Positions 1-64,000 of a DNA stretch of 64,000 bases are shown piece by piece. The position numbers and the translations under genes were made by a program. Source of the stretch: an uncultured Aestuariivirga sp. (GTDB taxonomy: Bacteria > Pseudomonadota > Alphaproteobacteria > Rhizobiales > Aestuariivirgaceae); assembly GCA_964510815.1 (NCBI GenBank), contig CAZECZ010000003.1, positions 3,430-67,429 on the forward strand. Reading direction: 5' to 3'. Numbering within the stretch: position 1 is the stretch's first letter; every line of letters begins with the position of its first letter. Under the pieces are notes generated by a model. The model saw only the letters and a list, made by a program, of their open reading frames with translations. It did not search any database and was not told the origin of the DNA.

Positions 1-1217
1 TCCTCGGCACATGGGACGAAAAGGTCGCAAAGAAGCTCAAGGTATCGATTGAAGCTGCTGGAATCGCAGCGGCTTTGGGCAGCGATCCCTCGCTCTCGTC
101 GGATGGTTCCGGGCATTGGCTTTTGAAACTGCCGGAGACGCTCCAGCCCGGCGTCTACGATGTCGTCGTCGAGACGACCGATGCCCAGGGCAAGACGGTG
201 CGCGATGCCACCACTGGCGAGTTGGAAATCAAGGCGCCGCCACCACCACCGCCGCCCGAGATGGCGCTGCCTACGGTTTTGTCATACAGCGGCGAGGGCG
301 TGCCCTCGGCCATCCTCGGCACATGGGACGAGAAGGTCGCAAAGACGCTCAGGGTCACCATCGAAGCCGCTGGAATCACAGCGATATTGGGCAGCGATCC
401 CGCGCTCTCGTCGGATGGTTCCGGGCATTGGCTCCTGAAATTGCCGGAGACACTCAAACCCGGCGTCTACGATGTCGTCGCCGAAACCACCGATGCCCAG
501 GGCAAGACGGTGCGCGATGCCACCACTGGCGAGTTGGAAATCAAGGCGCCACCTCCGCCACCACCCCCACCGCCACCGGAAATGGCGCTGCCGACCGTGC
601 AGCCCTACAGCGGGGAAGGCGTGCCCTCGGCGATCCTCGGCACATGGGACGAGAAGGTCGCAAAGACCCTCAAGGTCACCATCGAAGCCGCTGGAATCAC
701 GGCGATGTTGGGCAGCGATTCCGCACTCTCGTCGGATGGTTCCGGGCATTGGCTCCTGAAATTGCCGGAGACACTCAAACCCGGCGTCTACGATGTCGTC
801 GCCGAAACCACCGATGCCCAGGGCAAGACGGTGCGCGATGCCACGAGCGGCGAACTCGAGATCAAGGCGCCACCGCCTCCGCCGCCACCGCCACCTCCGC
901 CGCCGGAAATGGCGTTTCCGACCGTGCAGTCCTACAGTGGCGAAGGCTCGCCGGCCGCGATCACCGGCACGTGGGACGACAAGATTGCAAAGAGCCTCAG
1001 GGTCTCCATTGCCGGCACGGGTGTCGCAGCCATCCTCGGCCAGGATGCGGCGCTCACCACCCAGGCCGGCACGTGGTCGCTGCGGCTGTCGCAGCCGCTG
1101 GACCCCGGCGTCTACGACGTCGTCGCCGAAACCGCCGATGGCCAGGGCAAGGTCGTGCGTGATGCGACAACCAGGGAGCTCGAGATCAAGGCCCCGCCGC
1201 CGCCACCGCCTCCACCG
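1..1217 (+). repeat. Intragenic tandem repeat, four units with periods of 312, 321 and 327 bp
   Basis: tcctcggcacatgggacga starts at 1, 313 and 634, with a variant at 961. The period differences equal the differences in poly-Pro length (P7, P10, P12; the last tract is P8). Confidence 0.95.
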
Positions 1218-1601
1218 TATGATTGCGAGGGTGAATTTGCCAAGCTCGAGGCGACCCATGCCATTCATTTCGCCTTCGACCGCTGGGACCTGCCAGAGAC
1301 CAGCCGTGATCTGGTGAAGCGCGTGGCCGAATTCCTCAACGACGAGCGTTGCAGTGACCGGCGTCTCATCGTCAAGGGCCATGCCGATTACTTTGGCGGC
1401 AGGCTCTACAACAGGGCCCTCAGCATCCGCCGGGCGCAGGCCGTCATCGATGCGCTGGCCGGCGAAGGCTTGTCACCGTCGCGGACGACCATCAGGGCCT
1501 ATGGCGAAAGCGATCCCGAGGATCCGGAGCGCACCGCCGATGCGCGGGCGAAGAACCGCCGCGTCGTCCTCTCCATCACCAGGGAAGGAGTAGCCCAGTG
1601 A
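3..1601 (+). CDS. OmpA-family peptidoglycan-binding protein with tandem Ig-like repeats and poly-Pro linkers (5' end lies outside the window)
   Basis: Frame is open from position 3 (LGTWDEKVAK...). Four repeats of about 100 aa each end in ELEIKA-Pn. The C-terminus has OmpA-like motifs IHFAFD, GHAD, NRALSIRRA, YGESDP and NRRV. Confidence 0.85.
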   Translation, partial: LGTWDEKVAKKLKVSIEAAGIAAALGSDPSLSSDGSGHWLLKLPETLQPGVYDVVVETTDAQGKTVRDATTGELEIKAPPPPPPPEMALPTVLSYSGEGVPSAILGTWDEKVAKTLRVTIEAAGITAILGSDPALSSDGSGHWLLKLPETLKPGVYDVVAETTDAQGKTVRDATTGELEIKAPPPPPPPPPPEMALPTVQPYSGEGVPSAILGTWDEKVAKTLKVTIEAAGITAMLGSDSALSSDGSGHWLLKLPETLKPGVYDVVAETTDAQGKTVRDATSGELEIKAPPPPPPPPPPPPEMAFPTVQSYSGEGSPAAITGTWDDKIAKSLRVSIAGTGVAAILGQDAALTTQAGTWSLRLSQPLDPGVYDVVAETADGQGKVVRDATTRELEIKAPPPPPPPPYDCEGEFAKLEATHAIHFAFDRWDLPETSRDLVKRVAEFLNDERCSDRRLIVKGHADYFGGRLYNRALSIRRAQAVIDALAGEGLSPSRTTIRAYGESDPEDPERTADARAKNRRVVLSITREGVAQ

Positions 1602-1738
1602 CCGACTTCTTCAATTTTCACGACACGTTCTACGTGGTTCAGCACCACTGGTTCTGGCTGCTCATGGCTTTGGCACTCGGCATTTGGGTCGGCTGGCGGG
1701 AGTCGGGCAACCGCCGTGCTGAGGAGGGCCGCGAATGA
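1598..1738 (+). CDS. Small membrane protein, 46 aa, not in the ORF track: MTDFFNFHDTFYVVQHHWFWLLMALALGIWVGWRESGNRRAEEGRE
   Basis: GTG overlaps the upstream stop (GTGA) and TGA overlaps the downstream ATG (ATGA). SD-like GGAAGGAG at 1583-1590. One hydrophobic helix. Confidence 0.75.
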   Translation: MTDFFNFHDTFYVVQHHWFWLLMALALGIWVGWRESGNRRAEEGRE

Positions 1739-2310
1739 CCCACTACATCATTGAATTTGCCCTGTGGACGCTGCTGGCCTTCTTCATCGGCTGCCTGATC
1801 GGCTGGCTGCTGCGGAGCATTTTCGGCAGCGCAGAGGCTGAGGCGCCGCACCCCGGCACCCTCGCTGAGTCGGAACCAGATCCTGTTCAGCCGGTTGAGC
1901 CGGCCGTGCCGAAGCTGGTGGAAATGGATTCGGCGCAGGCGGCCAATCTGTCGATGGGCATCGCCGATACCGCGATGCGCATGGACCGGCCCAAGGGCCT
2001 TGAGCAGGCCCGCGACGGCAAGCCCGATGACCTCCAGCGCATCAGCGGCATCGGTCCCAAGAACGAGAAAATACTGCACACCCTCGGGTTTTTCCACTTC
2101 GACCAGATCGCGGAATGGACCGTGGAGCAGGTGGCCTGGGTTGACGATCACCTCAAGTTCAATGGGCGTATCGGCCGCGAAGAGTGGATTGCGCAGGCGA
2201 GGCTGCTGGCGGACGGCAAGGAAGAAGAGTTCCGGCGCCTCTATGGTTCCGGTGGCAAGGTTGACGAAGATGGAAAGACCGGCTCCGGGGAGGCGACCCG
2301 GCGTTCCTGA
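1735..2310 (+). CDS. Membrane-anchored protein with an HhH-type domain resembling the C-terminal extension of alphaproteobacterial NuoE
   Basis: N-terminal TM helix; motif DDLQRISGIGPKNEKILHTLGFFHFDQIAEW...GRIGREEWIAQA; SD GAGGAGG. Confidence 0.75.
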   Translation: MTHYIIEFALWTLLAFFIGCLIGWLLRSIFGSAEAEAPHPGTLAESEPDPVQPVEPAVPKLVEMDSAQAANLSMGIADTAMRMDRPKGLEQARDGKPDDLQRISGIGPKNEKILHTLGFFHFDQIAEWTVEQVAWVDDHLKFNGRIGREEWIAQARLLADGKEEEFRRLYGSGGKVDEDGKTGSGEATRRS

Positions 2311-2317
2311 CGAATAT

Positions 2318-3196
2318 TCAGGATGGGCTGCGGTCGATCTCCAACAGCCACTGGTCGATGGCCGCAACGCATTCGGGCTCGTCGAGAAACGGCACGTGGC
2401 CGCGGTCCTTGACCGTGACGGCCGAGAGATTGCGGTGATGGGCTTGCATCTCGCTCACTGTCTGTGCGCTCAGCAGGTCTGAATTTTCGCCGCGCAGCAC
2501 GACGGCCGGCACATCCGCCATCAAGTCCAGCAGCGGCCACAATTCCGGCACCTTGCCGGTTTCGATGTCGTCCGTGGACGGAAATGTTTCAGTCAGCCGC
2601 GGATCATAGTCGATGTGCGGCCTGCCGTCCTCATCGCGGAAGACCCTCCGAGCGAAGGCCATCCATTCGTCATCGCTCAAGCAGGGAAAGCCTGGGTTGG
2701 TGGCCTTCATGGCGTTGACCGCCTCGGACCACCCAGCCAACACCGGATTGACGCCGAGATAGCTCCTGATCCGCAGCAATCCGGCCTTGTCGATGCGGGG
2801 ACCGATATCGTTGAACACCACGCCCGCCAGACGCTCCAGCGCCCGTGCTGCCATCACCAGGGCCACGATGCCGCCGCGCGACGTGCCAATGACGCCAACG
2901 CGGCCGATGGCGAGATGATCGAGCAGCGCCAGCGTATCGGCGAGCTCGATTTCTGGCCGGTAAGTGAAAGGGTCTTCCGCACGCCCGGATTTGCCACGGC
3001 CGCGGAAGTCGGGTGCAATGACCCGCCGCGTCTTCGCCAGCCGCGGCGCGATGGTCTCGAAATCCTTGGCGTTGCGCGTCAGGCCGGGCAGGCACACGAC
3101 GGGCGTCAGCTGGCTCTCTCGCGGGCCATAGTCACGGGCATAGAGATCGACGCCGTCATCCGCGCGTATCTGAACCTCCGCATACGGAGCATCCAT
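2318..3196 (-). CDS. Alpha/beta fold hydrolase
   Basis: PGLTRN, DFRGRGKS, nucleophile elbow GTSRGG, C-terminal GHVP. Confidence 0.9.
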   Translation of the reverse strand: MDAPYAEVQIRADDGVDLYARDYGPRESQLTPVVCLPGLTRNAKDFETIAPRLAKTRRVIAPDFRGRGKSGRAEDPFTYRPEIELADTLALLDHLAIGRVGVIGTSRGGIVALVMAARALERLAGVVFNDIGPRIDKAGLLRIRSYLGVNPVLAGWSEAVNAMKATNPGFPCLSDDEWMAFARRVFRDEDGRPHIDYDPRLTETFPSTDDIETGKVPELWPLLDLMADVPAVVLRGENSDLLSAQTVSEMQAHHRNLSAVTVKDRGHVPFLDEPECVAAIDQWLLEIDRSPS

Positions 3197-5316
3197 CAAT
3201 CGCAGACCTCGATGATTTCGGCGATCGACTTGGCACCACAGGCGGCCGGCTTCGGCTTAGCGTCGGCCGGCGCCGTGGTCGCAACGCTCAGGCTGTCAGA
3301 CGTCGCACCGCGTCCGAGGTCCGCCGACATAGGGCGCACGGTCTTGGGCGCCAGCCGCGAACGGTAGACATGCAGGTTCTGCAGCACCTTCTGCACATAA
3401 TGCCGCGTCTCGTGGAAGGGGATCGATTCCACCCAGTCGATCGGATCGATCTCGCCGGCACGCAGGTCGCCATATTCCTCGACCCACTCGCGTGAACGGC
3501 GCGGTCCGGCATTGTAGGCCACCAGCGTCAGCACATAGGAGCCTTCGAAGTCGGCGACGAGATCGCCCAGATGCGCGGCGCCGAGTTGAACGTTGTAGGA
3601 AGGATCGCCAGTGAGAACGCCATTCCGGTACCTGAGCCCATATTGCCTGGCAATCATCTTCGCCGTACCCGGCATGATCTGCATCAGCCCCTGGGCGCCG
3701 ACACTGCTGCCCGCCGTCGGGTTGAATTCGCTTTCCTGCCGCGACAGGGCGAAGACCAGCGGGCGTTCCACGGGCTTGCCCATGTCCTTCCAGTCGGGCA
3801 GGGCATGCACCGGATAGCCCCAGCTGTCGATGTCGAGGTTGCGCTGTGCCGCGGCCTTGGCAAGCCGGACCGCCAGGAACGGACCACCTTCGCTCCATGC
3901 CACGTCGGCAGCCGCATTCATCTCGTCGACGGTGTTGAAGCGGCTGGCGATCGACCACAGGAACCACGGCAACTGGCTCTTGCCGCCCGCCTCGGACACC
4001 ATCTTGAAAGCGCGGATCACTTCGTCCTTGTCGACCCGCGCCCTGGCGGCATCGGAGAACGCCCCGCTCTCGATTTCTTCCGGCACCTTGCCGCGGCCGA
4101 TCTTTTCACGCGCCAGCTGGCCGTAATAGACGGTCGAATACTGTGCCGCCTCGCGATACTGGGATGCAGCATCGCCCTTGCGTCCCATGGCCTCCAGCGC
4201 GCGGCCCTTCCAATAGCCGGCCCGGGCCTTTTCGGTGCGGTTGTCTGCCACCTCGCCGAGCCTGGTGAAATGCTTCAGCGCAGTGCCGGGATCCTTCAGG
4301 AAGCGCAGGGCGATCCAGCCGGACAGGAACTCGCCCTCGATGGCATTGTCCCCGCTGGAAAAGCCGTGTGCGCGGGTGATCTGATAGGCCGCCTTGGCAT
4401 TCTTGCGCTCCTTGAGCCCAATCGAATGCCTCGCGATGATGCGGCGCTCGATCCACCAGGCGCCGGGATCGCCCATGGCAACCGGATCGCCCGGAATGGT
4501 GGCCAGGACAGCCCGCGCCTTCGAATATTGTTCGCCGCGCCTGTAGAAGCGGGTGAGCGCGTATTTCATGCCCAGCTTCTCGCGCATGGATTTCGGCAGC
4601 GCTGCATACTTCTTGTCGGCACCACCCGAACGGCGGATCAGCAGCTGGGCCACGCTCGCGGCCTTCTGATAGTCGCGCGACAGCCGCTTCGAGGCGCGGA
4701 TGGCGGCATTGGTTTCCTGTGCATAGACCAGCCGCCACAGGCGCTTTTCGTGATCGCTGTCCGACAGCAGATTGCCGAATTCCTTCATCACGGCATTTTC
4801 CAGCGACGCATCGATGTCGGCATCGTGCCAAACCCGCTGCACGAACTTGCGCGCCGTATCCTTGTCGCCATTGGCGAGAAGGGCGCGGGCCAGCGCCAGC
4901 GATCCCTCAGGCGTCGTCGGCTTGCGCTTGCCGAAATGCTGAAGGATCAGGGAGGCCGGCTCGTTGTTCACATAGAGCGAGCGCTCGGCCCGCTTGAGCA
5001 GCGAATCCGTCAGCGGCCAGTTTGGCGCAGCGTCGAGAAAGGCCATGATCCGCCCGTAGCCCGCGTCGTTCGGGTGTTCGCGGAGATAGAGGAGTTCGAC
5101 CAGCTTCTGCGCGGCTGGATCGCGCGCCCGGGCAGCCGCCTGGCCCGCACCGGTGAAATCCTTTTTCAGCGCCAGCCGTGCGGCCTGGATCGCATCGCTG
5201 GATACCTTGGGTTCGGCATAGGCTTGGCCATCCGTGGAAAAGACCTGCGGCGAAATCATGGCGGTGGCGGCGAAGAGTGCAAAGAGACTGGTTCTGAGAA
5301 GGGTGGAAATACGCAT
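3196..5316 (-). CDS. slt: Soluble lytic murein transglycosylase (Slt70-like)
   Basis: Signal peptide; SLT motifs RQES, GLMQIMPGTA, AYNAGP and ETRHYV. Start could be TTG at 5325. Confidence 0.9.
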   Translation of the reverse strand: MRISTLLRTSLFALFAATAMISPQVFSTDGQAYAEPKVSSDAIQAARLALKKDFTGAGQAAARARDPAAQKLVELLYLREHPNDAGYGRIMAFLDAAPNWPLTDSLLKRAERSLYVNNEPASLILQHFGKRKPTTPEGSLALARALLANGDKDTARKFVQRVWHDADIDASLENAVMKEFGNLLSDSDHEKRLWRLVYAQETNAAIRASKRLSRDYQKAASVAQLLIRRSGGADKKYAALPKSMREKLGMKYALTRFYRRGEQYSKARAVLATIPGDPVAMGDPGAWWIERRIIARHSIGLKERKNAKAAYQITRAHGFSSGDNAIEGEFLSGWIALRFLKDPGTALKHFTRLGEVADNRTEKARAGYWKGRALEAMGRKGDAASQYREAAQYSTVYYGQLAREKIGRGKVPEEIESGAFSDAARARVDKDEVIRAFKMVSEAGGKSQLPWFLWSIASRFNTVDEMNAAADVAWSEGGPFLAVRLAKAAAQRNLDIDSWGYPVHALPDWKDMGKPVERPLVFALSRQESEFNPTAGSSVGAQGLMQIMPGTAKMIARQYGLRYRNGVLTGDPSYNVQLGAAHLGDLVADFEGSYVLTLVAYNAGPRRSREWVEEYGDLRAGEIDPIDWVESIPFHETRHYVQKVLQNLHVYRSRLAPKTVRPMSADLGRGATSDSLSVATTAPADAKPKPAACGAKSIAEIIEVCD

Positions 5317-5504
5317 GTGGATCAAAACTCTACCGTAAACTGCTGTTACCCGTGAAATATGCCGATCCTGTGTCGTCCTGACGGATCACGGACGCTTGCC
5401 CGCCGTGGATCAAGCGTCTATGGTGCCGCGCCGGTTGTGGGGGGCGGCTTGGCTCCACATCCTACGCATCTTATGGTTTCCAAGTCATTACCGGAGCTTG
5501 CACC

Positions 5505-6386
5505 GTGCCGTTCAGAGGTTCGTTTCCCGCATTGATCACCCCAATGAAGAATGGTGAAGTGGACGAGCACGCGTTCCGCAAATTCGTCAACTGGCAGATC
5601 GGCGAGGGGAGCCACGGTCTCGTCCCCGTCGGCACCACCGGCGAGAGCCCGACGCTCAATCCGGACGAGCACAAGCGCGTCATCGAGATTTGCATCGCGG
5701 AAACCAAGGGCAGGGTGCCCGTCATTGCCGGCACGGGCTCCAACAGCACCGCCGAAGCCATCGAGTACACGGTTCACGCCAAGGAAGCTGGTGCCGACGC
5801 TGCACTGGTCGTCGTGCCCTATTACAACAAGCCGACGCAGGACGGGCTCTACGCCCACTTCAAGGCGATCGCCGATGCCGTCGACATACCGATCTTCGTC
5901 TACAACGTGCCGGGCCGCACGGTGGCCAACATCTCGGTGGAGACGCTGACCCGGCTCAGCCACGACTGCAAGAACATCGTTGGCACCAAGGACGCCTCGG
6001 CCGACCTGACGCGGCCCTCGCGCCAGCGTCTGGCTTCTGGCACGGAATTCATCCAGCTCTCGGGCGAGGATGGCACGGCGCTGGGCTTCAATGCCCACGG
6101 CGGCGTCGGCTGCATTTCGGTGACCGCCAACGTGGCACCCCGCCTGTGTTCCGAGTTCCAGGAGGCGACGCTGAAGGGCGACTACGCCAAGGCGCTGCAG
6201 CTTCAGGACCGTTTGATGCCCTTGCATCATGCGCTGTTCGTCGAAACCAGCCCCGGCCCGGTGAAGTATGCCGCCAGCCTGCTCGGCATCTGCGACGCGG
6301 AAGCCCGCCTCCCGATGGTGCCGGTCAGCGAGGCAACCAAGCAGACAGTCCGCGACGCCATGGTGCATGCGGGACTGCTGAACTGA
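5505..6386 (+). CDS. dapA: 4-hydroxy-tetrahydrodipicolinate synthase
   Basis: GTTGES, PYYNKP, YNVPGRT, catalytic K in GTKDAS. Confidence 0.97.
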
Positions 6387-6387
6387 C

Positions 6388-6885
6388 ATGAGTTCAAAGA
6401 GCGGCGGCGCCAAGGCGTCGCGCAAGGAAGCGGGCATCAAGGTTATTTCCGATAACCGGCGTGCCCGCTACGACTATGAAATCCTGCAGACCTTCGAGGC
6501 CGGGATCGAGCTCAAGGGCTCGGAGGTCAAGTCTCTGCGCACCGGCCATATGAACCTCGCCGAAGCCTATGCCACCATGAAGGGTGGCGAGATGTGGCTC
6601 ATCAACTCCAACATTCCGGAATACCGCGAGGCCAACCGCTTCAACCATGAGCCGAAGCGGCCGCGCAAGCTGCTGCTCCATGGCAAGGAGATTGACAAGC
6701 TCGCCAATGGCGTGGCGCGTGAGGGGCTCACCGTCGTGCCGCTCAAGATGTTCTTCAACGGCCGCGGCAGGGTCAAGGTCGACATCGCGCTGGCCCGCGG
6801 CAAGAAACTCCACGACAAGCGCGAAACCATCAAGGAACGCAGCTGGAATCGCGAAAAATCGCGGCTACTGCGCGACAGGGGCTAG
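6388..6885 (+). CDS. smpB: SsrA-binding protein
   Basis: [37 protein letters not shown]. Confidence 0.97.
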
Positions 6886-6890
6886 TCACC

Positions 6891-7397
6891 GTGAACCTGA
6901 TGTCACATCTCATCGGGCGCCGATTTCCCAGTGTCGATCTCGAAGCGAGTTCCGGCAGCCCTGTCAATCCGGCGAAACTCCAGGGGCTGGCGGTGATCTT
7001 CTGCTATCCCTACACCGGCCGCCCCGGATTTGCCGATCCCCCCAACTGGGACCACATCCCCGGTGCCCACGGTTCGACGCCGCAAGCTTTAGCTTATTCA
7101 AATGCTTACGGCCATTTTCGCAGGTCAGGTGTGAAGCTTTACGGTCTCAGCCTGCAGGACACGGAATGGCAGCGGGACTTTGTCACCCGCAATGGCCTGA
7201 CCTTCCGCCTGTTGTCGGATGCCACCCGCGGCTTCTCCAGCCGCATGGGTCTGCCACTGTTCGAGACCGGCGGCGTCGCCTATCTCCAACGCATGACATT
7301 CATCGCCCAGGACGGTGTCATCGCCGCCATGCGCTTCCCGGTGCCGGAACCGGAACGCGACGCGGAGATCGTGCTCGACATGGTCCAGCCGCGATAG
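6891..7397 (+). CDS. Peroxiredoxin (BCP/PrxQ-like) fold protein with Ser at the peroxidatic position
   Basis: YPYTGRPG...WDHIPGAHGSTPQ, GLS, LLSD, conserved R in YLQRMT. Confidence 0.75.
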   Translation: MNLMSHLIGRRFPSVDLEASSGSPVNPAKLQGLAVIFCYPYTGRPGFADPPNWDHIPGAHGSTPQALAYSNAYGHFRRSGVKLYGLSLQDTEWQRDFVTRNGLTFRLLSDATRGFSSRMGLPLFETGGVAYLQRMTFIAQDGVIAAMRFPVPEPERDAEIVLDMVQPR

Positions 7398-7401
7398 CCG
7401 C

Positions 7402-8031
7402 TCACAGATCGGCGCAGACGGCCGCGAACACTGCTTCGAACATCTCTGGAGTCAACACGCCCGTATTGGTGTTGTAGCGCGAGCAGTGATAGCTGTCATA
7501 AAGCGTCACCTCGTCGAAGACGTGGACGGCGCCATGGCCGAAGGCATGGCGTGCCCTTGTCCGTCCCAGTGCCATCAAGGTCGCATCATGGGCCACGCGG
7601 CCCAGCGCGACGATCGCCTGCAAGCGGGGCAGGGCCTTGATCTGCCGCCCCAAATAGGTGTTGCAGCATTTGATTTCCGCTGGCGTCGGCTTGTTCTCCG
7701 GCGGCACGCAGCGCACGGCATTGGTGATCAGCGCGTCCTTCAACGTCAGCCCGTCGTCTGGCCGGGCCTCGAACTCACCTTCTGCGAAACCAAACTTGAG
7801 AAGTGTGCCATACAGCAGGTCACCGGCGAAATCGCCCGTGAATGGCCGCCCCGTCCGGTTGGCGCCCTGCAGCCCGGGCGCCAATCCGACGATGAGAAGC
7901 CGCGCATCGGGATCGCCGAACGACGGCACTGGCGCGTTGAACCACTCACCATGCGCGGCCCGCTGCTTTTGGCGGAAGGCAACGAGGCGGGGGCAAGACG
8001 GGCAATCTCGCTGTGGATTGACGGCCGACAT
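7402..8031 (-). CDS. Uracil-DNA glycosylase (family 4/5, Fe-S type)
   Basis: CPSCPRL, GLAPGLQGANRTGRPFTGD, RCVPPENKP, YHCS. ATG at 8031 directly follows the NYN gene. Confidence 0.9.
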   Translation of the reverse strand: MSAVNPQRDCPSCPRLVAFRQKQRAAHGEWFNAPVPSFGDPDARLLIVGLAPGLQGANRTGRPFTGDFAGDLLYGTLLKFGFAEGEFEARPDDGLTLKDALITNAVRCVPPENKPTPAEIKCCNTYLGRQIKALPRLQAIVALGRVAHDATLMALGRTRARHAFGHGAVHVFDEVTLYDSYHCSRYNTNTGVLTPEMFEAVFAAVCADL

Positions 8032-8032
8032 C

Positions 8033-8644
8033 TCAGATATCGGCAAAGTCCTCGAAGCTCTCCTTGGGAGGCTGCGGGGCATAATTGCGTTCCCGCTGGC
8101 GGCCCTCGCGTTCGGCAGGATCGCGGCCGATCTCATCGCGCAGATCCGCCAGGTCGATGAACTGGTCCGTCTGGCGGCGCAGGTCATCGGCGATCATCGG
8201 CGGCCGTGTCGTCAGCGTGGAGACAACTGACACCCGGCGTCCCTTGGCCTGAACCGCCGCCACCAGCGAGCGGAAGTCGCCGTCGCCGGAGAACAGCACG
8301 ACGTGATCAAGTTCCCCGGCGAGCTGCATGACGTCGATCGCCAGTTCGATGTCCATGTTGCCCTTCACCTTCCGGCGGCCCATGGCGTCAGTATATTCCT
8401 TGGCGGGTTTGGTCACCACGCGGTAGCCGTTGTAGTCCAGCCAGTCGATCAGCGGCTTGATCGGTGAATACTCGGCATCATCCAGCAGCGCGGTATAGTA
8501 GAAGGCGCGAATGAGCCGCGAGCGCTTGCGGAAATAGCCCAGCAGCCGCTTGTAGTCGATGTCGAAGCCGAGTGTCTTGGCCGTGGCATAAAGATTGGAG
8601 CCGTCAATGAACAGGGCAACGCGTTCGTCATCATAAAAGTGCAT
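8033..8644 (-). CDS. NYN domain (LabA/DUF88) protein
   Basis: FIDGSN, KGNMDIELAID, SGDGDF. Confidence 0.92.
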   Translation of the reverse strand: MHFYDDERVALFIDGSNLYATAKTLGFDIDYKRLLGYFRKRSRLIRAFYYTALLDDAEYSPIKPLIDWLDYNGYRVVTKPAKEYTDAMGRRKVKGNMDIELAIDVMQLAGELDHVVLFSGDGDFRSLVAAVQAKGRRVSVVSTLTTRPPMIADDLRRQTDQFIDLADLRDEIGRDPAEREGRQRERNYAPQPPKESFEDFADI

Positions 8645-8704
8645 GGATCAAATCTCCTGGTCTAGTATGGAGAGGCTCTTAGACAGGCCCGGAATGGCGC
8701 TCAA

Positions 8705-9199
8705 GTGAAAATGATTCTGGTAGCATTGGGCTCGAACCGGGCCGGACCGTGGGGCAACCCGCAGGAGACCGTCCAGCGCGCGCTGACCCATCTTAACCGC
8801 GGTGGTTTGCGCCTCAAGCGCGCCTCGCGGCTTCTGGTGTCCTCGCCCTACGGCGTGACCGATCAGGCGCCCTTCGTCAACGCCGTGGCGGTGATCGAGA
8901 CAGGGTTTTCGCCGGAGCGGTTGCTTGCCAGGCTTCACCACATCGAGCGCATGGCAGGCCGGCGGCGCACACTCCGTTGGGGGCCGCGGACACTCGATCT
9001 GGACCTGATCGACTATCACGGCCTCATCAGCAAGCCGCCAGCCCGCCCCGTGCTGCCCCATCCGGGCATTGCCGATCGGATTTTCGTGCTGCGGCCCATC
9101 GGCGAGATTGCACCGCATTGGCGCCATCCCGTCACCCGGCAGACGGCGCGCACCATGCTGCAGCGCCTCGACCCGGCGGGCGAGGGCGGTGAAATTTAA
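8705..9199 (+). CDS. folK: 2-amino-4-hydroxy-6-hydroxymethyldihydropteridine diphosphokinase
   Basis: ALGSN, FVNAV, RWGPRTLDLDLI, LPHP, R.FVL.P. Confidence 0.95.
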   Translation: MKMILVALGSNRAGPWGNPQETVQRALTHLNRGGLRLKRASRLLVSSPYGVTDQAPFVNAVAVIETGFSPERLLARLHHIERMAGRRRTLRWGPRTLDLDLIDYHGLISKPPARPVLPHPGIADRIFVLRPIGEIAPHWRHPVTRQTARTMLQRLDPAGEGGEI

Positions 9200-9211
9200 G
9201 CACCGCTTAAC
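9196..9211 (+). promoter_or_regulatory. CtrA-binding site (perfect TTAA-N7-TTAAC)
   Basis: TTAA GCACCGC TTAAC overlaps the folK stop and lies upstream of an L,D-transpeptidase gene. Confidence 0.7.
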
Positions 9212-9254
9212 CCTGCTCACCCACAATTGTGGCCCTGGGCGTATGGGACACGCC

Positions 9255-9372
9255 CCGGTGCGCAACGCGTCAAGACGGGATCGTCTTGGCGAAGCTGTTT
9301 CGCACCAGACTAATGTTGGACGAGCAACTTGTCTCACTCTTGATGGCTTCAGCAAGCGTGAGGTTGCTCTAG
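9255..9372 (+). mobile_element. 118-bp two-hairpin intergenic repeat, copy 1 (diverged; RIME/MITE-like)
   Basis: 91/118 identical to copy 3 by manual alignment with no indels; both hairpins retained; ends CCGG...CTAG. Confidence 0.85.
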
Positions 9373-9377
9373 TGGGT

Positions 9378-10001
9378 ATGCGTATGCGGATTTGGTTTGC
9401 AGCGGGCGTCGCGCTCGCAACTCTTCAATTGGCACTTCCGGCCAGCGCCGAGAAGGTGAAGTTCTCGCCCAAGGCCTTCCAGGTGTTTGGCGGCATTGAC
9501 GACAGCGCGCCGCAGGCCGCCGCATGGCGCAAGTCCGACATCCCGGACAGCCTGCGCAGCCGCAAAGTATCTTTTGCCTCGCAGCTGGCGCCGGGTTCCA
9601 TCCTGGTGAAGACGGGCACACGCCGGCTCTATTACATCCTGCCGTTGGGCCAGGCCATCGAATACAAGGTGGGCGTAGGCCGTGAAGGCTTCACGTGGAG
9701 CGGTGAGAACATTGTCTCGCGCAAGTCCGAATGGCCGGACTGGCGTCCGCCGCTTGAGATGATCCGGCGTGAAGCCAAGCGCGGCCACAAGCTGCCGGAC
9801 TTCATGCCGGGCGGACCGAAAAACCCCCTGGGTGCTCGCGCCATTTATATCGGGGACACCCAGTTCCGCATCCATGGCACCACCCAGCCATGGAGCATCG
9901 GCCAGGCTGTGTCATCGGGCTGCATCCGCATGATGAACGAGGAGGTCATCGATCTCTACGAGCGCGTCAAGGTCGGTGCCACGGTGGTGGTCGAAGACTG
10001 A
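9378..10001 (+). CDS. L,D-transpeptidase (YkuD/ErfK family)
   Basis: Signal peptide; VGVGREGF, NPLGARA, RIHGT...SSGCIRM. Start uncertain (ATG 9243, 9378 or 9384, all in frame). Confidence 0.92.
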   Translation: MRMRIWFAAGVALATLQLALPASAEKVKFSPKAFQVFGGIDDSAPQAAAWRKSDIPDSLRSRKVSFASQLAPGSILVKTGTRRLYYILPLGQAIEYKVGVGREGFTWSGENIVSRKSEWPDWRPPLEMIRREAKRGHKLPDFMPGGPKNPLGARAIYIGDTQFRIHGTTQPWSIGQAVSSGCIRMMNEEVIDLYERVKVGATVVVED

Positions 10002-10032
10002 TTGGCGCGGAAATGCTGAAAAACTGCGCGTG

Positions 10033-10048
10033 ATAACTGTCCCTTAAC
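10033..10048 (+). promoter_or_regulatory. CtrA-like site (one mismatch)
   Basis: ATAA CTGTCCC TTAAC upstream of the LysM/M23 gene. Confidence 0.55.
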
Positions 10049-10095
10049 CTAAACAAGTCATTTTCGACTTGTCTGTTTGTAGTGGAGTTCCGGGC

Positions 10096-11424
10096 ATGTC
10101 GTTCATGAATCATCACGCGTCTTGGGGGTCGTTCAAGGCGAGGTTTTTACTCACAGCCGCTGCCGCCGTGATGTTGTCGGCCTGTTCGAACGCCGTCGAA
10201 CGGTTCTCCGAAAATCCTTCCGATGCCGATCCGGTCTACACCGCGTCGGTGCAGAAGCAGAAGCCGGCAGAGCCGTCCTATCAGGCCCCCGATGAGGGCT
10301 CGATCAGCAGCAGCCCGCTGAAGAACGCCTCCGTCCAGCAGCCGCCCAAATACGATTACACCCGGTCCTATCAGCAGAAGCAGCCCACCTACCAGCCCCC
10401 GGCCTACAAGCAGCCGGAGGTCGCAAGGGTAGCGCCCCCGCGTGCGCCCGCTGCGGCCGGAACCGTCCAGGTCGGCCCGGGCATGACGCTGTATTCGATC
10501 GCCCGCGCCAACAATCTCACGGTGGCGCAGCTGGCCGCGGCCAACAACATCAAGCCGCCCTACGCGGTGCGCACCGGACAGACACTGCGCATTCCAGGCG
10601 CAGCCAGCCCGTCACTGCCGCAAACCACGGCCCGCGCTACGGCACCGGCCCCGCAGCCGCCGCGCCAGCAGACTGCCGCCGTGGTACAGCCGGTTCGTGC
10701 GTCCGCCAAGGGCATGCACACCGTCACCCGTGGAGAAACCCTATTCTCGCTCGGCCGCAAATATGGTGTCTCGCCCTATGCCATTGCCGATGCCAATGGC
10801 CTGGGTCACAACGCCCAGCTCAGCCTCGGTCAGACCGTGAAGATTCCGTCTGGCGGCAAGGCCCTCACCGCCCGCGTGGAAGACTCGCCGCCAAAGCTGA
10901 CTGCCCCCTCGGCTCCCAAGCCGGTGGCCGAAATGCCGCAGACCGACCAGGTTGAAGCCGCGCCCTCGACGATGGCGGCAGAGGGCGCGCCGCAGCCGGA
11001 AGCCCAGCCCCAGACGCTGGCTGACAACTCCGCGTCCGGCATGCGCTGGCCCGTCCGTGGCAAGGTGATCTCCGGCTTCGGCCCGAAGTCGAACGGCCTC
11101 AAGAACGAAGGCATCAACATCTCCGTGCCGGAAGGAACCAGCATCCGTGCGGCCGAGAGCGGCGTCGTCGCCTATGCCGGCAACGAGCTGAAGGGTTATG
11201 GCAATCTGGTCCTCATCCGCCACGAAGGCGGCTATGTCACCGCCTATGCCCACGCCAAGGAGCTGTTCGTGAAACGCGGTGACACGGTGAAGCGCGGCGA
11301 CGTTATCGCCAAGGCAGGCCAAACCGGTTCCGTATCGAGCCCGCAGCTGCATTTCGAAGTGCGCAAGGGCGCCACGGCACTCGACCCGATCAAGTATCTG
11401 TCGTCATCGACCGCGTCCAACTGA
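10096..11424 (+). CDS. LysM-repeat / M23 peptidase-domain lipoprotein (NlpD/DipM-like)
   Basis: Lipobox LSAC; two LysM domains; degenerate M23 domain (NEGINI, YAHA, PQLHFEVR); SD GGAG. Confidence 0.9.
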   Translation: MSFMNHHASWGSFKARFLLTAAAAVMLSACSNAVERFSENPSDADPVYTASVQKQKPAEPSYQAPDEGSISSSPLKNASVQQPPKYDYTRSYQQKQPTYQPPAYKQPEVARVAPPRAPAAAGTVQVGPGMTLYSIARANNLTVAQLAAANNIKPPYAVRTGQTLRIPGAASPSLPQTTARATAPAPQPPRQQTAAVVQPVRASAKGMHTVTRGETLFSLGRKYGVSPYAIADANGLGHNAQLSLGQTVKIPSGGKALTARVEDSPPKLTAPSAPKPVAEMPQTDQVEAAPSTMAAEGAPQPEAQPQTLADNSASGMRWPVRGKVISGFGPKSNGLKNEGINISVPEGTSIRAAESGVVAYAGNELKGYGNLVLIRHEGGYVTAYAHAKELFVKRGDTVKRGDVIAKAGQTGSVSSPQLHFEVRKGATALDPIKYLSSSTASN

Positions 11425-11453
11425 TCGCGGTCACGAGACCCCTGCAAGGGATG

Positions 11454-11488
11454 AGGGCCCGGACTTCGGTTCGGGCTCTTGCCTTTTT
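11454..11488 (+). terminator. Rho-independent terminator-like hairpin
   Basis: AGGGCCCGGAC-TTCG-GTTCGGGCTCT stem with a UUCG loop and a nearby T run. Confidence 0.6.
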
Positions 11489-11529
11489 GGCTCCCGATGC
11501 GGCATCCTCTTGCTCGCGAGGAGGCCCAC

Positions 11530-12195
11530 ATGATCACGCTATGGGGACGGCGGAACTCCGCCAACGTGCAGAAAGTTCTGTGGACGCTTGAGGAATTGGG
11601 CGTGCGCTTCACGCGTGAAGCGGTGGGTGGCAGCTTCGGCGGCAACCGCGACGCCGATTTCCTCGCCATGAACCCCATGGGGCTGGTGCCTGTCATCCGC
11701 GATGGCGATGTCACCATGTTCGAATCCAATGCGATCGTGCGCTATCTCACCGCCCGCTATGCCAACGGCGAGCTGCGTCCCACCGAGCATTTACACCTCG
11801 CCATGGCTGAACAGTGGATGGAATGGCAGCAGAATGTCTTTGCCCAGCCCGTACTCACGATCTTCATGAACAGCGTGCGCATGGCGCCGGAAAAGCGCAA
11901 CGCCGCGGCGGTGGCCGAGGCCGAGTCCAAAGCCGTCGAGGCGCTGAAGATCGCCGATGCCCATCTTGCCCGTCACGACTGGTTCGCCGGCTCGGCCTTC
12001 AGCTTCGGGGACATCGTCATGGGCACCTTCCTCTATCGTTACATGGGCCTCGACTGTACCAAGCCGGACATGCCCCATGTGCGCGAATGGCTCGAGGCCA
12101 TCGAGGGGCGCGAAGCCTTCCGCAACACGATTGGTGCGGTGCCGCGGGCCAAGGATCCAGCCGACTGGCTGCGCATCGAAAAAGAGTTCGGCTGA
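11530..12195 (+). CDS. Glutathione S-transferase family protein
   Basis: WGRRNSANVQKV, NPMGLVP, FESNAIVRYL; SD GGAGG. Confidence 0.93.
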   Translation: MITLWGRRNSANVQKVLWTLEELGVRFTREAVGGSFGGNRDADFLAMNPMGLVPVIRDGDVTMFESNAIVRYLTARYANGELRPTEHLHLAMAEQWMEWQQNVFAQPVLTIFMNSVRMAPEKRNAAAVAEAESKAVEALKIADAHLARHDWFAGSAFSFGDIVMGTFLYRYMGLDCTKPDMPHVREWLEAIEGREAFRNTIGAVPRAKDPADWLRIEKEFG

Positions 12196-12199
12196 GGCG

Positions 12200-13195
12200 A
12201 TGTCGATGCGTGCAGTACAACTCCATGGCAAGGGCGACCTTCGGCTGGCGGACGTGCCGCGCCCCGGCGCTTTGAAAGCTGGCGAGGTCCGCGTGAAGGT
12301 GGAGGCGGCAGGCATCTGCGGCTCCGACATCCACAACTACCGCACTGGCCAGTGGATCAGCCGCACGCCCAGCATTCCCGGCCACGAATTGTCAGGCGTC
12401 ATCACAGAAACTGGTCCTGGGGCAGGGCATTTTAACGTTGGTGACCTGGTGGTGGCGGACTCGCGCTATTGGTGCGGCACCTGCGAGGCTTGCCGCACCG
12501 GCAAGCACCATCTCTGCCAATCCATCGGCTTCGTCGGCGAGGTCTGCGATGGTGGTTTTGCCGAGGAGACGGTTTTGCCGGCGCGCCTGCTGCTGAAAGC
12601 CGATCAGGGCCTCCCTGCGGACGTCGCGGCGACCGCCGAGCCGCTCGCCGTGGCGCTCCATGCCGTGGCCCGATTGGCGCCAGTGCAGGGCGAAACGATC
12701 CTGGTCACCGGCTGCGGCATGATCGGCGCACTGGTGGCCCTGGTGCTGTCGCGCAAGGGGGCCGTGTCGGTACGGGTCGCCGACCGCAACCTGGCCCGCG
12801 CTGAATTGGTGGCCGAGGTGACGGGCGCCGTGGCGGTTGGCGTCGATGAGCCCGGCCTTGCCGGTATCAGCGGTCTGGTCGAGGCCACCGGCAGCTCCCC
12901 GCTGCTGCGCCATCTGGTGGACGTCGTCCCCGGCGGCAGCCGGATCGCGCTGGTCGGTATATTCCATGGACACATGGACCTCGACCCTACCATCCTGGTC
13001 GAGCGGGAACTGGCACTCGTGGGTTGCCACGCCTTCGCAGATGAATTGACCGAGGCCGTGCGCCTGCTGCCGCATTTGAAGGACGAGATCCTCCAGTTTC
13101 TGTCGGAACCGATCCGCCTCGACGAGGTGCCGGAGGCCTATGCCCGCATCATCGCCGGGGAGATGAAGGCGCCCAAGACCATCATCAGGCCCTGA
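12200..13195 (+). CDS. Zinc-binding alcohol dehydrogenase (MDR family)
   Basis: GICGSD, GHE, CGTCEAC...LC, GCGMIG. Confidence 0.9.
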   Translation: MSMRAVQLHGKGDLRLADVPRPGALKAGEVRVKVEAAGICGSDIHNYRTGQWISRTPSIPGHELSGVITETGPGAGHFNVGDLVVADSRYWCGTCEACRTGKHHLCQSIGFVGEVCDGGFAEETVLPARLLLKADQGLPADVAATAEPLAVALHAVARLAPVQGETILVTGCGMIGALVALVLSRKGAVSVRVADRNLARAELVAEVTGAVAVGVDEPGLAGISGLVEATGSSPLLRHLVDVVPGGSRIALVGIFHGHMDLDPTILVERELALVGCHAFADELTEAVRLLPHLKDEILQFLSEPIRLDEVPEAYARIIAGEMKAPKTIIRP

Positions 13196-13199
13196 ACGC

Positions 13200-13317
13200 T
13201 CAGAGCAACTTGACTTTTGATGGAACCATCAAAAGTCAGATAAGTTGCTCGCTCATCAATAGGTTAGTGCGTCATTGCTTCGCCAAGACGATTCCGTCTT
13301 GGCGCATTCCGCACTAG
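13200..13317 (-). mobile_element. 118-bp two-hairpin intergenic repeat, copy 2
   Basis: 112/118 identical to copy 3. Its CTAG end contains the TAG stop of the DUF815 gene. Confidence 0.9.
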
Positions 13318-14177
13318 ACGTCCAGCTTCTGTCCGAGCTTGCCGGCGAGGTCCTGGATGAATTGCCAGGCCACACGGCCGGACCGGCTGCCGCGCGTCGC
13401 CTGCCAGGCAATGGCCCCGGCACGGAGCTCCTCGGGGCTCACCTGAAGCCCGAAGTATTTCGCGTAACCCTCGATCATATCGAGATATTCGTCCTGCGAG
13501 CAATTGTGGAACCCGAGCCACAGCCCGAACCGGTCGGATAGTGACACTTTCTCTTGCACGGCTTCTGACGGGTTGATTGCCGTCGAACGCTCGTTCTCGA
13601 TCATGTCGCGCGGCAGCAGATGGCGGCGGTTGGAGGTGGCATAGAACATCATGTTGGAGGGCCGTCCCTCGATGCCGCCGTCGAGCGCCGCCTTCAGCGA
13701 CTTGTAGGACGTATCATCAAAATCGAATGAGAGATCGTCGCAGAACACGATGAAGCGGAACTCTTCGGCCTTGCGGATGATATTCATCAGCACCGGGAGG
13801 CTCTCGATATCCTCGCGGTGGATCTCGATGAGCTTGAGGCTGCCGCCTGTCTGGCCGTTCACCAGCGCATGTGCCGCTTTCACCAGCGAAGACTTGCCCA
13901 TGCCGCGCGCGCCCCACAGCAGCGCATTGTTGGCCGGCAGGCCCTTGGCGAAGCGTTCGGTGTTCTCGATCAGGATGTCACGTGTCAGGTCGATGCCCTT
14001 GAGCAGTCCGATGTCCACCCGGTTGACCTTGGCAACGGATTCCAGCACCGGCGGTGCGGCGTGCCAGACGAAAGCTTCGTTGGCGGCCAGATCGGCAGGC
14101 GGCGGCAACGGTGGTGCCAGCCGTTCCAGGGCCTCGGCGATGCGGCGGAGCAGGGCAGGATCGGTTATGTCTGTCAT
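13314..14177 (-). CDS. AAA+ ATP-binding protein (DUF815)
   Basis: GLPANNALLWGARGMGKSS, FCDDLSF, YATSNRRHL, SLSDRFGL, SGRVAWQF. Confidence 0.92.
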   Translation of the reverse strand: MTDITDPALLRRIAEALERLAPPLPPPADLAANEAFVWHAAPPVLESVAKVNRVDIGLLKGIDLTRDILIENTERFAKGLPANNALLWGARGMGKSSLVKAAHALVNGQTGGSLKLIEIHREDIESLPVLMNIIRKAEEFRFIVFCDDLSFDFDDTSYKSLKAALDGGIEGRPSNMMFYATSNRRHLLPRDMIENERSTAINPSEAVQEKVSLSDRFGLWLGFHNCSQDEYLDMIEGYAKYFGLQVSPEELRAGAIAWQATRGSRSGRVAWQFIQDLAGKLGQKLDV

Positions 14178-14287
14178 GGCGGCCTCTTAGCCGAGGGTTG
14201 AGAGGCCGTAAAGCCGCCCCAATCGATTGGTTGCAATGGCGGGAACCGTCGCTATATTCCGCGCACATTTCGATTGGGAGACATTCC

Positions 14288-14623
14288 GTGTTTATTACTC
14301 CGGCCTACGCCCAGGCTGCCACACCCGGCGCGGGCGATTTCGTCAGCATGATTCTGCCCCTCGTCGCCATCATGGCGGTGTTCTACTTCCTGCTCATCCG
14401 TCCGCAGCAGAAGAAGATGAAGGATCACCAGGAACTTCTGAAGAAGGTCATGAAGGGCGACACGGTCGTCACCAGCGGCGGCCTCATTGGCAAGGTCACC
14501 AAGGTCATCGACGATAACGAACTCCAGGTCGAGATCGGTGAGAACATCAAGATTCGCTTGCTGCGCTCTGGTATCTCCGACGTCAGGGCGAAGGGTGAGC
14601 CCATCAAGTCTGACACCAAGTAG
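14288..14623 (+). CDS. yajC: Preprotein translocase subunit YajC
   Basis: FYFLLIRPQQKK, GDTVVTSGGLIG; GTG start after GGGAG. Confidence 0.95.
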   Translation: MFITPAYAQAATPGAGDFVSMILPLVAIMAVFYFLLIRPQQKKMKDHQELLKKVMKGDTVVTSGGLIGKVTKVIDDNELQVEIGENIKIRLLRSGISDVRAKGEPIKSDTK

Positions 14624-14629
14624 CCGCCC

Positions 14630-16231
14630 ATGTTCAACATCCCCCGCTGGAAGTCGCTGGCCATTCTCGCCTCCGTGCTTCTCGCCATCATCCTGGCGCT
14701 GCCAAATGTGCTTCCGACGGATACGCGGGCCAAGTTGCGAGACTACGGCCTGAGGCCCGTGACACTCGGCCTCGACCTGCAGGGTGGCATCAACATCCTG
14801 CTCGAGATCGACCGCAAGGACCTGCACAACCGCCTGTCGGAGCAGCTGGTAGGTGATATCCGCAGCACGCTGCGTGAAGCGCGCATCGGCTACAATGGCA
14901 TCAACCGCTTCGACAGCGGTGTGCGGGTGCGAATTGCCAAGCCGGAAGACATGGACAAGGCGAAAACCGAGCTGCGCAAGCTGATTCAGCCGCTGGACAC
15001 GGGCTTCTTCGGCGGCGGCGCCACGGCCGCACTGTTCACCCTGTCGGACCAGGCCCAGCAAATCACCTTCTCCTTCTCCGAGCCCGGTCTCGATGCCAAG
15101 GTCGCCGGTGCCATTGCCCAGTCCCTCAAGATCATCGAGAAGCGCGTCAATCCGGACGGCGTGGTCGAAGCCACCATCCAGCAGCAGGGCAAGGACCGCA
15201 TTGTCGTCCAGATTCCCGGTGTGCAGGACAGCGAAGAGATCAAGCGCCGCCTTGACCGCACGGCCAAGCTCACATTCCAGTTGCTCTGCGAAAGCCAGCC
15301 GACGTCAGAGGGCCAGAACCCGCCGCCAGATTGCAAGGCCCTGCCGGTGAAGGATGAGCCGCAGAATATCATCTGGGTGCAGACATCGAGCCGCGCCACC
15401 GTCGACGGCGCCGATTTGGTCGATGCCAAGGGCACCTTCGACCAGAACAACAACCCGGTCGTCTCGTTCCGCTTCAACACCAAGGGTGCCGAGCGCTTCG
15501 GCCGGCTGACGCGCGACAACGTCGGCAAGCCCTTCGCCATCATCCTCGACGATGTGGTCGTCTCCTATCCCCGCATCAATGAGCCGATCCTTGGTGGGTC
15601 GGGGCAGATTTCCGGCAATTTTACCACCCAGGAGACCAACGACCTCGCCATCGTGCTGCGCTCCGGCGCGCTGCCGGCCAAGCTGACCATCGTGGAGGAG
15701 CGCACCGTCGGCCCCAGCCTAGGCTCCGACTCGATCCGCGCCGGCCTCATCGCCTGTGCGATTGGTCTTGCCGCCGTCTTGGTCTTCATGGTGATCGCCT
15801 ATGGCCTGTTCGGCATCTTCGCCGACATTGCCCTGCTGGCGAACCTCACCTTGCTGCTCGGCGTCATGTCCTTCTTGGGTTTCACGCTGACGCTGCCCGG
15901 CATTGCCGGCATCGTGCTCACCATGGGCATGGCGGTTGACTCCAATGTGCTGGTCTTCGAGCGCGTGCGCGAGGAATGGAAGAACGGCCGTACCGCGATC
16001 AACGCCATCGAGACGGGTTTCCGCGCCGCGCTCGGTACCATCGTCGACGCCAATGTGACGACGCTCATCGCCGCCGCCGTGTTGTTCGGCATCGGCTCGG
16101 GTCCCATCAAGGGCTTCGCGGTCACGCTGTCTGTCGGCATCATCACAACCGTGTTCACCGCCTTCACGCTCACCCAGCTGATCATCGCATACTGGGTGCG
16201 CAAGACGCGGCCGAAGGAGGTTCCGCTCTGA
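14630..16231 (+). CDS. secD: Protein translocase subunit SecD
   Basis: LGLDLQGG, LRSGALPA, TLPGIAG, AVDSNVL.FERVREE, DANVTT. Confidence 0.97.
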   Translation: MFNIPRWKSLAILASVLLAIILALPNVLPTDTRAKLRDYGLRPVTLGLDLQGGINILLEIDRKDLHNRLSEQLVGDIRSTLREARIGYNGINRFDSGVRVRIAKPEDMDKAKTELRKLIQPLDTGFFGGGATAALFTLSDQAQQITFSFSEPGLDAKVAGAIAQSLKIIEKRVNPDGVVEATIQQQGKDRIVVQIPGVQDSEEIKRRLDRTAKLTFQLLCESQPTSEGQNPPPDCKALPVKDEPQNIIWVQTSSRATVDGADLVDAKGTFDQNNNPVVSFRFNTKGAERFGRLTRDNVGKPFAIILDDVVVSYPRINEPILGGSGQISGNFTTQETNDLAIVLRSGALPAKLTIVEERTVGPSLGSDSIRAGLIACAIGLAAVLVFMVIAYGLFGIFADIALLANLTLLLGVMSFLGFTLTLPGIAGIVLTMGMAVDSNVLVFERVREEWKNGRTAINAIETGFRAALGTIVDANVTTLIAAAVLFGIGSGPIKGFAVTLSVGIITTVFTAFTLTQLIIAYWVRKTRPKEVPL

Positions 16232-16247
16232 GAGCGGAGAGCATCCC

Positions 16248-17183
16248 ATGAAAGGTATTCGCTTCATTCCCGACGGCACCACGCTGCGCTTCATGCGCAT
16301 CAGCCGCTTCGGCTATCTCGCCTCCGGCATTCTCTGTGCATTGTCGCTGGTGTTGTTCCTGACGGTTGGGCTCAACGTCGGTGTCGATTTCAAGGGCGGC
16401 ACCGTCATCACCATCCGCACCGAGCAGCCTGCCAATCTCGACCAGCTTCGGTCCACCATCAATGGACTGGGGCTTGGTGCGGCCGAGTTGCAGGAGTTCG
16501 GTACTCCCAACGATGTTCTGATCCGCATCGGCGTGCAGGACGGCGGCGAGGAAGCCCAGCAGGCCGCCATTCAGAAGATCAAGGACGCGCTGGGGCCCGG
16601 CGTTGACTACCGGAGCGTCGAGGTCGTCGGCCCCAAGGTCTCCGGCGAGTTGGCGCAGGAGGGTATCGTCGCGGTGGTCGCCTCGATCATCTGCGTGCTG
16701 ATCTATATCTGGTTCCGATTCGAGTGGCAGTTCGCCGCCGGCGCCGTGCTGTCGCTGCTGCATGACGTCGTTCTCACCATCGGCCTGTTCTGCCTGCTCA
16801 GGATCGAATTCAATCTGCAGATCATCGCCGCGATTCTGACCATCGTCGGCTATTCGCTGAACGACACCGTCGTCATCTTTGACCGTATCCGTGAGTTCCT
16901 GCGCAAGTACAAGTCGATGCCTCTCGCCGACCTGATCGACTTTTCGATCAACTCGGTCCTGCCGCGCACCATCCTCACCTCAACCACCACGCTCATCGCC
17001 CTGCTGTCGCTCTATATCTTCGGCGGCGAAGTGATAGCGGGCTTCACCTTCACCATGATCTGGGGCGTCATCGTCGGCACCTATTCGTCCTATTTCGTGG
17101 CCGCTCCCGTGCTGCTGCTGTTTGGCACCGAGCGTGAATCGAAGAAGGCCGAAGCCAAGGCGGCGGTGGCCGCCAGGCCTTGA
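16248..17183 (+). CDS. secF: Protein translocase subunit SecF
   Basis: GVDFKGG, RFEWQF, HDV, GYSLNDTVVIFDRIRE, GTYSS. Confidence 0.97.
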   Translation: MKGIRFIPDGTTLRFMRISRFGYLASGILCALSLVLFLTVGLNVGVDFKGGTVITIRTEQPANLDQLRSTINGLGLGAAELQEFGTPNDVLIRIGVQDGGEEAQQAAIQKIKDALGPGVDYRSVEVVGPKVSGELAQEGIVAVVASIICVLIYIWFRFEWQFAAGAVLSLLHDVVLTIGLFCLLRIEFNLQIIAAILTIVGYSLNDTVVIFDRIREFLRKYKSMPLADLIDFSINSVLPRTILTSTTTLIALLSLYIFGGEVIAGFTFTMIWGVIVGTYSSYFVAAPVLLLFGTERESKKAEAKAAVAARP

Positions 17184-17554
17184 CGGCATATTATCCGGGA
17201 CGGCCCACCATCGACTCCTATGGCGGTGGTGGATTTCGTTTTGCTGGCATGTCTCATCACGGCTCGATCCTGGCGTTGCCGAGCGGCGTCTATGACTGGA
17301 ACCCATCGCCAGACGGGTTGACCGTGGAAGATGTCCGCGGCGTGCTGGCCGAGCGCGGCGATGTCGACCTTCTGATTGTCGGCACCGGCAAAGCCATGGC
17401 GCGGCCGCCCCGCGCCGTTCGAGAGGCGATCGAAGCCACCGGCATGATGCTCGATTGCATGGCAACCGGCCATGCGGTCTCGACCTACAATCTCCTGCTG
17501 GGCGAGAAGCGCAAGGTGGCCGCGGCCTTCATCGCTGTGGAGCAGCCGGGGTGA
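17180..17554 (+). CDS. Mth938-like domain protein (NDUFAF3 homolog)
   Basis: IDSYGGGGF, LLIVGTG, M.TG.AV.TYNLL.GE.R.VAAA; located after secF. Confidence 0.88.
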   Translation: MTAYYPGRPTIDSYGGGGFRFAGMSHHGSILALPSGVYDWNPSPDGLTVEDVRGVLAERGDVDLLIVGTGKAMARPPRAVREAIEATGMMLDCMATGHAVSTYNLLLGEKRKVAAAFIAVEQPG

Positions 17555-18300
17555 GCGAGGCGCAAGCCTATTGCCAGACCCTTGTGCGCGACGCCGACCG
17601 GGACCGTTATCTCGCAAGCCTGTTCGCGCCCGATGCCGCCCGCCCGCATCTCCTGTCACTCTATGCGTTCAATGCCGAAGTCGCCCGCATTGCCCAGACC
17701 GTGAGTGAACCGCAACTGGGCTTGATCCGCCATCAATGGTGGCTCGATACGCTGGAGGCCATGGAGCAGGGGCAAGCGCCCGCCCATCCGGTCGCGCAGG
17801 CGCTGGCCGAAACCGCGAGGACCCATCGCCTGCCCATCGAACCGCTGCGCCAACTCGTCATCGCCCGTGAGGCCGACCTCTATGACGATCCGCCATCCGA
17901 TCTGCAGGCACTGGAAGCGCATCTGGGCGCCACGTCGTCTGTCCTCATTCAGCTTGCGGCCCTGATCCTCGCCGGCCCAAGGGCGTCGGCCTGTGCCGAG
18001 GCGGCAGGCTATGCTGGCGTGGCCTATGGATCGGCAACGGCGCTGGTCCACCCGCGACCAAGGCCGCTGCCGCCCGGCATGGACCGCGACGCCGCCATGA
18101 CCCACGCCCGCTCGCGGCTCAAACAAGCGCGCGAGGCAGCACGAGCCATACCGCGTGCGGCGCTGCCGGCCTTTCTCCCGGCCAGCCTGACCGGGCTCTA
18201 TCTCGCCGCCGCCGAACGTTCACCGGAAGCGCCCTGCCAGCCGTCACAATTCCGCCGCCAGCTGACGATGTGGTGGCGCGCCAGAGGGGACCGGTTCTAG
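17551..18300 (+). CDS. Phytoene/squalene synthase family protein (NDUFAF6-like)
   Basis: D.DRYLASLFAP, LYAFNAEVARI, SEP.LG.IR.QWW, AFLP; GTGA overlap with the upstream stop. Confidence 0.88.
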   Translation: MSEAQAYCQTLVRDADRDRYLASLFAPDAARPHLLSLYAFNAEVARIAQTVSEPQLGLIRHQWWLDTLEAMEQGQAPAHPVAQALAETARTHRLPIEPLRQLVIAREADLYDDPPSDLQALEAHLGATSSVLIQLAALILAGPRASACAEAAGYAGVAYGSATALVHPRPRPLPPGMDRDAAMTHARSRLKQAREAARAIPRAALPAFLPASLTGLYLAAAERSPEAPCQPSQFRRQLTMWWRARGDRF

Positions 18301-18414
18301 TGCGTAATGCGCCAAGACGGAATCGTCTTGGCGAAGCAATTACGCACCAACCTATTGATGAGCGAGCAACTTACCTGACTTTTGATGGTTCCATCAAAAG
18401 TCAAGTTGCTCTTG
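18297..18414 (+). mobile_element. 118-bp two-hairpin intergenic repeat, copy 3
   Basis: CTAG-GTGCGTAAT..CGCCAAGACG-GAAT-CGTCTTGGCG..ATTACGCAC, then GAGCAACT..TGACTTTTGATGG-TT-CCATCAAAAGTCA-AGTTGCTC. The CTAG contains the upstream gene's TAG. Confidence 0.9.
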
Positions 18415-18425
18415 GGGGGATCTGC

Positions 18426-28852: not shown

Positions 28853-29835
28853 CTGAAGTGAAGCGCCATGTGGTGACGGCCGACGAGGCCGGGATGCGCC
28901 TTGACCGCTGGTTCAAGGTCCATTTCCCGCAAGTCACCTTTGCCTATCTCAACAAGCTCGTGCGCACGGGGCAGGTGCGCGTCGCCGGTGCCCGCGCCAA
29001 AACCAATACCAGGCTCGAAGCCGAGCAGGAGATCCGCGTTCCCCCGCTCGCCTTCGACAAGCGCCCCGCCGACACGCCCAAGGCCGACATCAAGCCGCTC
29101 ACGCCACAGGAGCGCCGTCTCTTCGATTCGATGGTGATCCACGAGGACCGCGACATCTTCGTGCTCAACAAGCCATCGGGTTTCGCCGTGCAGGGCGGCA
29201 CCAAGACCCATCACCATCTCGATGGCCTGCTGATGGGCTTGGGCGTCGAACTCAAGGAACGCCCGCTGCTGGTCCACCGGCTCGATCGTGACACCTCCGG
29301 CGTCATCGTCATCGCCAAGCGCCGTTCCATTGCCGCCGCCCTCGGCAAGCTGTTCGCCACTCGCGCGGTGAAGAAGACTTACTGGGCCATCGTCCACGGT
29401 GTCCCCAGGCCGGCCCAGGGCCGCATCGAGGTCGCCCTGATCAAGGCCAAGGGCCCTGAAGGCGATCGCATGCGGGCCAGCGGGGCGGGCGAGGAGGAGG
29501 ACGAGCAGCGCGCCGTCACCCACTACGCCGTCATTGACAAGGCCTCGACCATCGCCGCCTGGGTGTCGCTCAAGCCCGTCACCGGCCGCCAGCATCAGCT
29601 TCGTGCTCACATGGCCCACATCGGCACGCCGATCATGGGCGACGAGAAATACGGCGGCCTCGGCAATCTGCCCGACGGGGTGCCGAAAAAGCTCCATCTT
29701 CACGCCCGCCGCATCGTCTTCCCGCATCCGCGAGAAGGCACCATCGACATTTCGGCACCGCTCCCCGCGCACATGCTCGAAACCTTCGGCCTCTTTGGCT
29801 TCGATCCCAACCGCTTCGAGGAAGATCACGGATGA
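28849..29835 (+). CDS. RluA-family pseudouridine synthase (RluC-like)
   Basis: S4 domain RLDRWF; NKPSG, HRLDRDTSG, TGRQHQLRAH, LHLHA. Confidence 0.93.
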   Translation: MTEVKRHVVTADEAGMRLDRWFKVHFPQVTFAYLNKLVRTGQVRVAGARAKTNTRLEAEQEIRVPPLAFDKRPADTPKADIKPLTPQERRLFDSMVIHEDRDIFVLNKPSGFAVQGGTKTHHHLDGLLMGLGVELKERPLLVHRLDRDTSGVIVIAKRRSIAAALGKLFATRAVKKTYWAIVHGVPRPAQGRIEVALIKAKGPEGDRMRASGAGEEEDEQRAVTHYAVIDKASTIAAWVSLKPVTGRQHQLRAHMAHIGTPIMGDEKYGGLGNLPDGVPKKLHLHARRIVFPHPREGTIDISAPLPAHMLETFGLFGFDPNRFEEDHG

Positions 29836-30506
29836 AACTGGCGATCTTCGACGTCGACGGTACGCTGGTCGACAGCCGCGCCATGATCACCGCGTCCATG
29901 CAGTCGGCCTTCGAGGCCATGGGCCTCGTTGCGCCCGCCCGCGAAAAGACCCTCTCCGTCGTTGGTCTGTCGCTGCTCGACGCCATGAAGGTGCTGGCGC
30001 CAGCGGCGGAAGACGTCACCCATCTCCGCCTGTCGGACGCCTACAAGCAGGCGTTCTGGCAGCACCGCGCCGCCGGCGCCCACACCGAGGATCTGTTCGA
30101 CGGCGCCCTCGATCTCCTGTCGCGCCTCCGTGGCCGCGATGACGTGGTGCTCGGCATTGCCACTGGCAAGTCGCGCCGTGGCGTCGACCATCTGATCGAG
30201 AGGCATGGCTTCGAGGGCTGGTTTGCCACCATTCAGACCGCCGACGGGCATCCATCCAAGCCGCATCCCTCCATGGTCGTCACGGCATTGGCCGAGACAG
30301 GCTTGGAACCGGCGGCCGCCATCGTCATCGGCGACACCAGTTTCGACATGGAAATGGCCCGTGCCGCAGGTGCAGGTGCGGCCGGCGTCGCCTGGGGCAA
30401 CCATCCGGTGGTTGACCTCCAGCGTGCCGGCGCCCATATGATCGCCAATGATTTCAAAGAATTGGAGTCTCAACTTGAATCGCTTTGGCAGGAGCGGATG
30501 AAATGA
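29832..30506 (+). CDS. HAD-IA family hydrolase
   Basis: FDVDGTLVDS, ATGK, SKPHP, IGDT.FD. Confidence 0.92.
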   Translation: MKLAIFDVDGTLVDSRAMITASMQSAFEAMGLVAPAREKTLSVVGLSLLDAMKVLAPAAEDVTHLRLSDAYKQAFWQHRAAGAHTEDLFDGALDLLSRLRGRDDVVLGIATGKSRRGVDHLIERHGFEGWFATIQTADGHPSKPHPSMVVTALAETGLEPAAAIVIGDTSFDMEMARAAGAGAAGVAWGNHPVVDLQRAGAHMIANDFKELESQLESLWQERMK

Positions 30507-31198
30507 CGGCCCGCCGCCGCTTCTACAAGGTTGTGAGCGTCTCCGACGATCTCGGCATTGCCCTCGACGGCCGCGCCATCAAGACGCCGTCCAAAGCTGT
30601 GCTCCAGCTTCCGACCGCTGCGCTGGCCGACGCGGTGGCCGCCGAATGGGCGGGGCAGGGCGAGACGATCGATCCGGCCTCCATGCTGTTCACTAGGCTC
30701 GCCAACACCGCCATCGACCGGGTGCGGCCCGACCGTGGCCGCATCGAAGCGGAAGTCACCGAATACGCTGGCAGCGATCTCGTGTTCTACCGGGCCGATA
30801 CGCCGGAGACTTTGGCCCAGCGCCATGCCGCCCAGTGGGACCCGGTGGTCGACTGGGCCCGCACCGCGCTCGATGCGCCCTTCGTGGTCACCACATCGCT
30901 CGTCCATAAGGCGCAGCCCGAGTCCGCTTTGCGGGCTCATGCCGCGGCCATCGCGGCGCTCAACGACTTCGAACTGGCAGCCTTCTACACGGTGATGACG
31001 CTCACCGGCTCGGCCTTGCTCGCCACCATGCTGGCGCGCGGTGCAATGACACCTGAGGCTGCCTGGGCCGCTGCCCATGTGGATGAGGACTTCCAGATCG
31101 AGCAATGGGGTGAGGACGAGGAGGCCAGCGCCCGCCGCGCCGCCCGCCACGCCGAGTTCGAAGCCTGCTGCCGCTTCATGGCACTGGCGCGCGGCTGA
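30503..31198 (+). CDS. ATP12-family chaperone
   Basis: RRFYK, LDGR.IKTP, LANTAID, D.VFYRA, DEDFQ...WG.D.EA. Confidence 0.9.
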   Translation: MTARRRFYKVVSVSDDLGIALDGRAIKTPSKAVLQLPTAALADAVAAEWAGQGETIDPASMLFTRLANTAIDRVRPDRGRIEAEVTEYAGSDLVFYRADTPETLAQRHAAQWDPVVDWARTALDAPFVVTTSLVHKAQPESALRAHAAAIAALNDFELAAFYTVMTLTGSALLATMLARGAMTPEAAWAAAHVDEDFQIEQWGEDEEASARRAARHAEFEACCRFMALARG

Positions 31199-31290
31199 TC
31201 TTCGCTGCACATTGGCCTTTCGGCTGATTTGACGGAGCACGTCCTGCCGCCTAACAAGTCGGGAACGCCGAGACCGCCCAGGGGAACATC

Positions 31291-32823
31291 ATGCAGGACA
31301 TTCTGGAGAAGCTGGAACAGAAACGCGCGCAGGCCCGCGCCGGCGGTGGAGAGCGCCGTGTAGCGGCCCAGCATGCCAAGGGCAAACTCACGGCGCGCGA
31401 GCGTATCGAGCTGCTGCTCGACGAGGGATCCTTCGAGGAGTTCGACATGTTCGTCGAACACCGCTGCACGGAATTCGGCATGGAGGCCACCCGCATTGCC
31501 GGCGACGGCGTGGTCACCGGCTGGGGCACCGTCAATGGCCGCGTGGTCTATGTCTTCGCCAAGGACTTCACCGTCTTCGGCGGCTCGCTCTCGGAGGCCC
31601 ACGCCCACAAGATCACCAAGATCCAGGACATGGCCCTGCAGAACCGCGCCCCCATCATCGGCATCTTCGATGCCGGTGGCGCCCGCATCCAGGAGGGCGT
31701 CAACGCGCTCGGCGGCTATGGCGAGGTGTTCCAGCGCAATGTGCTGGCGTCCGGCGTCATTCCGCAGATTTCCGTCATCATGGGGCCGTGCGCGGGCGGC
31801 GACGTCTACTCCCCTGCCATGACCGATTTCATCTTCATGGTGCGTGACACCAGCTACATGTTCGTCACCGGCCCCGATGTCGTGAAGACCGTCACGAACG
31901 AGACCGTGACCGCCGAGGAGCTCGGCGGCGCCTCTGTCCACACGACGAAATCCTCAATTGCCGACAAGGGTTACGACAACGATGTTGAAGCGCTGCTTCA
32001 AATGCGGCGCCTGGTCGATTTCCTTCCCAGCTCCAATACCGCGCCGGTTCCTGAAGTTCCGTCCTTCGATGTCCCCGGCCGCATCGACACCTCCCTCGAC
32101 ACCTTGATCCCGGCCAATCCCAACCAGCCCTATGACATCAAGGAACTGATCCTGAAGATCGTCGACGAGGGCGATTTCTTCGAGATTCAGGAAGCTCACG
32201 CCCGCAACATCGTGACGGGATTCGCCCGCATCAACGGCCGCACCGTCGGTATCGTCGGCAACCAGCCCATGGTGCTGGCCGGCGTGCTCGACAGTGACGC
32301 AGGCCGCAAGGGCGCCCGCTTCGTGCGCTTCTGCGACTGCTTCAATATCCCGATCGTGTCGCTGGTCGATGTGCCGGGCTTCCTTCCCGGCACAGCGCAG
32401 GAATATGGCGGCCTCATCAAGCATGGCGCCAAACTGCTCTTCGCCTATGCCGAGGCGACGGTGCCGAAGATCACCCTCATTACCCGCAAGGCCTATGGCG
32501 GCGCCTATGTCGTCATGGCGTCCAAGCATCTCCGCGGTGATCTCAACTACGCTTGGCCCACCGCCGAAATCGCCGTCATGGGGTCGAAGGGCGCTGCCGA
32601 GATCCTCTATCGCCCGGAATTGGGCGATCCCGAGAAGATCCAGGCCCGCATCAAGGAGTATGAGCGGCGCTTCGCCAATCCCTTCGTCGCCGCCGAGCGC
32701 GGCTTCTTGGACGAGGTGATCATGCCCAACACCACCCGCAAGCGCATCGCCCGGGCCCTCGACATGCTGCGCAACAAGCAGCTTAACAACCCGTGGAAAA
32801 AGCACGATAACATTCCCTTGTAG
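31291..32823 (+). CDS. pccB: Propionyl-CoA carboxylase beta subunit
   Basis: [40 protein letters not shown]. Confidence 0.93.
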
Positions 32824-32908
32824 CAACTGGGAAAATTTTGCTTCGAATTTGCACCGCGCCTTAGAGTGCCCGATGGCATCCTCACTCCATTGACGGACAG
32901 GAGGTTTC

Positions 32909-33334
32909 ATGCGGGTCGAAATGATGGGGTGTGCGCTGGCTGCGTCGGTACTCTTCAGCGGGCCTGTTCCCGGCCTCAACGGTGCCCTCACTCACGTCCA
33001 TGTCAAGCCGCCCGGCTGGCTCGCCATTCCTGCTGATGCCAACATTGTTGCAATCGACTTTGCCAAGGATGGCGAGGGCAAGAAAAGCCGGGGCACGATT
33101 GTCGCCCGGCCGTCTGGAGACACGGTCGAAGTGGTGAAATCGATCACCTCCAACCTGGCCGAGCAAGGCTTCGATCTTGCCCAGCCCACACTTGACTTCC
33201 GCCATTCCGGAAGCGTCCGGACCATGATTTCCGCCTACGACGACATCCAGGGCAGGTCGGCTGCCGTGGTGGTGAAGGCCGGGGTCACCGGGGGCGAACT
33301 GCTCATCAGCTTCGCCGGCAGCAGGATCGACTGA
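32909..33334 (+). CDS. Hypothetical, probably exported protein
   Basis: SD AGGAGG; hydrophobic N-terminus; fills the intergenic gap. Confidence 0.6.
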   Translation: MRVEMMGCALAASVLFSGPVPGLNGALTHVHVKPPGWLAIPADANIVAIDFAKDGEGKKSRGTIVARPSGDTVEVVKSITSNLAEQGFDLAQPTLDFRHSGSVRTMISAYDDIQGRSAAVVVKAGVTGGELLISFAGSRID

Positions 33335-33356
33335 GGCGCCGCGCTCCTGACGGGAT

Positions 33357-33370
33357 TTGATGCGGATCAG
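33357..33370 (+). promoter_or_regulatory. FNR/FixK-like box
   Basis: TTGAT-GCGG-ATCAG, 9/10 to TTGAT-N4-ATCAA. Confidence 0.55.
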
Positions 33371-33404
33371 GACAGAACCGTGATGATCCTGTAATCATTT
33401 GCTA

Positions 33405-34658
33405 ATGGAGCTTGACGATCTCTCCCTGCGGTTGGGGCTAGCGCTGGCCATCGGCTTTGTCGTGGGCCTCGAGCGTGGATGGCACGAACGCGGCATGGAA
33501 GAAGGCGCGCGCGCGGCCGGTGTGCGAACGTTCTCACTGATTGGCTTGCTGGGTGGCGTACTCGGTGCGCTGTCGCTGGGTGGCGACCGGCTGGTCCTCG
33601 CGGCCGGTCTTGTCACGGTCGCGACGGCTGCAGGCGCCTTCATGTGGCGCGAGGGTGAGCGCCACAAGGATTTCAGCGTCACCAGTCTTGTCGCGGCCAT
33701 CCTGACCCTGGTTCTCGGGGCCTATGCAGTGCTGGGTACTCCGGCGGTGGCCGCCGGTGCTGGCGTCGCCGCCGTCATGTTACTGGCATACAAGAAGGTG
33801 CTGCACGGCTGGCTTCAGCATATCACGTGGGAGGAGTTGCGGTCCGGCATGCTGTTGGGGGCGATGACCTTCATCGCCCTGCCGCTCCTGCCCAACCGCA
33901 CGGTCGATCCCTGGGATGCGCTGAACCCATATGAACTCTGGCTGATGACGATCCTGATCGCCGCCGTCTCCTTCGCTGGCTATGCCGCCGTCAAGCTGGT
34001 GGGACCGCGCCGTGGACTCAGCCTCGCTGCAGCCCTTGGCGGCCTCGTGACGTCGACGGCCGTCACCTTGTCGCTGGCGCGGCTGGCCAAGGACAATCGC
34101 GCCCATGTCCTGATGCTGGCCGGTTCCATCCTCGCTTCTGGTTGCGTAATGTTGTTACGCGTGTTGGTGGTGGCTGGCATCTTCAACCTGCCGCTGGCCA
34201 TCGCGCTTGCACCGGCCTTGCTCGCCGCGGTCGGTTTTTCCGCCGCCGTCGCGCTGTTCCTGGTCCGCCACCGCACGGATGGCGCAACCCGCAAGGCCCC
34301 TGAATTCAAGCTACGCAACCCGTTCGAATTAGTCGAGGTTTTGCGGTTCGGTGCGTTGCTTGCGGTGATCATGTTTGCCGTTGTGGTCGTGCGGCGTGAA
34401 CTGGGCGAGCCGGGGCTTCTGGGTCTTTCCGCCTTGTCGGGTCTGGCCGACGTCGACGCGCTGACCCTATCCGTCGCACGCCTGGGTGAGGTGACACCGC
34501 TCGCGGTGCGGGCAGTTTTGCTGACGGCCGCGGTCAATACGGCCGCCAAGACAGTCTACGCGTGGGTGACGGGCGGTGCCCGGCTGGGCCTGATCCTGCT
34601 TCTGGCGAATGGCGTCACGCTGGCTGTGGGTTATGCGGCACTGGTTCTCATCGCCTGA
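33405..34658 (+). CDS. MgtC/SapB family protein with DUF4010 domain
   Basis: IGF.VGLER, AG.RTF, LP.LPN, LGGLVTSTAVT, SGLADVDA. Confidence 0.88.
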   Translation: MELDDLSLRLGLALAIGFVVGLERGWHERGMEEGARAAGVRTFSLIGLLGGVLGALSLGGDRLVLAAGLVTVATAAGAFMWREGERHKDFSVTSLVAAILTLVLGAYAVLGTPAVAAGAGVAAVMLLAYKKVLHGWLQHITWEELRSGMLLGAMTFIALPLLPNRTVDPWDALNPYELWLMTILIAAVSFAGYAAVKLVGPRRGLSLAAALGGLVTSTAVTLSLARLAKDNRAHVLMLAGSILASGCVMLLRVLVVAGIFNLPLAIALAPALLAAVGFSAAVALFLVRHRTDGATRKAPEFKLRNPFELVEVLRFGALLAVIMFAVVVVRRELGEPGLLGLSALSGLADVDALTLSVARLGEVTPLAVRAVLLTAAVNTAAKTVYAWVTGGARLGLILLLANGVTLAVGYAALVLIA

Positions 34659-34722
34659 TCTTTCAACGCCGCATGCGCCTGTGCTATGCGCTCTCCGGAG
34701 ACGGACTGAGGAGAAACCGCCT

Positions 34723-35550
34723 TTGGTCAAGACCGCCCCCCGCAAGCTGCCGCCCATGTCGGCGCTGGAATTTGCCATCGAACAGGCCTTCCGGCGCTTC
34801 TTCTTCGGCCTCAGGTTGATGCTAACGTGGACAGTGCTGTGCTTGCCGCTGTTGGGCGCGGTCTATTATCTCGTTTTCATGGACGGAATGCCGAAAATCG
34901 AAGCCCTGAAGCCGGTGGACTTCGCAGCATTGTCCGTCCTGGGCCTTGTCGTCCTGCTTGCCGCCGTCTCGATCATGGTCAACTGGAACCGCCGCATCCT
35001 CGAGGACGAGCATCCGTGCGGGCTGGGTTGGATCCGCGTTGATGGTGCTGTGTGGAACTTTTTCCTGGGGCTGGTGATTTTGCTCATGGTCATCGGACTC
35101 ATGTCCGGTGCGTCAGCTCTCATGGCCTTGAGGGGGCCGGTGTTTTTCGAGTCAAATCTCGCAGGGGCCGCAAAGCCGGCGGCCACCGGGGTGGCCGGCA
35201 TCATCGGCATCAGCGCCCTCTTTGTCGGCCTGCGGCTGATGACGCGGCTTCCCGCCATCGCACTTGGCAATCGGGATTACGGTTTTGGCAGCGCCTGGCG
35301 GGCGACCCGGCGCAACACGATCCGCTATCTGGGCTTCCTGTTCTGGCTGGTATTCACGCTCGCCATCGCTGGAGGCATCGGTGCAGGTGCAGTCATGGCC
35401 CGCACGGTTCTACCAAACCCATGGGTGGTCGGTGGCGGCATCGCCGCAGCAACGGTCATCGGCTTGTGGATCGTCTTCGTCCTGATGTCCGTACCCGCCT
35501 GCCATTATCGCTTCTTCGGCGAACAGAAGGACTTTCTCGAGAACACCTGA
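34723..35550 (+). CDS. Hypothetical membrane protein
   Basis: About six hydrophobic segments; SD GAGGAG before a TTG start (start uncertain). Confidence 0.65.
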   Translation: MVKTAPRKLPPMSALEFAIEQAFRRFFFGLRLMLTWTVLCLPLLGAVYYLVFMDGMPKIEALKPVDFAALSVLGLVVLLAAVSIMVNWNRRILEDEHPCGLGWIRVDGAVWNFFLGLVILLMVIGLMSGASALMALRGPVFFESNLAGAAKPAATGVAGIIGISALFVGLRLMTRLPAIALGNRDYGFGSAWRATRRNTIRYLGFLFWLVFTLAIAGGIGAGAVMARTVLPNPWVVGGGIAAATVIGLWIVFVLMSVPACHYRFFGEQKDFLENT

Positions 35551-36876
35551 TCAGACCCGCTCGCCCACCAGATCATACTCCTCGGCTTCGACGACCCGCA
35601 CCCGCACCATGTCGCCGGGCTTGAGGTCCGTCTCGCCGGGCAGGAACACGTTGCCGTCGATTTCCGGTGCGTCCCACGGCGAGCGGGCTATGGCTTCCTC
35701 GTTCTCCTGGTCGATCTCGTCCACCAGCACGTCGATCTCGCGGCCGACCTTGCCCTGGAAGATTTCTGCGGAAATCGCCTGCTGCGCCTCCATGAAGCGC
35801 TCCCAGCGCTCCTGCTTCACCTCGTCCGGCACCTGCGGCAGGCCGAGGTCATTGGCCTTGGCGCCGTCCACCGGCTCATACTTGAAGCAGCCGGCGCGCT
35901 CGATCCGCGCTTCCTTCATCCACTCCAGGAAATAATCGAAATCGGCATCGGTCTCGCCCGGGAACCCGACAATGAAAGTCGAGCGGATGGCGATGTCGGG
36001 ACACACCTTGCGCCACGACGCCAGCCGGTCCAGTACCTTTTCCTGGTTGGCCGGCCGCTTCATCGCCTTCAGCACGTTGGGCGCGGCATGTTGGAAGGGA
36101 ATGTCGAGATAGGGCAGGATCTTGCCCTCTGCCATCAGCGGGATCACATCGTCCACATGCGGGTAGGGGTAGACATAGTGCATCCTCACCCACGCGCCGA
36201 GATCGCCAAGCTCCTTCGCGAGATCGTAGAATTTTGCCCGCACCTCGCGGCCATGAAATTTGCTCGCTGCATATTTCGTGTCGACGCCATAGGCCGAGGT
36301 ATCCTGCGAAATGACCAGCAGTTCCTTCACACCCGCCTTCACCAGCCGTTCCGCCTCGTAGAGCACCGAGGCCACCGGCCGCGAAACGAGATCGCCCCGG
36401 ATCGACGGGATGATGCAGAACGAGCAGCGGTTGTTGCAGCCTTCGGAAATCTTCAGATAGGCATAGTGCTTCGGCGTCAGATGCAAGCCCTGCGGCGGCA
36501 CCAGATCGAACTTCGGGTCATGCACCGGCGGCAGCGCCTCGTGTACGGCGCCCACCACCGCCTCGTATTGGTGTGGGCCCGTGACGGCGAGGACGCCCGG
36601 ATGCACCGCCTTGATCTTGTCCGCCTCCACACCCATGCAGCCGGTGACGATGACCCGGCCGTTCTCGGCCATGGCCTCGCCGATGGCGGCCAGCGACTCC
36701 TCCTTGGCCGAATCGAGGAAGCCGCAGGTATTGACGATCACCACGTCGGCATCGTCATAGCCGGGTGCCATGACATAGCCTTCGGCGCGCAGCTGGGTGA
36801 TGATGCGCTCGCTGTCGACCAGTGCCTTGGGGCAGCCGAGCGACACGAGGCCAATCTTCGGGACGGTTGTGCTCAT
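35551..36876 (-). CDS. rimO: Ribosomal protein S12 methylthiotransferase
   Basis: [12 protein letters not shown], radical SAM motif [12 protein letters not shown] domain with DAPEIDG. Confidence 0.96.
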
Positions 36877-36980
36877 GGGCGGCTCCATAGCCGAGCAGCG
36901 CAGCCCGCGCAAATGAGCCGCATCGCGATGGACCTGCATCCATGGCATGTCATCCCCGCGCCGACGCAGGAGCAGCGATC

Positions 36981-37685
36981 ATGTCACGTCTTCATGCCCA
37001 TCCCGAAACCCACAAGGCTCATCGCATTGGCTGGCTTCGGGCCGCCGTTCTGGGCGCCAATGATGGCATCGTTTCGACCGCGAGCCTCATCGTCGGCGTC
37101 GCCGCGAGCGAGGCCAGTCATGGCGCCATCCTGACGGCCGGGGTCGCGGGCCTCGTCGCCGGTGCGATGTCCATGGCGGCCGGCGAATACGTCTCGGTCA
37201 GTTCCCAGTCGGATACCGAGCAGGCCGATCTCGCCCGTGAACGCAGGGAATTGGCCGAACAGCCTGAATTCGAGCTGGAAGAATTGACGGCGATCTATGA
37301 GCGGCGCGGCGTCGAACGGGATCTGGCGCGTGAGGTCGCCCGCCAGATGATGGCCAAGGATGCGCTGGGCATCCATGCCCGCGATGAGCTTGGCATCTCT
37401 GAGGCGACCGAGGCCCAGCCAGTGGTGGCCGCGCTGACCTCGGCGGCGACCTTTGCCGTAGGCGCCGCGTTGCCGCTGCTCACGGCGCTGTTTGCCCCGA
37501 TCGCATCGGTCACGTGGGTCGTCGCCCTTGCGTCCATGATCTTCCTGGCGGCGCTGGGCGCGATCGGCGCCGCGGCAGGCGGGGCAGGGGTGTGGCGCGG
37601 CATGGCGCGCGTCATGTTCTGGGGCGCCCTTGCCATGGCCGTCACCTATGCGATAGGGAGCTTGCTGGGAACGACGGTCGCCTGA
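36981..37685 (+). CDS. VIT1/CCC1 family metal transporter
   Basis: LRAAVLGANDGIVS, SMAAGEYVSVSSQ, HARDELG. Confidence 0.93.
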   Translation: MSRLHAHPETHKAHRIGWLRAAVLGANDGIVSTASLIVGVAASEASHGAILTAGVAGLVAGAMSMAAGEYVSVSSQSDTEQADLARERRELAEQPEFELEELTAIYERRGVERDLAREVARQMMAKDALGIHARDELGISEATEAQPVVAALTSAATFAVGAALPLLTALFAPIASVTWVVALASMIFLAALGAIGAAAGGAGVWRGMARVMFWGALAMAVTYAIGSLLGTTVA

Positions 37686-37761
37686 TGTCTCGACGCGGGC
37701 GGCCCGATGCCGTATCTTGCACGCGAGTCTATATCCTGGGTTGTATTCGAAGAGGCCTGTC

Positions 37762-38295
37762 ATGATGAACCGCCGCCATGTTCTGACCGCTCTTGCCGCA
37801 CTTGCGCTTCCTGGTGCCGCGCAGGCTGCCAAGACCAGGGAACCGAAGGTCATCATCACCATCAACAAGGTCAGCCAGAAGATGACCGTGGAGGTGGAAG
37901 GCCGCACCAAGTTCAAGTGGCCCGTGTCCACTGGCGCCAAGGGCTACGACACCCCGAGTGGCGAGTTCCGTCCATTCCGCATGGAAAAGGAGCATTTCTC
38001 CAAGGAATGGGACGATGCGCCCATGCCCTATTCGATCTTCTTCACCGCCCGGGGCCATGCCGTGCACGGCAGCTACCATATCAAGAGCCTGGGCCGCCGG
38101 GCGTCCCATGGCTGTGTCCGGCTGCATCCCGACAACGCCGCCAAGCTGTTCGCGCTGGTGCAGAAATACGGCATGAGCAACACCGAGGTGGTGGTGCGCG
38201 GCGGTTTCTTCGACTTCGGCGACACCAGCGGTGAGCGTCCCCGCAAGCTGAAGCGCCGCAAGAAGAAGTTCCTCCTGTTCGGCTCGATGAACTGA
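37762..38295 (+). CDS. L,D-transpeptidase
   Basis: Tat-like NRRHVL; WPVSTG, APMPYSIFF, AVHG...ASHGCVRL. Confidence 0.9.
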   Translation: MMNRRHVLTALAALALPGAAQAAKTREPKVIITINKVSQKMTVEVEGRTKFKWPVSTGAKGYDTPSGEFRPFRMEKEHFSKEWDDAPMPYSIFFTARGHAVHGSYHIKSLGRRASHGCVRLHPDNAAKLFALVQKYGMSNTEVVVRGGFFDFGDTSGERPRKLKRRKKKFLLFGSMN

Positions 38296-38376
38296 TCGTC
38301 CACGGTCTGGCTGCCACACCAGCGGCCAGCATGCCATTCCTGAATCAATTTTGTCTTTGACTGACAAACCGCCCCT

Positions 38377-38406
38377 TTGACAGGCGGCAGGGGGCGGGCT
38401 TACATT
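38377..38406 (+). promoter_or_regulatory. Putative sigma70 promoter of the cytochrome c gene
   Basis: TTGACA-N18-TACATT. Confidence 0.4.
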
Positions 38407-38443
38407 TCTCCTCGGAGCGAAGCGGGCACAAAGGAGACTTGCC

Positions 38444-38875
38444 ATGACTGTTCGTGTCGCTTCCTATCTTTCAGCGCTGGTTGCGGTGGCTTGCCTGGGT
38501 ACACCTGCGATGGCGCAGGGAGACGATCTCGCCGCCGGCCGCGCCGAGTATCGGATCTCATGCGAAGGCTGCCACGGTGCATCGGGGAAGGGGGATGGCG
38601 AGGTTGCGCCCTTGCTGACCGTCAAGCCGGCCGATCTCACGCAACTCGCCAAGAAGAATGACGGGAAGTATCCCTTCCTCAAGGTTTTCCAGACCATTGA
38701 TGGCCGCGTCGTCGTCAAGGGCCACGGTGTGGCGCCCATGCCGATCTGGGGCAACCGCTACAAGGACGAAGCCGTCGAGGGCGCCATCGAGCCCTACAAC
38801 TCCTACAGCGCCGAACCCATCATCCGCGCCCGCATCCTGGAATTGACCTACTACATCCAGTCGCTGCAGGAATAG
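38444..38875 (+). CDS. Monoheme c-type cytochrome
   Basis: Signal peptide, CEGCHG, PADLT, distal MPIWG; SD AAGGAG. Confidence 0.9.
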   Translation: MTVRVASYLSALVAVACLGTPAMAQGDDLAAGRAEYRISCEGCHGASGKGDGEVAPLLTVKPADLTQLAKKNDGKYPFLKVFQTIDGRVVVKGHGVAPMPIWGNRYKDEAVEGAIEPYNSYSAEPIIRARILELTYYIQSLQE

Positions 38876-38972
38876 CGCAGCCGCATTTCCTCGCAGAGAG
38901 TTGGGGGCCGCCTTGACAAATCGGCCCCCGCATGCGCTGTAGCGCGCGAATTTTCGTTTCTTGCGAGGACCC

Positions 38973-40751
38973 ATGCACGCCTACCGTAGCCACACCTGTG
39001 GCCAGCTCCGTATCGACCATGCCGGACAGGAAACCCGCCTCTCGGGTTGGGTTCACCGGGTTCGCGACCATGGTGGTGTGCTGTTCATCGATCTCCGCGA
39101 CCACTATGGCGTGACCCAGGTCGTCGCCGACCCCGACTCGCCAGCCTTCAAGACTGCCGAGCAGGTGCGCTCCGAATGGGTCATCCGTGTCGACGGCAAG
39201 GTGCGTCCGCGCCCTGCCGGCACCGAAAACGCCGAGATGCCCACGGGCCTCGTCGAGGTCTACGCCACCGGGATCGAGGTGCTCTCCCAGGCCGCCGAAT
39301 TGCCGCTTCCGGTATTCGGCGACGTCGAATATCCTGAAGATATCCGCCTCAAATACCGCTTCCTCGATCTCCGCCGCGACCGCATCCATGCCAACATCAT
39401 GAAGCGTGGCGCCATCATCGACAGCCTGCGCCGCCGCATGAAGGACCAGGGCTTCTTCGAGTTCCAGACCCCCATCCTCACGGCCTCATCGCCGGAAGGC
39501 GCCCGCGACTTCCTGGTGCCGTCCCGCATGCACCCCGGCAAGTTCTATGCGCTGCCCCAGGCGCCGCAACAGTTCAAGCAGCTCATCATGATGTCGGGCT
39601 TCGACCGCTATTTCCAGATCGCCGCCTGCTTCCGCGACGAGGATGCCCGCGCCGACCGTTCGCCGGGCGAATTCTACCAGCTCGATATCGAGATGAGTTT
39701 CGTGACCCAAGAGGACGTGTTCAACGCCGTCGAGCCGGTGCTGCGCGGCGTGTTCGAGGAATTCGGCGGCGGGCTCCCCGTCACCCAGAAGTTCCCCCAT
39801 ATCGCCTTCAAGGATGCCATCCGCTGGTACGGTTCCGACAAGCCGGATCTTCGCAACCCCATCAAGATGCAGGCGGTCACCGAGCATTTCGCTGGGAGTG
39901 GCTTCAAGGTCTTCGCCAACATGATCGCCAGCGATCCGAAGGTCGAGGTCTGGGCTATCCCGGCGCCCAAGGGCGGCTCCCGCGCCTTCTGCGACCGGAT
40001 GAATTCCTACGCCCAACAGCAGGGCCAGCCTGGCCTGGGCTATGTGTTCTGGCGCGACGGCGAGGAGGGCGGCGCTGGCCCCATCGCCAAGAACATCGGC
40101 CCTGAGCGTACCGAAGCGATCCGCAGCCAGCTCGGCCTTGGCGTCGGCGATGCCTGCTTCTTCGTCGCCGGACGGCCGGAGAAATGCTACAAGTTCGCCG
40201 GCGATGCCAGGAACAAGGTGGGCGAGGAACTGAACCTCACCGCCAAGGACCGCTTCGAGTTCTGCTGGATCGTCGACTTCCCGATGTACGAGTGGAACGA
40301 GGACGAGAAGAAGGTCGATTTCTCTCACAACCCGTTCTCGATGCCGCAGGGTGGACTTGAGGCGCTGGAAACCAAGGACCCGCTCGACATCCTGGCCTTC
40401 CAGTACGACATCGTCTGCAACGGCGTCGAACTCTCCTCGGGCGCCATCAGAAACCACCGGCCGGAGGTGATGAAGAAGGCCTTCGAGATCGCGGGCTATC
40501 CCGAAAGCGTGCTGCTGGAGAAGTTCGGCGGCATGTACCGCGCCTTCCAATACGGCGCACCGCCCCACGGCGGCATCGCGCCCGGCGTCGACCGCATCGT
40601 CATGCTGCTGTGCAACGAGCCCAACATCCGAGAGGTGGTGCTGTTCCCCATGAACCAGCAGGCCGAAGACCTGCTGATGGGCGCCCCATCCGAAGTCTCG
40701 GCCAAGCAGCTCCGCGAACTCCACATCCGGCTCAACCTGCCGGAGGCGTGA
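38973..40751 (+). CDS. aspS: Aspartate--tRNA ligase, probably non-discriminating
   Basis: YRSHTCG, RDHGG (His typical of non-discriminating AspRS), EGARDF, FRDED, PPHGG.A.G.DR. Confidence 0.97.
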
Positions 40752-40975
40752 GGCCCGTTAGCATGGGCTGAGCCTGGCTCAATCCGCCAGAAAACCCCTT
40801 GCCACCTCATCCTGCTTGATGACATCGGCATTTCGTGCCAGCTTGATCGCGAGGCGGGGAACGGCGCTTCCATGGCATGGAAGGCGCCGGCAATTGTGCG
40901 TGGCACGAGTTTTCGTCTGCGCATGCTGGTTCAGGTGAGCATGCAGCGAAGGCGGCATGCCGGAAAGGGTCTCCG

Positions 40976-43282
40976 ATGGCCGTGCTTGATGCCTCCAACT
41001 CCGAGATTTCCTTCACGTCGCTCGCCGCCTATGGATCGCTGGTCGAAGCCAGTCCCGACATCTATTCCTGGCTGACGCCGGACCCGTTTCATCAGATCAG
41101 GGCGCTGGGCACCGGCTTCACCTATTCGGGCAGCACGCCCACAGGCGGCACCGTCACCTCCGTTACCTTCGATTACCACGACAACAACCACCCTTACGGC
41201 GTCACCGACGTGACGATCACCGGTGTTTCGGTGCCGCTCACCAGTCTCGTCGATCTGACAGACCCCGCCGCCGGCGAAGCGCGGTTCTGGGATACGCTGC
41301 TGTTCGGCAACGACACCATTTTTGCGCCGCTCGCTGCCGGCGGCAAGCTGTTCGGAGATTTCGAGATCGTCACGCCGCTGGGCATCGGTTCCATCGCCAG
41401 GTCCGGCGGAAGCGATGAATTCTTTGCCTCCAACGGCACCGTCCTGCCGACCGGCTTGTCGCGCGGCGGTGTCGGCTCGCCCAATGCATTGATCGGCGAC
41501 GCAGTCAGCGCTCAGGGCGTAGCGACAGGCTCGTTTGTCTTCACGGCAACGGTCAATGGCGGCGACGACACCTTTACCGTCTCGCACAAGGCCAACTTCG
41601 TGGTGGTGGGTGATGTCCAGTTTGCCGGCACCAATTCCATCGTCAACGGCGGCGCCGATACCGTGACGAGCGCGCTCGATGTCATCTCGGCCACCCAGGG
41701 AAACCGGGGAGGCATCTATGTGGGAGACGTCGAGGTCAATCTCGGCAGCGTCTTCGGCGGTGACGATGATATCCGGGGCACCAATTTCGCCTTCACCAAT
41801 GAATTCATCATCGGCGATGTCATCGAAAGTGGCGATGTCGGCGCAGCGGCATTGCTGGTGGGCGGCAATGACCGCCTGATCGGCCGCGCCGGCCAGGAAT
41901 TCATGGCCGGCGACGTCTTCCGCATGCAGGGCGGATCGATGACGGGCGGCAATGACCGCATCTTCGGCGGTCAGGACAGCGATGTCATTTCCGGCGATGC
42001 GATGCAGTCCATCGGGCTCCAGTTCATCTTTCCCATCGGCGGCGGTCCGGGCACCCAGATCACCACGACGATCTCGCTGACGGGTAGCAACGACCGCCTC
42101 TTCGGCGACGAAGGCAATGACTGGATCGTCGGCGACCTGTGGAACGGCGACGGCATCGTCGACCCCAGCACCATCGTGGGCGGCAACGACTTCATCTCGG
42201 GCGGCGATGGCGACGACATGCTATACGGCGACATCGGAGCCGGCTACATCGCACTCCTCGACCAGGGCGGCGGCGATACGCTGGATGGCGGCCTCGGCGA
42301 CGATATCATTGATGGCCAATTGGGCACGGACACGGCCTCGTTCGCCAGCGTGGCGGCGGCAGTGGTTGTCGATCTGGCCTTGGGTACGGCCACGGGGCAG
42401 GGCAACGACGTCCTCGTTTCCATCGAAAATCTCGTCGGCTCTTCCCGCAATGATCAACTCTCCGGCGATGGCGGCAACAACACCATCGACGGCGGTGACG
42501 GCAGAGATCTCATCCGGGGGAGAGGCGGTAACGACATCCTGATCGATGGTGCCGGAATCGACAAGCTGCGCGGCGGCAGCGGCGTCGACTCGTTCCGCCT
42601 CACTGCCGATGGCGAGGCCGACAATTGCGATGGCGGCGGCGATGCCGACGTGATCGACGTCAGCGCGGCGACATCCGATGTCACCGTCACGTTCACCAGC
42701 GCCTCAGGCAACGGAACGGTCAGCGGTGGCGGCTTCGGCAACGACACCTTCAAGTCCGTGGCCGCTGTCGCCGGTTCCGACAGTGCGGCGATCGTCGACA
42801 CGGTGATTGGCGCCGGCGGCTCGCAACTGTTCTTCCTGCAGGGTGGCAATGACATTGCCTTTGGCAACGGCGGCGACGATGCCATCGCCGGTCAGGCCGG
42901 GCGCGACCGGATCGACGGCGGCAACGGCAATGACACCATGAATGGCGGCAACGGCAACGACACTTTCGTCTTCTCCACGGTGCTCAATGCCGCAAGCAAC
43001 GTCGACACCATCGAGGACTTCGCTACCGGTCACGACACGATCGAACTCTCTGCAGGGATGTTTTCGGGGCTCGCCGCAGGCATCCTGAAAGCCGCGGCCT
43101 TCGTCTCCGGTAGCGGCCTCACCGAGGCCGCCGACGCCAGCGATCGCATCATCTACGATACGTCCACCGGCGATGTCTATTTCGATGCCGATGGCACCGG
43201 CAGCGGCAGCACTGCCATCCTCTTTGCAACGCTCGCCAACCATCCCGCCGACCTGGCGGCGTCCGATTTCATGGTCGTGTGA
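40976..43282 (+). CDS. RTX / hemolysin-type calcium-binding repeat protein
   Basis: Many GGxGxDx(L/I) nonamers, SIENLVGS, C-terminal DRIIYD...DADG...ASDFMVV; no Sec signal. Confidence 0.88.
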   Translation: MAVLDASNSEISFTSLAAYGSLVEASPDIYSWLTPDPFHQIRALGTGFTYSGSTPTGGTVTSVTFDYHDNNHPYGVTDVTITGVSVPLTSLVDLTDPAAGEARFWDTLLFGNDTIFAPLAAGGKLFGDFEIVTPLGIGSIARSGGSDEFFASNGTVLPTGLSRGGVGSPNALIGDAVSAQGVATGSFVFTATVNGGDDTFTVSHKANFVVVGDVQFAGTNSIVNGGADTVTSALDVISATQGNRGGIYVGDVEVNLGSVFGGDDDIRGTNFAFTNEFIIGDVIESGDVGAAALLVGGNDRLIGRAGQEFMAGDVFRMQGGSMTGGNDRIFGGQDSDVISGDAMQSIGLQFIFPIGGGPGTQITTTISLTGSNDRLFGDEGNDWIVGDLWNGDGIVDPSTIVGGNDFISGGDGDDMLYGDIGAGYIALLDQGGGDTLDGGLGDDIIDGQLGTDTASFASVAAAVVVDLALGTATGQGNDVLVSIENLVGSSRNDQLSGDGGNNTIDGGDGRDLIRGRGGNDILIDGAGIDKLRGGSGVDSFRLTADGEADNCDGGGDADVIDVSAATSDVTVTFTSASGNGTVSGGGFGNDTFKSVAAVAGSDSAAIVDTVIGAGGSQLFFLQGGNDIAFGNGGDDAIAGQAGRDRIDGGNGNDTMNGGNGNDTFVFSTVLNAASNVDTIEDFATGHDTIELSAGMFSGLAAGILKAAAFVSGSGLTEAADASDRIIYDTSTGDVYFDADGTGSGSTAILFATLANHPADLAASDFMVV

Positions 43283-43311
43283 AAAGAGAAGGGCGGCATC
43301 ACCTGCCGCCC
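43282..43311 (-). terminator. Terminator hairpin between convergent genes
   Basis: GGGCGGCA-N5-TGCCGCCC followed on the minus strand by TTCTCTTTT. Confidence 0.6.
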
Positions 43312-43322
43312 CACACACGTCG

Positions 43323-44528
43323 TCAGTCGTTGGCCGAGACGCCCACACCCAGCCGGCTGATGATGTCGGCAGGCTTGGCGTTGCTCAGAGACATCATCTC
43401 GCCCACGGTCACCGGTGTGGCCGGCTTGGCGGCGATGGTGATCGACTTGGGGTCCTTCAGGAAACTGTTCACTGCCTTGGTCGCCTGTTCGGCCAGTGCC
43501 GGGCTCTGCAGCTGCATCAGCCCCATCTGCAGCATGGGCCCTGCCATGTTCACGAATGAGGCCTCGTCCATGCCCTGCATGGCCGCGATCATCGGCAGCA
43601 CCTTCTTGGTGATCGAATCGTCCTCGAAGCGCAGCGAGGCATCACCGATCGAGATGGACTGAACCTGCGGCATGAGTGCCGTCATGTCGGGTTCCTTGCC
43701 GCTTTCACCGGCCTGCTGCAATTCGGTGATCACCGCGATGGGCACGCCAGCCGCCGAGAAGCCGACATTGATCGTCCCCATGTTGCGGCTGGTGACGCTG
43801 AAGGTCATGTCACCACCGTAATTGTCGTTCGTCACATCCAGGCGGCCCTTGCTGGCCAGGTCGATGTTGAGCCCGGAATATCCCAGCTGCTTCAGCATGC
43901 CGGACTGATCGAGGGCAGCGAGTGCGGTCTCGGGCACGGCAATGTTGCTGACCTTCATGCTGAACGACCCGGCGCCGGTGGCCGGATCGCCATCCCAGGT
44001 CTGCTCATAGCTGTCGACCGTCACGGACTGTCCCATCATCGCCACGGTCATGGCGCCGGAAGCGATCTTGCGGGCGATGTTCATGCTGGCGCGGAGCTTC
44101 TCCTGGGGCGAAGCGTTGTCGTCCGCCGCCTTGATGTACCAGCCCTCGGCATTCATGGTCGGCACCGAGAAGGTCACAGCGACGTCTGGGCCGCTCACGT
44201 CGCCGTTGATGTTGGTGAAATCGGCGCTGCCGATTTCAAACAGGCCATTACCCTTGTCCGAGATGTTGGCGAACACCGCCTCGTCGACCCGCATGGTCAC
44301 GGACGGTTCCTTATCGTTCGACGGCTTATTGAGGGCCAGCTTGCTGATCGTGACCGTCCCCGAGCCGTCGGTATCGATGGATTCATAGGTCGGCTTGATG
44401 CTGGTCTGCCGTTCGATGTTGTCGAGCAGAGCGGCGACGGCGGGCGGAACATCCTGCGCCGAGGCCGGCAGGCTCAGCGCCGTGCCCGAAAGGCAAAGAA
44501 TGATAAGGAATTTGTGGGACAGTCGCAT
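43323..44528 (-). CDS. Hypothetical exported protein, beta-rich
   Basis: Signal peptide ending ASA; SD AAGGA; long ORF with typical codon use. Confidence 0.75.
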   Translation of the reverse strand: MRLSHKFLIILCLSGTALSLPASAQDVPPAVAALLDNIERQTSIKPTYESIDTDGSGTVTISKLALNKPSNDKEPSVTMRVDEAVFANISDKGNGLFEIGSADFTNINGDVSGPDVAVTFSVPTMNAEGWYIKAADDNASPQEKLRASMNIARKIASGAMTVAMMGQSVTVDSYEQTWDGDPATGAGSFSMKVSNIAVPETALAALDQSGMLKQLGYSGLNIDLASKGRLDVTNDNYGGDMTFSVTSRNMGTINVGFSAAGVPIAVITELQQAGESGKEPDMTALMPQVQSISIGDASLRFEDDSITKKVLPMIAAMQGMDEASFVNMAGPMLQMGLMQLQSPALAEQATKAVNSFLKDPKSITIAAKPATPVTVGEMMSLSNAKPADIISRLGVGVSAND

Positions 44529-44671
44529 GGGGGTGGTCCTTTTGAGGGGTGCGGTTGTGGACGAACGCTCCTTATAGGGCACCGAAAGGTGAATGGGCAA
44601 TGAACGGAGAATCCGTTGCTGACTCGATGCGAAATGGCTAGGGTCCCGGCCTCCGAAGGATGGGAAGGGAC

Positions 44672-45427
44672 ATGATGCGGAAAGTTTTGATGCTTGTTGC
44701 CGTTGCCGGGGCCATTGCGCTGGCGCCACCGCAGGCGGCGTATGCGGCATCCAAGCCGACGGAGCAGGAATTGCTCCTGCTCAAGAAGAAGAAGGCCGAA
44801 GCAGCACGCAAGCTGGAGGCCAAAAAGAAGCTTCTGGCCCGCAAGAAGGCAGAAGAGAAGAGGAAGGCCGCGAGCAAGCGGAGCTGCGGCGACCTGCTCG
44901 ATTGCCTCTTCGGGCGCCGCACGACGAAGGTGAGGACCGTCACCACCAGCAAGGGTGCCATCGCGGATTATGCCACGGCTGAGGCCGTGTCGTGGAAGCT
45001 GGCCAGCAAATATGCGATCGGCTCGATCGTCGTGAACACGCCCGAGCGTTCTCTCTATCTGGTGACGGGAAAAGGACAGGCCCGCCGCTACAAGGTCGGT
45101 GTCGGCCGTGAAGGCTTCCAGTGGTCCGGCAATTCCAAGATCGTCAACAAGGCCGAATGGCCGACATGGCGTCCGCCGCAGGTGATGATCGAACGCGAGG
45201 CGGCCAAGGGTCACATGTTGCCGGACGTGATGGAAGGCGGACCAGACAATCCGCTGGGCGCCCGCGCCATGTATATCGGCGGCACCATGTACCGCATTCA
45301 CGGCACCAACAATGCGGCATCGATTGGTGGTGCAGTGTCATCGGGCTGCATCCGCATGATGAACACAGACGTGATCGACCTCTATGACCGCGTGAAGATT
45401 GGCGCACGGGTCTACGTCTACCAGTGA
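44672..45427 (+). CDS. L,D-transpeptidase with Lys/Ala-rich N-terminal region
   Basis: Signal peptide; VGVGREGF, NPLGARA, RIHGT...SSGCIRM. Confidence 0.92.
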   Translation: MMRKVLMLVAVAGAIALAPPQAAYAASKPTEQELLLLKKKKAEAARKLEAKKKLLARKKAEEKRKAASKRSCGDLLDCLFGRRTTKVRTVTTSKGAIADYATAEAVSWKLASKYAIGSIVVNTPERSLYLVTGKGQARRYKVGVGREGFQWSGNSKIVNKAEWPTWRPPQVMIEREAAKGHMLPDVMEGGPDNPLGARAMYIGGTMYRIHGTNNAASIGGAVSSGCIRMMNTDVIDLYDRVKIGARVYVYQ

Positions 45428-45450
45428 CCGCAAGCTGATCTTGATGATGC

Positions 45451-45478
45451 AAGGGCCGCCCATAGGACGGCCCTTTTT
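45451..45478 (+). terminator. Rho-independent terminator
   Basis: AAGGGCCG-N9-CGGCCCTT followed by a T run. Confidence 0.7.
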
Positions 45479-45512
45479 GCATTGTCGCGAGTGAAACGGG
45501 TAGACGTTCAAA

Positions 45513-45560
45513 TGAACTGACCCCGGAGGCATGGCCATCCGGGGTCCAGTCCAGCAGTTC
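45513..45560 (-). terminator. Hairpin downstream of the H1-like gene
   Basis: GACCCCGGA-N10-TCCGGGGTC with outer GAACTG/CAGTTC. Confidence 0.45.
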
Positions 45561-45572
45561 AAGCGCCGAAGA

Positions 45573-45791
45573 TCAGATCTTCTTTGCGACCTTCTTGGCA
45601 GGCTTCTTCGCAGCCTTCTTCGCGGCCTTCTTTGCAGCCGGCTTCTTTGCGGCAGCCTTCTTCGCGGCTGGCTTCTTTGCGGCAGCCTTCTTCGCAGCCG
45701 GCTTCTTGGCGGCCTTCTTTGCAGCCGGCTTCTTGGCGGCCTTCTTGGCGGCTTTCTTTGCAGGCTTCTTTGCAGCTTTCTTCGCAGCCAT
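45573..45791 (-). CDS. Histone H1-like basic protein, 72 aa of AAKK/PAAKK repeats
   Basis: SD AGGAGAG before ATG; 16 KK units (32 Lys of 72 aa); no acidic residues. Confidence 0.8.
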   Translation of the reverse strand: MAAKKAAKKPAKKAAKKAAKKPAAKKAAKKPAAKKAAAKKPAAKKAAAKKPAAKKAAKKAAKKPAKKVAKKI

Positions 45792-46199
45792 TGCTGTCTC
45801 TCCTAGAGTGTTGGTAGTGCCCCACAACGCAGGTTTAAAGACTCACTCCGACGGCAAGGCTGGCATGTGTTACGCGCATCTGTCCGTCATTGATTTGTTT
45901 AGTGCACCCGCTTGTGTGATTCGGCAATATGCCGTCAACATATGGTATGTTGTTGAAATCCCGCTAACAATCGGTAAATGGCCTGTTCCAGCGTAAAACC
46001 GTCCGTGTGCGGATGGAATGATCTCCGGTTTCGCAAAAAGACTTAAAAACCTAGGGTTTTCGGCAGATGTCCGTGTACGGACGAGGAGCGTTTTTGGGGC
46101 TGTTTCCCAAGCCCGGAAAGTCAAGCCTCAATACTGTTGCAACAATGCAATTGTGGAAAAGATTCGCGCTCCGCAATGCTGCGAACATCTCTTGAAAGG

Positions 46200-46227
46200 C
46201 AATGGCCGGGTCGAAACCCGGCCATTG
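46200..46227 (-). terminator. Terminator-like hairpin after nrdJ
   Basis: Perfect 12-bp stem CAATGGCCGGGT-TTCG-ACCCGGCCATTG on the minus strand. Confidence 0.7.
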
Positions 46228-46255
46228 TTGAACCCTAGCTAGCCTGTCTTTCGTC

Positions 46256-49200
46256 TCACGAACACCCGCTCGTCGAGCCGCAGGTATCGCACTTGAGGCA
46301 GGTGCCGTTGCGCACCATCGTGAAGTTGCCGCACTCCGAACAGCTGTCGCCTTCATAGCCCTTCATGCGGGCTTCAGCGCGCCGCTCCGCCTTGGTCTTG
46401 GAAGCCGCATCGACATGCACGTGCAGTTCGTGATGCACATGGGTCTCGGTCTTCGGCGCATCGATCAGCGCCAGAGAGCCGATCGTCTCGGCGCGCATCT
46501 GCAAGGCCTTCACCGGCGAGGTCTCCGCGGTGGTCGACGCCGGTGCGGGAAGGGCCGCCGGCGCCATCACCACCACGTTCGACTTGGCAAGGTTCGGCTT
46601 GCGCACGAAGCCCGATGACAACACACGGGCCGCCGGAACATGTGGCCGGTCATCTTCACTGACACCCTTGCCCAGCGCGTCGAAGCCCATCTCGGAGGCC
46701 TCAACATGGGCGAGGTCGCCACGATCCAGGTAAGAGACGGCCAGCTCGCGGAACACGTAGTCGAGGATCGACGTCGCATTCTTGATCGAGTCGTTGCCCT
46801 GCACCATGCCGGCGGGCTCGAACTTGGTGAAGGTGAACGCGTCCACATACTCGTCGAGCGGCACGCCATATTGCAGGCCCACCGAGACGGCGATGGCGAA
46901 GTTGTTCATCATCGCGCGCAGTGCCGCACCTTCCTTGTGCATGTCGATGAAGATCTCGCCGAGGCGCCCGTCATCATATTCACCGGTGCGCAGATAGACC
47001 TTGTGTCCGCCCACCACCGCCTTCTGGGTATAGCCCTTGCGGCGATGCGGCAGCTTCTCGCGCTCGATGACGCGCTCGACGATCTTCTCGACGATGGTTT
47101 CGACCCGCGCCGCAGCCGGCTTGGCAACCACCGTCTCCACCAGCTCGTCGGCATCCTCCTCATCATCGGCGATGAGCTGGGCCGACAGCGGCTGCGACAG
47201 CTTCGAGCCGTCGCGGTAGAGCGCGTTGGCCTTCAGCGCCAGCTTCCAGGACAGCATGTAAGCCTTGGTGCAGTCCTCGACCGAGGCCTCGTTCGGCATG
47301 TTGATGGTCTTGGAAATGGCGCCCGAGATGAACGGCTGGCTCGCCGCCATCATGCGGATGTGGCTTTCCACCGACAGGTAGCGCTTGCCCAGCCGTCCGC
47401 AGGGGTTGGCGCAGTCGAAGACGGGCAGGTGTTCCGTCTTGAGGCCGGGAGCGCCTTCCAGCGTCATGGCACCGCAGACGTGGATGTTGGCCTTCTCGAT
47501 GTCGGCCTTGGCGAAGCCCAGGTGTGACAGGAGGTCGAAGCCATAGTCGTTGAGCTGCTCGTCCGAGATGCCCAGCGTGTGGCGGCAGAAATCCTCGCCC
47601 AGTGTCCACTTGTTGAACACGAACTTGATATCGAAGGCCGAGGCGAGGCCCGCCTCGATCTTGTCGATCTGTGCCTCGCCGAAACCCTTGGCCTTGAGTG
47701 CCGCATGGTTGAGGGCAGGGGCATCGGCCAGCGTGCCGTGGCCCACCGCATAGGCGATGATCGCTTCGATCTGCTCCTGCGTGTAGCCGAGCGTCCGCAA
47801 CGCTTCCGGCACCGCCTGGTTGATGATCTTGAAGTAGCCGCCACCCGCCAGCTTCTTGAACTTCACCAGCGCGAAGTCGGGTTCGATGCCGGTGGTATCG
47901 CAATCCATGACGAGGCCGATCGTGCCGGTCGGCGCGATCACGGTCGATTGCGCATTGCGGTAGCCATGCGCTTCGCCAAGCGATACGGCGAGGTCCCAGG
48001 CCTTGCGCGCGGCGGCGGCGAGCTCCTTGTCCTCGAGATCGCTGTCGTCGAGGGCGACCGGGGCGGTGCGCAGCGCCTCATAGCCCACGGCGGCGCCGTA
48101 AGCCGCGCGGCGATGGTTGCGCATCACGCGCAGCATGTGTTCGCGATTCTTGGCAAAGCCGGGGAAGGGGCCGAGCTCGCGCGACATTTCGGCCGAGGTC
48201 GCATAGGCAATGCCAGTCATGATCGCCGAGATGGCGCCGCAGATGGCGCGGCCCTCGTGGCTGTCATAGGGAATGCCGGCCGTCATCAGAAGCCCGCCGA
48301 TGTTGGCGAAGCCGAGACCCAGCGTGCGATACTCGTAGGACAGCCGCGCGATCTCCTTGGACGGGAATTGCGCCATCAGCACCGAGACTTCGAGCACGAT
48401 GGTCCACAGGCGTACCGCATGTTCGAAGGATTCGATCTCGAACTTGCCCGTCTCATCGTTGCGGAACTGCAGCAGGTTCAGCGACGCCAGGTTGCAGGCC
48501 GTGTCATCGAGGAACATGTACTCTGAACAGGGATTGGAGGCGCGGATCTCGCCGGACGCCGGGCAGGTGTGCCAGTCGTTGATGGTGGTGTGATACTGGA
48601 TGCCCGGATCGGCCGACGCCCAGGCCGCATATCCGATCTTGTCCCACAGCGTGGACGCCTTGATCGTCCTTGTCACCTTGCCGCTGACGCGCGAGGTGAG
48701 CCTCCAGTCGCCATCGGTTTCGACCGCGCGCAGGAATTCGTCGGTGACGCGCACCGAATTGTTGGAGTTCTGCCCTGCGACGGTACGATAGGCTTCGCCA
48801 TCCCAGTCGGTGTCATAGGTATCGAAGTCGAGCTCGTTGTACCCCTGCTTGGCAAACTGGATGACACGCTTGATGTAATTGTCGGACACCAGCGCCTTGC
48901 GGGCATCCTTCACCGCACGCTTCAGCGCCGGGTTCTTCTCGATCTCGAAGCAGTCGTTGCCGGGACCCTGGCAGTTCACGCAGGCCTTCATGACGGCCTG
49001 CAGGTGCCTCTTCACGGTCTTGGAGCCGGTGACGAGGGCGGCCACCTTCTGCTCTTCCTTCACCTTCCACTCGATGAAGTCCTCGACATCGGGGTGATCG
49101 ACGTCGACGATCACCATCTTGGCCGCGCGGCGCGTGGTGCCGCCGGACTTGATGGCGCCCGCAGCGCGATCGCCGATCTTGAGGAAGCTCATCAGGCCTG

Positions 49201-49954
49201 AAGACTTGCCGCCGCCGGCGAGCTTCTCGTTCTCGCCGCGCACATGCGAGAAGTTGGAGCCGGTGCCGGAGCCATATTTGAATAGACGTGCCTCGCGCAC
49301 CCACAGGTCCATGATGCCGCCCTCGTTGACGAGGTCGTCGCCCACCGACTGAATGAAACAGGCATGCGGCTGCGGATGCTCATAGGCCGACTTGGACTTG
49401 GTCAGCTTGCCCGTTTCGAAGTCGACATAATAGTGACCTTGGCCGGGGCCATCGATGCCATAGGCCCAGTGCAGGCCGGTGTTGAACCACTGCGGCGAGT
49501 TGGGCGCGCATTTCTGCGTCGCCAGCATGAAGCACATCTCGTCATAGAAGGCGCGGGCGTCCTCCTCGCTGTCGAAGTACTTGCCCTTCCAGCCCCAATA
49601 GGTCCAGGTCCCGGCCAGCCGGTTGAACACCTGCTTCGAATTGCGCTCGCCCGTCGTGCGCTCCTTCGCGGGCGTGTCGGCAAGGGCCTCCTCGTCGGCG
49701 GCCGAGCGCCACAGCCAGGAGGGGACAGTTTCCTCTTCGACGCGCTTCAGCGCCACCGGCACGCCAGCCTTGCGGAAATACTTCTGGGCGAGAATGTCCG
49801 TTGCCACCTGGCTCCACGCCGCCGGCACCTCGATATCCTCAAGCCTGAACACCACGGAGCCGTCCGGATTCTTGATCTCGCTGACGGCCTTGCGGAAGTC
49901 GATCTCCGCATAGGCGTCCTGTCCGGCCTTGGTGTAACGGCGTTCAATGCGCAT
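46256..49954 (-). CDS. nrdJ: Vitamin B12-dependent (class II) ribonucleotide reductase
   Basis: [36 protein letters not shown]-like region, C-terminal CSEC...CDTC. Confidence 0.96.
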
Positions 49955-50207
49955 CTTTTATTGTCCCTCTGTCCTATCGTTGCCGCGGGCACGCAAAATG
50001 CTCACCCGCGGTGCTTCGTCCACCCGCGTTCGACGGCACAAACCCTGTTTCCCGGACGACGGTCCGGGTGAAAGACGGCTTCTGATTTTGAGTTCCAACT
50101 CGTCGGAGAGAGGCAACCCCTTGCCTGATCTCCACCCCTCAGCCTTGTTTTCAAGATAGTACGTCGTGACCGGCGCCGTCAATGACTAGTGTGTTAACGA
50201 AACCCTA

Positions 50208-50223
50208 CCACAACATCTTGTGT
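50208..50223. promoter_or_regulatory. NrdR box
   Basis: ccaCAACATCTTGtgt matches acaCwAtATaTwGtgt and lies upstream of nrdJ. Confidence 0.65.
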
Positions 50224-50241
50224 CCACAGCTTGACACGCCC

Positions 50242-50250
50242 TGTGGATAA
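50242..50250 (-). promoter_or_regulatory. DnaA box (perfect TTATCCACA)
   Basis: TGTGGATAA on the + strand; degenerate boxes at 50220-50228 and 50307-50315. Confidence 0.65.
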
Positions 50251-50391
50251 GCTGCAGTCCACCCGATTCTCGGACCAAGCTCAAGTGCTGCTTGGGTTTA
50301 TCATCGCTATGCACAGGCAGGGCGATCGATGGCGGAGCCGTTGGGCGGTTGCAAAGGCGGCGGCGGGGCCGGTGCAGTGCCCATCCGATCG

Positions 50392-50407
50392 GTTAACGAA
50401 AGGTTAA
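50392..50407 (-). promoter_or_regulatory. CtrA-binding site (perfect)
   Basis: Minus strand reads TTAA CCTTTCG TTAAC. Confidence 0.7.
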
Positions 50408-50553
50408 TACGCTCATCCAAACGGCGGAGCGGTGCGGCGAATCTCAACTATAGATGGTGGTTCGCCAGAGAATCGGGCGCCGACTCACCGCCAGATGCGC
50501 GATTGCAAACCGTGGCCCCGCAATTGCCGTGATCGCGATTCAAGAATGGGCCC

Positions 50554-50811
50554 ATGCTGCGACGATGCGTCCTGATCCTCATGTTCATCTACACGCCGGC
50601 CCTCGCCATGAACTGGGAAGGACACGAGGACGGACCGAGTCGTAATCCCTATGACGAAATGTTGCGGATGGCCGTGCCTGAGGCCCAGCCGCTGCCTTCG
50701 CCGGATTGTCCGGTAACGGCCGAGATGGTGAGGGAAAATCCCTACGAGCAGATCCCGCTGCCGCGCCATCGCTGTCCACCAGCGAGTGACAAGCCCGAGA
50801 GCAAGCGTTAA
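50554..50811 (+). CDS. Small hypothetical exported protein
   Basis: Signal-like N-terminus ending ALA; duplicated NPY[DE] motif; Cys pair. Confidence 0.6.
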   Translation: MLRRCVLILMFIYTPALAMNWEGHEDGPSRNPYDEMLRMAVPEAQPLPSPDCPVTAEMVRENPYEQIPLPRHRCPPASDKPESKR

Positions 50812-50910
50812 TCCAAACGTAGTTTCAACGCGTGCAAAATTCCGGCCCACCTCAATCGCTCCAGGACGATTTCCTTCCCATGGACCGGATCCTCTAGGAA
50901 CCACCCCGCC

Positions 50911-52929
50911 GTGATGGATTACATACAGCCCTATCTGGATTACTTCTCCGCCAATCCGGGTTGGGCCATCGCCATTATCTTCCTTATCGCCTTTGGAGAG
51001 GCACTCCTGATCATCGGCCTGTTTGTGCCGTCGACGGCGGTGCTGGTGGGCGCCGGCATCCTGGTGGGAACGGGCCATCTGGGATTCTGGCCCGTCGTCG
51101 TGGCCACCGCCGCAGGCGCCATCGCCGGCGACCAGGTGTCTTACTGGGCTGGCCGCCTGTTCGGCACCAGGCTGAAGACCATGTGGCCGCTCAACCGCTA
51201 TCCCCAGTTGGTGGCGCGCGGCGAAGATTTCGTGCGCGAACATGGGGGCAAGTCGATTGCCATCGGGCGCTTCGTGCCCGGCGTGAAGGCGGTGGTGCCG
51301 GGCATCGTCGGCATGTTCGGCATGAGCCAGATGTTCTTCATCATCGTGAACGTCACATCCGGCATCTTCTGGACCCTTGCCCACATCCTGCCGGGCATCC
51401 TGGTCGGGCAGGGGCTGGCGATCGCCGGCGAACTCTCAGGCCGCCTGGTGGTCGTGCTGCTGGTCCTGCTGGTGATCATCGCGGTGGCAGGCTATGTGAT
51501 CCGCCTCATCGCCACTGGGCTCTCGCCCTATCTCAACCACCTGCTGGAGCGGATTTCGACCTGGGCGAGGGGCAGGCAAGGCCGCGCCTGGCGCCGATTT
51601 GCCCGTGCCATATCGCCCGGCAACCCGCGCTCGGTGCTGATCGTGCTGTTTGCGGCCGTGGTCGTCACCGCCTTCATCGCCAGCCTGGCCTTGCTGGTGC
51701 GCCTGGTCTCCGGCGACGCCGTCAGCAATATCGATCTCTCCGTCTACAATCTCATGAAGGAGATGCGGAACGCCCCGGCCGACGGGATCATGATCGCCCT
51801 CACCATGCTGGGCGATGGCCTCGTCATGACCGTCCTGGCCGTCACCATTGTCCTGTGGCTGGTCTGGCGCAAATCCTACCGCGCTGCCGTGGCCGCAACC
51901 ATCGCCATGGTCGCGGGCAAGCTGTTCGTGCCCATCATGAAATATGGCATCCAGCGGCCCCGCCCCATGGAACTGCCTTACGACGGTGCCGAATTCTTCA
52001 GCTTTCCTTCCGGCCACGCGACCATGGCGGCCGTCATCTTCGGGGTGCTGGCGGTGCTGGTCAGCCACTCGATGGGCCGCTGGGGCAGGGCCGTCGTCTA
52101 TGCCGTCTGCGGCATCATCATCACGGCCATTGCCTATTCCCGCATCTACCTCGGCGCCCATTGGATGTCGGACGTGCTGGCGGGACTGCTCTTCGGCACC
52201 ATCATCGCAGCCGCCTTCGGCGTGGCGATCGAAGCCGTGCCGCCGCGCCGCATCCGCCCGCTGGGTCTGTTCGGCGCCTCCTTCATCATCTTCATCATCG
52301 CCGGCTGGCTGCATGTGCAGTCGGGCTACGCGACGGCCGAGCAGATGTATGCCGCACCGGAAACGGAAGAGCAGGTGACACTGACCAACTGGGTGGACAA
52401 GGAATGGAAGCGTCTGCCACCGCGCCGCATCGATCTGGCGGGCAAACCCGAGGAAGCCTTCATTGTACAATACGGCGGCAGTCTCGATCAGCTCTCCGCC
52501 GCTTTCACCAGCCATGGCTGGACGGCGACACCGCGGTGGACCTGGACCGCCAGCATTCCCTACCTCAATCCTCACGCCACGCTCGATGAGCTGCCGCCGC
52601 GTCCCGCATTGCACGAAGGTCTGATGGCCAAACTCACCTTGATACGGCCAGTTGCCGGGACAGATGGCTTGCGCGAGGTGTTGCGGGTCTACAAGTCTGG
52701 CCTCGCCGCCAGTGACGGAACCCGCCATGCGCAGGTCTATCTCCTGAGCCTGACCCGCGAGACCCGCCGGTCGCGGTTCAATCTCTACGCCCTCCCAACC
52801 CTGGTGGCGGCCGTCCCGGCAGAAATGGACGACGTCCGCACCCGTCTGGAATCCACGGCCGGCCTGACGCAGTTGGCCCGCCGCGACAACCGGGGCACCA
52901 CCGTCGATCTCGTCTTTTCAGGCCCATAG
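50911..52929 (+). CDS. Bifunctional DedA / PAP2 phosphatase family protein with a C-terminal extension
   Basis: DedA motifs GLFVP, GDQVSYWAGR, GRFVP; PAP2 motifs K...RPRP, SFPSGH, SRIYLGAHW.SDV. Confidence 0.92.
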   Translation: MMDYIQPYLDYFSANPGWAIAIIFLIAFGEALLIIGLFVPSTAVLVGAGILVGTGHLGFWPVVVATAAGAIAGDQVSYWAGRLFGTRLKTMWPLNRYPQLVARGEDFVREHGGKSIAIGRFVPGVKAVVPGIVGMFGMSQMFFIIVNVTSGIFWTLAHILPGILVGQGLAIAGELSGRLVVVLLVLLVIIAVAGYVIRLIATGLSPYLNHLLERISTWARGRQGRAWRRFARAISPGNPRSVLIVLFAAVVVTAFIASLALLVRLVSGDAVSNIDLSVYNLMKEMRNAPADGIMIALTMLGDGLVMTVLAVTIVLWLVWRKSYRAAVAATIAMVAGKLFVPIMKYGIQRPRPMELPYDGAEFFSFPSGHATMAAVIFGVLAVLVSHSMGRWGRAVVYAVCGIIITAIAYSRIYLGAHWMSDVLAGLLFGTIIAAAFGVAIEAVPPRRIRPLGLFGASFIIFIIAGWLHVQSGYATAEQMYAAPETEEQVTLTNWVDKEWKRLPPRRIDLAGKPEEAFIVQYGGSLDQLSAAFTSHGWTATPRWTWTASIPYLNPHATLDELPPRPALHEGLMAKLTLIRPVAGTDGLREVLRVYKSGLAASDGTRHAQVYLLSLTRETRRSRFNLYALPTLVAAVPAEMDDVRTRLESTAGLTQLARRDNRGTTVDLVFSGP

Positions 52930-53018
52930 CCGGGCCGCCGGCCAAATCGGCACTGGACGCGCGGCACTCATTCCGCCATATTCCGCCGCGATTTAAGGGT
53001 ATCCGATCGGATCGATTC

Positions 53019-53417
53019 ATGTTGTTTCTGAAGCAGCTTTTCACCTGGTGGAACGGCCAGACGCTCAACACCCGCTTCGCCGTGTGGCGCAAGGGTGAAT
53101 TCGTCGGCACCGACGAGTTCGGCAACCGCTACTATCGCGCCAAGTCGGCGATCCCCGATTCGATCCCGGAACACCGCTGGGTGATCTACAACGGCTATTC
53201 CGAAGCGTCTTCCGTGCCGCCCGGCTGGCACGGCTGGATGCATCACCGGGTCGATACGCCGCCGTCCAAGGACGACGTCAAGCCGCGTGAATGGCAGAAG
53301 CCTCACAAACCCAATCTGACCGGAACGGCTGGCGCCTACCGCCCGGCTGGCAGCTTGCTGAGCCCGTCCGGGCCGGCCAAGCCGCAGCCGGACTATCAGG
53401 CCTGGCAGCCCGAATAG
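53019..53417 (+). CDS. NADH:ubiquinone oxidoreductase subunit NDUFA12 homolog
   Basis: VGTDEFGNRYY, RWVIY, EAS.VPPGWHGWMH, PNLTGT. Confidence 0.92.
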   Translation: MLFLKQLFTWWNGQTLNTRFAVWRKGEFVGTDEFGNRYYRAKSAIPDSIPEHRWVIYNGYSEASSVPPGWHGWMHHRVDTPPSKDDVKPREWQKPHKPNLTGTAGAYRPAGSLLSPSGPAKPQPDYQAWQPE

Positions 53418-53480
53418 GCCCCGCCATATTTTCGCGCAGGTCGGTCCCTAAGCCCTGATCGTGGAAGCGGAGAACCCGGC

Positions 53481-53966
53481 ATGAACAACTCGACAGTGGA
53501 AACCCTGATTGGCACCGCCGTGGTGGCCATCGCCGCGGGCTTTTTCCTATTTGCCTACAATACGTCTGGCCAGGGCAACACCACCAACGGCTATTCGCTG
53601 TCGGCCGAGTTCGACAACGCAGAGGGCATCAACGTCGGCACCGACGTCCGCATGGCGGGCGTCAAGGTCGGCACCGTCACCGGTTTTGCACTCAACGCCG
53701 AAAACTACACGGCCCATGTGACGCTGGCGCTCGACAATGCGCTGAAGCTGACCGACGACGCCACGGCCAAGGTCACCGCCGAAGGCTTGCTCGGTTCCAA
53801 GTTCATTTCGCTGGAGCAGGGAGGCAGCGACACGCTTCTGGCGAGCGGCGATGCTATTTCCAACACCCAGGGCGCCGTCGACATCTGGTCCCTGATCAGC
53901 CAGGCCATGTTCGATCGCGGCGGCACCAAGAGCGGTGATACGCCGCCGGAGACCCAGGACCAGTGA
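53481..53966 (+). CDS. mlaD: Outer membrane lipid asymmetry maintenance protein MlaD (MCE domain)
   Basis: ETLIG, A.F.NAEG...G.DV.MAGVKVG.V, GLLG.KFI.L.QGG. Confidence 0.88.
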   Translation: MNNSTVETLIGTAVVAIAAGFFLFAYNTSGQGNTTNGYSLSAEFDNAEGINVGTDVRMAGVKVGTVTGFALNAENYTAHVTLALDNALKLTDDATAKVTAEGLLGSKFISLEQGGSDTLLASGDAISNTQGAVDIWSLISQAMFDRGGTKSGDTPPETQDQ

Positions 53967-54745
53967 GCGCGCCGGAGATCGCCGCCGGCGAAACCGGCGC
54001 CTCCAGGCAGACCTGGTCCGCCGGCACCTACGACACCCACGCCCGTTTTGTCTCCGACCTCGCGGGCGGTGTGCTGGCCTGGCTCAATCCGCAAGCCGGT
54101 GAATGCATCCTCGATCTCGGTTGCGGCGACGGCGTCCTGACGCGAAAGCTCGCCGAAGCGGGTGCGGAAGCTGTCGGCGTCGATTCCAGCGAGGACTTCG
54201 TCGATGCCGCGGCGTCGCAGGGCCTCGACGTCCGCCTCATGGATGGCGAGGATCTGTCCTTCGACGGCGAGTTCGATGCCGTATTTTCCAATGCGGCACT
54301 CCACTGGATGACGAATCCCGAGCGCGTGATCTCCGGTGTGGCCCGGGCGCTGAGGCCGCACGGGCGGTTCGTGGCTGAATTCGGTGGCCATGGCAATGTG
54401 GCGGCCATTGTCACCGCCATGCGGGCTGTCGGCCAGCGCCGGGGTGGCGACCTGTCCCTCGCCATGCCGTGGTTCTTCCCGGCGCCAGCCATCTATCAGG
54501 CAATGCTGGAGCAAGAGGGCTTCACGGTGCGCCGCATTGGCCTGTTCCCGCGCCCCACACCGCTCAAGACCGGCATGGCAGAGTGGCTGAATCTGTTTCG
54601 CAAGCCTTTCTTTCAACAGTTTGAAAACGAGGCGGAATCAGCGCTGGAAGAGACCGTCGAACTGCTCCGGCCGGCGCTCTGCGATGGGCACGGCAACTGG
54701 ACGGCCGATTATGTGCGGCTCAGGGTCGAGGCCGTGAAGCCTTGA
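53963..54745 (+). CDS. Class I SAM-dependent methyltransferase
   Basis: ILDLGCGDG, FDAVFSNAALHW, ADYVRLR. Confidence 0.9.
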   Translation: MSAPEIAAGETGASRQTWSAGTYDTHARFVSDLAGGVLAWLNPQAGECILDLGCGDGVLTRKLAEAGAEAVGVDSSEDFVDAAASQGLDVRLMDGEDLSFDGEFDAVFSNAALHWMTNPERVISGVARALRPHGRFVAEFGGHGNVAAIVTAMRAVGQRRGGDLSLAMPWFFPAPAIYQAMLEQEGFTVRRIGLFPRPTPLKTGMAEWLNLFRKPFFQQFENEAESALEETVELLRPALCDGHGNWTADYVRLRVEAVKP

Positions 54746-55194
54746 CCCGTTTCCTCCTGTCCACCGCCCTCGTCATGGCGCTTGCAGCACCCGCCGCCGC
54801 CGAACGGATCGCCAACCCGATCGCCGTGTTCAACGGCCTCGACAAGATCACCGGCATCACCACCACCTTCGAAGTGCCCATCGGCGAGGAGCGCCGCTTC
54901 GGCGGCCTGATCGTCAGGCCGGAGGTATGCTATTCGCGCCCGGTCACCGAGACGCCCAAGACCACCACCTTCGTCGAGGTCGACGAAGTGATGTCGGACA
55001 ACAGCCGCCGCAATCTGTTCTCAGGCTGGATGTTCGCAGAAAGCCCGGGGCTGAGCGGCGTCGAGCACGCCATCTACGACGTCTGGCTCACCGGTTGCCG
55101 TGATCCCAATGCGCCGCCGCCGGTGGTTGAAACCACGCCCGACATTGGCGACCAGCAGGACGATACCGGCGACGACGACCCGCCGCAAGACTGA
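54742..55194 (+). CDS. DUF2155 domain protein
   Basis: GLDKITG, FSGWMFAESP, EH.IYDVWL..C. Confidence 0.88.
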   Translation: MTRFLLSTALVMALAAPAAAERIANPIAVFNGLDKITGITTTFEVPIGEERRFGGLIVRPEVCYSRPVTETPKTTTFVEVDEVMSDNSRRNLFSGWMFAESPGLSGVEHAIYDVWLTGCRDPNAPPPVVETTPDIGDQQDDTGDDDPPQD

Positions 55195-55216
55195 GGACAG
55201 TCCGCAAGGATCGCGT

Positions 55217-57727
55217 CTACAGGATGAAGTCCCCCAGGCCGAGCGGGATGATGCCCTTGAGTTGGATGCTCATGTCGGCCTGCAGGGACGTATCCACATT
55301 GGCTTCCACAATCGTATTGCCGCCGAGTTCATAGAAGCGCAATTGGCCGGCGGCCGTGAAGTCCGCCCCGCCAATGAACGAGAACTTGTTGTCGGCGACC
55401 GTCGCGGCGATGGCGTCGATCTTGCGAAGGTCGATCCGGTCGCCGTCCGCCCGGCTGAAGTCGATGATGAAGTCCGTGCCGGCAGTCACCCCGGGATCGG
55501 AATCCGTCGTCGCGGTGTAGGCGAAGATGTCGCTGCCTGCGCCGCCCCGCAGACGGTCGCCGCCATCGCCACCGGTCAGCACATTGCGGCCCCGTGACCC
55601 CACGACACTATCACCGAAGCGCGAGCCGAGGAAATTCTCGAAGCCGTTGAAGGTGTCGCCGTCGGCATGGCCACCTGAGGCCGCTCCACTGGCGAGATTG
55701 ATCCTGACGCCAGCCGTCGACGTCACGTAGCTGAGCGTATCCTTGCCGCCGCCGCCTTCCATGTGGTCGGCACCGCTGCCGCCTTCGATGCTGTCGTTGC
55801 CTTCCAGTCCATAGATGCCGTCGTCGCCGGTGAGAACACCTTGTCCCGCCCTCACGACGTCGGCGAAGTCGGTGAGAATGACCGCTTCCACGCCACTGTA
55901 GTCGTAGATGCCGAGGCCCCCACCGGACGACTCGCCCAAGCCAACGCCATAGATCGAAAGCGTGATGCCGGATGTCGCATGGTCATAGACGACCGTGTCA
56001 TGTCCGCCTTCGCCGTAGCCCCAGTCTCTCGCATCGTCGGCAATCGGATGAAAACTGTCGTCCCCCGCACCGCCGTGCATGAGGTCCGTTGCCGTGCTGT
56101 CAGTGAGGGAATCTCCTCCACTGGTGCCATAGAACTGCTCGTAGGATTCGACGCCGACGATGGTGTCCGTGCCGTAGCTGAACGGCTGTCCCTCGTAATA
56201 GTCGAAAAAGAACTTGTCGACCCGGCCCGCCGACAGATCGGCGACGATATAGTATTCGCCATTGCCATAGTCGTCGATCAGGTCGGCATAGGTGATCTGG
56301 TCGATCCCTTGTCCGCCCTCCAGCCAGTCGTTGCCCAGGCCGCCCACCAGCACGTCGTCGCCCCGGCCGCCAAGCACGACGTCGTCGCCCAGATAGGCGC
56401 TGCCGCCCTGCACGCCCCAGTTCGCGTCGCCATAGAGCCTGTCGTTCCCGTCGCCGCCTTCGACCGTGTCGTTACCGCCGCCGCCCTCGATGCGGTCGTT
56501 GCCGCCATTGCCCTGGAGCAGATTGGCGTCGTTGCCGACGATGATCGTGTCGTTGCCGTTGGTGCCCAGCACGTTCTCCATGCCGTCGAAGGTGTCGGTG
56601 CCGTAATACTCCATGGTCGCCGTGCCGTGCCCGGTCTCATCCATGATGACGGTGACGGAAGACATCGGCCCCACCGTGAAGTCCAGCGTGTCGATGCCGG
56701 TCTCGCCGTGCAGCGTGTCGTCGCCTTCGAGGCCATAGAGCGTGTCGTCGCCGGCGCCGCCGAACAGCGTGTCGTTGCCCAGCTTGCCAAACAGATCGTC
56801 GGAGCCCCCTTCGCCATAGAGTACGTTTGCGCTGTCATTGCCCCAGAGCGTGTCGTTGCCCTGGGTGCCGCGCACGTTCTCGATGCTGGTATATGTGTCG
56901 GCGCCAAGGCTGAGCGGGCCGTTGAATGTGCCGTTGCCGGTGTTGGAAAGCTGGAAATAGAGGCTGGTGGACGAGTCGGCGAAACTGATTTCATCGGTAC
57001 CGTCGCCGCCGTTCAGCGTGTCGTTGCCGGCGCCGCCTGCCAGCGAATCGTCGCCGCTGCCACCATTGAGGGTGTCATTGCCGCCGCGGCCGAACAGGTT
57101 GTCGTTGCCGATGAGGCCGTCAATCCGATTGGCGCTGTCGTTTCCAAACAGCGTGTCGCCGAAGATCGAGTTGGAGCCGCGCAGGTTCTCGATGGAATTG
57201 AAGGTGTCGCCAAAACCGGCGCCGAACCCCAAGGTGGTGCCGGCAAGGTCGGCACCGACGGAAAAGGCGGAACGCTGATAGGAAACGGTGTCGTTGCCGG
57301 CGCCCCCGTTGAAGACATCTGAATAGATCCCGCCGCCCAGCAGGTTGTCGCCCGCATCGCCGTTGAGGACGAGGCCGGTGCGGTTGAAAACCAGGTCGTA
57401 GAGGGTCGATCCGCCGCTGAGCCAGGAGGAAAATTCGATGTTGAGGTGTTCGCCCACCCCGCCCACGGCTTCGAGTTCGGTGGCACCGATGAAGCCCAGG
57501 TCGCTGGACGTCGTATGCGTGATCCACCGGATGGTGCCGTCGACGCCACCAGAGCTGTTGTAGGTGAAGCCGCCGAGGTCGCCGTGGAACACCGTCCACG
57601 ACCCATCGGCATTGGTGACCCTGGCAAGGGTGCCGATCAGGTTGATGGTGATGTCCACCACCCATGGGCCCGCCAGCCAGTCCACATTGCTGCCGCCCGT
57701 CGTGTAGCTGTTGTAAGTAGCCGCCAC
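55217..57727 (-). CDS. RTX / hemolysin-type calcium-binding repeat protein
   Basis: Many GGAGNDTL nonamers, repeated (S/G)(I/F/M)EN(L/V/F).G, serralysin-like C-terminus DFS..DGDRIDL...DFIL. Confidence 0.88.
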   Translation of the reverse strand: MAATYNSYTTGGSNVDWLAGPWVVDITINLIGTLARVTNADGSWTVFHGDLGGFTYNSSGGVDGTIRWITHTTSSDLGFIGATELEAVGGVGEHLNIEFSSWLSGGSTLYDLVFNRTGLVLNGDAGDNLLGGGIYSDVFNGGAGNDTVSYQRSAFSVGADLAGTTLGFGAGFGDTFNSIENLRGSNSIFGDTLFGNDSANRIDGLIGNDNLFGRGGNDTLNGGSGDDSLAGGAGNDTLNGGDGTDEISFADSSTSLYFQLSNTGNGTFNGPLSLGADTYTSIENVRGTQGNDTLWGNDSANVLYGEGGSDDLFGKLGNDTLFGGAGDDTLYGLEGDDTLHGETGIDTLDFTVGPMSSVTVIMDETGHGTATMEYYGTDTFDGMENVLGTNGNDTIIVGNDANLLQGNGGNDRIEGGGGNDTVEGGDGNDRLYGDANWGVQGGSAYLGDDVVLGGRGDDVLVGGLGNDWLEGGQGIDQITYADLIDDYGNGEYYIVADLSAGRVDKFFFDYYEGQPFSYGTDTIVGVESYEQFYGTSGGDSLTDSTATDLMHGGAGDDSFHPIADDARDWGYGEGGHDTVVYDHATSGITLSIYGVGLGESSGGGLGIYDYSGVEAVILTDFADVVRAGQGVLTGDDGIYGLEGNDSIEGGSGADHMEGGGGKDTLSYVTSTAGVRINLASGAASGGHADGDTFNGFENFLGSRFGDSVVGSRGRNVLTGGDGGDRLRGGAGSDIFAYTATTDSDPGVTAGTDFIIDFSRADGDRIDLRKIDAIAATVADNKFSFIGGADFTAAGQLRFYELGGNTIVEANVDTSLQADMSIQLKGIIPLGLGDFIL

Positions 57728-57834
57728 AATAAATTCGCCGCTTTACCAGCGGCGTCCCTGTTTGACCGGCCCCACGACAAAGTTATACCAAATGTATGGG
57801 AAAGCAAGACAGCGGAGCGTTACGAGATGCCGCT

Positions 57835-58491
57835 TCAGCCGAGAGGGCCCGCCAGCGCCAGTTTCAACACCGCCTCCGGGTCGCGGTCGCTGCCAAAGGC
57901 GAAGAAGTCGCCGTCAATGCCAAGCAGCGGCTCCATCACCTTATGATACTCCGTCTTCGGCAGCGAGACCGCCCCCATGCGTTCCAGGTGCGGATTGACG
58001 AACTGGGCATCCAGCAGCTTGAAGCCGCCGGCATTGAGGCGTGCCACCAGATGGACCAGCGCCACCTTGCTGGCGTCGGTCGCGCGCGAAAACATGCTCT
58101 CGCCGAAGAATACCGCACCGATCCGCACCCCATAGAGCCCGCCAACCAGCGTATCGCCGTTCCAGCACTCGACACTGTGGCAGCACCCCATGCGGTGAAG
58201 CTGCGAGTAGAGCGACAGGATGCGGTTGTTGATCCACGTCGAAGGCCGGTCCCGGGTCCGCTCGGCGCAGGCGCGGATCACGCTGTCGAAGTCGCTGTCG
58301 ATGCGCACGTCGAACGATTGCCGCCGCACCCGCTTGCGAAGCGACTGCGAAATCCGCAAGCCGTCCAGCGGAATGACGCCACGTTCTTCCGGTTCCACCC
58401 AGTAAAGTGCATTGTCTTCCGCACTCTCCGCCATAGGAAAGATGCCCGCCGAATAGGCGCGCAACAGGATATGGGGCGTGATCGTGCTCAT
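57835..58491 (-). CDS. aat: Leucyl/phenylalanyl-tRNA--protein transferase
   Basis: [38 protein letters not shown]. Confidence 0.95.
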
Positions 58492-59834
58492 CACATCTGG
58501 CGGGCGAGAAACTGCTCCAGCCAGTGGATGTCGTAGTGCCCGTCGATGATGTCGGGTTCCGCAAGCAATTGTTGGAACAGCGGAATGGTGGTTTCGATGC
58601 CCTCGATCACGAACTCGCTGAGCGCCCGCCGAAGCCGCATCATGCATTCGGTGCGCGATTTGCCGGAGACGATCAATTTGCCGATCAGGCTGTCGTAGTA
58701 AGGCGGGATGCGGTAGCCCGCATAAAGCGCCGAGTCGACGCGGCAGCCAAGCCCGCCGGGAAAATGCACCGCGTCCACCCGGCCCGGCGACGGCGCGAAG
58801 GTCGAGGGGTTTTCCGCATTGATGCGGCACTCGATGGCGTGGCCCTGAAAGCTGATGTCATCCTGCGTGTAGGACAAATCGGCACCACTGGCGACGCGGA
58901 TCTGCTCCTGCACCAGGTCGAGACCGGTGATCGCCTCCGTCACCGGATGCTCCACCTGCAGGCGCGTGTTCATTTCGATGAAATAGAACTCGCCGTTCTC
59001 GTAGAGGAACTCGATGGTGCCGACGCCCTCATAGGCGAGCTTCTGCATGGCGGCGGCCACGCGCCCGCCGATTTCCTCGCGCTGGTGCGCATTGAGGGCA
59101 GGGGAGTGCGCTTCCTCCCAGATCTTCTGGTGACGCCGCTGCAACGAGCAATCGCGTTCGCCAAGATGCACCGCGCGGCCCTTGCCGTCGCCCAGCACCT
59201 GGATCTCGATGTGGCGCGGCTTCTCGAGATATTTCTCGATGTAGACGTCGCCATTGCCGAAGGCGGCCTTGGCCTCGCTCTGTGCCGTGTCCATGGCAAG
59301 CTCGAGGTCGGCTTCGCTGCGCGCCACCTTCATGCCGCGTCCGCCGCCGCCAGCCGTTGCCTTGATGATGACGGGATAGCCGATGTCCTTGGCGATCCGC
59401 CTGGCCTCCACCACATCGGACACGCCGCCTTCGGAGCCCGGAACCACTGGAATGCCCAATTCCTTGGCCGTGAGCTTGGCCGTGATCTTGTCGCCCATGA
59501 TGCGGATATGGTCCGCCGTGGGACCGATGAACTTGATGCCGTGCTCGGTCAGAATGTCGGCAAACCTGGCGTTCTCCGACAGGAAGCCGTAGCCCGGATG
59601 CACGGCCTCGGCGCCGGTGATCTCGCAGGCCGACACGATGGCCGGCATGTTCAGATAGCTGTCGCGCGCCGGCGGCGGCCCGATGCACACGCTCTCGTCG
59701 GCCAGGCGCACATGCATGGCCTCGGCATCGGCGGTCGAATGCACGGCCACGGTCTGGATGCCCAACTCGCGGCAGGCACGCAGCACCCGGAGGGCGATTT
59801 CGCCGCGGTTGGCGATGAGGATCTTGTCGAACAT
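58491..59834 (-). CDS. accC: Acetyl-CoA carboxylase biotin carboxylase subunit
   Basis: [38 protein letters not shown]. Confidence 0.97.
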
Positions 59835-59836
59835 GG

Positions 59837-60343
59837 CTATTCGATCACCACCAGCGGTTCACCGAATTCGACCGGCTGACCGTTGTCGACAAAGATGTGG
59901 GTCACCTTGCCGCCACGCGGCGCGTGGATCTGGTTCATGGTCTTCATCGCCTCGATGATGAGCAGGGTCTGGCCTTCCTTGACGGTGGAGCCGATCTCGA
60001 TGAAGGCGGCGGCGCCCGGCGACGACGCCCGGTAGACAGTGCCCACCATTGGCGACTTGACGGTGCCCGGATGATCCCCGCCAGCAGCGGCAGGCTTGTG
60101 GGCCGCGCCGTGATCGGCCGCCGGGGCGGCGTGGGCCGCAGGCTGCGGCGCGGGCGCAACTGCTGGTGCGGCCACCGCAGCCACCGTCGTGACACTCTTT
60201 GAGACGCGGAATTTGGCGTCCTTGCGCTCGATTTCGATCTCCGTCAGTCCGGCACTGTTGAGTATCTCGGCCAGGCTTGCAATCAGCGCGATATCGGGAT
60301 CGCTGGAGGACTTGGCGGTGTTGGGCTTTTTGGTCTGGGGCAT
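59837..60343 (-). CDS. accB: Biotin carboxyl carrier protein
   Basis: SPMVGT, EAMKTMN, Ala/Pro linker. Confidence 0.96.
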
Positions 60344-60347
60344 TCGC

Positions 60348-60797
60348 TCAACCCTTCTTGTGTGATGAGATGATGGTGTGAAGCGCCGAAATGGCAAGTT
60401 CATAACTGTTGACGCCGAAGCCGGCGATGATGCCGTTGACGGCCGGCGCCAGATAGCTGTGATGGCGGAACGCCTCGCGCTTGTGGATATTCGACAGATG
60501 CAGCTCCACGGCCGGCAACTCGGCCGCCTTGAGTGCATCGTGCAGGGCAATCGAGGTATGGGTATAGGCCCCGGCGTTGATGGCAATGCCGCTGGCCCTG
60601 TCGCGTGACTCGTGAATCCAGCCGACGAGTTCCCCCTCGATGTTGGTCTGGCGGAACTCCACACTCATGCCCAGCGCCTTGGCATGGGCATGGCAGCGTC
60701 TCTCCACGTCCTTCAGCGTGTCGGCGCCATAGACCGCAGGCTCGCGCAGGCCCAGCATGTTGAGATTGGGGCCGTTCAGGACATAGATCGGCTTCAT
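60348..60797 (-). CDS. aroQ: Type II 3-dehydroquinate dehydratase
   Basis: [28 protein letters not shown]...RE.FR. Confidence 0.97.
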
Positions 60798-60871
60798 GGT
60801 TTCAAGGCGACTCCCCTCTGGACAGCCGGTTATAAGCGGTCTGCCACCCAGTGGAAAGCTTTAGGCGCCGC

Positions 60872-61630
60872 TCAGCACAGCTGGCAGCCGCCGCTGTCGC
60901 GCACCTCGTTGATGGCGGCGACCAGTCCATCCTTGGGCAGGTAGCCGGGCACCACCGTCTTGTCGATGATGAAGGCCGGAGTCCCGGTGATGGCGAGCGC
61001 CTGGGCCAGCTGGTGGTTGCGCCTCAGGATCTTGGCGATCTCCGGCGACTTCATGTCGGCCTTCAGCTTCGCCAGATCGAGCCCCACGTCGGCGGCGATC
61101 TCGTCCACGTTCGCCGCGGTGAGCTTGCCTTCATGGCTCAGCATCGCCACGTGGAAATCCCAGTACTTGCCCTGCTGCTTGGAGGCCAGAGCGGCCACGG
61201 CGGCATAGTCTGAATCACCGCCGAAGATCGGGAATTCCTTCATCACCAGCCGCAGGTTCTTGTCGCCGTCGAGCAGGCTCAGCACCTCGGGCAGGCCCTT
61301 CTTGCACCAGCCGCAATTGTAGTCGAAGAACTCGACCATGGTGACGTCGCCCTTGGGGTTGCCGCCCACCAGGTCGTCGCCGGAATTGAACAGTTCCTTG
61401 GCATGGGCGACCAGGGCAGCCTCGCGCTTCTTGTCCTCTTCGGCCTGCTGGCGGCTCTCCAGTTCCTTGCTCACCTCGAGCAGCAACTCCGGATTGTCGA
61501 GCAGATATTGCCGCACGACTTGCCCGATTTCCTTCTTCTGCTCCTCTGTAAAGTTATCCGCCCGGGCCGCCGCCGGCATGAGGCAGAGGGCGAGGGCGAA
61601 GAGGGCAGAAACGAGACGTATGGTCATCAT
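60872..61630 (-). CDS. DsbA/ScsC-family thiol-disulfide oxidoreductase
   Basis: Signal peptide; YLLDNPE, EFFDYNCGWCK, KEFPI, GTPAF. Confidence 0.9.
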   Translation of the reverse strand: MMTIRLVSALFALALCLMPAAARADNFTEEQKKEIGQVVRQYLLDNPELLLEVSKELESRQQAEEDKKREAALVAHAKELFNSGDDLVGGNPKGDVTMVEFFDYNCGWCKKGLPEVLSLLDGDKNLRLVMKEFPIFGGDSDYAAVAALASKQQGKYWDFHVAMLSHEGKLTAANVDEIAADVGLDLAKLKADMKSPEIAKILRRNHQLAQALAITGTPAFIIDKTVVPGYLPKDGLVAAINEVRDSGGCQLC

Positions 61631-61683
61631 GGGGTCCTTTGTGTTTGCCGCACTGTGCCGGAAGATTTCCCGCCGGTCCACGT

Positions 61684-63084
61684 TCACTTGCGTGAGGCGA
61701 AGGTCAAAATATCGTTAGCACGGGTCCATTCCGGGCTGCCCGTCTTGAACCGTGACTGGGCCGATTTGGCCTTGTCGACGGCAAGTTTGCGGTCGCCCCG
61801 CAGCAAGGCCGCCTCGGCGGTTGCCAGTTCGGCCCGGGCGACGTCGCCCAGCCGACCGTAGGCCATGGCCATGAAGGAGAATACCGCCGGTGTGTCGGGT
61901 TCGCTCCTTTGAGCCTGGCGCAGGAGCTTGATGGCCTCCTTGGCATCGCCGGGCTTTTCAGTTCCGATCAGGGCCTGCGCCATCAGGATTTGGATCAGGC
62001 CGTTTCGCGGCAGCATCTTTACAGCCTGACGCAACGGAGCGATCGCTTCGGCGGGCCGGCCGTTTTCGAGCAAGGCTTGGCCCTTCAGTTCAAAGAAATA
62101 GGGATCCTGCGGCAGGTCCCTGATGAGGCTCTCGATGACCGGCAGGGCGTTCTGGATGTCGCCCCGGCGGAATAGCGCGATCGCCCGCGCGTAACGGGCC
62201 GGCAGCGAGGTGTCGGAGGACGGATAGCGGCGCATCACCAGCTGCGGCGACTCGATGAATCCTGAGAGTTTCGCCTGCATCAGCTGATGGCGGAGCATCA
62301 GCGCCGGCCCATCCTGCTTGTTGTAATTGGGTGACTTCTTGGCCGCCAGTTCGAGATTGCGAATGCGATCGAACGGCATCGGATGGGACAGGACATAGGG
62401 ATCGACGTTCTGCAGCGACGCGATCGATTCATGAGCCAGCTTGTCGAACAGGGTAATCATGCCTTTGGCCGACTGGCCGGTGGCATTGAGATAGCGCAGC
62501 GCAGCCTGGTCGGCTGAGGCTTCCATCGACCGCTGATAGGCGAGAAAACTGCGCTGGGCCAAGCCCTGGCTTCCGATAACGACTCCGCTGCCAGCGCGCA
62601 TGGCATCACTGTTGCCGGACGCAGCACCGCCCGCCATGGCGGCGATCCCCACCAGCATGCCGATGATAGAGGTCGTGCTGGCGCGATCGAGTTCCACGCC
62701 CATACGCGCCAGATGCCCGCCGGCGATATGGCCGGTTTCGTGGGCCAGAACGCCAATCACTTCGTTCGGCGTCTTGGCCTGCATGAGGAGGCCGGTGTGG
62801 ATGAAGATGCGCTGGCCGCCCGACACGAACGCGTTGATGCGCGGATCGTTGATCAGATAGACACTCACGGACCGCGGGTTGAGGCCCGCCGCCTTGAACA
62901 CCGGTCGAGTATAAAGACGCATCAGGCCTTCGATTTCGGCGTCGCGGATGAGTTGCGGCGCTGACCGCGGAGCGGATTGCGCCACCGCCCGGCTCTCGCC
63001 GGCGGCCGCCACAACGATCATCATGATGATGACGGCAAGCCGCCTCAGCCCTGTCTTCATATCAAGCTGCATGACCCGCCTCAT
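61684..63084 (-). CDS. M48 family metalloprotease with TPR region (BepA/YfgC-like)
   Basis: IRDAEIE, INAF, HETGH, E..AD, LSHP; start uncertain. Confidence 0.9.
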   Translation of the reverse strand: MRRVMQLDMKTGLRRLAVIIMMIVVAAAGESRAVAQSAPRSAPQLIRDAEIEGLMRLYTRPVFKAAGLNPRSVSVYLINDPRINAFVSGGQRIFIHTGLLMQAKTPNEVIGVLAHETGHIAGGHLARMGVELDRASTTSIIGMLVGIAAMAGGAASGNSDAMRAGSGVVIGSQGLAQRSFLAYQRSMEASADQAALRYLNATGQSAKGMITLFDKLAHESIASLQNVDPYVLSHPMPFDRIRNLELAAKKSPNYNKQDGPALMLRHQLMQAKLSGFIESPQLVMRRYPSSDTSLPARYARAIALFRRGDIQNALPVIESLIRDLPQDPYFFELKGQALLENGRPAEAIAPLRQAVKMLPRNGLIQILMAQALIGTEKPGDAKEAIKLLRQAQRSEPDTPAVFSFMAMAYGRLGDVARAELATAEAALLRGDRKLAVDKAKSAQSRFKTGSPEWTRANDILTFASRK

Positions 63085-63111
63085 TCGACTGCGAATGAGG
63101 CGAGTTTGAGG

Positions 63112-63999
63112 CTACTTGCGGCTCCACCATCCCGTCTTGCGCTCGACGGTTTCAGCCTGAACGGTAGGGGCCGGTGGCTGCCAGCGGCGCGGCGGCTCCG
63201 CCGGTGCAGTGGCGGATGGCTCCGGTGCGGCAGGCGTCTCTCCGGCGGAAACGTCAGGGTTGGCCACTTCGATGGCGTTGGTCCCGTCAGTCTCATCCGG
63301 CGTTGTCTCTTCGCTGGCCACGCCGGTGCTCGAACTGTCCGCCTGATCAGCGGCCTTGGTGCGAGGCTTGCGGTCGCGCTGCCGGCTCGAACGTCCGCGG
63401 CGCGGCTTGTCCTCACGTGTTTCACCGCCCTCAGGCGATGACGGGCTGGCATCTTCGGCAGCGCTCTCGACGCTGGCTGGTTCTGCGTCAGCCGCTGCCT
63501 CTGCTTCCGACCCGCGGTGACTTTCCGGCGCCGGTTCAGCGTCGGCGTCTGCGCTGCCATCATCGCCGGACATTTCAACGTCAGGCTGTTCGCCGAGGCC
63601 TGGCACGTCGTCGCTCGTTGCGCCCTGCGCCTGCTGTTCGTCCTTGCTGCGGCCACCCCGGCGGCCACGGCGGCGGCGGCGCTTGCGTCCGCCCTCGGAC
63701 TTTTCGCCACCCTTGTCGGACTTGTCAGCGCGGGACTGCTCGCCATCGGCGGTGTCGTCACCGTCGCCATCTGCCTCTTCAGCCTCGGCGGTCTCCTCGA
63801 TGACGTCTTCGTCCTCATCCTCCGCGAAGGCCGAGTCGATCCGCACCGGCACCGCCTGCACCTTGCGCGGCGGGATGTTACGGTCCGTGGCGCGCTCGAT
63901 TACCGCCTGAGACCCCTTGAGGTCATCGCTCGGTGTCACGAAGACCGAGATGCCATAGGTCGTCTCGATGGTCAGCAGGTTATCGCGCTTTTCGTTGAG
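63112..63999 (-). CDS. rne: Ribonuclease E/G, C-terminal part (5' end lies outside the window)
   Basis: LNEKRDNL..IE..YG at the end of the catalytic domain; acidic disordered tail with RKRRRRRGRRGGR; terminal RKTGWW motif. Confidence 0.85.
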   Translation of the reverse strand, partial: LNEKRDNLLTIETTYGISVFVTPSDDLKGSQAVIERATDRNIPPRKVQAVPVRIDSAFAEDEDEDVIEETAEAEEADGDGDDTADGEQSRADKSDKGGEKSEGGRKRRRRRGRRGGRSKDEQQAQGATSDDVPGLGEQPDVEMSGDDGSADADAEPAPESHRGSEAEAAADAEPASVESAAEDASPSSPEGGETREDKPRRGRSSRQRDRKPRTKAADQADSSSTGVASEETTPDETDGTNAIEVANPDVSAGETPAAPEPSATAPAEPPRRWQPPAPTVQAETVERKTGWWSRK

Positions 64000-64000
64000 G

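Follow-up and report, generated by a model that had tools for sequence, protein, structure and literature searches.

A TA-flanked CIR-like repeat in an uncultured Aestuariivirga species with arms that match the terminal repeats of an IS630 clade

A stretch of 64,000 nucleotides from the genome of an uncultured Aestuariivirga species (here, the window) carries three copies of a short palindromic repeat, which raises the question of what kind of element this is and how it moves. The repeat was originally predicted to be a 118-bp, two-hairpin member of a non-autonomous mobile family. Three copies at the predicted positions, each of 118 bp without indels, were confirmed (Table 1), as were identities of 112/118 for copies 2 and 3 and 91/118 for copies 1 and 3; copies 1 and 2 are identical at 89/118. 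The claim of CTAG or near-CTAG ends was correct for three of the six ends, and the other three read CCGG, CTGA, and CTTG. At copies 2 and 3 the TAG within CTAG does supply the stop codon of the neighboring gene, respectively the DUF815 open reading frame and the phytoene/squalene-synthase-like frame, which ends at 18300 with the left TAG of copy 3. The prediction that no mobilizing enzyme is encoded in the window also stands: searches for Y1_Tnp, DDE_3, and DUF4096 gave no match on this contig.

Table 1. Coordinates in the window of the three repeat copies and of the parts of copy 3
Feature	Position	Strand	Remarks
Copy 1	9255..9372	+	decayed; element proper 9258-9369; GANTC lost; between folK and an L,D-transpeptidase gene
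Copy 2	13200..13317	-	element proper 13314-13203; between convergent Zn-dehydrogenase and DUF815 genes
DUF815 gene TAG stop	13314..13316	-	target TA plus the element's first G; ORF 13314-14177(-)
Copy 3	18297..18414	+	element proper 18300-18411; between a phytoene/squalene-synthase-like gene and a DUF4153 gene
Copy 3 left outer arm	18298..18325	+	collinear with IS630-clade left terminal repeat
Copy 3 hairpin 1	18300..18347	+	inner arm 4 nt longer than outer arm
Copy 3 GAATC (CcrM-type GANTC)	18320..18324	+	offset 22 from terminal T
Copy 3 linker, IHF-consensus-like 13-mer	18348..18360	-	12/13 match
Copy 3 hairpin 2	18364..18411	+	4-nt bulge on inner arm
Copy 3 right outer arm	18386..18413	-	collinear with IS630-clade right terminal repeat

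The two predicted hairpins fold in every copy and on both strands (DNA folding z scores of -5.6 to -10.4, with 0/200 shuffles as good). They are not unrelated to each other, as had been thought, because the outer arms form an imperfect terminal inverted repeat, with 14/28 positions identical by hand count. The element proper is 112 bp, positions 4 to 115 of the 118-bp unit, and is flanked by a duplicated target TA. The left TA of copy 1 has decayed to CG and the right one is intact; copy 3 retains its left TA at 18298-18299, and its right TA has decayed to TT at 18412-18413. Compensatory changes keep the hairpins (19/38 pairs), and pairing is strong across copies, with 94% of cells paired and 0/500 shuffles reaching this level. 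The loop of hairpin 1 contains GAATC in copies 2 and 3, as predicted, and GGATC in copy 1. A GANTC site is kept in this loop in 24/27 full 118-bp copies and in 54/60 copies having hairpin 1. A 13-mer in the linker resembles the IHF consensus with no more than one mismatch in 25/31 long copies, compared with 87/930 shuffles. One reading frame is open through copy 3. An Rfam search with the element returned nothing near any gathering score, and a plasmid blastn search gave no match.

The expectation of many more copies genome-wide was borne out. Of the 79 loci in the genome, 31 are full copies, and the others are fragments or belong to two recurrent short forms. End logos of the genome copies have TA at both termini, the preferred insertion site is Y-TA-R, and the flanks of the copies are unrelated to one another. 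Copies lie between convergent genes in 24/46 cases, compared with 333/2435 intergenic regions (p=1e-9). The TAG at the left end serves as a stop codon in 23/67 copies and that at the right end in 14/54, compared with 10% of genomic CTAG sites, and only 1/52 classified copies is intragenic. Stop codons and the gaps between convergent genes may accumulate copies because TAG is rebuilt by the element's initial G and because insertions of this kind would be tolerated. No recurring nuclease or recombinase was seen among the genes flanking the 79 loci when their N-terminal sequences were inspected by eye. Short form A is represented by 15 copies, all but one of them 76 bp long. Its final base is G in 15/15 copies, compared with 19/38 other copies (p=3.5e-4). 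An element-encoded terminal base is unsupported, as no internal variant tracks the final base.

Dispersed copies and exact empty orthologous sites demonstrate the mobility that had been predicted. Copy 1 is present in strains X5 and X7, in each of which a single contig spans the locus. Copy 3 is missing from 16/17 orthologous loci, which have stop-to-start spacings of 4 to 18 bp compared with 125 bp at the copy 3 locus. Ten of the orthologous loci have a spacing of 11 bp, and the net gain at copy 3 is +114. The copy 3 site is also empty in one X7 contig (depth 3), and comparison of the copy 3 orthologous loci indicates that element positions differ among species. A polymorphic copy in L048 provides a closer view. 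Contigs from X10 and X7, near-identical strains from two studies, join L048 position 6174 to position 6290 with one base between, and the X10 empty-site contig differs from L048 at only 4/1435 letters. This copy lies in frame in a DUF6647 gene as an exact insert of 38 residues and is missing from 11/11 aligned homologues, including a 98%-identical allele. It sits at an in-frame leucine codon, and the empty allele has CTG where CTA would be expected, one synonymous change. A search of 60 other genomes of the genus found no DUF6647, and among the joints listed for L048 there was no second one at either of its two short copies.

In the DUF6647 copy, the right TA is followed by the A of a host ATG; therefore, only TA was duplicated. 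Empty sites in relatives had been predicted and were found, with TA rather than the expected single CTAG as the duplicated target. Duplication of TA, seen here through the empty sites, is a mark of IS630-family MITEs. A 4-bp CTAG duplication was considered and rejected: in many copies the 4-mer on the left is not the same as that on the right (C..A is the end pair in 13/31 long copies), and the final base comes from the host.

In one IS630 clade, the left and right terminal repeats are matched by the outer ~26 bp of hairpins 1 and 2, respectively. Matrices for the left (IRL) and right (IRR) repeats were built from 19 IS630 elements chosen by eye from 33 loci. Median scores of the 31 long copies were 15.3 bits for the left arm on IRL and 18.9 bits for the right arm on IRR, and only 6 (IRL) and 3 (IRR) of 141,250 other TA sites score as high, the top-scoring of these being IS ends of the same clade. 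The arms of copy 3 score 15.3 bits on IRL and 23.0 bits on IRR, equalled by 6/141,250 and 3/141,250 other TA sites, respectively. Handedness is kept, with the left arm closer to IRL and the right arm closer to IRR, and the match survives dropping the first bases (for copies 2 and 3, 3-4/35,844 TAG sites are as high). GANTC lies at offset 22 in 17/19 of the IS630 left ends, as it does in the element. Copies in relatives have up to 15 exact terminal bases in common with an IS end (L089 and L091 versus L097). The long form thus has ends like those of an autonomous IS630 element; the exception is short form A, whose right end scores like background past its first bases. For ISY100, a member of the IS630 family, TA is duplicated and ends of ~24-30 bp are sufficient (PMC2170065).

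An intact member of the matching IS630 clade lives in this species. The 332-contig assembly of this genome (G000) has three left and three right ends of one clade IS at contig breaks, and a whole 1054-bp IS of the clade with HTH and DDE_3 open reading frames was obtained from metagenome contigs, one of its flanks being identical to G000 contig C81. A tblastn search of G000 with a clade transposase found nothing because the IS interior is unassembled. This resident IS matches the arms of copy 3 at only 17/28 and 13/28 positions; the closest arm matches (19-22/28) come from a sister subclade, no member of which was found in the assembly. Co-occurrence of repeat and IS ends in 150 genomes of the genus is weak (repeat in 31/43 genomes with IS ends versus 59/107 without; p=0.07) and weaker still at higher copy thresholds. 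The clade left end was not found in 4/5 named genomes tested, three of which carry repeats matching the R1 query. Homologues on Sinorhizobium meliloti pSymB match a Sinorhizobium IS630 left end at 17-20/28 positions (16/18 arms), and these arms are mostly closer to that end than to the best of 38 ends of the Aestuariivirga genus.

These comparisons suggest that the repeat is probably a 112-bp, TA-flanked, non-autonomous element whose arms correspond to IS630-clade ends and that a transposase of this clade likely cuts and pastes it in trans. As a class, it is best read as a CIR/RIME/BRU-RS-like MITE. Each hairpin would have arisen by inverted duplication of one terminal repeat, with the outer arm retaining the spacing that the transposase would read. 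The loop GANTC would have been inherited from the IS left end, and its methylation by CcrM could gate transposase binding, or the site could be vestigial. Bending of the DNA at the IHF-like linker would allow ends about 110 bp apart to pair. Several points run counter to trans-mobilization by this clade, among them the modest match of the resident IS, the weak co-occurrence, the genomes in which no clade left end was found, and the terminal G of short form A. In addition, a strict two-end model does not predict the spread of short form A, and a transposase that simply binds terminal repeats needs no compensatory hairpin pairing.

It is possible, if unlikely, that the arms came from IS630 ends but that the repeat now spreads via an enzyme, HUH/RAYT-like or other, that reads hairpins on single-stranded or cruciform DNA. 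The strong compensatory pairing, the spread of short form A without a matching right end, the poor match of the resident IS, and the weak co-occurrence all favor such a route. However, there were 0 Y1_Tnp (PF01797) matches in G000, a fragmented assembly, and the HUH (Y1) option raised in the original prediction is thus without support. Duplication of TA with a host-derived flanking base is an IS630/Tc1 signature and is not expected of an IS200/IS605-type HUH insertion. Furthermore, the outer-arm offset of GANTC is constant at 22, whereas the inner-arm offset varies (14-15 in a Brucella genome and 26 here). A quite improbable reading is that the repeat is mainly a regulatory element kept by the host, as 3'-end RNA hairpins, a terminator or stability element, or a CcrM/IHF site, and copied by recombination. 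It would account for the excess between convergent genes, the enrichment of TAG as stop codon, and the conserved pairing, but not for exact presence or absence in near-identical strains, unrelated flanks, or an in-frame coding insertion; the only terminator-like call was weak and at copy 3 only, and positions are not conserved across species.

We assign the lowest probability of all to movement by some other TA- or CTAG-targeting DDE family, such as the IS427 group of IS5 or another IS630 clade, with a convergent likeness in the TA start and CcrM site. IS5 ends in this genus are also at CTAG, several with GANTC, and GANTC near IS ends is common here. However, the IS5 ends do not match the arms, and the five high-scoring IS5 loci that were checked score through other words; in at least three of them a neighboring repeat or an IS630-type end gives the score. 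The arm match, moreover, holds without the first bases, with the left arm fitting IRL and the right arm IRR. An IS5/DUF4096 mobilizer was rejected because its ends mostly start with TAGG and do not match the arms, and the ends of two other IS630 clades in G000 score under 3 bits, which led to the rejection of both. An insertion of one of these two clades interrupts a short copy.

The repeat is of an already known type, and the link to IS630 appears to be the new point. No statement of this link was found in the open literature, a search that lay outside the primary CIR, RIME, and Bru-RS papers and ISfinder; IS630 does not occur in the main text of a 2024 MITE review (PMC10969869). The inferences of the original prediction that were tested held; what it had not recognized were the duplication of TA, the short forms, the linker resembling an IHF site, and the connection to IS630. 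The locus points to a named candidate enzyme, sequenced in full from this species, pairs a filled site with its exact empty counterpart, and explains simply where the conserved CcrM site came from. It also provides a case of a CIR-type element lengthening a protein by 38 residues in a living population. How CIR moves and what its GANTC site does are described as open questions (PMC2229807), and the candidate clade transposase may likewise mobilize the CIR/RIME/BRU-RS repeats of related bacteria, which have long gone unexplained. A broader proposal, which could equally prove right or wrong, is that the whole superfamily consists of still-active MITEs of one IS630 clade, with ends turned into hairpins and with the conserved CcrM site being the IS left-end site within the transposase footprint. 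If so, the missing mobilizer of these repeats would be named, their conserved GANTC would be explained, and cell-cycle methylation and IHF bending would gate their movement.

The predicted resemblance to RIME, CIR, and BRU-RS holds in architecture and in the homologues on pSymB. The same skeleton was found in Sinorhizobium, Brucella, and many other alphaproteobacteria; this breadth rests on the pattern scan because the R1 query under strict filters matched only 6/150 other genomes of the class. RIME repeats of Sinorhizobium/Rhizobium were reportedly described by Osteras in 1995. R1 matches 10 S. meliloti pSymB sites at E<1e-3 (best 2.8e-10), which may be the published RIME1, and 29 sites in Ensifer sesbaniae. 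The pSymB homologues have the same ends, the same linker, and a homologous hairpin 2, but the sequence of hairpin 1 differs. Five chvI-chvG regions of other species had no such repeat. Three Brucella genomes have pattern matches of 103-104 bp, and the lengths given for Bru-RS1/Bru-RS2 are 103-105 bp (PMC2267715). The one Brucella match that was folded shares the ends of the present element and its GAATC offset of 22, which is also the most frequent offset in that genome, but it has a shorter inner arm and a different hairpin sequence.

CIR1 and CIR2 of Caulobacter and Brucella were reportedly described by Chen and Shapiro in 2003, and CIRs are characterized in a review as multi-copy, mostly intergenic elements of about 110 bp with two long stem-loops and a linker, GANTC at a terminal loop, and TA at both termini (PMC2229807). 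The likeness lies in this described architecture, and R1 had no match in one Caulobacteraceae MAG. According to the same review, no CIR lies within a gene, all six frames contain stops, and TA duplication is listed as unknown; here, one frame is open, one copy is in frame, and TA duplication is seen. The in-frame copy recalls Rickettsia palindromic elements, which likewise lie in frame within protein-coding genes, a likeness in mode of insertion, with only the single intragenic copy here. REPINs and the GTAG/CGTC-tagged REPs associated with RAYT likewise have a tag plus hairpin at each end in inverted order (PMC3733652, in whose main text CTAG, RIME, and IS630 do not occur), but the present element has longer hairpins, TA duplication, and no Y1 transposase match. 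RUP of Streptococcus pneumoniae and Correia/NEMIS of Neisseria, both IS630-linked MITEs, are also about 110 bp with TA duplication; the RUP mobilizer was likewise inferred from terminal-repeat similarity, and the 155-bp Correia element has an IHF site (PMC2229807). RUP and Correia fold as a single stem between their 5' and 3' ends, whereas the present element has two hairpins because an inverted copy accompanies each of its ends.

The three copies of the repeat in the window lie where the original prediction placed them, each 118 bp long with zero indels, and the two pairwise identities given were borne out (112 and 91 of 118); the third pair, copies 1 and 2, agrees at 89 of 118. The two hairpins described for each copy fold on either strand (z of -5.6 to -10.4), the overlap with neighbouring stop codons is correct, and copy 1 does lack the CcrM-type GANTC site. 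A comparison with Rfam, suggested at the same time, gave no match for the repeat. Judged by its genes and their homologues, the host is likely an alphaproteobacterium. The expectation of many further copies was also justified: blastn with the three copies as queries found 79 loci in the window's own genome (G000; 4.76 Mb in 332 contigs), which a motif classifier sorted into forms (table).

Forms of the repeat and locations of features
Feature	Location	n	Description
Copy 1	window 9255-9372 (+)		partial, contig-end, or divergent class
Copy 2	window 13200-13317 (-)		
Copy 3	window 18297-18414 (+)		
Long form		31	27 of 118 bp, 3 of 114 bp, 1 of 119 bp
Short form A	e.g., G000:C13:33509-33568 (G after right TA)	15	short stub in place of hairpin 2; 14 of 76 bp
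Short form B		8	lacks hairpin 1; 6 genuine copies of 83 bp
Partial, contig-end, or divergent loci		25	copy 1 included
Copy in DUF6647 gene	L048:6173-6290 (G000:C13:34972-35089)		
IS630 left ends	G000:C124, C150, C187	3	
IS630 right ends	G000:C81, C256, C288	3	
Other-clade IS630	L042 (G000:C86:17538-18770)		inserted at TA inside left arm of a short-form-A copy
More CIR-like families and mosaics	G000:C326:1-161, C112 end, C50:14255, C213:6309, C228:5200, C151:3907, C115:6207		
Head-to-tail tandem pairs	G072:C25:139-347 and C87:68438-68647		107-bp variant; first pair overlaps at ends
Longer variants	L276, L277, L282, L283 (G229, G205; two other families)		matches of 137-142 bp to the repeat model
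Related element	L350 (G011:C442)		hairpin 2 loop holds a second small inserted palindrome

Long copies had a mean identity of 93%, with no identical pair, and the flanks of copies were unrelated past one base (Y-TA at the left, TA-R at the right). A linker 13-mer resembling the IHF consensus was present with at most one mismatch in 25/31 long, 14/15 short A, and 6/6 short B copies, compared with 87/930 shuffles. When 31 copies from nine genomes were aligned, pairing was kept in 94% of cells and 19/38 pairs had changes on both sides, figures that are not a probability because the aligned sequences are related. The model built from this alignment (R1) matched 91/151 genomes of the genus and 7/151 of the class, both counts including G000. 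Some of the G000 mosaics fuse other left arms to hairpin 2 of the repeat, and one locus is a tandem array, so that the arms seem to behave as modules that can be swapped.

With genes called by a simple purpose-made caller, the left TAG was the called stop in 23/67 copies and the right TAG in 14/54, compared with 10% of genomic CTAG sites, and 24/46 copies lay between convergent genes, compared with 333/2435 regions. CTAG is depleted three-fold in the genome. Among long copies, 4/12 ending in G but 0/14 ending in A had a CCAG right end, a pattern that would fit the expected effect of very-short-patch repair.

Empty orthologous sites were found, as anticipated. For copy 3, 29 loci were fetched from other genomes, 17 of which had both flanking genes; in 16 of these, the stop-to-start distance was 4 to 18 bp (11 bp in 10), compared with 125 bp in the window. 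The 17th (G127:C308) has a different palindromic repeat of ca. 180 bp at the same intergenic spot, which suggests that this is a tolerated insertion site. Copy 3 was also skipped by one contig (depth 3) of X7, one of the metagenomes examined, all of which were from activated sludge or wastewater. In a second region, L048, contigs from X10 and X7 (two studies) joined position 6174 to 6290 with a single G between them, the X10 contig differing from G000 at 4/1435 letters; this joint was absent from the listing for X11 and X1. The copy at L048 is in frame near the C-terminus of a DUF6647 gene, to which it adds exactly 38 residues. Of 16 homologues found, 11 were aligned and all 11 lack these residues, one of them being an allele that is otherwise 98% identical. 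With the insert, the codons run Leu(CTA)-insert-Leu(CTA)-Met, and without it Leu(CTG)-Met. Therefore, the nucleotide that follows the right TA comes from the host, TA is duplicated, and the element is 112 bp. An exact empty site exists, as predicted, but the duplicated target is TA rather than the CTAG assumed in the suggested check. Because one synonymous base differs, the empty allele probably did not arise by recent excision.

The TA duplication pointed to IS630/Tc1 elements. No Y1 transposase was found in the 332 contigs of G000, and ends from 29 IS5/DUF4096 loci failed to match the arms. Several IS5/DUF4096 ends in the genus (L329-L357) likewise bear GANTC near one terminus, and CcrM sites at IS ends appear to be common in this group. 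The three DDE_3 matches within G000 come from clades whose ends bear no relation to the repeat. One other-clade IS630 (L042) and a remnant on C262 both end beside tRNA-like sequence. Across the genus, the strongest DDE_3 matches form one clade of ca. 1050 bp; its ends open with TA-GAGC or TA-GATC and are found at Y-TA-R. Matrices of the 30-bp ends were made from 19/33 loci, picked by eye for a clear terminal-repeat pair; those left out were truncated, mispaired, or from other clades. The left arms of long copies (outer arms of hairpin 1) had a median of 15.3 bits on the IS630 left-end matrix and 11.6 on the right, and the right arms (outer arms of hairpin 2) had 18.9 bits on the right-end matrix and 15.1 on the left. 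Only 6 (left) and 3 (right) of 141,250 other TA sites in G000 scored as high, and the signal persisted without the first bases. GANTC is at offset 22 in 17/19 IS630 left ends; the repeat has it at the same offset in hairpin 1, and many relatives have it there in hairpin 2.

The highest-scoring background sites proved to be six ends of a single IS of this clade (three left, three right), all lying 30 to 55 bp from where a contig breaks off. Five metagenome contigs bore that end, and two of them (L145 and L146) contained the full 1054-bp IS, with HTH and DDE_3 open reading frames in overlapping frames, and one flank was identical to G000 contig C81. This IS, missing from the G000 assembly, is present in three copies whose ends are identical, and it was therefore probably recently active. 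For ISY100, a member of the IS630 family, the transposase by itself carries out excision and insertion with TA duplication and protects the 24-bp repeats, and mini-elements with 30-bp ends are functional (PMC2170065).

Several results count against mobilization by this clade. Between the resident IS and the arms of copy 3, only 17/28 and 13/28 positions agree, and the best end matches to copy 3 (19 to 22/28) come from a sister subclade. Short form A has no right-end match, yet it has spread, and it always ends in G (15/15, compared with 19/38 for other forms; P = 3.5e-4). Co-occurrence over 150 genomes, which are related and incomplete, was weak, with the repeat in 31/43 genomes with the IS ends and 59/107 without (P = 0.07). 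The left end of the clade was not found in four of five named genomes. A plain terminal-repeat model does not call for the conserved pairing, so the fold itself may be important for the enzyme or the host.

The repeat model reached further: of the five named genomes, it matched those of Sinorhizobium, Ensifer, and two Brucella but had no match in the fifth, a Caulobacteraceae MAG. On Sinorhizobium meliloti pSymB, 10 sites matched at E<1e-3; they share the ends and linker of the repeat, and their hairpin 2 is homologous to its own. An internally deleted Sinorhizobium IS630 of the clade has 13 exact terminal bases in common with the pSymB elements, and its end matched 16/18 of their arms at 17 to 20/28 positions, mostly above the best of 38 ends from the genus of G000; this sequence match to a single element is suggestive only. 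A skeleton pattern scanned across GTDB found at least 122 loci; of the 122 listed, 97 were 103 to 107 bp, 88 of which fold into two long hairpins. By titles, counted by eye, 108 of those listed were alphaproteobacterial, 4 unresolved Pseudomonadota, and 10 other. This pattern fixed the GANTC offset, which was freed in two genomes chosen for each having one skeleton match. Among the first 52 of 284 rows for the Brucella genome, the mode was then 22 (16 rows), and in the Caulobacteraceae MAG 22 (10/98) tied with offset 37, which was largely tRNA-like.

The repeat is a real, recently polymorphic, TA-duplicating MITE that resembles CIR, RIME, and BRU-RS in type, and its likely mobilizer is the IS630 clade whose ends it carries. 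Among the literature titles examined, no paper ties such repeats to IS630, but the primary CIR, RIME, and Bru-RS papers or ISfinder may already do so; no RIME row was found in the supplements of PMC2873474 and PMC2573895. According to a review that describes CIR (PMC2229807), CIR and the repeat have in common their size, two arms with a linker, a loop GANTC, and TA ends. CIR are, however, strictly intergenic with all frames closed, and because the repeat is not, it is filed as a variant rather than as CIR1/2. The same source leaves the mechanism of CIR mobility open and lists target duplication as unknown, and this old question is now testable.
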